This document shows, in pieces, positions 1-64,000 of a DNA stretch of 64,000 nt. This DNA comes from a virus. The translations under genes were made by a program, and so were the position numbers. A model generated the notes under the pieces. The model made no database searches. It was not told the origin of the DNA and saw only the letters and a program-made list of their open reading frames with translations. The stretch spans positions 28,896-92,895 of the IMG/VR virus record IMGVR_UViG_3300022188_000229. One strand, given 5' to 3'. How positions within the stretch are numbered: position 1 is the first letter of the stretch; the number at the start of each line of letters is the position of its first letter.

Positions 1-2
1 TT

Positions 3-368
3 AACGAATTAAAGCGATTCTTTACAGTAGTATTCCTTGCTTCAGACTCAGATGTTAGTTATAATGTGATGAGGACTAGAAATATACCTGCTTATTTTAT
101 TACATCTAAGGAAACTAAACTAGATATACTCACTAGAAAGATAATGCCTCGTTATAATATGCGTCCTGAAAATTTATTATATATAGGTAATAAACTATCA
201 GATGTCCCTTGTATGAACTACGCTGAGTATAGCTTTACAATACCGGCTTCAGCCAATAGAGTGGTTTGTGCAGCCAACGGATCAATTGCTGGAGCATCTG
301 GGAAGGGCATCATGACCAAGTTGTGTGAGGTTTTACTTCCTGAGATAGAAAAAAGAACAAGAAAATAA
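3..368 (+). CDS. KdsC-like HAD-family phosphatase homolog, 5'-truncated by the window edge and possibly degenerate
   Basis: Frame is open from base 3. YIGNKLSDVPCM...PASA...GKG resembles KdsC motif IV (YIGDDxxD) but lacks the acidic pair. Confidence 0.55.
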   Translation, partial: NELKRFFTVVFLASDSDVSYNVMRTRNIPAYFITSKETKLDILTRKIMPRYNMRPENLLYIGNKLSDVPCMNYAEYSFTIPASANRVVCAANGSIAGASGKGIMTKLCEVLLPEIEKRTRK

Positions 369-369
369 C

Positions 370-399
370 TTGACAAGTTTAGAATATGTATTATATTAT
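370..399 (+). promoter_or_regulatory. Sigma70-type promoter (TTGACA...TATTAT)
   Basis: TTGACA at 370-375 and TATATTAT at 392-399. The same motif recurs at least 9 times in intergenic gaps. Confidence 0.75.
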
Positions 400-434
400 A
401 TGTAACTATGACAATTAGAAATTAAGAGGTATTT

Positions 435-1493
435 ATGTTAATCAAAAGAGCAACAAGTTATGGGGCTAATGATCTTATTACCACATACCGTCCTTGTACT
501 ATAGGTGAACTTATAGGTCAAGATGTCAATAAAAAAATAATTAAAAATAACTTACTTAAGGGCACAACTCCTCACTCCATGTTGTTTACCGGACCACCAG
601 GTTGTGGTAAAACAACTGCTGCCAGGATCATAGCCCTGAGATTGAATTGTCTACATCCTTTACATGAACATACTTATATCCCATGTTTAGAGTGTAAGAT
701 ATGTAAATCTACATTGGAACAAAATAATCTAGATATAGTAGAAATAAATGTAGGTAAATCAGGAGGCAAGGCTGCTGTCGAAAAGATAACTTCAAGGTTA
801 GCCTATTCACCTTTGATGAGCGCCAATAAGATATTAATATTTGATGAGGCACACAAATTAACACCCGCTGCCCAGGATCTATTACTAAAAGAGATCGAGG
901 ACGGATATGATAATGTATATTTTATTTTCTGTACTAACCAACCTGAGAAATTAGTACCAGCGTTCATTGATAGAAATTTCAGTATGCATTTTGGTACTAT
1001 AGCTGATAAATTACTTACAGAGCTATTAACAAATATCTGTGATTATGAAGGTATAGAATATAAACCAAATATTATAAGGTACATTGTTGAGGCTGCGAAA
1101 GGAACACCAAGAAGAGCTATAATGAATTTGAAAGTTATTATAGATGAAGGTAGTTGGTCTCTTGATAACGCTAAAGCAGCATTAATAAGTCAGAGTATCG
1201 ATGAAGATAATCCTAATATAATGGAGATAGGTAAGTGTCTAGTCTCTGGTAAGTTCAAAGAAGCACTTAAAGTACTGAAGAAGTTAAAGAATGTGCCTGA
1301 GGAGACGGTACGTATAGCTACTGCAGGATTTTTTACTAATCGATTAACTTGGTGCAAGTCTTTCGAAGAGGGTGATAAGCTTTCAGCAATTTTAGATTTT
1401 ATGACTGTGCCTATCCTTATGACAGGTAAACCAGCCTATCATAAACTTGTCAATAATTTTTATAAAGCAACTAAGATAATGAAGGGTAAATAA
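435..1493 (+). CDS. dnaX: DNA polymerase III gamma/tau-like clamp loader subunit
   Basis: YRP, Walker A GPPGCGKTT, Zn-binding Cys cluster, IFDEAH, FIFCT. Confidence 0.9.
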   Translation: MLIKRATSYGANDLITTYRPCTIGELIGQDVNKKIIKNNLLKGTTPHSMLFTGPPGCGKTTAARIIALRLNCLHPLHEHTYIPCLECKICKSTLEQNNLDIVEINVGKSGGKAAVEKITSRLAYSPLMSANKILIFDEAHKLTPAAQDLLLKEIEDGYDNVYFIFCTNQPEKLVPAFIDRNFSMHFGTIADKLLTELLTNICDYEGIEYKPNIIRYIVEAAKGTPRRAIMNLKVIIDEGSWSLDNAKAALISQSIDEDNPNIMEIGKCLVSGKFKEALKVLKKLKNVPEETVRIATAGFFTNRLTWCKSFEEGDKLSAILDFMTVPILMTGKPAYHKLVNNFYKATKIMKGK

Positions 1494-3424
1494 TGGGTAC
1501 TTTTGAAGTTGAACAGACAGGCCTACCTAAACCTAACTATGAATACATAAACAATGGCGAGGATGTAGGCAGAGCTATTGAAGACATTCTTAAGCATAAT
1601 ATTATTGAGGTGGATACAGAGACTACAGGGTTCGATCCATACACTAAAAAGATAGTGTTGGCACAGATAGGGATTCCTGGAAAATCTTATGTGTTCGATG
1701 TACGCCATGACACTGAACGTTCAAGTGTACATTTAGAGCAATTAAAACCGGTACTAGCTAATAAGAATATTTTAAAGCTGTTACAGAATGCAGTTTTCGA
1801 TATGAAAATGTTAAAAGTTCATGGTGGTTATTATTTAGAAAATATATATGATACCATGCTGGTGGAGCAATTATTTAACCTCGGAAAGATAGGGAGAGGT
1901 GCAAGATTATCTGATATTGTACTGAAGTATTTAGGTCTTGTTCTTCCTAAGGAGCCTGCCACTACGTTTCAAGACTATAATCAGGAATTTAAACCATTTC
2001 AATTAGAATATGCCGCAAATGATGTGACTATTCTATCCTTGATACGAGATTTGCAGGCACCTAGAATTATTTCTGAAGGGTTTGAGAATGTATGTAGGTT
2101 AGAGTTTGAGTTCACTAAGCCTATGTGTGAAATGGAATTGAATGGTATTCATTTAGATAAAGATAAATGGCGTGTGATGATGGCAGATATAGAAGTAGAG
2201 AGAGGTTCAGAGCTCACTCTTATTCAGCAGTTACTAACAGCCACTTATGGTAAGAATGTTTTATTTGGTGTACCAGTTGTGAATTTAGACAGCCCCAAGC
2301 AATTGCTTAAGGCATTAAAGAGTTATGGTTTACCTAATTTAGATAGTACTGCTGAAGCTGCTTTGAAAAAATACAAAGATGTTCCTGTTGTTAAATCACT
2401 ATTAAAATTTAGAAAGCTGAACAAACTTATGTCTACTTATGGCGAGACTCTTCTTGATAAGCTTCATCCAATCACTGGGAGACTCCACACACGTTTCCGC
2501 CAGATGGTAAGCACCGGTAGGATGAGTTCTTCTGCCCCTAATTTGCAGAATATACCTAAGAAGCAAAAGTATAGAAGCTGCTTTGTAGCAAAACCGGGGT
2601 ATGGACTAGTCACTGCTGATATGTCAGGAGCCGAGTTAAGAATTCTTGGTAATATATCAAATGATGCAGTGTTCATTGAGTGTTACGCTAATGGGATAGA
2701 TATACATACTAGAACTGCCTCAGAAGTATTTGATACTCCTATGGATAGAGTTAAAGGTGCCATGAGGAACTCTGCTAAAGCTATTAACTTTGGACTGTGT
2801 TATGGTCTATCTAAATACGGATTGGCAGACAGACTTAAGATCACTGAGAAAGAAGCAGATAGAATGATTAATACTTATTTTGAACGTTATAGTGGAGTAA
2901 AAACATATTTAGATTCCGCTGCGAGAAGTGCAATTAAAAATGGTTACTCAACTACTGTAAGTGGACGTAAAAGATTCTATAATGTGCCTCCTTATGGACA
3001 CCCTGATCGTAAAAAAATACAACGTTCGGTGGAAAGGGCAGCTAAGAATGCTGGTATTCAAGGTGCCAATGCTGATACAATTAAAGAGTCTATGATTTTG
3101 GTCGTAGATAGATTAGAAAAGAGTGGTTTAGACGCTAAACTTTTACTTACTGTACATGATGAAGTTGTAGTAGAAGTGAGGAATGACCAAATTGAGGAGG
3201 CTTCTGCAATCGTTTCCCAGTCCCTTATTGATGGCTTTGCTACTTATTTTAGTAAGATTCCTATGGAGACCGATGCGTTATCAGGTCCTTGTTGGTTAAA
3301 GGGATCTTGTGAAGAGGAAGATGAAGATGGAAAAGAATGTGGATGCGCAAAAATGATGTTTGCACCAGATGAAAAATTTGGAACTAAGTTAGTGTGTTCC
3401 AGTTGTGGAGCACCACAAGATTAA
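1493..3424 (+). CDS. polA: Family A DNA polymerase (3'-5' exonuclease plus polymerase domains)
   Basis: Exo DTETTG and YAANDV; TGRMSSSAPNLQNIP; DMSGAELR; AKAINFGLCYG; VHDE. Confidence 0.95.
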   Translation: MGTFEVEQTGLPKPNYEYINNGEDVGRAIEDILKHNIIEVDTETTGFDPYTKKIVLAQIGIPGKSYVFDVRHDTERSSVHLEQLKPVLANKNILKLLQNAVFDMKMLKVHGGYYLENIYDTMLVEQLFNLGKIGRGARLSDIVLKYLGLVLPKEPATTFQDYNQEFKPFQLEYAANDVTILSLIRDLQAPRIISEGFENVCRLEFEFTKPMCEMELNGIHLDKDKWRVMMADIEVERGSELTLIQQLLTATYGKNVLFGVPVVNLDSPKQLLKALKSYGLPNLDSTAEAALKKYKDVPVVKSLLKFRKLNKLMSTYGETLLDKLHPITGRLHTRFRQMVSTGRMSSSAPNLQNIPKKQKYRSCFVAKPGYGLVTADMSGAELRILGNISNDAVFIECYANGIDIHTRTASEVFDTPMDRVKGAMRNSAKAINFGLCYGLSKYGLADRLKITEKEADRMINTYFERYSGVKTYLDSAARSAIKNGYSTTVSGRKRFYNVPPYGHPDRKKIQRSVERAAKNAGIQGANADTIKESMILVVDRLEKSGLDAKLLLTVHDEVVVEVRNDQIEEASAIVSQSLIDGFATYFSKIPMETDALSGPCWLKGSCEEEDEDGKECGCAKMMFAPDEKFGTKLVCSSCGAPQD

Positions 3425-3444
3425 AAATAAAAAGGAGAACGACT

Positions 3445-3894
3445 ATGAACGTAACAATTAAATACACAAAATTAAATGAGACCGCAGTACTACCTGAATA
3501 TGCACACGACACTGATGCATGTTTTGATATCTTTGCACTGGAGGGTGGGGTACTTAAGCCTCACAGACATGTACTAGTTAAGACTGGCTTGGCTTACGCT
3601 TTACCGATTGACTATGAGATGCAGGTTAGACCTAGAAGTGGTAATGCAAATAAGAAAATGGTCACTGTATTGAATACCCCAGGTACCATTGATCAGGACT
3701 ATAGAGGGGACCTTGGTGTAATTCTTATCAACCACAGTAACAATCCGTTTGTATGGGAAGCAGGTCAAGCCATAGCACAGGGTGCAGTTAAGCCTGTGTA
3801 CCGTGCCAATTTTGTTGAAGTAGATAACCTAGATGAAACTGTACGAGGTGAAGGTGGATTTGGTTCTACTGATGCTCCCAAAGAAAATAATTAA
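3445..3894 (+). CDS. dut: Trimeric dUTPase
   Basis: RPRSG, GTIDQDYRG and RGEGGFGST motifs; ATG at 3445 follows AAGGAG. Confidence 0.95.
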   Translation: MNVTIKYTKLNETAVLPEYAHDTDACFDIFALEGGVLKPHRHVLVKTGLAYALPIDYEMQVRPRSGNANKKMVTVLNTPGTIDQDYRGDLGVILINHSNNPFVWEAGQAIAQGAVKPVYRANFVEVDNLDETVRGEGGFGSTDAPKENN

Positions 3895-3909
3895 GGAGGC
3901 AATTAAAAT

Positions 3910-6900
3910 ATGCTATTTATAGATAGTTTTCAAGAAAAAATTTGGAAGGATAAGTATCAGTACGGAGATGAGACTTATGAAGATTTCTGTCACCGTATAG
4001 CGTATACTATCTTTGCCAAAGATGAACACAAAGCTAAACAATTAAAAGAGTCTATTGAGGGCTTTAGGACTTTATTTGGTGGAAGAATTAATTCTAATAT
4101 AGGTATACCAGAGCAAGGACTAACTCTCTTCAATTGTTTTATTGAGGCAACAGTCAAAGACCCTGATTCATTAGAAGGTATCATGGATATGGTAACCAAG
4201 TATGCTCTCACATTAAAGACTGAGGGTGGAGTAGGTTTCTGTGCTAACTTTTTAAGACCGGCAAATACTTTGATTAGGAAGATAGGTGTTACTACCCCTG
4301 GGGCAATCAAGTTCCTAGAGATATTTGATAAGGTATCAGAAGTTATTACTTCAGGCAGTGTATCTAAGAAAGATAGTATACAGGGCGTTCCAACTAAGAA
4401 AAGCATCCGTAAGGGTGCTACCATGGTAACTATGAGCGCCAACCACCCAGATATAGAGGATTTTATTACAGCTAAATCTATACCTAATAAGCTTACCAAG
4501 ATGAATATGTCTGTACTAATTTCAGATGCATTTATGTATGCTGTAGACAATGAGTTAGATTGGAATTTGTGGTTTCCAGACATAAGCCATGATAAGTATG
4601 ACAAAGAATGGGATGGGGATTTTGAAAAATGGGCAGGGAAAGGTTACCCTTGTGTGACATATAAAACTGTAAAAGCTAATTATCTTTGGGAATTATTACT
4701 TAAGTCTAGTTATTGTGTCCCAGGTACGTTAGAATTACCTGCCTATCATAATAATAACCCAACAGATATAAGTATAACACACCTACACAAGATGGTGCAG
4801 AATGGTGAGGATATTCAGGTTCTTTCTATTAATAAGGATACTTTAAAATTAGAAAAGAAAAGAGTTACTAATTCGGTTTGTACAGGAGAAAATGAACTAT
4901 TAAATATCACTACTAGTTCTAATTTACAATATAAATGTACCGGTGAGCATAAATTGTTTGGTATGTCTACGGGAGCCCCTTTATATGAAACTATGGCTAA
5001 AGACTTTGTTGTAGATGATTACATAGCTACTGTAAATAAAACTACGGTTGAAGACGAGAACTTCTGTGTTGATGATGATTGGGAAGTATTTACTGGCATG
5101 ATTTTAGGAGACGGCAGTGTAAGACATGGGCAAATAAGAATTGCAGTACACATAGACCAGGTTGAGGAGGTGCTACCGTTAGCAAATAGAATAGCTGAAA
5201 GATATAATAGAGAAGTAAAATTATATTATGATAAAAGATCAAATAATTGGGCAGAGCTTAGTATACATTCTACCAAGTTGAGCACTGATTTAGAAGCCTT
5301 TATGTATCAATCTAAATTTGAAGGACAAAGTACTTCTATTAAAGAAATACCTAATTACTTATTTACTACTATTAATTTAAGAAGTGTTAGAAATTTTCTA
5401 TCAGGATTCTTTAGTGCAGACGGCTGTATTAACGGGCAGAAGACTACTTATTATTCTAAACACGATCATATAGCTATTGGTATACAGAGATTACTTCTTA
5501 GAGTTGGAGTTATTAGTAGAAAATATAAAGTTAACCATAAGGAACTTAAAGTGTTTGGATTTCGTGTAGACATGGATATGAACAACTCTGTTAAGTTACT
5601 AAAAGAAATACCTAAATTTTTGATAGAATCTAAGGTTAATAGAGACTTCTATGAGACCGTTAACGAATATAAAGCTCCTATAGGGATTATGGCTTATGAT
5701 GAAATAAAATCTTTTTCTAATAAAGCAAAATTACATAGAGAAAATAGAAGAACTGGTAAACAAAATTTTCCAGAAAAATACCAACACTTATTTGATTCAA
5801 ATGTGGTACATGAGTCTATAGTTGATATATCTTCTGGAGGTACTGTAAAAACATATGATATAACAGTTGAAGATAATGAAAATTTTATTTGTGTGGATGG
5901 AGGATTATATCATAATTGCCGCAACGAACCTGGAATTCTTTTTATAGACACTATTCGTAGTATGGACAATATTAAGTATCTTACTAGTTCCATACAGGCT
6001 AGTAACCCATGCGGGGAAGTGATGGGAAACACTGGTATAGTAGAGCACAAAGGTCAACTCTTTGAGCTTGGTGATGTTTGTAACTTAGGTTCTTTGGTTC
6101 TACCTTATTACTATGATATGAGTACCGAGAAGTTTAATTTTGAGGAATTCAAAAAAGATATAACTATTATGGTAGAGGCTCTGGATAATGTTATAGAGAT
6201 ATCAGACTACCCATTGGATATGTATGAGCAGGCTGCTAAGATGAAACGTAAAATCGGTCTTGGAGTAGCAGGTATCGGATCTCTTTTTATGATGATGGGT
6301 GTAAAGTACGGTAGCGACGAGAGTATTAAAATTACAGAAGAAATTTTGTCTATTTTAGCTAACACATCTTACCAAGCTTCTGCTCTTTTAGCTAAAGAAA
6401 AAGGTCCTTTCCCACTATACGACGAAAAACTATTGGAGGACGGTTATGTAAAGAATGGAGGTGTTCTGACTGAAGATACTTTAGCAATTGTTAAGAAGCA
6501 TGGGCTTAGACACTCAGCTACAATGGCTATTGCACCTAACGGTACCTTATCTATTCTAGCAGGTAATGTCTCTGGAGGTCTGGAACCTGTATTTTCACCT
6601 GAGTTCACTAGATGGAATAGGATAGAAGGTAAGAAATTAGGCTTTACTTATCCCAAGATCCATAAAGGTGAATGGTTTGAGACAGATTATTTTAAGGAAG
6701 AACTAATAGCTGATGAACCTATTTTGGTTTCTACAGATGGTAAGTATAGAATTGATAATAATCAAGGTCTTTGTAAAGAAGTAACTATTAGGGACTATGG
6801 GTATAACCAAGCATTAGAGTATGGTAAGATAGAATTTACTACTGCCATGGGTCTTTCAGTACAGGAGCACTTCAATATCTTGAGTGTGTTCGCTAAATAT

Positions 6901-7650
6901 ATTGATTTGAGTTGTAGCAAAACTGTAAATCTACCAGCAGATATTACCTTTGAAGATTTTAAGGCGCTGTATGGTAAGATTCATAGCCAGGGTATTAAAG
7001 GCTGCACTACTTATAGAGCAGGGACTTCTATAGCTGTTCTAGAGGTAAAGAAGGAAGAGAAGGATAGAACTATCAAAGCTCAACAGAAAGAGTTTTTAGA
7101 GGCGTTTAGAGGCCACGAGAATGGAGACATTATGCGTGATGTAGTTAAGCTACCAGAAGAGTACCCAAGTATGGGATATGTAATTAGAGCAGAGAAGAAA
7201 AAATGGTATTTACATGTGGCTTTTAAGAATGAAGCTAAGACTAAACCTTTTGCTATTTTTGTAAGCACTAATGATCAGTCCCCTACTCTTATTACTAACA
7301 ATGCAATTGAGGCTCTAGAGAAATTAGCTAGAAAGCATAGACTCGGCGGTAGGCGTTTAGAAGAAGTTGGTAAGAAGTATGCACGACAACCTAATTCTGT
7401 TAAGGTAGCCCGTATGCTGGGTTACCTGTTAAGGCATAATGTGCCTATGCTAGATATAGTTAAGGCATTAGATAATGTCGAGGATGCTCATGTTGGAACT
7501 TTTGTTTTTAGAATCAAGAAATTTCTTATGCAGTTCATCACTGAGCCTGTAGATTTAGGTATCACTTGCAATGAATGTGGAGGAGTAGACGTAATTCTTC
7601 AAGAAGGGTGCACATTGTGCCGCTCCTGCGGTTCAAGTAAATGTTCTTAA
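3910..7650 (+). CDS. nrdJ: Class II (adenosylcobalamin-dependent) ribonucleotide reductase containing an intein
   Basis: LFNCF, GGVG, NPCGE, CNLGS, IAPNGTLS, SKTVNLP, KGCTTYR, and a C-terminal Zn ribbon ending GSSKCS. Confidence 0.92.
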   Translation: MLFIDSFQEKIWKDKYQYGDETYEDFCHRIAYTIFAKDEHKAKQLKESIEGFRTLFGGRINSNIGIPEQGLTLFNCFIEATVKDPDSLEGIMDMVTKYALTLKTEGGVGFCANFLRPANTLIRKIGVTTPGAIKFLEIFDKVSEVITSGSVSKKDSIQGVPTKKSIRKGATMVTMSANHPDIEDFITAKSIPNKLTKMNMSVLISDAFMYAVDNELDWNLWFPDISHDKYDKEWDGDFEKWAGKGYPCVTYKTVKANYLWELLLKSSYCVPGTLELPAYHNNNPTDISITHLHKMVQNGEDIQVLSINKDTLKLEKKRVTNSVCTGENELLNITTSSNLQYKCTGEHKLFGMSTGAPLYETMAKDFVVDDYIATVNKTTVEDENFCVDDDWEVFTGMILGDGSVRHGQIRIAVHIDQVEEVLPLANRIAERYNREVKLYYDKRSNNWAELSIHSTKLSTDLEAFMYQSKFEGQSTSIKEIPNYLFTTINLRSVRNFLSGFFSADGCINGQKTTYYSKHDHIAIGIQRLLLRVGVISRKYKVNHKELKVFGFRVDMDMNNSVKLLKEIPKFLIESKVNRDFYETVNEYKAPIGIMAYDEIKSFSNKAKLHRENRRTGKQNFPEKYQHLFDSNVVHESIVDISSGGTVKTYDITVEDNENFICVDGGLYHNCRNEPGILFIDTIRSMDNIKYLTSSIQASNPCGEVMGNTGIVEHKGQLFELGDVCNLGSLVLPYYYDMSTEKFNFEEFKKDITIMVEALDNVIEISDYPLDMYEQAAKMKRKIGLGVAGIGSLFMMMGVKYGSDESIKITEEILSILANTSYQASALLAKEKGPFPLYDEKLLEDGYVKNGGVLTEDTLAIVKKHGLRHSATMAIAPNGTLSILAGNVSGGLEPVFSPEFTRWNRIEGKKLGFTYPKIHKGEWFETDYFKEELIADEPILVSTDGKYRIDNNQGLCKEVTIRDYGYNQALEYGKIEFTTAMGLSVQEHFNILSVFAKYIDLSCSKTVNLPADITFEDFKALYGKIHSQGIKGCTTYRAGTSIAVLEVKKEEKDRTIKAQQKEFLEAFRGHENGDIMRDVVKLPEEYPSMGYVIRAEKKKWYLHVAFKNEAKTKPFAIFVSTNDQSPTLITNNAIEALEKLARKHRLGGRRLEEVGKKYARQPNSVKVARMLGYLLRHNVPMLDIVKALDNVEDAHVGTFVFRIKKFLMQFITEPVDLGITCNECGGVDVILQEGCTLCRSCGSSKCS
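4714..5916 (+). mobile_element. Intein (~401 aa) with LAGLIDADG homing endonuclease, inside nrdJ
   Basis: Starts CVPG; block B CTGEHKLF; GMILGDG and GFFSADG endonuclease motifs; block F TYDITVEDNENF; ends HN with +1 Cys. Confidence 0.93.
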
Positions 7651-7654
7651 TTAC

Positions 7655-7682
7655 TTGACAAATTAAAATTAATGATTACTAT
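7655..7682 (+). promoter_or_regulatory. Sigma70-type promoter
   Basis: TTGACA-N16-TACTAT. Confidence 0.6.
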
Positions 7683-7731
7683 ATAGATATGTGGGGGACA
7701 ATCTAGTCCTCCACTATCATAAGGGATTACC

Positions 7732-8019
7732 ATGAAAATACCACGAATTAATTGTATACACTTTGACTGGGGGGCTTGCGGTAAGTGCAATAAACTACCT
7801 AAGTTTCTGAAGTACTTTAGAAGAAGTTGTTCGGAGATATACAGTGTTACCCCATCAGCCTGTAAATTCCATGAAAAATATTCTCGGTTTGATATAAATA
7901 ACCCACCTATGCCCCCTCCATGTAGAGTGTATAAGTGTTATGGTCCTAATATGGTGAGGACTAAAGAAAGTATTCAGGATAGTTATGAATGGGACTGCAA
8001 ATTAAATAAAAAGGATTAA
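7732..8019 (+). CDS. Hypothetical Cys-rich protein
   Basis: ORF preceded by AAGGGA and a promoter. Confidence 0.6.
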   Translation: MKIPRINCIHFDWGACGKCNKLPKFLKYFRRSCSEIYSVTPSACKFHEKYSRFDINNPPMPPPCRVYKCYGPNMVRTKESIQDSYEWDCKLNKKD

Positions 8020-8022
8020 CCT

Positions 8023-8625
8023 ATGAATTTTGGATTTGATTTAGATGAAGTTATAGCAAAGACAGCGCACATGGCTGTAGGGCATTTGAATGCCGTGTGT
8101 AATTGTAATTATGGAATAGAAATATTTAAAAGTTTTCAGTTTAATGAGAATATATTTTCAGAGGATAAAGAAGAACAACAACTAGTTGTTGACACTCTTG
8201 TATGGGCAGTATTTGATAAGAAAATGATGGCTAGTGTGAAGCCCTACGAGGATGCTGTTAGAGTCATAAATGATTTGAAACGTCAGGGACACAAGATATT
8301 CATTATAACAAAGAGACCTAAAGAACTTACTGGTATGACTAGTAGATGGCTACATAGTCACAAGGTTGGCTTTGATAAGCTAGTTTTGACTGGTTTAGAA
8401 AGTAAAGGTAGCTTCGCTAAGCGCTTGCAATTAGATTGTTTTGTTGACGATCTAGAAGAAAATCTATATGATATGTATATCGCCAAGAGGCGATGGAATA
8501 AAGGCTTGATTCTAATGACTAGACCTTGGAATGAGACCGATGTTATAGATGGAAGTAAGTTCTCTAGAGCTGATAATTGGCTGGACATTAGAAAATTACT
8601 GTCTATCGGTAATAGATTAAAATAA
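8023..8625 (+). CDS. 5'(3')-deoxyribonucleotidase-like HAD protein
   Basis: GFDLDEV, ITKR, FVDD and RPWN motifs. Confidence 0.85.
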   Translation: MNFGFDLDEVIAKTAHMAVGHLNAVCNCNYGIEIFKSFQFNENIFSEDKEEQQLVVDTLVWAVFDKKMMASVKPYEDAVRVINDLKRQGHKIFIITKRPKELTGMTSRWLHSHKVGFDKLVLTGLESKGSFAKRLQLDCFVDDLEENLYDMYIAKRRWNKGLILMTRPWNETDVIDGSKFSRADNWLDIRKLLSIGNRLK

Positions 8626-8629
8626 ATAC

Positions 8630-8659
8630 TTGACAAATTAAAAATAGGTATTATATTAT
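8630..8659 (+). promoter_or_regulatory. Sigma70-type promoter
   Basis: TTGACA at 8630 and TATTAT at 8654. Confidence 0.7.
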
Positions 8660-8664
8660 ATACT

Positions 8665-8817
8665 ATGAAAATTAAAAAAATAAAGAAAGATGCAGTTTCG
8701 TATGTTCCACCACCTAAAAAACACAAAGGACTTACTTGTAAAGAGTGTGGGGTAAGTTCTTACTACATAAAAGATAAGTGTTGGTTGTGTGGTACACCCT
8801 TTAAAAAGGAAACATGA
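8665..8817 (+). CDS. Small Zn-ribbon protein (50 aa), not in the ORF track
   Basis: MKIKKIKKDAVSYVPPPKKHKGLTCKECG...CWLCG; two CxxC motifs. Confidence 0.65.
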   Translation: MKIKKIKKDAVSYVPPPKKHKGLTCKECGVSSYYIKDKCWLCGTPFKKET

Positions 8818-8818
8818 T

Positions 8819-9064
8819 ATGAAAATTAAGTATTGCTTAATAGGCCTGTTAGTAATTATGGGTTGCGGTGGAGATGCTAACCAAGGTATGGAAGCGGTTC
8901 AGAAAAAGTATCCAAATGAAGCAGTTATTAATATACCTGAGAGTACAAATCAATATATAGTGTTAATGAAGGATGGAAGAACGATCAGATATATAACAAC
9001 AAGCGTCGGTACACACGTAAATACTATACGTACAGACATAGAATTATATAAAAAAGGAAGGTAA
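8819..9064 (+). CDS. Putative lipoprotein
   Basis: Lipobox-like signal MKIKYCLIGLLVIMGC. Confidence 0.55.
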   Translation: MKIKYCLIGLLVIMGCGGDANQGMEAVQKKYPNEAVINIPESTNQYIVLMKDGRTIRYITTSVGTHVNTIRTDIELYKKGR

Positions 9065-9066
9065 AA

Positions 9067-9342
9067 ATGAGAATCAAATGTAACATGTGTGTAAATGAAT
9101 CAGGCAGAAAATGTGTAGTAAGAAAAACAACGGTTAATACTACTAAGTCTCGCAAATGTAATGACTATGAGTTTGAAGAGTCACGGGAGATCGCAAGACT
9201 AGAACGCAAAGCAAGGGTAATGGATCAACAAGAAGCTAAAGCGAAAGCAGTACATGCAGCTATGGTTCATGCTCAAGAAGCCGCTGATGCCCACCCATCA
9301 ACTGGCGATTTAAGTAGATTTAAATCTAGTGCTACTAAGTAA
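9067..9342 (+). CDS. Hypothetical protein
   Basis: ORF with RBS, in operon. Confidence 0.6.
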   Translation: MRIKCNMCVNESGRKCVVRKTTVNTTKSRKCNDYEFEESREIARLERKARVMDQQEAKAKAVHAAMVHAQEAADAHPSTGDLSRFKSSATK

Positions 9343-9344
9343 TT

Positions 9345-9989
9345 ATGCCAAAAACATACCCAACATATGATATAGAGAGTGACATGTATGGTAAAGATTA
9401 CACTCATGTAGTAGGGGTTGACGAGTGTGGGCGTGGAACTCTATGGGGAAGTGTTGTAGCAGCAGTGGTGTATATACCTCAAGAAAATATACCTAATTTA
9501 TTAAATAAAGTACACGATTCTAAACAACTTTCTGCTAAGAAAAGAGATGAATTGTCTGAATTAATAAAAGATAATTGTTTTTATGGTATAGGTGAAATAG
9601 GGCCTGACATAATAGATGATATAAATATACTTAGGGCAACTGAACAAGCAATGGTATTGGCACTTTCTAAACTCCGTATCGATAGCGGTATTAGCTATGA
9701 CTGTGTGCTTATAGATGGCACTGTCAAACTTAAGATGGTGCCTGAATACCAACAGCAGATCATTAAAGGAGATGCTTCAGTGTTGTCCATAGCCGCTGCT
9801 TCTATAATAGCTAAAACTTATAGAGATAATACCATTTTAAATCTACCTGATATTGACTATTATAATGTTTGGGATATAGCAAATAGTAAAGGGTATGGTA
9901 CTAAAAAACATCGAGATGCTATTAAGGTTTATGGTCTCAATAAATTACATAGAAAAACTTTTGGTATTTGTAAGGAGTATAATGATTAG
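9345..9989 (+). CDS. rnhB: Ribonuclease HII
   Basis: GVDECGRG, DSKQLS, LIDG, KGDA, SIAAASIIAK, KGYGT. Confidence 0.95.
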   Translation: MPKTYPTYDIESDMYGKDYTHVVGVDECGRGTLWGSVVAAVVYIPQENIPNLLNKVHDSKQLSAKKRDELSELIKDNCFYGIGEIGPDIIDDINILRATEQAMVLALSKLRIDSGISYDCVLIDGTVKLKMVPEYQQQIIKGDASVLSIAAASIIAKTYRDNTILNLPDIDYYNVWDIANSKGYGTKKHRDAIKVYGLNKLHRKTFGICKEYND

Positions 9990-10055
9990 TAAAGACAAAG
10001 TGCGCTATCAAAAAACTTATCGTAAAAATAATAGAGAGGCATTAAAGAGTTTTAT

Positions 10056-10202
10056 ATGACAGAAGAAACAATCACAATAACTAGGAAAGAGTACAAAGAG
10101 TTGAAAGAGGACTCTGATTTTTTACAAGCCTTAAGAGCAGCAGGAGTAGATAATTGGGACGGCTATGATTATGCCATAGATATTTTAAATGAGGATAACT
10201 AA
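10056..10202 (+). CDS. Small phage protein (48 aa, GVDNWDGY motif), not in the ORF track
   Basis: MTEETITITRKEYKELKEDSDFLQALRAAGVDNWDGYDYAIDILNEDN; its stop overlaps the next ATG. Confidence 0.7.
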   Translation: MTEETITITRKEYKELKEDSDFLQALRAAGVDNWDGYDYAIDILNEDN

Positions 10203-10525
10203 TGACAGAAGAAATTAAATTTATAGATATAAAAGAGTTTAGAGCGAAAGGATTTTTACAAGAGGCGAACAGATTATTTTTTCATCCATTAGGGTTAGCT
10301 TTGGCTGTTAACATTCACGAAGACGGTACAGAAACTCTTGATGGTATATGGGATTACAGAGATGACCCAGAAGGCATGTTCTTTGGTCAGGAAATGATTA
10401 GAGAAGATAGAATTAAACACGTACTAGCTTTAAAAAACTCTAAACGATTTGATAGGTTGATGGCAGCAAGAGATTATGGTTATATTGTAGATAGTGATAG
10501 TATACAAATTACTATGGATCTATAG
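10202..10525 (+). CDS. Conserved phage hypothetical protein
   Basis: LQEANRLFFHPLGLAL motif; coupled start. Confidence 0.65.
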   Translation: MTEEIKFIDIKEFRAKGFLQEANRLFFHPLGLALAVNIHEDGTETLDGIWDYRDDPEGMFFGQEMIREDRIKHVLALKNSKRFDRLMAARDYGYIVDSDSIQITMDL

Positions 10526-10551
10526 CAAGTAAATATAAAGAAGGTGAGAAG

Positions 10552-11388
10552 ATGTCTAATTATTTTGAGACACACATTCAAGAAGCGGTTAATAACGCGG
10601 ATATTCATGGTTTTTGTGCTGGTGACGTTAATCAGAGGGTATTGTTCCCGTCACACACAGGTGGGTGTGATTGGACTCTAGAGGCAGTTATAGGATGCAC
10701 TTTTAAATGTTCTTATTGTTTAGCAAAAGTATGTTCGATGGCATTTGGAGAGCTAACTGATCTATCCTACTGGAATCATATAAAAATTAAAAAAGATATA
10801 TTATTTCAATTCAATAATGAATTAAAAAAAGTTAAAACTGGCCAATTTATTTGGGTATGTGATTTAACCGATCCTTTTATGATTGGAAGACCTGATGTTA
10901 CTAGACTACATTTAGATCTTGTTAATAAAATGAATGTAGTTGGGATTTTTGCAAAGGTACTAACTAAAGGGTTTCTTCCAAAGGAGCTATTTAATTTATC
11001 AGTTAAAAATAAGATCGGCGTCTCAGCCTCAATATTAGATGATGGGTTTAGGAAGATATATGAGAAGAATACTATACCAACTTTAGTGAGATTAGATAGA
11101 CTTAAACAGTTCAGTGACGCCGGCTTTTATACCTGGGTAAGTATTGCTCCTTATCCATCCCCCGATTTATTTAAATATGAACCCATTGAGCAGTTTCTTG
11201 AAAAAATAAGTTGGACAAATCGAATAGTCTTTGATGCTTTTGGTTATTTTGGACCTATTAAAGAGGAGAATAAAGATTTTTATTTTGAAATATCAAGTAA
11301 GATTCGTAACTTCTGTAAAGCTCACGACATAGAATTTAATAATTTGTCTAAAATAAGAGAGCTAGTTAAAGAGCGTATAGGTATATAG
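10552..11388 (+). CDS. Radical SAM protein (spore photoproduct lyase-like)
   Basis: CTFKCSYC (CxxxCxxC), TDPF, LTKG. Confidence 0.8.
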   Translation: MSNYFETHIQEAVNNADIHGFCAGDVNQRVLFPSHTGGCDWTLEAVIGCTFKCSYCLAKVCSMAFGELTDLSYWNHIKIKKDILFQFNNELKKVKTGQFIWVCDLTDPFMIGRPDVTRLHLDLVNKMNVVGIFAKVLTKGFLPKELFNLSVKNKIGVSASILDDGFRKIYEKNTIPTLVRLDRLKQFSDAGFYTWVSIAPYPSPDLFKYEPIEQFLEKISWTNRIVFDAFGYFGPIKEENKDFYFEISSKIRNFCKAHDIEFNNLSKIRELVKERIGI

Positions 11389-11422
11389 CTAGTTAATAAA
11401 AGATGTATAAGGAATAAATTAA

Positions 11423-12250
11423 ATGCTAGGAACCAAGACTAAAGAACAAGTACTTAACTTGTTCCCACAACACACCATTTTAACGGCGTATAGAGGTAGT
11501 GTAGCACACGGTATGTACGTACCTGATACTGACCCTCATAGTATAGACGATATCGACCTATTTGGTATCCATATGGCTCCTATAGATTGTTACTTAGGTT
11601 TGTTACAACATAAAGACTACTATGAGCCTGTAGTAGGTAAATACAAAGAGACTATAGAGGGTTTCTTTGATGAATATGACGTGGTCAGCTACGAGTTTAA
11701 GAAAATGATGCGTTTGCTTATCAATAGTAATCCTAATGTACTTTCACTTTTAAGTCTTAGAGAGGAACACTACCTTAATATAACTGGTGCAGGAGAACTG
11801 TTACTTAAGCATAAAGAGGCATTCTTTTCTCAGAAAGCTTACTATTCTTTCGCTAGATATGCAGAGGATCAACTCAAGAAGATGACTCACTTTGCATTTG
11901 AAGGCTATATGGGAGAAAAACGTAAGACCCTTGTTAAAAAATTTGGGTATGATACTAAGAATGCAGCTCATTGTATTAGATTGCTTCGTACTTGCATTGA
12001 GTTTTTAGATACCGGAGAGTTAAATGTTTTTAGAGAGGAAGATTCCGAAGAGTTATTACAGATTAAATTGGGGCAGCGAAGTTTAGAGTCTGTAGAAGCA
12101 GAAGCAAAGGATCTCATTGTTAAAGCTACTTATGCTAAGAACCATTCAGTGTTACCTGAAGTACCTGACTATAATAAGATTAATTTAATTACTAAACAAA
12201 TAGTTTATGATTATATTATTGATGAGGCGTCGGGTGTTTATGCTTTTTAA
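11423..12250 (+). CDS. Pol-beta-type nucleotidyltransferase (YcgL/RlaP-like)
   Basis: GSVAHG, SIDDID, NPNVL, GYDTKNAAHCIRLL. Confidence 0.8.
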   Translation: MLGTKTKEQVLNLFPQHTILTAYRGSVAHGMYVPDTDPHSIDDIDLFGIHMAPIDCYLGLLQHKDYYEPVVGKYKETIEGFFDEYDVVSYEFKKMMRLLINSNPNVLSLLSLREEHYLNITGAGELLLKHKEAFFSQKAYYSFARYAEDQLKKMTHFAFEGYMGEKRKTLVKKFGYDTKNAAHCIRLLRTCIEFLDTGELNVFREEDSEELLQIKLGQRSLESVEAEAKDLIVKATYAKNHSVLPEVPDYNKINLITKQIVYDYIIDEASGVYAF

Positions 12251-12262
12251 TAAAATAATTAC

Positions 12263-12292
12263 TTGACAAACCAATAAAATGCATTATATTAT
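12263..12292 (+). promoter_or_regulatory. Sigma70-type promoter
   Basis: TTGACA at 12263 and TATTAT at 12287. Confidence 0.7.
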
Positions 12293-12322
12293 ATTTAAGT
12301 TAAATTTAAAAAGGAATCACAG

Positions 12323-13594
12323 ATGGAACGAATTATCTTAGTACAAAAGAATATACATGGAAGAGTGAAATACATCGAGCTTACCCTAGAAGAAGCTACA
12401 ATTCGTAGAGTATGGGGCCTTATAGACGGTAAGACTCAGAATACTTCTAATACTTATGACTACACAAATAAAGACAAGGCTAATGAGCTGTCCCCTAGTG
12501 AGACGGCTCAAGCCGATTTTAATAGAATCATTGAGACTAAAACTAAGGAGGGTTATCTTGATGCTGTATCACTGGATGAGCTACCTGAATTTGATAATAA
12601 CCAAATGGACTTCAACGATCTGCCTGTACAATTCTGCTGCTCTAAACCCCATACTAGTATTTCTGTATCTAAATGTAATAAACTAATTAAACAAAAACTA
12701 GCACGTTTTTTTATTAAAGAGAATGGGTTGTGTCATTTTATTCTTATAACTGGCACTGGTGAGGTTAAAATCTATACTCGACGTATAGACGATCACACTA
12801 GAAAGTATCCAGAGATTGTTAAGTACATAGAAGACTTAAAACTCCATAAGAATACTTTATTGATTACTGAGTTTGTGATTGATCCGAAGCTTAATATACC
12901 TCACATGGATGGGTTCAAATTAATTCGTAGTATATCTAAATGTGATGTTTTGGCTGGTAAAGTATTGGAAAATGTAGAAAACTCTATTGCTCGACAAGAA
13001 GAACATAGAGTAGTAGCAGTGGTATTTAATTTACTCTTTATAGATGGAGAAGATCTTACTAAGATAGAGTATGAAGAAGCTCTTGAATTATTACTTGATG
13101 AGTCTGAGTGGGATGGTCCTGTGATACTACCTAGAGAGGTAAAGTTCAAGTCCTATCAAGAAGCGTATGCTTGGGCGGATGATAATAATGAACAGTATGA
13201 GGGGTTAGTTCTCTGGAATGCGCATGAGAATGCTGAAATAACTTACAATGGTAAACCAAATAGAAGGGCTTGTTATAAAGTTAAAGCTGCGTTAGAAGAT
13301 GATGTTGTAGCTTATGCCTGGAAGGAAGGAACAGGCGCTAAACAAGGTAAGGTAGGTAGTCTTTTTATAGGTAAATATAATGTGGTAGGGGAGATAGTCC
13401 CTATGGGTAGAGTAGGCTCAGGCTTAAAAATTAAACAAGGCGAATGTGAAATAGACTATTGGAAACTGCCTTGTGTTATTGAGATTTCCTATTCACAAAG
13501 ATTTCCTACAGGGGCTTATCAGTTTCCAGCTTACAGTAAAAAACATGAAGATAAAGTTCCTTCCGACATAGTAGTTGACAAGGATGGATTTTAA
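12323..13594 (+). CDS. ATP-dependent DNA ligase with WGR-like N-terminus
   Basis: KENG motif I, YTRR, EGLVL, YKVK, OB-fold GRVGSG and QFP. Confidence 0.75.
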   Translation: MERIILVQKNIHGRVKYIELTLEEATIRRVWGLIDGKTQNTSNTYDYTNKDKANELSPSETAQADFNRIIETKTKEGYLDAVSLDELPEFDNNQMDFNDLPVQFCCSKPHTSISVSKCNKLIKQKLARFFIKENGLCHFILITGTGEVKIYTRRIDDHTRKYPEIVKYIEDLKLHKNTLLITEFVIDPKLNIPHMDGFKLIRSISKCDVLAGKVLENVENSIARQEEHRVVAVVFNLLFIDGEDLTKIEYEEALELLLDESEWDGPVILPREVKFKSYQEAYAWADDNNEQYEGLVLWNAHENAEITYNGKPNRRACYKVKAALEDDVVAYAWKEGTGAKQGKVGSLFIGKYNVVGEIVPMGRVGSGLKIKQGECEIDYWKLPCVIEISYSQRFPTGAYQFPAYSKKHEDKVPSDIVVDKDGF

Positions 13595-13595
13595 T

Positions 13596-13859
13596 ATGAT
13601 AACAATAAATAATATAGAACGCACTACGTTAAAATATAACTGTGAGTGTGGCGTGTCCGGCCAGTGTATGTTCAAAGCTCCTAATGGGGATGTAGCATTA
13701 ATTATGGACCTACAGTGCCCCATGTGTAAAAATTTGGAACGTGTGAAGATCTTTAGATATACATCAGAAGAGAAAAGAGAACAGCTATTGGGAGATGATG
13801 TAGATTTACATTGGGCAATAGTAGTAGATAATATAATTGAGGAGCCACAGGATGAATAA
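13596..13859 (+). CDS. Hypothetical Zn-binding protein
   Basis: CECG and CPMC motifs. Confidence 0.55.
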   Translation: MITINNIERTTLKYNCECGVSGQCMFKAPNGDVALIMDLQCPMCKNLERVKIFRYTSEEKREQLLGDDVDLHWAIVVDNIIEEPQDE

Positions 13860-14802
13860 AAATTTTACAGACGATCCTTTATTTAAATCTATACATGCTA
13901 CAGATAATTCTTTAGATTTTAATGAAGAGAGGTTCACAAATTTTACTGTAGAAGATGTATATGATATTTTAAATTTAATCAAAGCCAGTTTAATTTCTAA
14001 TATGTCTTTTACCAAATGTTTTCAGCATATATGCAGTGAAAAGTTAAAAGACAATGGTAAAGAAGATTTAAAATTACTTACTTTTCAGATAGCTTTCAAA
14101 CATCTAGTAGCTTTAAATGATTCAGATATTTTATTTCTAAGTGGCAAGAGGGATTTCGTTGCAGAGGTAGCAGCCCGGCAGTATGGGATGTCCGTACTGG
14201 ATATTACGGAAGAAAATAAACAACAACTTTTTAGAGACTCAGATAGTGTCTACTCTATAACAGACCCCCCTGTACCTAGTTGGGATGAGTATTTCTTTAA
14301 TGTATGTAGACAGGCTGCACGGCATTCTAAATGTTTGTCTAGAAGAATTGGAGCAGTGCTAGTTAAAGATAAAAGTATTATTAGTACTGGATATAATGGA
14401 CCTCCGAGAGGGGTGCCTAGTTGTGATCGCAGATGGGAAATAGATTCTCACTTTGTAGCTAGGTATGAGAGTAAGATAGTTGTACCTATTAATCACAATA
14501 AGCCTGTGTGTCCGAGACATACTTTGGGTGCGCAATCCGGTGAGATGCTGGATATTTGTATAGCAGGTCACGCGGAAGAGAATGCTATTTTGAATGCCGC
14601 CCGTATGGGCGTATGCACTAAAGGAGCTACTTTATTTATGACATGCTCTGTGCCTTGCTTTAGATGCGTAATTAAAATTATTAACGCAGGGATATCAGAA
14701 ATAGTAGTTACTGGTATTTCTTTTTATGATGATAATGCGGAGTTCCTCCTAAATAATAGTGATGTTAAGGTTCGTTTTTATGATTTTGAGAAAAAAACAT
14801 AA
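13852..14802 (+). CDS. dCMP deaminase with N-terminal extension
   Basis: PSWDEYF, STGYNG, HAEENA, PCFRC. Confidence 0.92.
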   Translation: MNKNFTDDPLFKSIHATDNSLDFNEERFTNFTVEDVYDILNLIKASLISNMSFTKCFQHICSEKLKDNGKEDLKLLTFQIAFKHLVALNDSDILFLSGKRDFVAEVAARQYGMSVLDITEENKQQLFRDSDSVYSITDPPVPSWDEYFFNVCRQAARHSKCLSRRIGAVLVKDKSIISTGYNGPPRGVPSCDRRWEIDSHFVARYESKIVVPINHNKPVCPRHTLGAQSGEMLDICIAGHAEENAILNAARMGVCTKGATLFMTCSVPCFRCVIKIINAGISEIVVTGISFYDDNAEFLLNNSDVKVRFYDFEKKT

Positions 14803-14878
14803 CAATTTTTTTGATTTCTGTACTATACTATATATAGAGGGCAGAAAAGCCTAACAAAATTAAAAAGGAGAACTAAAT

Positions 14879-15388
14879 ATGTCAGAATACAATTTTTATC
14901 AAATTGACCACACCGGAGTAAACGAGCCGGATAGAGACGCAGATGCAAGAACAGATGGAGCTACTCCCATCAGACGAGCACTTGATGCTAAAATTTCAAA
15001 TTTCGGTGCAAAGAACATAGGCGCAAGAATGAGTTCCGATTATACTAGAACTGATCTAATCTTCGAGTCTAAAGATAATCTGCTCGACCATAACGTACTT
15101 ATTGAGGATACAGGAATGGGAAGTAATGTTGCTGGTAGGGGCATTAGTGTAGTACATAATCCATATCTAGAGGGTTCCTCTGTTAAGAGAGTTAGAGATG
15201 AACAAGCATTTAGAATGGGTATGTCAGATAATAGAGGATCAAGCGTAGACGCACCTGGCTTTGACGTATCTGATACTGATGTAGTTATAGAGGGTATGGT
15301 CGCTGGAAAGAATTGGCCTACTGAAGGTTGGCGTACTTACGGTGGTAAATATGATTTCACACCTTATACTGGTGGCGGAATCCATTAA
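14879..15388 (+). CDS. Hypothetical protein
   Basis: Strong RBS AAGGAG. Confidence 0.65.
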   Translation: MSEYNFYQIDHTGVNEPDRDADARTDGATPIRRALDAKISNFGAKNIGARMSSDYTRTDLIFESKDNLLDHNVLIEDTGMGSNVAGRGISVVHNPYLEGSSVKRVRDEQAFRMGMSDNRGSSVDAPGFDVSDTDVVIEGMVAGKNWPTEGWRTYGGKYDFTPYTGGGIH

Positions 15389-15408
15389 TAACAAAAGAGC
15401 CTAATTAA

Positions 15409-15621
15409 ATGAAAGAGAATTTCTGTGAATGTGACAAATGGAATTTTTATATAACTCATTACCATGAAACTTTTTATTGGCATCCTAAAGCAAAAAATTG
15501 GTATGTTCAATGGGTGAGCCTCTCAGAACAAGGGGGGTACACCCAGGTTTCAAGGTATGCAATTCCAATGTCCTTCTGCCCATTATGTGGTGGTAAATTA
15601 AATGACCCTGAGGAAGGCTAG
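15409..15621 (+). CDS. Small Cys-containing hypothetical protein
   Basis: FCPLCG motif. Confidence 0.55.
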   Translation: MKENFCECDKWNFYITHYHETFYWHPKAKNWYVQWVSLSEQGGYTQVSRYAIPMSFCPLCGGKLNDPEEG

Positions 15622-15627
15622 CCTTTT

Positions 15628-16167
15628 ATGACTAATGATGATAATACAGACACAGGTCCAGTTGTAAAACTGCATCTACAAGAGTCAAAAAATATGCAGA
15701 AGGAGTGGTTTACTTACGCCTTAGATGCTATTCAAAGGCTCTCTGATAAGATTGAAATAACTGTATTATCCATACAGAAAGAACGCGAAGAGTCCTTGTT
15801 ACGTATGGTAGAACTTCGTGAGCAATTGTTGGAACAACTAACGATTAATGACAAAAGTAATACTAAAGAATGGGTAAGAGTGAGTGTTAAGTTAGACGAT
15901 ACCTTAAAAGAATTAACAGCAAAACTTTCTAAATCTGAAAGTGAAACTAAATTACTCTTAAAAGAATTTACTAAAGACTACGGCGATAAAATGAAAGAAG
16001 TAACCGATGCCATTCAAATAACTAAAGATACTCAATTAGTGGTTGGTACAAAAGTTAGAACTTATATAGCAATGACAGGAATAATTGTCACAGCAGTTAT
16101 TACTACGCTTGCAGGGGGAGCCCTTGTATTATTTAAAGATGCCATTAAAGCCTGGATAGGGAGTTAA
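15628..16167 (+). CDS. Coiled-coil protein with C-terminal transmembrane helix
   Basis: Heptad-rich, with hydrophobic C-terminus IAMTGIIVTAVITTLAGGALVLF. Confidence 0.6.
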   Translation: MTNDDNTDTGPVVKLHLQESKNMQKEWFTYALDAIQRLSDKIEITVLSIQKEREESLLRMVELREQLLEQLTINDKSNTKEWVRVSVKLDDTLKELTAKLSKSESETKLLLKEFTKDYGDKMKEVTDAIQITKDTQLVVGTKVRTYIAMTGIIVTAVITTLAGGALVLFKDAIKAWIGS

Positions 16168-16169
16168 AT

Positions 16170-18314
16170 ATGGTCCACGATCTAGAAAAACTAAGAAAAC
16201 TGACAGAAACTTTAACAAGTAATGGTTATTTAACTGATCAAGCCGCTTCCTGGGAATATGCGTTTGACTCAGTAAAAGCTTTTGTTTGTATAACTAATAC
16301 TGCTTTTAAATTGAAGTATGTAAATAAACCTCTCCGTAATATATTAAAAATCCAATCAGAAGAATTTATAAACCAAGAACTGTATAGTATTTTAGGTGAT
16401 AAAGACCTACAAAGAGAGCTAGACAGTAAGCAGGGAGTAATAGCCTTAGAAGGAGGCTCAATAACTTATCAAGAGCTTTTTATAAAGTCTTTTAATGGGT
16501 GGTATGAGTCCCATAGAAACAATATAGTGACTAGTAAAGGTGAACTCATAGGATATATTTATATTTTTACTGATGTTACACAAAAACGATTAGCTCTTGA
16601 GGCTTTAAAGAAGAGTGAGAAAAACTATAGACTTCTATTTGAGTCTATGCTGGATGGTTTTGCTCTCCATAAGATGTTATTTAATGAAGAAGGTGAGCCT
16701 TATGATTATGAATTCATAAATGTAAACCCGGCTTTTGAAAAGATAACCGGCTTAACTGCAAAACAATTAGTAAGCTATACAGCCTTAGATGTTTTACCTA
16801 AACTTGAGCAGCATTGGTTTGATGTTTATATTAAGGTGGTTCAGACAGGGAAATCCTATAGATTTAGTAACTACTCTCCTGAACTATGTAAGTATTATGA
16901 TGTAGTAGTATTTAGACCCATGCCTGGTTATTTTGCCTGTATTATATCCGATATAACTGATAGGACTTTAGCCGAAGAAAACCTTCAAATTTCTGAGAAA
17001 CGTTTCCGTGAAATTATTGAGAAGGTAGAAGGTATAGCAATAAGAGGGTATGATGAGCACTTTAATGTGATTTTTTGGAACAAAGCTTGTGAAACTCTTT
17101 ATGGTTATACTAGGCAGGAAGCTGAAGGAGAGAATATAGAAGACCTCACTTTTTTAAAAGGATTAAAGGTACCAGTTGAAGAGTTTCTTGAAGATTGGTT
17201 TGATGATACTACCCCTCCCCCAGCACAAGAATTAATCCTTAAGGATAAATTTGGAACAGATGTTCATGTGTTTTCTTCCAGCGTACTACATCAAACTGCT
17301 ATTGGTAAGGAGATGTTTTGTATTGATGTTGATTTGAATCCTATTAAAGATGCACAGAAGGCTTTACATGATACTAATATATTATTAAATGGCATATTAA
17401 ATGCTATTCCTGATGCAATAGTTGTTCAAGATGCTGATCATAATGTAGTTAAGTGTAATAAAGCCGGCAAAAACTTCTTTAATGTAACCTCTAAGCAGGT
17501 AGAAGGAGTAAAATGCTTTCATTTACTAGGTCGTGATGATAACTGTGATGAGTGCCAGACAAAGATAGCAAGAGCAACTAAGAAACCAGCTAAATTGGAA
17601 CGTTTTATAGAGGAGCTACAAAGTTGGTTTGATTGCAGATCTTATCCTCTTTTGGATGAAGAGGGTAATGTTACTAAAATAATAGAGCATCTAAGAGACA
17701 TTTCTGACTGGAAAAAAGAACAAGAGATGTATAAGGATGCGCATTTAAAGGTAGAACAATCTCTTAGAAGATTGAGGTTTATAGTGCAGGCGGTAGATGG
17801 ATTTTTATGGGAAAAAACCTTTAATATAGACTCTAAAGATTGGGAACATACTTATATTGATCCTTCGTTCTGCCGTGAATTTTACGGACTAGGAGGCAAC
17901 GATGAAGAAATATGTGAGCAAGCGTACGGGAAGTCAACAGAACAGTTACTACAGCTTTGTGATGATCCAGACCCTATCAATTCTTTTGCAGTTGTATGTG
18001 CTGCCACTGACAATCATTGTATTGAGCAAGGAACATCTTGTGAATACTTTGAGATGGGGTATTTAAATAATATATGGACTATATTAAAAGTAAGAAAAAC
18101 TCCTTTATATGATGACGACAATAAATGTATAGCTATCCTAGGTTTTGCTAGAGATTGTTCATGTGATTCACACTCTGTGAGAGAACTTATAGAGAATGGT
18201 ATAGATTCAGAAAGAATTGAAAAACTTAAGACAGATAGTAATAGAATTAAATTATATTGGGTAGTAAAAAGAAAGAATGAGATAAAAGATTTAACTCATT
18301 TAGACTTTCCTTAG
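16170..18314 (+). CDS. Multi-PAS sensor protein with no recognisable output domain
   Basis: Repeated PAS S-boxes ending DVT/DIT/DIS, SEKNYRLLFE and SEKRFREIIE linkers; no HisKA, HATPase or GGDEF motif. Confidence 0.85.
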   Translation: MVHDLEKLRKLTETLTSNGYLTDQAASWEYAFDSVKAFVCITNTAFKLKYVNKPLRNILKIQSEEFINQELYSILGDKDLQRELDSKQGVIALEGGSITYQELFIKSFNGWYESHRNNIVTSKGELIGYIYIFTDVTQKRLALEALKKSEKNYRLLFESMLDGFALHKMLFNEEGEPYDYEFINVNPAFEKITGLTAKQLVSYTALDVLPKLEQHWFDVYIKVVQTGKSYRFSNYSPELCKYYDVVVFRPMPGYFACIISDITDRTLAEENLQISEKRFREIIEKVEGIAIRGYDEHFNVIFWNKACETLYGYTRQEAEGENIEDLTFLKGLKVPVEEFLEDWFDDTTPPPAQELILKDKFGTDVHVFSSSVLHQTAIGKEMFCIDVDLNPIKDAQKALHDTNILLNGILNAIPDAIVVQDADHNVVKCNKAGKNFFNVTSKQVEGVKCFHLLGRDDNCDECQTKIARATKKPAKLERFIEELQSWFDCRSYPLLDEEGNVTKIIEHLRDISDWKKEQEMYKDAHLKVEQSLRRLRFIVQAVDGFLWEKTFNIDSKDWEHTYIDPSFCREFYGLGGNDEEICEQAYGKSTEQLLQLCDDPDPINSFAVVCAATDNHCIEQGTSCEYFEMGYLNNIWTILKVRKTPLYDDDNKCIAILGFARDCSCDSHSVRELIENGIDSERIEKLKTDSNRIKLYWVVKRKNEIKDLTHLDFP

Positions 18315-18373
18315 TCAATGAGTTAATTTTTAATAAGGAATTATGGGGCTCCCGTAAAAAGGAGAAAGAAACT

Positions 18374-18874
18374 ATGAAAAGAAATATGAAAGATTTAGTT
18401 AAGAGACGCAGCTCCCTAGGGAGTGTGTTTGCTGCTAATCGTTTCGACGATCTTTTTAGTGAGGTATATGCACTAATGGATCATGCTTGGAACGATTGGG
18501 ATCTAAGCGCTAGTGCATTTCACGCCCTCCAACCTAAAGCAAACTTTCCAAAAATTAACGTGGCAGAAACTAGTTCTGCGTATGAAGTGGAAATTGCAAT
18601 TTCAGGGTTCGATAAGGACAACCTGGAGCTGGAATTTAGGGACTCGTGTTTGTTTATTAAGGCTGATAAAGCTAATGAGCAAGAAGATGAAGATAAGAAG
18701 TGGCTAAGGAAGGAAATTTCTAGCAGATCGTTTAGACGAGCTCTGCAGTTTCCATTAAAGGTTGATAGTTCTTCAATCAGTAGCACATATGATGCAGCTA
18801 AAGGCATCGTTACTTGTGTACTGCCTAAGCAATTAAAAAAAGAACCAAACGTAGTAAAAATAAAAATAAAATAA
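18374..18874 (+). CDS. Small heat-shock protein (Hsp20)
   Basis: PKINVAET, ISGFDK, SRSFRR, GIVTCVLPK. Confidence 0.9.
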   Translation: MKRNMKDLVKRRSSLGSVFAANRFDDLFSEVYALMDHAWNDWDLSASAFHALQPKANFPKINVAETSSAYEVEIAISGFDKDNLELEFRDSCLFIKADKANEQEDEDKKWLRKEISSRSFRRALQFPLKVDSSSISSTYDAAKGIVTCVLPKQLKKEPNVVKIKIK

Positions 18875-18917
18875 AATAAATTGGGAGCCCCATAATCCCA
18901 ACACTAAAGGAGAAAGC

Positions 18918-19145
18918 ATGGCAAGAAATTTTTATGATTGTGCCAAAAATGGCGGTAAGGTGATTAATAAAAAAACAAAGGATGGTAGGATGATTAAAGT
19001 TTGTTATGATAGAGAAGGTAACTCTCATATTAAGCAAAACAATAGGAAGAAAAGAAAGAAAAATAACGCAGTTAGACATAAGGTTAAAGCTTCTGTATCT
19101 AGTTTACAGACATTGGCAGACCATTTTAATAGTAAGAGGCATTAA
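18918..19145 (+). CDS. Small basic hypothetical protein
   Basis: RBS AAGGAG; Lys/Arg-rich. Confidence 0.6.
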   Translation: MARNFYDCAKNGGKVINKKTKDGRMIKVCYDREGNSHIKQNNRKKRKKNNAVRHKVKASVSSLQTLADHFNSKRH

Positions 19146-19162
19146 TAAAAGGAACAAGACAT

Positions 19163-19636
19163 ATGATTAGATTTGAAGACGGTGATGATAGTTTGGTAGA
19201 GGTATTTTTGGAAGTAATGGAGGATAGATTCCCACATTTTCAGTTCCTTAAATTTAAATTAGTATATGATTTGAAGAAGAGGACCAAGAATGGGCAGATT
19301 ACTTTGGCTAGTATTGAGTTAGCCTCACCAAAAATTAAATACTTTTCACAGGATGAAAAAGCGGCAGAAGGGTATGATTATATTCTATTTGTAGATAAAA
19401 AAGCGTGGGATTTAGCCGGTGATAAAGATAAGAGAAGATTAATCTCTCATGAGATGCGACATGTTTTTGTTGATGAAAAAGATAAAGCAAAACTAGTAGG
19501 GCATGAGATAGAAGATTTCTATCAGGAGATAGAATTAAATAAAGACGATCCAGAATGGGGCCGTAAACTTGTCAGACTAATGACTGATGTTTATGATCAG
19601 GAAAAGGAAATGTCTAAACCAAATAAAGGATATTAA
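19163..19636 (+). CDS. Putative phage metallopeptidase
   Basis: HEMRH (HExxH) followed by GHEIEDF. Confidence 0.75.
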   Translation: MIRFEDGDDSLVEVFLEVMEDRFPHFQFLKFKLVYDLKKRTKNGQITLASIELASPKIKYFSQDEKAAEGYDYILFVDKKAWDLAGDKDKRRLISHEMRHVFVDEKDKAKLVGHEIEDFYQEIELNKDDPEWGRKLVRLMTDVYDQEKEMSKPNKGY

Positions 19637-19648
19637 GGAGTAAGACCT

Positions 19649-19897
19649 ATGGAAGATAAGAAAGAATTAACCCCTGAAGAGTGGGAAGTTGAAGTAAAAG
19701 CTAGACTTAATGAGTTTATAGATAATTTCCTTAGTGTATCTAAGGAATGTAATATGGCAACCAAGTATTTTCATCCTGAACAGGAGGTTTTTGAAACTCA
19801 TATTGAGTATGACAAGTCAAAAACTAACGGGGCAGAGCTTAGGGTAGTTTTTAATTTTGTTGAAGATTTTGATCTATCTTCAATGAGTTTTACCTAA
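19649..19897 (+). CDS. Hypothetical protein
   Basis: RBS AAGGAG. Confidence 0.6.
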   Translation: MEDKKELTPEEWEVEVKARLNEFIDNFLSVSKECNMATKYFHPEQEVFETHIEYDKSKTNGAELRVVFNFVEDFDLSSMSFT

Positions 19898-19929
19898 TTA
19901 TTTAACCTCGTATATAGTAGGAGTAGCAT

Positions 19930-20484
19930 ATGAAAAAGGGAACCATTTATTTTAGAGATGGGGATTTAATTGCGAAAAGTGGCGAGACACGGGTGTATAC
20001 AATGAATGATGAACTCTTCATGGAGTCACAAAGAGGTAATTTAATATCAGCAGAGCAAGATCTTAGTGATTATATTTGGCAAATAAATAATAAGCCCTTT
20101 GGTAATTGTTTAGTTGTAGGTTTAGGACTAGGAGTTGCTGCTAGATATATTCTCTCTTTAAATAGAGTGAATAAAGTAACTGTTGTAGAAGAAGATAGGA
20201 GTGTTATTAGAGCACAAGTAGATGCAGTTCCTATTAGTGATGATAGACTAACTATAATAAACAAAGAGTTCTTGTCTTTTCTTTATAGAACTAGAGAGAA
20301 GTTTGATTTTATCTTTATTGATTGTTATAATAAAATTGATGAAGACACCTTCCCAATAGTTGCCGATATTGCTGCAGCCAGTAAATCAGCCCTAGCGAAG
20401 GATGGAATTCTTATAGGATGGTTAGATAATAGTACCCCTGAGATATTTATTGATGCATTTTATGGGTTATTTACACTTCATTAG
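19930..20484 (+). CDS. Spermidine-synthase-like class I SAM-dependent transferase
   Basis: LVVGLGLG, VTVVE, FDFIFID. Confidence 0.75.
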   Translation: MKKGTIYFRDGDLIAKSGETRVYTMNDELFMESQRGNLISAEQDLSDYIWQINNKPFGNCLVVGLGLGVAARYILSLNRVNKVTVVEEDRSVIRAQVDAVPISDDRLTIINKEFLSFLYRTREKFDFIFIDCYNKIDEDTFPIVADIAAASKSALAKDGILIGWLDNSTPEIFIDAFYGLFTLH

Positions 20485-20496
20485 GAGGTCCCCAAC

Positions 20497-20880
20497 ATGG
20501 ACACTTATGATATATTAATTGTAGACGATGATCCAGAAGTCGCTGCACTTTATGAGGCTTTTATGGAATTAATGCCTTATTCTTTTAAAGTGGTTACTTC
20601 AGGAGAGGATGCATTAGAGTTACTTAAAAGTATTAAATTTACTGTGTTTATATTAGATATAGATTTAGGGTACAACGTCATGACAGGGGTTGACCTCAGC
20701 ATTAAGATTAAAGACATGCAACAAGATGCTAAAGTGTATGCATTAACTGGCCACGCTGTAATCTTTGATGGGTTTGATCCATCAATAGCGGGCTTTGATG
20801 AAGTTTTTAGTAAACCATTAGGCTATAAAAGTTTAATCATTTTACTAAAAGATATACTAGGCGATAGAATTAATAAATAG
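20497..20880 (+). CDS. Stand-alone response regulator receiver (CheY-like)
   Basis: ILIVDDD, phospho-acceptor ILDI, ALTG, SKP. Confidence 0.9.
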   Translation: MDTYDILIVDDDPEVAALYEAFMELMPYSFKVVTSGEDALELLKSIKFTVFILDIDLGYNVMTGVDLSIKIKDMQQDAKVYALTGHAVIFDGFDPSIAGFDEVFSKPLGYKSLIILLKDILGDRINK

Positions 20881-21018
20881 TTTTATTGGGAGTTGATTCA
20901 TATTAAGGTGTAGGTGTGCCACCACTCACTGAACCGGTATTAAATTAATTCCCTATCCCCGTAACCATTAGGTTATGATAATCAAGTTTAACAAAAATTA
21001 AAAGGAGGAAATTTGACT

Positions 21019-22827
21019 ATGGCTCTATTTGGAGTTGAAAATGGAGTACGAATAGAAACCTCAGATGGTAGTGCTGATTTGCTATTTGGTGTAACTGACC
21101 CTTCTGTATCCGGTAAGGCAGCCCCCGAGGGCTCTCTATATCTACGATCTACTGGTGTGTCTTATAAGAAGACAGGCCCTGGTGATCATGATTGGGAGTT
21201 AGCCTCACAAGCTGAAGGCGCGGCTATTGGTTATATTTTTATAACTGAAGTCACTAATGCTGGTAATATAGGAACAGAATCCTATGTTGCTAACACCGTA
21301 CCTGCTGATACAGTTTTGACAGAATGCACTACAGATACAACAGATGTTACTATTGCGTTCCTTGCGGAACCCGCTGGTTTCTATAGCCCTACTCTTTCAA
21401 TTAGTGGAACCAACTGTACAAATTTAGCCCAGTACGGAGACGATAGGCGTCTTTTTAGTGGGTCTATTGACGTTACTTTGACGTGTGCAGCTGGTGAATA
21501 TCAAGACTTTATAGTTGAGAGTTCCACTGGTCAGAGTACTTCAGTTAGAATAAATCGAGCTGGCGCAGGCCCAGAGATTAATGCTATTGTATTTGGAGCA
21601 TATCCTGGAGTACAGACAGACCTAAAAAATAACGACCAGATTGGCGTAACTGTTACGGTTGCTAATGATGCTTCGTCCGTATGGATAGAAGCTGATAAAG
21701 CATCTAAAACATTAGTCAATTTGACATTAGGCGCAGTAGATGGTGCAGGTGCTGGTTACAGAAATGCAACTGGTACAATAACTATTTCTACTATAGCCTC
21801 AAATTCACCAGTGGATGCCCAGGCAGAAAATGCTTTGGGAACTAGAGGAAGTGTATTCACTTCTGCTAACCTGAGTATTGATCAGGTTTATCCTACCATC
21901 ACATTTAACTCTATAACGTACCCAGCAACACAGGGTGCACTTAAAAATAGTGAGACTGCTGATGTAAATGTTTCTGTGACCAATTGGACACCTGGAACTG
22001 ATGATATTACTTATAGCAATCCACTAAGTCAACTTTCTATTCCGAGTACTACTACTTACGCTCAAACAAAAGTTGTTACTAGAATTGCTGGAGATTACAA
22101 CGTAACTTCCAACAACTATAGTATCTCTGCTACTAAGGTAAATAATGCTGCAACTAGTTCTTCTAGTTGGAATGTTAAAATTGCCAATGTCTTAGCACAA
22201 CTGACTGTTGTTGAGCCAGCAGCTAGACTTAGGACAGGAAGTACTGGATTTTCTAACGTTGGTCTTACCAACGCTGCTTCTACAGCAGAACACACAATTA
22301 CTCTTGTATCTAACCAGACATTGTCTGCGGTACCAACACTTGCTAACCCAGGTGCTGGCACAGGTACTTGGAAGAATGGTTCTTTTAGTAATATAAGTGC
22401 CATGAAATCATTTACTAATGTGATGCAGGTACCTGATAGTAGTACACGTGGTACACATTCTTGGGGAGCAATTAGTGGTACTAATCTCTCTGGTATGGTT
22501 ACTTCAGCTATTACAGGTAGCACTACTTATGTTATTGGTGGTTTCTTAGCTCGATACTACGAGATAATTCTTGGACAGAACTCAAGTTCTGGAGCAACTG
22601 AAGTCACTACCTATACTAAATTTACACTAGACTGGCAGTATACGAATGGGGATGGGCAGATCAAATCCCTCAGTCGTGCTGCAGCAGTCAATACTGCGCC
22701 ACCTGTTACGAGTCAGTATACTATTGATGCTGTTGATGGTAATCCCACCAACTTTATCATTATAGATACCGCTGCGACTCAGGGACAGACGGTAAATAGC
22801 GCAATACGTGTAGAGGAGGCTGTGTAA
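21019..22827 (+). CDS. Probable virion structural protein (Thr/Ser/Gly-rich, beta-rich)
   Basis: Composition, N-terminal APEGSLYLR tail-protein-like motif, strong RBS. Confidence 0.6.
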   Translation: MALFGVENGVRIETSDGSADLLFGVTDPSVSGKAAPEGSLYLRSTGVSYKKTGPGDHDWELASQAEGAAIGYIFITEVTNAGNIGTESYVANTVPADTVLTECTTDTTDVTIAFLAEPAGFYSPTLSISGTNCTNLAQYGDDRRLFSGSIDVTLTCAAGEYQDFIVESSTGQSTSVRINRAGAGPEINAIVFGAYPGVQTDLKNNDQIGVTVTVANDASSVWIEADKASKTLVNLTLGAVDGAGAGYRNATGTITISTIASNSPVDAQAENALGTRGSVFTSANLSIDQVYPTITFNSITYPATQGALKNSETADVNVSVTNWTPGTDDITYSNPLSQLSIPSTTTYAQTKVVTRIAGDYNVTSNNYSISATKVNNAATSSSSWNVKIANVLAQLTVVEPAARLRTGSTGFSNVGLTNAASTAEHTITLVSNQTLSAVPTLANPGAGTGTWKNGSFSNISAMKSFTNVMQVPDSSTRGTHSWGAISGTNLSGMVTSAITGSTTYVIGGFLARYYEIILGQNSSSGATEVTTYTKFTLDWQYTNGDGQIKSLSRAAAVNTAPPVTSQYTIDAVDGNPTNFIIIDTAATQGQTVNSAIRVEEAV

Positions 22828-22828
22828 T

Positions 22829-23395
22829 ATGGCATCTATAGATGGTAACGCGTTTGAGACTGAGCGTAGGTTTATTCAGCTTAAATTTAATACGAACATG
22901 CCTGATTCCAGTACTTTGGGATACGATGGCAACCCAAATTCAGTAACCAATGGAGCTAATGGTGGTGAGACTTTAATTTATAATGTCGCATTAGGTGCTA
23001 GTTTCTTGCAGAGTAGCGGGGCTCTTTGGTTTAAGAAGTCTCTTCCAAATACTTGGGTTGAACTTGGGGGAAGTACAACTGTTGCAAGTAATATTGTTTC
23101 TTATGTTATTCCAGCTGGTAATACACAGCTGTTTTATACATTAGATTTAGCAAATAATCAGAACTTTGATTTTATAGTTGATACTGTACATGGGACAGAC
23201 AGAAGTTTAGCTAAGGTATCTGTACTTTGGTCTGACCCCTCAATGGAACAAAATGAGTATAGTTTTCTAGGACATAACATTCATATAGATATAGTAGCTT
23301 CGGAAAGTGGTGGAAATTGTTTACTCAATATCACAAATAATGAAGCAACTGATGTCACCGTTATTGTCAAAGTGGACGCATTCAATGCTTTATAG
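22829..23395 (+). CDS. Probable virion structural protein
   Basis: Adjacent to the previous gene; beta-rich. Confidence 0.5.
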   Translation: MASIDGNAFETERRFIQLKFNTNMPDSSTLGYDGNPNSVTNGANGGETLIYNVALGASFLQSSGALWFKKSLPNTWVELGGSTTVASNIVSYVIPAGNTQLFYTLDLANNQNFDFIVDTVHGTDRSLAKVSVLWSDPSMEQNEYSFLGHNIHIDIVASESGGNCLLNITNNEATDVTVIVKVDAFNAL

Positions 23396-23408
23396 CAAAT
23401 AATAAAAC

Positions 23409-23437
23409 GTAAACCTACCTTTCGGGGTAGGTTTTAC
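23409..23437 (+). terminator. Hairpin, putative intrinsic terminator
   Basis: GTAAACCTACC-TTTCGG-GGTAGGTTTTAC inverted repeat. Confidence 0.55.
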
Positions 23438-23449
23438 ATAAGGCACAAT

Positions 23450-24142
23450 ATGTATAGAAAAGTAAAATATGAGTACGTTAAAAATTCTTTCGAAAAGGAA
23501 GGGTATATACTTATTAGTAAGGAGTATATAAATAATTCTAGTAAACTTGAATATGTTTGTCCTCAAAATCATAACCATTCTATAGTTTGGCATGCTTGGG
23601 TGAATGGGAAGAGGTGCCCTTATTGTTCTCGAAAAGCTAAACCAACTTTAGAGCAAGTTAAAAAATCTTTTGCTTTAGAAAATTATACTCTATTGAGTAC
23701 TGAATATATCAACAATAGCACATCACTTGAGTATATTTGTTCTTATGGTCACAAACATAGTATAAGTTGGGGTCATTGGGAAAGTCATAAACGTCGCTGT
23801 CCAACATGCAGATACATTAATAATTCTGGGGCAGATAATTTTAATTGGAAAGGTGGGATATCATTTGAACCTTATTGTGAAGCATGGAAAGACAGAGAAT
23901 ACAAACAAGATATAAGAGATCGTGATGGTAATAGATGCTTAAATCCGTACTGTGATTCTCCTAATAGAAATGATTTAACTATTCATCATATTGATTATGA
24001 TAAGAAGAATTGTAGACCAAGTAATTTAATAACTGTATGTAGGTCATGTAATTCAAAAGCTAACACAGATAGAAAATGGCATAGATATTGGTACAACTCA
24101 ATTATTAATAGGAGGTATAATTATGGGTACAATAAAGATTAA
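23450..24142 (+). CDS. HNH homing endonuclease with two Zn-ribbon repeats
   Basis: Two EYINNSSKLEYVC-type repeats; IHHIDYDKKNC...CRSCNSK. Confidence 0.88.
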   Translation: MYRKVKYEYVKNSFEKEGYILISKEYINNSSKLEYVCPQNHNHSIVWHAWVNGKRCPYCSRKAKPTLEQVKKSFALENYTLLSTEYINNSTSLEYICSYGHKHSISWGHWESHKRRCPTCRYINNSGADNFNWKGGISFEPYCEAWKDREYKQDIRDRDGNRCLNPYCDSPNRNDLTIHHIDYDKKNCRPSNLITVCRSCNSKANTDRKWHRYWYNSIINRRYNYGYNKD

Positions 24143-24305
24143 CACATTAAAAGGTTTGATAGCCAAAGCTAATAGGGTGATGGGTATTAAGAAAAAAAGA
24201 CCAAAGAAACATGTAGCTAAAAAACCTAACAAAAAGACTAAGGAGACTCCTATTGAATCAGATAAAGAGTCGCATATAATAGACATCACTATATAAAGGT
24301 GGTAC

Positions 24306-24884
24306 ATGAATCTAACTGACGTTCAAGATGAGGCAGCTAAATGTAATATGTGTGGACTAGCAAAGAACAGGCAAGTACCTGTATTTGCTAAAGGGAATCC
24401 TTACTCTAAGATATTAATTTGTGGTATGTGTCCTGGTCCTGATGAGAATCATCCTAAGAATGAGATGGGGTGGCCCTTTGTGGGTAGATCAGGGAAGCTT
24501 TTGGATCATATATTAGAGGATACTACTTTAACACAGCGTGATGTATACATAACTAATATAGTTAAATGTTTCTTGAAACCAGGACTTCGGTTAGATGAAA
24601 GATGTATAGATAGATGTTTACCTTATTTAATAGAACAGATAGGGGCTATTGAACCTAAGGTTGTTCTAGCTTTAGGAGCAGATGCCGGCAGAGCGTTGTT
24701 AAATAAACCAATGTCAACCTCACTGTCTTCTATGAGAGGTAAAAGATATAAGTTCACAGAAAGCATAAGTATTATAGTAACATATCATCCCTCGTATTTT
24801 TTACGGCAGGGTGGTAGAAAACACGACCATTATAATAGAATAATAGACGATATAGAATGGGTAAAGGAGATCATTAATAGATGA
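24306..24884 (+). CDS. Uracil-DNA glycosylase family 4 (Fe-S)
   Basis: CNMC, GMCPG, PFVGRSG, TNIVKC, TYHPS. Confidence 0.92.
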   Translation: MNLTDVQDEAAKCNMCGLAKNRQVPVFAKGNPYSKILICGMCPGPDENHPKNEMGWPFVGRSGKLLDHILEDTTLTQRDVYITNIVKCFLKPGLRLDERCIDRCLPYLIEQIGAIEPKVVLALGADAGRALLNKPMSTSLSSMRGKRYKFTESISIIVTYHPSYFLRQGGRKHDHYNRIIDDIEWVKEIINR

Positions 24885-25089
24885 TTAAATTACTACATCC
24901 CAGTCATAATTGGACTGGACGCTAGCTATCTATATAACTAGCATATTTTCCCTTTAGCGATCACTTGTTTCTTAGAAACCGAAGTTTAAAGGGTTATCAT
25001 ACTCTTGATTAGGCTAGGTGGGGCGCAAAGCGGCCCCCTAGCCATAAGCTTTTTGATTTAAAATATAAATTAAAAGGAGAATTAATTTA

Positions 25090-25653
25090 ATGGCTAAATA
25101 TACTTTGGATTTATGTACCGGAGGAACAGCTTCTTCTAATGGGCATTATTTAAGTTATGCTCCAGGTGCTGCCTTTGATAATAATATAGATAGTTTTTAT
25201 CATAGAGTAGGCTTTCCTTCACAATTACAGTATGAGCTTGTTGAGCCTAGAATTATTAAAAAATATACTATTAGAGGAAGGGCTGGTGTACCAAGCCAGT
25301 CTCCTTATATATTTACATTTGAAGGATCTAATAATGCTGTAGCTTGGGATATATTAGATACACAGGTTGCTTTTAATCCTTGGAGTACTAATTTATTTCA
25401 AGAATTTATTATTAGTAATAATACTAGTTATCTATATTACAGATTAAATATTACAAGAGCAGTAGGAGCTGGGGACAATGGCAGCGTGGCTGAGTTTGAA
25501 ATGATGGAAATGCTTGATCCAATTCCTACGTCTACAATTTATAATACTTCTTCAGTTAAAAAAAATATTAGAGGCAAAGCTGCTGAAGGTTTTATCCGCC
25601 CAACAATTACTGAGTTTTTTACTAGTAAAGATTTTGAAGAGACGCTGAAATGA
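25090..25653 (+). CDS. Discoidin/F5-8 type C-like protein with shared C-terminal motif
   Basis: AFDNN, FEGSNN..WDILD, YYRLNIT; ends RGKAAEGFIRPTITEFFTSKDFEE. Confidence 0.7.
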   Translation: MAKYTLDLCTGGTASSNGHYLSYAPGAAFDNNIDSFYHRVGFPSQLQYELVEPRIIKKYTIRGRAGVPSQSPYIFTFEGSNNAVAWDILDTQVAFNPWSTNLFQEFIISNNTSYLYYRLNITRAVGAGDNGSVAEFEMMEMLDPIPTSTIYNTSSVKKNIRGKAAEGFIRPTITEFFTSKDFEETLK

Positions 25654-25694
25654 TGGAAGGTATTTGGGAATAATAAAATTTAAGGAGAAACAAG

Positions 25695-26096
25695 ATGATC
25701 TTAGGGCCAAATGATAGTACCCTAGCTGACAATGCTAGTGAGATGAAAGACCAAAATTTTGGAGGAAACAGGGAGTTCACTGAAGGAGTCCAACAAAAAG
25801 ACCAGGACTATAAGACACCTGTAGGAGGCTCATCTAATATAGAAGAGAATCCTGTAGAAGAAGTAACAAGAGACACAGACGAAATGACTGACCCAGCTAT
25901 TAGAAAGAGAGAATTTTCTAGACGAGCTGAGACACAGGATCATCAGGACCATAATAAAGACAGGTTCCCTGAGTCTGAGCCAGACAACAGGCCACTAGAA
26001 GATACTACTCCAGTAGCAGTACCTGATGATAAGTACCACGGTGATAGACTTAAGTATCATTTTGGTGAAGGCCAGTATGAGAGTGAAATGAGTTAA
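25695..26096 (+). CDS. Acidic, probably disordered hypothetical protein
   Basis: RBS AAGGAG; D/E-rich. Confidence 0.6.
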   Translation: MILGPNDSTLADNASEMKDQNFGGNREFTEGVQQKDQDYKTPVGGSSNIEENPVEEVTRDTDEMTDPAIRKREFSRRAETQDHQDHNKDRFPESEPDNRPLEDTTPVAVPDDKYHGDRLKYHFGEGQYESEMS

Positions 26097-26122
26097 AATA
26101 AATTCAATAAGGAGGAATTAAT

Positions 26123-26500
26123 ATGAACTTTGATGCTAATTGGCTTTGGATTACTTTAGTTTTACCCGTAATTATAGGTATTTTTAAAAATGAGATAGGA
26201 AGATTCTTCTCAGACTATACAGTGTATAAGAATAGAGCATTTGATGCTGATGGGGACCCTGGTACTGGTCAGCACTGCTATGTACAGAGCGGAGCAACAG
26301 GAGAGTATGTAAAGGTTTATGTAGATGAGTATCAATTTGGTTTAGCCCCCAGTAAAAGGAAAATAATTACTCACCAGAAAGATCCAGACGGAGATCAGGG
26401 TAAAGTAATAATTGTACCTTACTCTTATACAATATGGGCTAGTATGGTTAAAGGTTCACTACAAAAAGAAAGAATGGATAGAGTTTTACTTAATAAATAG
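26123..26500 (+). CDS. Hypothetical protein with N-terminal transmembrane helix
   Basis: WLWITLVLPVIIGIF; RBS AGGAGG. Confidence 0.6.
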   Translation: MNFDANWLWITLVLPVIIGIFKNEIGRFFSDYTVYKNRAFDADGDPGTGQHCYVQSGATGEYVKVYVDEYQFGLAPSKRKIITHQKDPDGDQGKVIIVPYSYTIWASMVKGSLQKERMDRVLLNK

Positions 26501-26519
26501 AATATTATTAAATAATTAC

Positions 26520-26550
26520 TTGACAAACCTGTAGTTGTGTATTATATTAT
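26520..26550 (+). promoter_or_regulatory. Sigma70-type promoter
   Basis: TTGACA at 26520 and TATTAT at 26542. Confidence 0.7.
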
Positions 26551-26583
26551 ATACATGTTTAATTAAAAGGAAAAGGATATAAA

Positions 26584-26994
26584 ATGAAAGAGCGGGAGTT
26601 AAAAAAAGAATTAAAGGGAGCTATAAAAGCTAAAGATACTTATAAGAAGGATGCTATTCGTATGATTCTTGGAGAGGTGCCTCGTCTTAACAAAAAGAAA
26701 GGCGAGGCAGTTACTGAAGATGAAATTACTAAAATTATAAGAGGACTAGTTAAATCTGAGGTCATTAGGCTTACTGCTGCTAATTATACCCATGAGAAAT
26801 CCGAGTATCTTACCTATTTAAAAAGTTACCTGCCTGAGATGATGTCAGAGAAAGAAATTGAGGCTTGGATACTTGACAACATAGATTTTAGTACTTATAA
26901 TAATACTATGCAAGCAATGGGTCCTATAATGAAAGGATTAAATGGTAAGGTTGACGGTAATCTTGTTAGAGAGATACTTACAAGAAGTACTTAA
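26584..26994 (+). CDS. GatB/YqeY-domain protein
   Basis: YLPEMMSE, MGPIMKGL, VDGNLV. Confidence 0.85.
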   Translation: MKERELKKELKGAIKAKDTYKKDAIRMILGEVPRLNKKKGEAVTEDEITKIIRGLVKSEVIRLTAANYTHEKSEYLTYLKSYLPEMMSEKEIEAWILDNIDFSTYNNTMQAMGPIMKGLNGKVDGNLVREILTRST

Positions 26995-27015
26995 TCTATA
27001 ATTAAAGAGATAAAT

Positions 27016-27585
27016 ATGATTGACCCAACTAACATAACGAATTATGCATTGACTCTATTTAAGTTAGAGGAGACTCTTTTATTTTGGGTGTTGGCTGCTG
27101 GTAAGAATGGTACTACAACAGCACGTCTCCTTGATAATTTACTAATAGACATAGAGGCTGATAAGATAGGTGTATTTAATGCTTTTAGATTATATACTAA
27201 ACCTAAGAGTATAGCACTTGAACTTAAGGAACATGGTATAGGATGCTATAATCAGAAAGCTAGAACTATATTTGAATTGATTCACTTAGACTTAGATTTA
27301 AAGACATGTACCGCAGAGGCTTTAGAACTGGTTCATGGAATTGGTATGAAGACTTCGCGTTGCTTCCTTATCCACTCACGAGAGAATATTCAGTACGCCG
27401 GAATTGACACCCACATGTTAAAAAATCTAAGAGTAAACGGTATAGAAGGTGTGCCTAAAACTACACCTACTAGTAAGAAGCTATACAGACGACTAGAGTT
27501 GGAAGTCCTGAGACTTTCAAGGGAAGCTGGACTCACTCCAGCCCAATATGATTTAGGTGTATGGAATACATACGCCGTAAAGTAA
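27016..27585 (+). CDS. HhH-superfamily DNA glycosylase/AP lyase-like protein (Ogg-like)
   Basis: HGIGMKTSRCFL, IDTH, DLGVW. Confidence 0.75.
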   Translation: MIDPTNITNYALTLFKLEETLLFWVLAAGKNGTTTARLLDNLLIDIEADKIGVFNAFRLYTKPKSIALELKEHGIGCYNQKARTIFELIHLDLDLKTCTAEALELVHGIGMKTSRCFLIHSRENIQYAGIDTHMLKNLRVNGIEGVPKTTPTSKKLYRRLELEVLRLSREAGLTPAQYDLGVWNTYAVK

Positions 27586-27595
27586 GGAGAAGTAT

Positions 27596-28717
27596 ATGTT
27601 TTCAGGAAGATACCCACAGAAAGAAAGAAAAGCTAAATTATTCCCATTTGGATTACCTACAGCGAAGAAAGTAAGTGTCATTGATGATCCAAACAATTTT
27701 TTGGCGGGAAAAGAGAAGTTTAAAGAATTATTGGTAACCAATAATGTTTGTAGTAAAGAATATCTTGTAGCTATTAGAGATCAGAAGAACTTTGATGGTT
27801 CTTTGAAGGGAATTTTTAGTATGCATGTTGATGAGTTTCCTCTCACTAGATTGAGGTCAGATGGTATCTATAATAGAACTGTTAAAGGTACAACTAAAGA
27901 GAAAGTTAAAAAAGGGTTCGATACCTTTGGGGGTTTTGAACTTAACTCAGCAATTTTTGTAGACGTAGACTCTATAGATGCTTATGGTACTTTTGAGATA
28001 ATTGATGGTCAAAATAGACAGGCTGTAGCAGTAGAAGAAGGTTACACTACTGTTCCAGTTATATTCTATAAGTTCTACGCAGAAAAAGCTAAGCATGAGT
28101 TCTATGAGATGTTGAATCTATGTAAGTCCTCTGTTAATAAGAAAGGAGAAATCCATCTTAAGGCAATTCAGGGATTTGCTGGTCCTAGATTAGCTTATAG
28201 AGCGTACAAGAATGAAAATTATATTCATCTGTTTCATAAAATTGAACTAGAGAAGTACATAGACATTGATACACGTGAAGTGTTATCTGGTCCGACAAGT
28301 ATTGGTGGAATTACAATTACTTACCCACAGTTCTGTCACGCAGTTAATGCGGCTGTTTTTCTAAAGAGTGAAGAGAGCAAAGAAAAAACTGTTGGGTCGT
28401 TTAATTATAGAATATCTACCACACCGGAGGAAGAGATTCTTGAGAAAGTAAATGACATGATGGGCATGTATGTGGAATGTTTAGACTATAAAACTGATAG
28501 TATCTTGAGGGCATTCTTTTCCTTTTATGTTAAGTTGCACAAGCAACACCCTGAGGTGTTCATGAGAGCTAAAGAACTTGAGAGAGTTAAAAAGCAGCTC
28601 ATGAGTATAGACCGTAAAGATATTTTATCTATAAAAGGACGTGATAGTAGAAAAGAAGTACGTAAATTGTACGAAAGTGCTTATAATTTTAGAAGACAAA
28701 AAAACATATTAGTGTAA
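27596..28717 (+). CDS. ParB/Srx-like (DGQxR) domain protein
   Basis: EIIDGQNR motif. Confidence 0.55.
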   Translation: MFSGRYPQKERKAKLFPFGLPTAKKVSVIDDPNNFLAGKEKFKELLVTNNVCSKEYLVAIRDQKNFDGSLKGIFSMHVDEFPLTRLRSDGIYNRTVKGTTKEKVKKGFDTFGGFELNSAIFVDVDSIDAYGTFEIIDGQNRQAVAVEEGYTTVPVIFYKFYAEKAKHEFYEMLNLCKSSVNKKGEIHLKAIQGFAGPRLAYRAYKNENYIHLFHKIELEKYIDIDTREVLSGPTSIGGITITYPQFCHAVNAAVFLKSEESKEKTVGSFNYRISTTPEEEILEKVNDMMGMYVECLDYKTDSILRAFFSFYVKLHKQHPEVFMRAKELERVKKQLMSIDRKDILSIKGRDSRKEVRKLYESAYNFRRQKNILV

Positions 28718-28727
28718 AGGAGTATTA

Positions 28728-29117
28728 ATGATAGACTTTGAGAGTGCTTTGTATAGGGTAGTTTTTGATATAAGTAATAGTGCTCAAAAAGTAGTATGGG
28801 AGTCTGAATGGGGTCTACAGTTGGTAGACCCCATCAAACCTAGAAGTAAAAAATGGATTTATTTAATAGAGACCAACGAGTTACACCGTATAAAGATCGG
28901 AGTAACTCGCTTCTCTAAATCTAGGTCAAGCTCTGTTGGAAACACTGTTGCTGATATAAGTGTGTTTAAACTAATACTACTTAATGAGAATTTAATTTCT
29001 GAAGATGATCTACATTATTTGTTTAAAAAATATAATTATAAAGGGGAATTTCATTATAAAGAATGGCCATTAGAGTATTTTATTGATACTTTAAATAAAA
29101 AGTTCTTGACAAACTAA
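28728..29117 (+). CDS. GIY-YIG-like (T5orf172-type) protein
   Basis: IYLI...IKIGVT...EDDLH...GEF. Confidence 0.65.
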   Translation: MIDFESALYRVVFDISNSAQKVVWESEWGLQLVDPIKPRSKKWIYLIETNELHRIKIGVTRFSKSRSSSVGNTVADISVFKLILLNENLISEDDLHYLFKKYNYKGEFHYKEWPLEYFIDTLNKKFLTN

Positions 29118-29135
29118 AAATAGTACATATATTAT
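29106..29135 (+). promoter_or_regulatory. Sigma70-type promoter
   Basis: TTGACA at 29106 and TATTAT at 29130. Confidence 0.65.
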
Positions 29136-29163
29136 GTAAACAATTTAATCAGATAGGAGAATT

Positions 29164-29841
29164 ATGATGAATAAAACAGAGAGAACAGCGTTACTAAAGA
29201 GATCTAAATCACAGAGGTTAGTGAGAGCTAATGCAAGTAAAACCAAACAGCTTTGGTTCGATGAGAAACCAGAAGACTTTTACCTAAGGTGTCATGCAGA
29301 TCTGACATCTCAGTCTTATGGTATTAGGATTCAGGAGTATATTAGAAATAAAGCGGGGCTTAAACAGGTAGCTTCTTCTAAAGACCAAGGAGACTATGAG
29401 AATAAATATGAGGTATTCATAGAGAATAAGATTAATTATAAATCAGTAGATGGTAAGTACCTGTTTCTGCAGATCAGGCCTTGGCAGAGAGTGGGCCACT
29501 TCTTTATAACAATTGATCCTGACAACAACTATACCGCTGATTATTTTTACTTAACCTTTGAACAGATACACGCTGAGCTCAGACAGTTAGGTACATATTG
29601 TCATGGTACTAAGAAAAGTATTAAGAATGAGAGACGTATGTACTCTATTAGATTTAATGAAGGCTCTGAGGCACATACTAGATGGTTGGCTAAGTATAAG
29701 CTTCCTTCTTATGAGGCAGCTATTACTAAACTTAAGACTGTTAAAAGAAAGTTTGTTTTCCTTAACACTGAGTTGAATAAACTAGCTCCGACCATTCTTT
29801 TTGGTAAAAAAGGAAAAAATAACTTGACAAACAAAAGATAG
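29164..29841 (+). CDS. Hypothetical protein, possible PD-(D/E)xK nuclease
   Basis: GD...IENK...QIRP pattern. Confidence 0.45.
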   Translation: MMNKTERTALLKRSKSQRLVRANASKTKQLWFDEKPEDFYLRCHADLTSQSYGIRIQEYIRNKAGLKQVASSKDQGDYENKYEVFIENKINYKSVDGKYLFLQIRPWQRVGHFFITIDPDNNYTADYFYLTFEQIHAELRQLGTYCHGTKKSIKNERRMYSIRFNEGSEAHTRWLAKYKLPSYEAAITKLKTVKRKFVFLNTELNKLAPTILFGKKGKNNLTNKR

Positions 29842-29853
29842 TGACTATATTAT
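29824..29853 (+). promoter_or_regulatory. Sigma70-type promoter
   Basis: TTGACA at 29824 and TATTAT at 29848. Confidence 0.65.
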
Positions 29854-29882
29854 ATGACATGAAGGAAAAGGAGAAAGAAAAT

Positions 29883-30809
29883 ATGAGTGATACAAAAGAA
29901 ACAAGAATTAAAGATGCATTATACCAACCGCTAACGGTAGATTCACGAAAAGGAAGAGGCGGAACTTACGATTATGTTAAATGGCAAGCGGTAGCGGATA
30001 GAATGAATGATGTTTTTGGTATGAATTGGAGTAGTAGTGTGGAATCCCAGGAAATCATTGGTGATATAGTTATAGTAAGAGTAAGTGTGTGTGCCAAAGA
30101 TCCCATCAGTGGACAGGAATTTTGTCAGGAGGGTTATGGGGGGTCTCAAATGAGATCATCAGATGAAGCTGGCTCAGCACATAAAGGTGCTTATTCTAAA
30201 GCATTAAAAGATGCTTGTAAAAAATGGGGTGTGGGTCTTCATTTGGAAGAGAGTGGGGAATCAAATTTTTCTAGTAAGCCAAGTGGCTTTTCAGGGCATG
30301 AGACAGCTATTCCTGCACCAAGTGCACCTCTGGTACCAATGACTAGTACGGCCTCACCCCCAGCATATACTATGCCTACACAGCAGGTAGTGGAAACACC
30401 TCTACCTACTACACCGCCGCCAGCAGAGACATTACAACAAGAGACACCTGCCCCAGTTTCAGCACCGGCTCCTGTAGATAATGTAGTACCTATGGCTCCG
30501 CCGGCACCAGCACCTAATACGCCTCCGGCACCAGCACCATCTCCAGCTCCTGCACCAAGTGCTACACCTGCACCGGTAACAGTAGCTAATGATGCTACGG
30601 CATCTCCTGATGCGCCTGGTACTATTAATAATGTACAGGAAATGGCAATTAAGAATCTTGCCAGATTAAGTGGGATCGAAGATCCAGCTCAGCTTTTAAC
30701 TGACCTTATTAATAAAGCAGACACTGGATTAACACGACAGGTTACAAATTTAAGTGACCTTAGCTACACCGAGGCAGTGAACGTAATAAAAGCTGCTAAA
30801 AATTTATAA
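29883..30809 (+). CDS. Rad52/Sak-family single-strand annealing protein with Pro/Ala-rich linker
   Basis: GRGGTYDYV, RMNDVFG.NWS, KGAYSKALKDACKKWGVGLHL. Confidence 0.85.
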   Translation: MSDTKETRIKDALYQPLTVDSRKGRGGTYDYVKWQAVADRMNDVFGMNWSSSVESQEIIGDIVIVRVSVCAKDPISGQEFCQEGYGGSQMRSSDEAGSAHKGAYSKALKDACKKWGVGLHLEESGESNFSSKPSGFSGHETAIPAPSAPLVPMTSTASPPAYTMPTQQVVETPLPTTPPPAETLQQETPAPVSAPAPVDNVVPMAPPAPAPNTPPAPAPSPAPAPSATPAPVTVANDATASPDAPGTINNVQEMAIKNLARLSGIEDPAQLLTDLINKADTGLTRQVTNLSDLSYTEAVNVIKAAKNL

Positions 30810-30820
30810 TAGGAGATAAT

Positions 30821-32767
30821 ATGTCAAAGAATAACCATACAGTACATCCAGAACTTATTAAGACAGTTGACTATGAGATTTTAGTACTAGGGCTTCCTAA
30901 GAAGGACTTAGAAGATTTACTGACACATTTTGTGGCAGAAAGGGGTAAGATTTCAAGGAGTTTGTACGAAGATTTTCTAATTGCTAACTGTATTGCTAAT
31001 CTAAATCAGTTTATGGCCCACATTAATACAGCGACTATATCTGGAGAAATTGATTTATTAAAGTTACGCCAAGAGATTACTGAGGTAGTATTAACTCATA
31101 ACCCATTACTCCATCCTGAAAAGATAGTTATTAACAGGAACCAGGTATTAAAGCTTCTTGTTGGTAAGATTAATGATGACGCTGATGGTATTCTACTTAA
31201 TGAAAATATTTATTGGAACAAGTCTTACTATGATACTGAGGGGAATTATAAACCAATTTCTTTACAAGATAACTCTAAGAATCATATGGAAAAACCCCCT
31301 ACTAAAAAGACTGAGTCTCCGAAAGGGGATACAGGTAAGAAAGATATTTCAGAGTTAGAGTGGAAGCCTGTACAGGTCTGGTGGACAAGATTAAATGAGT
31401 ACGTTGTCGTTAAACAATACTCTTTAGAGAACATTGATCATATATTGAGGCAGCGTTACTTTCATAATAGCACCAGCTTTAATACATACATAGTGTCTAA
31501 TTGTATCGTAGATGTAGAAGATATTTATGCGCTTATCGATGGCATGGGAGCTAATGTTGATCCTAATAAAGTAATTAGGGAACTATTTGCCTTGTGTGAG
31601 GGTGCTAACGAGGGGTTAAATTTTACTAGAGCTAAAGAACTTCAAGAACCTGAAGAAGGTGGAGATGACAGTTCTAAACTTCGTACTAATTCTCCGGCAC
31701 AGAGGGCTTATACTAAGGGCTATGGGAAGAAGAAATCGCAGAAGAAGATGCCTACGTTTAAAGATGTACCTAAAGCAGACCTATTAAAACTTTCTGATAA
31801 CATGAAAGTAGCTTTGGTTGGGCAGGATGAAGCAGTAGATAAATTAGGTGAAGCTATTAAGAGAGCAAGTGTAGGACTGAAAGACCCTATTAAACCTATT
31901 GGATCGTTTCTTTTTGCAGGAAGGACTGGCTGTGGCAAGACTCTTGCAAGTAAAGTACTCGCTGATGAACTTATTAGGACTAGAAAGAATAGAATAGTGA
32001 TCGATTGTTCTGAGTACACGAATGATCATGAGTATGCTAAATTGATAGGGGCACCAGCAGGATACATTGGTCATGATGATGGTGGAGTGTTAACTAACGC
32101 CGTTGCAGAAACACCTTTTGCAGTTGTAGTGTTTGATGAAATTGAAAAAGCCAGTTCTAAGGTATATGATTTACTACTACAGGTTCTTGATGAAGGACGT
32201 TTAACTGATGGTAAGGGGCGTGCAGTATCCTTTAGAGATACAATCATTGTGCTTACCTCTAATATTGGTGTCCAAGAAGTAGACGCAGTGACAAAGACTA
32301 TTGGTTTTGGAGATGTCGCTATTCTTACTGAAGATAAAAAAAGAGGCGCACTCAATAAAGCATTAAAGAAAAAATTTAAACCTGAGTTCCTAAATAGAAT
32401 TGATTCTGTAGTACATTTTAAGGACCTATCTGACGAGGACTATATGAAAATTATAGACATTGAATTGTATAAGCTCGGAGATAACCTGAAATCCAATGAC
32501 ACAGAGTATAAAGATGTTACATTGAACTTTGATAAGAAGATAAGAAAATTGATCTTTAAAGAGGGAGTAGATGAAAAGTTTGGTGCAAGACCTATTAAGA
32601 GAGCTATAGAACAAAACATCTCTTCTGAGGTCGCCGGTCTTCTTCTTGAAGGTAATTTTTCTCCTTATGTAACCATTAGTGTATCAGAGAAAGCAGGTAA
32701 GGTAGTACTTACAACTAAAGACAAAGAGAAAGAACAGGAGATTAATCTTCTTGTTAATACAAAATAA
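30821..32767 (+). CDS. ClpA/ClpB-type AAA+ ATPase (second AAA module only) with a novel N-terminus
   Basis: VGQDEAV, GRTGCGKT, LIGAPAGYIG, FDEIEKA, GRLTD, PEFLNRID, GARP. Confidence 0.9.
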   Translation: MSKNNHTVHPELIKTVDYEILVLGLPKKDLEDLLTHFVAERGKISRSLYEDFLIANCIANLNQFMAHINTATISGEIDLLKLRQEITEVVLTHNPLLHPEKIVINRNQVLKLLVGKINDDADGILLNENIYWNKSYYDTEGNYKPISLQDNSKNHMEKPPTKKTESPKGDTGKKDISELEWKPVQVWWTRLNEYVVVKQYSLENIDHILRQRYFHNSTSFNTYIVSNCIVDVEDIYALIDGMGANVDPNKVIRELFALCEGANEGLNFTRAKELQEPEEGGDDSSKLRTNSPAQRAYTKGYGKKKSQKKMPTFKDVPKADLLKLSDNMKVALVGQDEAVDKLGEAIKRASVGLKDPIKPIGSFLFAGRTGCGKTLASKVLADELIRTRKNRIVIDCSEYTNDHEYAKLIGAPAGYIGHDDGGVLTNAVAETPFAVVVFDEIEKASSKVYDLLLQVLDEGRLTDGKGRAVSFRDTIIVLTSNIGVQEVDAVTKTIGFGDVAILTEDKKRGALNKALKKKFKPEFLNRIDSVVHFKDLSDEDYMKIIDIELYKLGDNLKSNDTEYKDVTLNFDKKIRKLIFKEGVDEKFGARPIKRAIEQNISSEVAGLLLEGNFSPYVTISVSEKAGKVVLTTKDKEKEQEINLLVNTK

Positions 32768-32779
32768 AGAGGAACTATA

Positions 32780-33265
32780 ATGTCATTAAGACGAACTACA
32801 TATGATGTTGGTGCAATGTTGGGGGCTTTTAGGGTCCCCTACAATGTGACCAGTGTAATAAAAAATATTACTACACAGTATGTTATTGAAGATTTTGGTG
32901 TAGTGATAAGTGTAATTAATCCTGGCGACTACGGGATGATTAATGAGCGTTTAGATACAGTATTAAAGGGATATAGAAAGTTATTTATCTCTAGTAATGA
33001 TAATTTAAACGATAAACGTTATGAGATAATTTGGTCCCTCATGAGATCAGGTTATATGAAATGGTTGAGGTATACATACCCGGCACAATTCGTTAATATA
33101 GTGGACACAGATAATTTAGGCGGACGTATAATAGATGAACGTATAGCTGTATGGGGCAATGCCCCTAAGTATAGATATCTAGTAGCAGATAATATAGAAG
33201 CAAAGAGCGCAGGGTTTAGGCAGTTACTTAGCCGTGACCCCTCATTCTTTGACTACATGCCTTAA
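32780..33265 (+). CDS. Hypothetical protein
   Basis: RBS GAGG; in operon. Confidence 0.6.
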   Translation: MSLRRTTYDVGAMLGAFRVPYNVTSVIKNITTQYVIEDFGVVISVINPGDYGMINERLDTVLKGYRKLFISSNDNLNDKRYEIIWSLMRSGYMKWLRYTYPAQFVNIVDTDNLGGRIIDERIAVWGNAPKYRYLVADNIEAKSAGFRQLLSRDPSFFDYMP

Positions 33266-33275
33266 GGAGGTTAAA

Positions 33276-33452
33276 ATGTTTACAACTAATGGAAGGGCTG
33301 GCAAAAGAGCCAGTAAAGAAAGAGCTAGCGTTAAAGGGAAAGAGTTTTCTTGTACTGCGTGTGGCGCAAGAAAACGTGTAGCTAATGTAGAGTTTGGAGA
33401 AGAGATAGTGTGCGAGTGCGGCAAACCCATGGTGGAGAGTTATGAAGAGTAA
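33276..33452 (+). CDS. Small Zn-ribbon protein
   Basis: CTACG and CECG; RBS AGGAGG. Confidence 0.65.
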   Translation: MFTTNGRAGKRASKERASVKGKEFSCTACGARKRVANVEFGEEIVCECGKPMVESYEE

Positions 33453-33804
33453 GTTCTTTTCTGGTGTATCTTCTAAGATAATAGCTTGGGCTACAGTGTT
33501 GGCAACAATAGTTGCTATTGTTACTGCGATGGCTATGTTTGATGATAGATATGCTAGAGCTGAAGATTCAAAGGAAACACACGAAGAGATAATAGAATCT
33601 ATAAAATTAATGAACATTAACATGAAGATAAATGGACTACAGAGCCAAAGGATCATGTTGAAAATGAATAAAAGAGATTTAATGTTAAAACAAGCAGAAA
33701 ACCCTGAAGATCCTACTATTAGATGTCTATTAGAAGATGCTAATGAAGATATGGCTACTATTAATAGACGCATAGGTGATTTAGAGAATGAGCAACTTAG
33801 ATAA
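33442..33804 (+). CDS. Protein with N-terminal transmembrane helix and coiled coil
   Basis: IIAWATVLATIVAIVTAMAMF. Confidence 0.6.
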   Translation: MKSKFFSGVSSKIIAWATVLATIVAIVTAMAMFDDRYARAEDSKETHEEIIESIKLMNINMKINGLQSQRIMLKMNKRDLMLKQAENPEDPTIRCLLEDANEDMATINRRIGDLENEQLR

Positions 33805-33818
33805 AGGAGCACCGAACT

Positions 33819-34565
33819 ATGGTAGAAGAGACCACTAACGGAGTAACTAATGGGGATGTGAAAACGGAAGAACCTTCTCTTGTTAGATTATTGGATACAA
33901 CTTATCCATTACTAGCTAGATTTAGAGAGCTGTGTCCTGGTACGTATAAACATTCTCAAGCACTGGCTTCGATGATTGAAGGTGTTAGTTTAGCACTAGG
34001 GTTAGATACAGATCTACTAAAATTAGCAGCTACATATCATGATATAGGTAAGACCTTTAATCCTAAGTATTTTACAGAGAATCAGATGGAAGATGAAGAC
34101 ACTCATGAAGGCTTAGACCCAAAAATTAGTTATGAGATTATAACTAGACATGTGTCAGATAGTGTTATTATTCTATTAAATGATAGTAATTTTCCACGTA
34201 AGGTTATTGAGATTATTAGTCAACACCACGGTAAGAATGTACTAAAATATTTCTTTAAGAAATCTGGAAAAGATGTTGAGGATTTTTTTAGATATAAGAC
34301 CACTAAACCCACTTGCATAGAGTCAGCTATTCTAATGATTTGTGATGCTGTTGAAGCTACAAGCAGGTCCCAGGTACAGGCGGGTAAGTTTGATCCTAGC
34401 AAAGTAATTGAAAGTACAATTAATGGTTTAATAAATGATGGGCAGCTAGATGAAGTTTACATGAGGCTGGGTGATCTAAAGAAAGTTAAAGTAGCTTTAG
34501 GTAAAGAACTTGAAGGTACTTATCAGAAACGAGTAGATTATGAAGAGGTAGAGGTGAGTAAATGA
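33819..34565 (+). CDS. Stand-alone HDIG phosphohydrolase resembling the HD domain of PgpH/7TM-HD proteins
   Basis: PGTYKHS, YHDIGK..NPKYFTENQ, QHHG, MICDAVEA.SRS. Confidence 0.85.
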   Translation: MVEETTNGVTNGDVKTEEPSLVRLLDTTYPLLARFRELCPGTYKHSQALASMIEGVSLALGLDTDLLKLAATYHDIGKTFNPKYFTENQMEDEDTHEGLDPKISYEIITRHVSDSVIILLNDSNFPRKVIEIISQHHGKNVLKYFFKKSGKDVEDFFRYKTTKPTCIESAILMICDAVEATSRSQVQAGKFDPSKVIESTINGLINDGQLDEVYMRLGDLKKVKVALGKELEGTYQKRVDYEEVEVSK

Positions 34566-35023
34566 CAGAGGCTGATGGAGTAATAATACTTGTAGTTGCT
34601 GTAGTGATCTGTATGTTTGGTCTTATATTTGGTGTTCTTAGCCTTCTAAAGCATTTAAAGTTACGTCGTGAGTATGATAATTTATTTGTTTATAATGAAA
34701 ACCTAATGGAAAAATTTAATAAGACTATTCACCAGAAAAAAAGTTCTGAAGTACGGCTTGGAAAGATAGGAGAGAACCTAGCTCCTTTTACTAAGTGCTG
34801 GCCTTGGGACCCTAATGATTTTAGATTTCTTGGTTCACCCATAGATGGTATGCAGTTCACAGAGGAAATGATTTATTTAGTAGAGATAAAGACCGGCAAG
34901 AGTCGGCTAAGTAAAAAGCAAGCTCGTTGTAGAGAGCTAGTAAAAGCAGGTAAAGTAGCATTTGTTTCATGCCGTATAGGTGAAGATGAGATAGAGATAA
35001 AAGAGACTAATTTTTTAAAGTAA
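34562..35023 (+). CDS. Membrane-anchored Holliday-junction-resolvase-like endonuclease
   Basis: GKIGENLAPF, FRFLGSPIDG, VEIKTG; N-terminal TM helix. Confidence 0.8.
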   Translation: MTEADGVIILVVAVVICMFGLIFGVLSLLKHLKLRREYDNLFVYNENLMEKFNKTIHQKKSSEVRLGKIGENLAPFTKCWPWDPNDFRFLGSPIDGMQFTEEMIYLVEIKTGKSRLSKKQARCRELVKAGKVAFVSCRIGEDEIEIKETNFLK

Positions 35024-35049
35024 CCTCAATATAGATAAGGAGAATTATT

Positions 35050-35379
35050 ATGATAGAAATAACAAAAGATGCAATTAAAAATATACTGGAGTATTTTAAT
35101 GGTAAAGATGTAACACCGGTTAGAATATTTATGAACAGTAGTGGCTGAGGTGGCGGTGGCTTAGCTTTAGCTCTGGATGAGTTAAAAGAAAATGATTATA
35201 AAATAGAAGACTCAGGACTAACTTTAGTCGCTGACAAAGACTTCTTAGAGGAAACTGGTACGATCATTATTGATTGGACTGGTATGGGATTTAATTTAAA
35301 ATCCGAGAAACAGCTAGTCAAAGCTACGGGAGATTGTGGTGGGTGTGCTAGTGGTTCTTGTGGAGACGAGGAGAAATAA
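35050..35379 (+). CDS. IscA/HesB-like selenoprotein (109 aa; UGA at codon 33 read as Sec), not in the ORF track
   Basis: RBS AAGGAG. MIEITKDAIKNILEYFNGKDVTPVRIFMNSSG-U-GGGGLALALDE...DWTGMGF...CGGCASGSC. TGA at 35146-35148 occupies the family's Cys/Sec position. Read-through fills the gap to the next ATG at 35381. Confidence 0.88.
35165..35188 (+). promoter_or_regulatory. Putative bacterial SECIS hairpin
   Basis: TTTAGCTC-TGGAT-GAGTTAAA: 8-bp stem, G at loop position 2, loop begins about 25 nt after the UGA. Confidence 0.75.
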
Positions 35380-35380
35380 T

Positions 35381-35716
35381 ATGAAAATAAGTATTTTCCA
35401 ATTAATTAGTTGGGGGTTTCTAGTAAAGAGTGAGATCAACAAGGCTTATGCTGATGATAATACCATTAGTGCTAAAGAGATGCTATCTATGTATAAAACT
35501 CTCTCACAGGAGATCAAACTTCCTGTAGATGAGAAAGTACAGAACGCACTCGATCTAGTGAGTGAGCTGATTGATGAATTAGCTCTAATTACAGATGACA
35601 ATAAAGTATCTGTGGCTGAGATTGTAAGCTTGGCTGAGAAGATTTGTGAACGAATGGGCATCGATCTAGACAAAACTAGTTTTGATATCCCAGAGATTGG
35701 TAAGACAGAAGAGTAA
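35381..35716 (+). CDS. Hypothetical protein with internal DD-N-x-(I/V)S repeat
   Basis: ATG at 35381 after GAGGAG; ADDNTISAKE and TDDNKVSVAE. Confidence 0.6.
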   Translation: MKISIFQLISWGFLVKSEINKAYADDNTISAKEMLSMYKTLSQEIKLPVDEKVQNALDLVSELIDELALITDDNKVSVAEIVSLAEKICERMGIDLDKTSFDIPEIGKTEE

Positions 35717-35732
35717 CATATAGGAGAAAACT

Positions 35733-35987
35733 ATGATAGAACAATACGCAGAAGAACTAACAAAGGTTATTATGATGATGGGAGTTAACTTAACTTACGC
35801 AGCATTATGTATATTTCTAGGTATTTTATCTATGGTAGTGGGTTATAAAATATTTGATAAACTAACACCCTTCGATACAGGCAAAGAGCTTGCTAATGAA
35901 AACAATGCAGTTGCTATTTTTAATGGTGCTATTGTATTGGGGGTGGGTCTATGTTCAGGCATAATTATAGGACTTGCCTGCAACTAG
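35733..35987 (+). CDS. DUF350-like membrane protein
   Basis: Two TM helices; FDKLTPFD..KEL...N.AVAI. Confidence 0.75.
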   Translation: MIEQYAEELTKVIMMMGVNLTYAALCIFLGILSMVVGYKIFDKLTPFDTGKELANENNAVAIFNGAIVLGVGLCSGIIIGLACN

Positions 35988-36553
35988 TTATTGTTTTAGT
36001 AGTGGTGTTACTGGCACAGATATGTAGTGCTTCTTTATCAATAAAAAAACCCATAGATAGATTTAGTAATAAGTATGATGTTCATTTTAAGAAGGCATCA
36101 AAAAGATATTTTAGCGTAGGGTTAGACTACCGATGGTTTAAAGCTCAAAGTTTTGCCGAAAGTAATCTCAACCCTACAGCTGTTTCTCCTGTAGGTGCTA
36201 AGGGAATCATGCAAGTTATGGACCCTACCTATGCAGAGATTAAAAGAAAGACAGGGATTACAGGTAATGTATTTAATGCAAGATGGAATATAATGGCTGG
36301 AATCTACTACAATTCCTACCTGTATGGGCAATGGAGATCACCTCGTCCTGAACTAGATCGCTTAGCACTTATGTTTGCTTCCTATAATGCTGGTCTAGGC
36401 AATATTCTAAAAGCACAACAATTATGTAAGAAAGATTGCAACCTTTGGAATTCTATTAAGGTTAGTGGTCCAGATGTCCGGAGTTGGAAAGAAGAAGAGA
36501 CCATTCACTACGTTCATAAAATATTAAAACTTATGGGCTATGAAGGGTACTAA
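35951..36553 (+). CDS. SLT-family lytic transglycosylase (start uncertain)
   Basis: AESNLNP.AVS.VGAKGIMQVM, ASYNAG, ETIHYV; N-terminal hydrophobic anchor. Confidence 0.9.
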   Translation: MFRHNYRTCLQLVIVLVVVLLAQICSASLSIKKPIDRFSNKYDVHFKKASKRYFSVGLDYRWFKAQSFAESNLNPTAVSPVGAKGIMQVMDPTYAEIKRKTGITGNVFNARWNIMAGIYYNSYLYGQWRSPRPELDRLALMFASYNAGLGNILKAQQLCKKDCNLWNSIKVSGPDVRSWKEEETIHYVHKILKLMGYEGY

Positions 36554-36569
36554 AAAGGAGGAGTAAATT

Positions 36570-37844
36570 ATGGCACAAAATTTTGGCAACTTATTTATAA
36601 ATGGTGAGTCAGCTATTGAGGATATGAATGGCACTCATACAGGCGGTATGGTTAATGGCGGTGTTACTATAAGCACGACTGAAAAGAAATATGGTACAGG
36701 TTCTATATCTGCATTAGATTATGTGTACTTAAAGGTAGATGGTAGCCACGCTGATCTTAATTTTGAACTTGAAAATTATACAGTCGATTTTTGGATAAAA
36801 TGGTCCGGCTTTGTTACAATAGGTGATGTTATGACTAAGGGGGCTGCTGGTACCGCTAATAATTTTAGATTGCAGCAAACGGGTGGAAATTCTTTAGAAT
36901 TAATAAGTAATCAAAGCGTTATACTAACAACCGGCACACTTAACGATGGGGAATGGCACCATGTAGCCATAGTTAGAGAAGGGGTAGGTGTTTCTGAAAC
37001 AAAAATTTATCTTGATGGTATCCAAAATGATATTGGGACAGATACAACGAACTATTCTACTACTGGTAATAATTTGTATTTATTCTCAAATTGGGTAGAC
37101 GGCAGCGGCCCAGCATTCTTTGATAATTTTAGATTAACTAAAGGTACTGCTCTTTGGACTGATGATTTTAATACAGCAGATCATGAGTTATTTTATACTG
37201 CACCAGCTAATCCAAATAGACCTGATAATATGTCAGAACTTTTTAATTCTAAACAAACTTCAATGAGAGGCCAAGCTAACGCAGGCTTTTATCGTCCCAC
37301 TATAGCTGAGTTCTTCACAAGTAAGGATTTTATACAAGAGAAAAAAACTATAACAGCTAAGTCAGTAGTACTAGACTTTGCTAACAATTGGGGGAAGGTT
37401 TCTTATATGGGAATAAGATCTGTTGAGTTTAAGTTGGGTGGCTCAGTACTTCCTATAACTACTGGTACTTTTACTGATTATTTTTCTACCGAGTATAATG
37501 CAGCATTTTCAACAGACCACGCTTTTAATATTTGGTTTGCTATTGACGGCTCTTGGAGTGGTAATAGTTGGATGAGCGGTCTTAACATTAGATTTAATCA
37601 GAGAATAATAGTAGTTTTTAATGATGATGTAGAATTTGATGAGATTGTAGTAAACAATACTCATACTTCTGGTACTCAAACAGATACCGGTGTAAAAGAC
37701 ACCAAAATATATAGTTCTACAGATGTTATAACTAATACAGTATTTAATAGTATAGTACCTAATAGTAAATTGCTTTTTGATGGCCAGATTCCCATGCATT
37801 CTGCGGTGAATGGTCGTGACGACTTTGTTGTATATCATAATTAA
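36570..37844 (+). CDS. LamG/concanavalin-like virion or adhesin protein
   Basis: YTVDFWIK, WHHVAIVR, DNFRLTKG; central shared motif RGQANAGFYRPTIAEFFTSKDF. Confidence 0.75.
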   Translation: MAQNFGNLFINGESAIEDMNGTHTGGMVNGGVTISTTEKKYGTGSISALDYVYLKVDGSHADLNFELENYTVDFWIKWSGFVTIGDVMTKGAAGTANNFRLQQTGGNSLELISNQSVILTTGTLNDGEWHHVAIVREGVGVSETKIYLDGIQNDIGTDTTNYSTTGNNLYLFSNWVDGSGPAFFDNFRLTKGTALWTDDFNTADHELFYTAPANPNRPDNMSELFNSKQTSMRGQANAGFYRPTIAEFFTSKDFIQEKKTITAKSVVLDFANNWGKVSYMGIRSVEFKLGGSVLPITTGTFTDYFSTEYNAAFSTDHAFNIWFAIDGSWSGNSWMSGLNIRFNQRIIVVFNDDVEFDEIVVNNTHTSGTQTDTGVKDTKIYSSTDVITNTVFNSIVPNSKLLFDGQIPMHSAVNGRDDFVVYHN

Positions 37845-37862
37845 AATATAAGGAGAAATAGT

Positions 37863-39122
37863 ATGTTAAAAAATTTAGGGAGTTTGTTTGTAGACTTTGA
37901 AGACGCAACAATTGAGGATGAAACAGGCACTTTAAGTCTTCAAAATACTACTGGAATTTCGTATAATACTATTGATTATAAATATGGTTCCTCTAGTATA
38001 AGTTTTTCAGGTAGTAATAGTAATATTGTATTTAGTAGCGCCCCGTCTCTAAATATTGGTTACAATGATTACACTGTTGATGTATGGATGAAAAGAAGTA
38101 CCGTTGACACCTTTGATGCTGTATTTAATATAGGTAACTATTTAGGTAATAGTAGGTCTGAGGGATTACTGATCCTATTGTTCGCTGATTCTGACCTTAT
38201 AGGTTATTATAAAAGCAATTTTGCTAATACTGTAAGTGTGCCTCGTACTACCGAGTGGATGCATTTTGCTATAACAAGATCAAGTGCAGTGCAAAGAATA
38301 TTTATAAATGGGACTTTAATTAGTACCGAAGCATGTACAGCCGATATACAATCAAATAGTAATGGGGTTACTATAGGCTCCTATGGTAATATATCTACTA
38401 AAAATCCATTTGTTGGACTAATGGATAATTTTAGAATTGTAAATAACGAGGCTCTCTGGACAGAAAGTTTTGATATTACTGAGGCTGCATTAGGATATGT
38501 AGATGACATTAAAATTCCTACTTCAAATATCTATCACACTAAAAAAACTAAAATGCGTGGTAAAGCTGCTGAAGGATTTATTCGTCCTACAATTACTGAG
38601 TTTTTTACTAGTAAAGATTTTGAAGAGATACTTAAGACCCCACCACCTACAGTTATAGGTCAAATCTATGAAGGCGGTTATTATATGGGGACTCTTGGAG
38701 GTTATTACCTTGTCTGTTCTCCAGGTGCCACCGGACAAACTACACGAGCAATAAAAACTGTAAATACTGCTACACCAGATACTCAGTCCTTTTCAGATGG
38801 ATATGCTAACACACAGGCTATGATGATAGCAGGCTCTGCTCCAGCAGCTGAATGGTGTACTAGTTTAACTATTGGAGGTTTCTCCGATTGGTATATCCCT
38901 GCTTATTCTGAGTTAAGCTTAATGCGGGCCAACTATGTAGCTCTTGAGGCTGCAGGCGCTGGCACATTTTTTGGAGGTGGTGGATCTTCTGGACATCAAT
39001 GGGCTTCTACTGAAGAAGATTCTCTTCATAATTATTATATGAGGTTTGCTGACGGCAGCTTGCATGATGTGATAAAGACCGGTGTTATTTGGGTTAGACC
39101 TATTAGACGCGTAGCTGTATAA
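37863..39122 (+). CDS. LamG plus DUF1566/C-type-lectin-like virion or adhesin protein
   Basis: WMHFAITR, DNFRI; shared motif; C-terminal DWYIPAYSEL...WASTE...VRPIRR. Confidence 0.75.
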   Translation: MLKNLGSLFVDFEDATIEDETGTLSLQNTTGISYNTIDYKYGSSSISFSGSNSNIVFSSAPSLNIGYNDYTVDVWMKRSTVDTFDAVFNIGNYLGNSRSEGLLILLFADSDLIGYYKSNFANTVSVPRTTEWMHFAITRSSAVQRIFINGTLISTEACTADIQSNSNGVTIGSYGNISTKNPFVGLMDNFRIVNNEALWTESFDITEAALGYVDDIKIPTSNIYHTKKTKMRGKAAEGFIRPTITEFFTSKDFEEILKTPPPTVIGQIYEGGYYMGTLGGYYLVCSPGATGQTTRAIKTVNTATPDTQSFSDGYANTQAMMIAGSAPAAEWCTSLTIGGFSDWYIPAYSELSLMRANYVALEAAGAGTFFGGGGSSGHQWASTEEDSLHNYYMRFADGSLHDVIKTGVIWVRPIRRVAV

Positions 39123-39535
39123 TAAAGCCCCCAGGGGGATAAAAAAATATAAACGATAGTATATGATTTAATAATATTCCCAATGCTACTTATAGTTATC
39201 TTTTTTATAAGAATAACTGTAGAACTTTGGTAGCATTTCATTTACAAAAGTTGTAGGTATAAATTAAGGGGCCCGTTCTATAGCTAGCTAGCCGCCAAAA
39301 AAAAGAGTTTATTAATATAAAAAAAGGGAATACATTCCCTTATTACATAGTATCAGCTCTTTAGTTCTTAAACACTTCATTAATCTAGTGCTTTACGTTG
39401 CCCGCTGTTAGTGTTCGGATTAGTGCTTTGTTAGTGCTAGGAGTTTAGTATAAGGTAGGAAGATAAATAGGTAGGTTATTTTGGAGGGGATGAGGTAGGA
39501 CATAAGGAAGGACGAACTAAAAAAATTAAAACTAC

Positions 39536-39564
39536 TAGGTGCCACGGTAAAACCGTGGCATCTA
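39536..39564. terminator. Hairpin terminator at the end of the - arm, possibly bidirectional
   Basis: TAGGTGCCACGGT-AAA-ACCGTGGCATCTA flanked by A/T tracts. Confidence 0.7.
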
Positions 39565-39581
39565 ATTTTATTTTTAACTGT

Positions 39582-39881
39582 TTACTCTGTGATATGTTTA
39601 ATTGGTTGCTCGACTATAAATTCTTTTACAACCACACCATTAGTGAATCTAATATAGGATGTCTTTCTGACTCCATGCCCGCAGCAGGCATTATCTACAC
39701 CAGGGAGGTCTCCAAGACATGGATCTGACTCTCCCATATTAGATCCTTCAAAGGTTTTACCACATTTAACACAAGGTCGTTTACTGCCCCCATAACCTGG
39801 AATAGGTTCTAAAGTGTCCTCAAACAACCAACTATCATTTTTCCAAACTGTGGGGTGACCTCTCCAATAATCTCTTCTCAT
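39582..39881 (-). CDS. Cys-rich phage hypothetical protein
   Basis: DPCLGDLPGVDNACCGHG. Confidence 0.7.
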   Translation of the reverse strand: MRRDYWRGHPTVWKNDSWLFEDTLEPIPGYGGSKRPCVKCGKTFEGSNMGESDPCLGDLPGVDNACCGHGVRKTSYIRFTNGVVVKEFIVEQPIKHITE

Positions 39882-40308
39882 AGCAATACTTCCAATACTT
39901 CTTTCCAGGTAGGAAATTGATCAGTACCAAATAACATAACCCCACCTTCGAACTTTCTTGCCCTTTACCTGTGCGATTGTCATCAATGAGTACGTCTCCT
40001 CTTAAAAGTCCTTTATAATTACATAAAATCAAGCGGTCTGCCAAATCTATATCAAAGTGTTCCTTAACCCATATCCTTTTACCTGAATAAGACGCAGGGT
40101 TATATGTAGAGGGAGCGGATAAAATATATACATCATGTACCTCTCGTAATTTATTTACGGCTTCTATAGCACCTACTATGGGCTTTAGCCTTGTCCAAAA
40201 TGCTATCCCCTTTTGTGGGTACTTAAGTGAGGGCACTAGTTTCTTCATTATATCATGACCCTCTTTGTAATTACACATAACTCCATCCATATCAATATGT
40301 ATGATCAT
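39878..40308 (-). pseudogene. 5'(3')-deoxyribonucleotidase with a -1 frameshift near 39955
   Basis: IDMDGV...LIDD. The family-like C-terminus FEGGVMLFGTDQFPTWKEVLEVLL lies in another frame, and its TGA overlaps the next ATG. Confidence 0.75.
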
Positions 40309-40492
40309 TCGTCTACCTCTATGATATTATCGTCAGGGTGATACTGCATTGAGCCCGTTAAATTTCCAATTATGTCATCAACTTTATTAATAGCATCCTC
40401 TGGTGACTGAGCCAACACTTCTTCAGTACCATTCATGTAGTAAGCTTTACTCCAAAGTACTTTATATGTTTTTTCTTCCATTTTCGTTCCTT

Positions 40493-64000: not shown

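What the first reader, a model, noticed from the sequence alone, without database searches (positions are those of the whole stretch)
35050..35379. Phage-encoded HesB-like selenoprotein with SECIS hairpin
Seen: RBS, ATG, an in-frame TGA in SG-U-GG...LALALDE, a correctly spaced hairpin with a G-containing loop, and a Cys-rich tail. The gene exactly fills an unannotated gap. Established: HesB-like proteins with G-U-GG...ALDE are a known selenoprotein family in Deltaproteobacteria and Clostridia. Phage selenoproteins are rarely reported. No selA, selB, selD or tRNA-Sec is visible here, so the phage would rely on host Sec machinery. The protein might support Fe-S supply for the radical SAM and UDG4 enzymes. 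The window thus appears to use both UGA and UAG recoding locally.
Basis: partly seen in the sequence, partly recalled or inferred. Interest (0 to 1): 0.82.

Follow-up and report, generated by a model that had tools for sequence, protein, structure and literature searches.

The report
Phage-encoded HesB-like selenoprotein gene
A large bacteriophage carries a small iron-sulfur-carrier-like gene whose internal UGA "stop" is almost certainly read as selenocysteine with the host's machinery; I found no description of a selenoprotein gene in a bacterial virus in the papers I could search.

Summary
Window 35050-35379 (+) is a 109-codon gene with one in-frame TGA (35146-35148, codon 33). It scores above the curated cut-off of NCBIfam NF038090 (IscA_HesB_Se). 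The TGA aligns with the first cluster-ligand Cys of IscA/SufA.

Of 136 distinct homologous DNA stretches, 121 have TGA at this codon and 15 have Cys. The TGA forms share a hairpin 20 nt downstream (GGCUC-UGGAU-GAGCC). It is fully paired in 117 of 121 TGA forms but in 1 of 15 Cys forms, and synonymous sites within it are frozen. The window keeps this hairpin (35166-35186) with a compensatory G-C to A-U change.

The record is a jumbo-phage fragment (DNA polymerase, RNR, tail sheath, 20 tRNAs). Four metagenome contigs syntenic with it carry the same gene with the same TGA, and dN/dS after the TGA is 0.17-0.30. TGA is otherwise an ordinary stop here.

The 92.9 kb held contain no selA, selB, selD or tRNA-Sec, so host machinery is implied. 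The host is unidentified; the nearest bacterial homologues are in Desulfobacterales. The protein family and mechanism are known. The phage setting is what is new. The Fe-S role is inferred.

The parts
35037..35042 (+). Shine-Dalgarno AAGGAG, 7 nt before the start codon
   Evidence: read directly from the sequence
35050..35379 (+). HesB/IscA-like selenoprotein gene: 109 codons plus TAA, with Sec at codon 33
   Evidence: NF038090 90.2 bits against cut-off 85; PF01521 29.7 against 26.3; AlphaFold model matches SufA and IscA folds
35146..35148 (+). In-frame UGA read as selenocysteine (U33), at the position of the first cluster-ligand Cys of A-type carriers
   Evidence: 121 of 136 distinct homologous stretches have TGA here and the other 15 have TGT/TGC; aligned with the GGC*SG Cys of 1NWB, 2APN and E. 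coli IscA
35166..35186 (+). SECIS hairpin: arms 35166-35173 and 35179-35186, loop UGGAU 35174-35178; the 5 bp shared with the family are 35169-35173 / 35179-35183
   Evidence: RNAalifold on 68 TGA forms predicts exactly this helix; 99.1% of cells are paired and 2 pairs show compensatory changes, one of them in the window itself; 117 of 121 Sec forms are fully paired against 1 of 15 Cys forms; synonymous sites are frozen
35335..35361 (+). C-terminal Cys cluster: C96 (35335-35337), C99 (35344-35346), C104 (35359-35361)
   Evidence: C96 is invariant and C104 is at least 90% conserved in alignment A3; C96 aligns with Cys99 of E. coli IscA; the tail is disordered in the model, as in IscA crystal structures

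Best explanation
This is a functional phage gene for an A-type (IscA/HesB-fold) carrier-like selenoprotein. The gene probably came from Desulfobacterota-type bacteria, an inference from where its homologues lie, and it has since been inherited within one clade of jumbo phages. During infection the mRNA is translated by host ribosomes. When the UGA at codon 33 reaches the A site, the hairpin 20 nt downstream (loop UGGAU) recruits the host's SelB-GTP-Sec-tRNA(Sec), and selenocysteine is inserted instead of termination. The phage record held supplies none of the Sec machinery. Sec33 sits where IscA/SufA have their first cluster-ligand cysteine. Together with C96 and C99 (and C104) of the flexible tail it would bind or hand over an Fe-S cluster, or carry out a selenol/thiol exchange.

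Shown here: the gene, the Sec/Cys pairing, the conserved SECIS, the phage context, purifying selection after the UGA, and the fold. Inferred: actual Sec insertion, the identity and Sec competence of the host, and the biochemical role.
For: - Family membership: NF038090 90.2 bits, above the cut-off of 85.
- Sec/Cys pair: TGA in 121 and Cys in 15 of 136 distinct homologous stretches, and no other residue.
- SECIS: RNAalifold finds one helix, columns 24-28/34-38. 99.1% of cells are paired, against 1-52% when the partner is slid by 1-3 columns. Compensatory changes are G-C to A-U in the window and L008, and C-G to U-A in three bacterial sequences, where it costs a Glu-to-Lys change.
- Third-position entropy is about 0 at codons 9, 10 and 12 after the TGA, against 1.5-1.9 bits in the flanks. 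The stem is broken in 14 of 15 Cys forms.
- Phage context: DNA polymerase, RNR, tail sheath and a virion protein; a virus record of 92.9 kb.
- L007, L008, L009 and L049, from other metagenomes, are syntenic over window 31280-36427, and each has the TGA.
- dN/dS downstream of the TGA is 0.17-0.30.
- TGA ends 17 of 143 ORFs, several in ATGA overlaps, including the HD gene two genes upstream. No other credible TGA read-through frame exists in the record.
- Fold: SufA 2D2A and IscA 1R94, 1S98 and 1X0G.
- selB is above its cut-off in 5 of 5 bacterial genomes that carry a homologue.
Against: - No experiment: Sec insertion is inferred from sequence alone.
- The host is unknown. A CRISPR-spacer-type search of 401 Desulfobacterales genomes gave nothing.
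- Only about 34% of the phage genome is held, so a phage tRNA(UCA) or phage Sec genes elsewhere cannot be excluded.
- The window's stem is weaker than the bacterial one (A-U and G-U in place of two G-C pairs), and alone it is not better than shuffled sequence.
- One syntenic relative (L008) has a frameshift in the 3' part of the gene.
- One relative has Cys (P0002) and one lacks the five-residue motif (P0004), so the Sec is dispensable in some lineages.
- In L049 only 3 of the 5 pairs are kept.
Confidence: 0.8

Rival explanations
1. The UGA is read through without SelB, either by a phage-encoded opal suppressor tRNA in the unsampled two thirds of the genome or by stage-specific TGA recoding of the code-4 or code-25 kind. 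Position 33 would then be Trp, Gly or Cys rather than Sec.
For: The same phage encodes an amber suppressor tRNA(CUA) although TAG also ends 32 ORFs. Suppressor tRNAs therefore coexist with ordinary use of the same stop codon in this genome. A JGI gene caller read the relative P0003 with TGA as Trp. Only about 34% of the genome is held.
Against: No tRNA with anticodon UCA occurs in 92.9 kb. No other gene needs TGA read-through. TGA ends genes in ATGA overlaps next to this gene. The SECIS hairpin, its frozen synonymous sites and the compensatory change in the phage lineage would be pointless for a suppressor tRNA. Homologues have only Sec or Cys here, never Trp or Gly.
Confidence: 0.08
2. The TGA terminates translation. 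The gene would then be a decaying remnant of a captured bacterial selenoprotein gene in a phage whose host cannot insert Sec, and only a 32-residue peptide, or nothing useful, is made.
For: The host's Sec competence is unproven. L008 has a frameshift, P0004 a deletion of the motif and P0002 a Cys codon, as expected if the Sec codon is sometimes a liability. The window's stem is weakened.
Against: dN/dS of 0.17-0.30 downstream of the TGA in four phage comparisons, at synonymous divergence of 0.41-0.67. The frame stays open and the Cys tail is kept. The TGA and hairpin are retained in four syntenic relatives from separate metagenomes. The stem change in the window is compensatory, not disruptive.
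Confidence: 0.06
3. The gene is not viral. It would lie on bacterial DNA joined to phage DNA by misassembly or misclassification.
For: The record is a metagenome-derived IMG/VR contig. Close relatives are binned into cellular MAGs.
Against: The gene is flanked on both sides, on the same strand and without gaps, by phage genes: tail sheath, protease, resolvase-like nuclease, endolysin-like SLT protein and virion proteins. The same order recurs in four independent contigs. GC is uniform at about 36%. The phage-type sequences are separated from all bacterial ones by a long supported branch.
Confidence: 0.02

Closest known systems
Bacterial IscA/HesB-family selenoproteins (NCBIfam NF038090 IscA_HesB_Se; the 'HesB-like' selenoprotein family of Zhang et al. 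2006, PMC1794560)
   Same: Score above the family cut-off. Sec at the first-ligand position in a G-U-GG...ALDE context. A C-terminal Cys cluster. The same SECIS hairpin at the same distance, with an identical GCU-CUG-GAU-GAG core. Sec/Cys alternation among homologues.
   Different: It is encoded by a jumbo phage rather than a cell. The motif is UGGGG-LALALDE where bacteria have UGGPS-LAMALDE. The phage clade sits on its own long branch at only 40-54% identity to bacterial members. The stem is AU-richer.
HesB-like selenoprotein model TIGR01911 (HesB_rel_seleno; motif UxGP in the 2026 review PMC13188914)
   Same: The same fold and the same idea: Sec replaces the first Cys of an A-type carrier.
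   Different: The window protein scores 27.8 bits against a cut-off of 66.35. It belongs to the sister model NF038090, not to this one.
Virus-encoded selenoproteins of poxviruses (molluscum contagiosum GPx1-like, fowlpox GPx4-like; PMC8310308)
   Same: A virus carries a captured cellular selenoprotein gene and relies wholly on the host's Sec machinery. In fowlpox the SECIS also lies inside the coding region.
   Different: Those are eukaryotic viruses with a eukaryotic SECIS, SBP2 and eEFSec, and the enzymes are peroxidases. Here a bacterial-type SECIS lies directly after the UGA in a phage, and the protein is an Fe-S-carrier-like protein.
Stop-codon recoding in phages (code 15 TAG to Gln, code 4 TGA to Trp, with phage suppressor tRNAs; PMC9523058) and predicted 'tRNA-SeC' genes in huge phages (PMC10747093)
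   Same: A phage gene needs a stop codon to be read as sense. This genome also carries a tRNA(CUA).
   Different: Here a single codon in a single gene is redefined by a cis-acting RNA hairpin, not by a change of code. The phage-genome papers I read describe no selenoprotein gene with a SECIS.

Membership tests
NCBIfam NF038090 IscA_HesB_Se | Whole-protein score at or above the curated cut-off (85 bits) | tested here: met
   90.2 bits, E 8.3e-26, residues 1-98 on profile positions 1-101 of 101
NCBIfam NF038090 IscA_HesB_Se | Sec (UGA) or Cys at the first conserved Cys position | tested here: met
   TGA at codon 33; 121 TGA and 15 Cys among 136 distinct homologous stretches
NCBIfam NF038090 IscA_HesB_Se | IscA/HesB fold | tested here: met
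   AlphaFold2 mean pLDDT 80.3. Best PDB matches are SufA 2D2A, IscA 1R94, 1S98 and 1X0G, probability 1.00, TM 0.58-0.67
Bacterial selenoprotein gene (SelB/SECIS-dependent) | Hairpin in the coding sequence shortly after the UGA, with a small apical loop containing G (PMC1088965). The 16-37 nt UGA-to-loop spacing criterion is recalled from Zhang & Gladyshev 2005 and I did not re-read it. | tested here: met
   8-bp stem, loop UGGAU, loop starting 25 nt after the UGA; homologous to the family's conserved helix
Bacterial selenoprotein gene (SelB/SECIS-dependent) | The hairpin is tied to the UGA: kept in Sec forms and lost in Cys forms | tested here: met
   5 of 5 pairs in 117 of 121 Sec forms; mean 2.0 of 5 in the 15 Cys forms; synonymous-site entropy near 0 in the stem-loop
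Bacterial selenoprotein gene (SelB/SECIS-dependent) | Sec is actually inserted, and the translating cell has selA, selB, selD and tRNA-Sec | not testable with these tools
   The host is unidentified. The phage record lacks all four. Five of five bacterial carriers of homologues have selB.
NCBIfam TIGR01911 HesB_rel_seleno | Score at or above the cut-off (66.35 bits) | tested here: not met
   27.8 bits
Canonical A-type Fe-S carriers IscA/SufA/ErpA (TIGR02011, TIGR01997, NF010147) | Equivalog score, and a C-terminal C-G-C ligand pair | tested here: not met
   22.9, 20.9 and 21.9 bits against cut-offs of 150.6, 136.2 and 117. The tail is C-G-G-C...C rather than C-x-C. It shares the fold and the first-ligand position but is not one of these proteins.
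Bacteriophage gene | Embedded among phage hallmark genes, with conserved synteny in related phages | tested here: met

The most novel reading that the evidence does not exclude
This may be the first documented selenoprotein family of bacteriophages. A clade of jumbo phages has kept a UGA plus bacterial SECIS under selection for a long time, so part of its proteome depends on hijacked host SelA, SelB, SelD and tRNA(Sec). The same genome also redefines UAG with its own tRNA(CUA), giving two independent stop-codon redefinitions in one virus. If so, the gene would restrict the phage's productive hosts to Sec-decoding bacteria. It would also mark them, and it would make expression of the protein selenium-dependent.
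Probability: 0.55. Interest if true: 0.75.

Novelty: new member of a known kind. Interest (0 to 1): 0.62.

Why it matters
Selenoproteins are catalogued for bacteria, archaea, eukaryotes and two poxviruses. The 2026 review of the prokaryotic selenoproteome does not mention phages or viruses at all. A marine survey found that selenoprotein families have no or very few viral sequences. A paper on huge phages inferred Sec use only from predicted tRNA genes.

A phage gene with a selected UGA and SECIS shows that phages can exploit the host's Sec-insertion system. It offers a host-range marker, because the host must decode Sec. It is also a compact natural test case for how a foreign SECIS co-evolves with the host's SelB.

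In practice, standard gene callers split or miss this gene. The database holds it as 63-71-residue fragments or as a code-4 'Trp' protein. Phage selenoproteins are therefore probably under-counted.

Tried and rejected
I could not fetch the DNA around P0002 (Cys form), P0005 and P0006 (14-kb and 45-kb contigs), nor check whether the SECIS decays in the phage Cys form.
- **IMG/VR pattern scans** with the protein and with an alignment found no other viral copy.
- **GenBank phages**: tblastn against 50,697 records found none.
- **More distant IMG/VR relatives**, found through the protease at 52% identity or less, lack the gene within 10 kb on either side. Their five best records, one of them complete at 296 kb, lack it in the whole record. 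These five records have no tRNA-Sec above the cut-off. Two of the three highest-scoring near-hits are tRNA-Leu and tRNA-Ser.
- **Host search**: 20 kb of the window against 401 Desulfobacterales genomes gave only the homologous hesB and protease genes plus a few 25-33-nt matches. The five I fetched have no repeats around them, so they are not CRISPR spacers. An 87%-identical protease contig sits in a Woesearchaeota MAG and a 50% one in a Saccharibacteria MAG. I read these as misbinned phage DNA, not as hosts.
- **A global TGA reassignment (code 4 or 25)** is rejected.
- **The odd Rfam-only tRNA** (59670-59749, minus strand) as a possible tRNA-Sec is rejected. Its anticodon is GUA and it scores 27.8 bits on the tRNA-Sec model.
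- **The minimum-energy fold of the wider region**, which pairs the UGA itself, is not conserved and was set aside.
- **Accession LNFX** was found in no paper, and the cluster look-up gave no sample names.

Full report
**1. What is in the sequence**

Window 35050-35379 (+) begins with an ATG that lies 7 nt after AAGGAG. The frame is open to a TAA except for one TGA at 35146-35148, which is codon 33. Read through, it gives a 109-residue protein with the context ...FMNSSG-U-GGGGLALALDE... and a tail DCGGCASGSCGDEEK.

Under table 11 the locus appears only as 32- and 31-residue fragments. It accounts for a 312-nt ORF-free gap in a record that is otherwise 91% coding.

**2. What the protein is**

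- Pfam places it in PF01521 Fe-S_biosyn, at 29.7 bits against a cut-off of 26.3.
- NCBIfam places it above the curated cut-off of NF038090 IscA_HesB_Se (90.2 against 85 bits). It falls well below the cut-offs of TIGR01911 and of the IscA, SufA and ErpA equivalogs.
- By sequence, U33 aligns with the first conserved Cys of solved A-type carriers (1NWB, 2APN, E. coli IscA 1R94), and C96 aligns with IscA Cys99.
- An AlphaFold2 model built from a 37-sequence alignment has mean pLDDT 80.3 with a disordered Cys tail. Its best PDB matches are SufA (2D2A) and IscA (1R94, 1S98, and the [2Fe-2S]-bound 1X0G), all at probability 1.00.

**3. Is the TGA a Sec codon?**

The protein database holds the relatives in exactly the forms expected for a mis-called selenoprotein:
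- one with Cys (P0002);
- one with 'W', a code-4 gene call (P0003);
- three fragments that start at the Met just after the TGA (P0005-P0007);
- one with the five-residue motif deleted (P0004).

Scans of metagenome and genome contigs each found more than 450 relatives. In the 160 loci fetched there are 136 distinct stretches, of which 121 have TGA at the aligned codon and 15 have TGT or TGC. No other residue occurs there.

On 68 distinct TGA-bearing sequences, RNAalifold predicts a single helix at columns 24-28/34-38, counted from the U of the UGA. It reads GGCUC-UGGAU-GAGCC.
- The helix is formed in 99.1% of cells, against 1-52% when the 3' partner is slid by 1-3 columns.
- Two of the five pairs show compensatory changes. 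One is G-C to A-U in the window and its relative L008. The other is C-G to U-A in three bacterial sequences, where it costs a Glu-to-Lys change.
- Over all loci, 117 of 121 Sec forms have all five pairs. The 15 Cys forms average 2.0 pairs, and only one has all five.
- Third-codon-position entropy falls to 0-0.4 bits at codons 8-12 after the TGA, against 1.5-1.9 bits on either side.

This is the signature of a SECIS, and the window carries it. The arms are 35166-35173 and 35179-35186, the loop is UGGAU, and the GCU-CUG-GAU-GAG core is identical to the family's.

Taken alone, the window hairpin is not significant (-7.6 kcal/mol, z -1.6). The argument rests on homology and on the association with TGA.

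**4. Is TGA otherwise a stop here?**

Yes.
- A simple non-overlapping ORF set has 143 genes ending in TAA (94), TAG (32) or TGA (17).
- Several TGA stops sit in ATGA overlaps with the next gene, including the HD-domain gene two genes upstream.
- Treating TGA or TAG as sense does not lengthen any large ORF.
- No other frame in the 92.9 kb makes a credible TGA read-through gene.
- No tRNA has anticodon UCA.
- The one tRNA that ARAGORN missed (59670-59749, minus strand) has anticodon GUA.

**5. Is it a phage gene?**

- The window is bases 28896-92895 of a 92,895-base IMG/VR virus record that CheckV rates about 34% complete.
- It encodes a DNA polymerase, a ribonucleotide reductase, a tail sheath, a virion structural protein and a Lon-like protease. 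It also encodes an SLT-type endolysin-like protein, clamp-loader, RNase HII, ligase, dCMP-deaminase and HSP20 homologues, a resolvase-like nuclease, Rad52 and RtcB, and 20 tRNAs.
- Four metagenome contigs (L007, L008, L009, L049) are collinear with window 31280-36427 at 38-91% protein identity. Each carries the gene with the TGA in the same place.
- Between these phages, dN/dS downstream of the TGA is 0.17-0.30, at synonymous divergence of 0.41-0.67. The part after the 'stop' is therefore translated and under selection.
- In a tree, the phage-type sequences are separated from 76 bacterial sequences by a supported long branch (0.61 changes per column, SH-aLRT 95). That points to an old capture, not a recent one.
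- More distant phage relatives, at 52% protease identity or less, lack the gene.

**6. Where the Sec machinery comes from**

The record has no selA, selB or selD and no tRNA-Sec above the cut-off. Nor do five related phage records have a tRNA-Sec above the cut-off.

The nearest cellular homologues (40-54% identity) are almost all from Desulfobacterales, with 69 Sec and 9 Cys among them. Five of five such genomes tested have selB above its cut-off.

The SECIS lies inside the coding region directly after the UGA. That is the bacterial arrangement, as established for fdhF-type genes, so the host is a bacterium with SelB.

I could not identify the host. A spacer-type search in 401 Desulfobacterales genomes was empty. 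Co-binning of related contigs with Woesearchaeota and Saccharibacteria MAGs looks like misbinning of low-GC phage DNA.

**7. Mechanism and its limits**

The best reading is host SelB-dependent insertion of Sec at position 33 of an A-type-carrier-like protein. Sec33 together with C96, C99 and C104 would hold or transfer an Fe-S cluster, or exchange selenol and thiol groups.

A possible client is the phage's UDG-family enzyme (window 24387-24854, 102 bits). The 'radical SAM' match is below Pfam's cut-off. The function is inference only.

Variation within the phage clade shows that the Sec is not indispensable everywhere:
- a Cys form (P0002);
- a motif deletion (P0004);
- a frameshifted copy (L008);
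- a remodelled stem (L049).

**8. Novelty**

The protein family, the Sec/Cys alternation and even 'fossil' SECIS elements in Cys forms are described for bacteria (PMC1794560). What I could not find is any phage selenoprotein:
- The 2026 review of the prokaryotic selenoproteome has no occurrence of 'phage', 'virus' or 'viral'.
- Reviews of viral recoding list only the two poxvirus glutathione peroxidases.
- A marine survey states that the other families it examined, which included selenoprotein families, have no or very few viral sequences.
- A huge-phage study inferred Sec use only from predicted tRNA genes.

The library I searched is incomplete, so 'first' is not proven. Earlier notes of this scan describe HesB-like selenoproteins in Asgard archaea and a WOR-3 bacterium, none in a phage.

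**9. Verdict**

The gene is a new member of a known selenoprotein family that uses the known bacterial mechanism. It is notable because it is carried and maintained by a bacteriophage lineage.

Noticed in passing
window 46658-47018 (-): A 76-nt tRNA with anticodon CUA (amber suppressor; ARAGORN labels it 'Pyl') lies directly after a 92-codon Pth2-like frame (MLKLYILVRNDLSTSQKAVQAGHALAEY...) that contains one in-frame TAG. TAG is otherwise a common stop in this genome (32 of 143 ORFs).
   Followed up: partly
window 59670-59749 (-): A twentieth tRNA is found only by Rfam (30.3 bits) and missed by ARAGORN. It has anticodon GUA (Tyr), a long variable arm and an irregular D-arm region. It is not tRNA-Sec.
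   Followed up: partly
L008:5001-5533: The syntenic relative L008 keeps the TGA and the identical hairpin, but it has a frameshift after ...GMGFNL that removes the Cys tail. This is either a sequencing error or a decaying copy.
   Followed up: no
proteins P0002 and P0004 (no DNA available): Within the phage-type clade, one homologue has Cys in place of Sec and another lacks exactly the five residues [U/C]GGGG. This suggests repeated escape from Sec dependence.
   Followed up: no
L050:2047-2110: A Cys-form homologue keeps all five SECIS pairs, a 'fossil' SECIS that suggests a recent Sec-to-Cys conversion. L079 keeps four of the five.
   Followed up: no
L262 and L263 (genome contigs): A 5-kb contig with a protease 87% identical to the window's is binned in a 'Candidatus Woesearchaeota' MAG. 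A 50%-identical one is binned in a Saccharibacteria MAG. These are probably low-GC phage contigs misbinned into small-genome bins.
   Followed up: no
window 3910-7650 (+): The 1246-residue ribonucleotide reductase matches RNR profiles at residues 21-235 and 673-1245. About 440 residues between them are unmatched, which could be an intein or another inserted domain.
   Followed up: no
window 48943-50109 (-): A full-length RtcB RNA ligase (378.8 bits) sits inside the tRNA gene array. This fits tRNA repair or splicing by the phage.
   Followed up: no
window 34562-35023 (+): The gene just upstream of the selenoprotein gene encodes a 153-residue protein with an N-terminal hydrophobic segment and an archaeal-Holliday-junction-resolvase-like endonuclease domain (PF10107, 65.5 bits). 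It is conserved in the syntenic phages.
   Followed up: no
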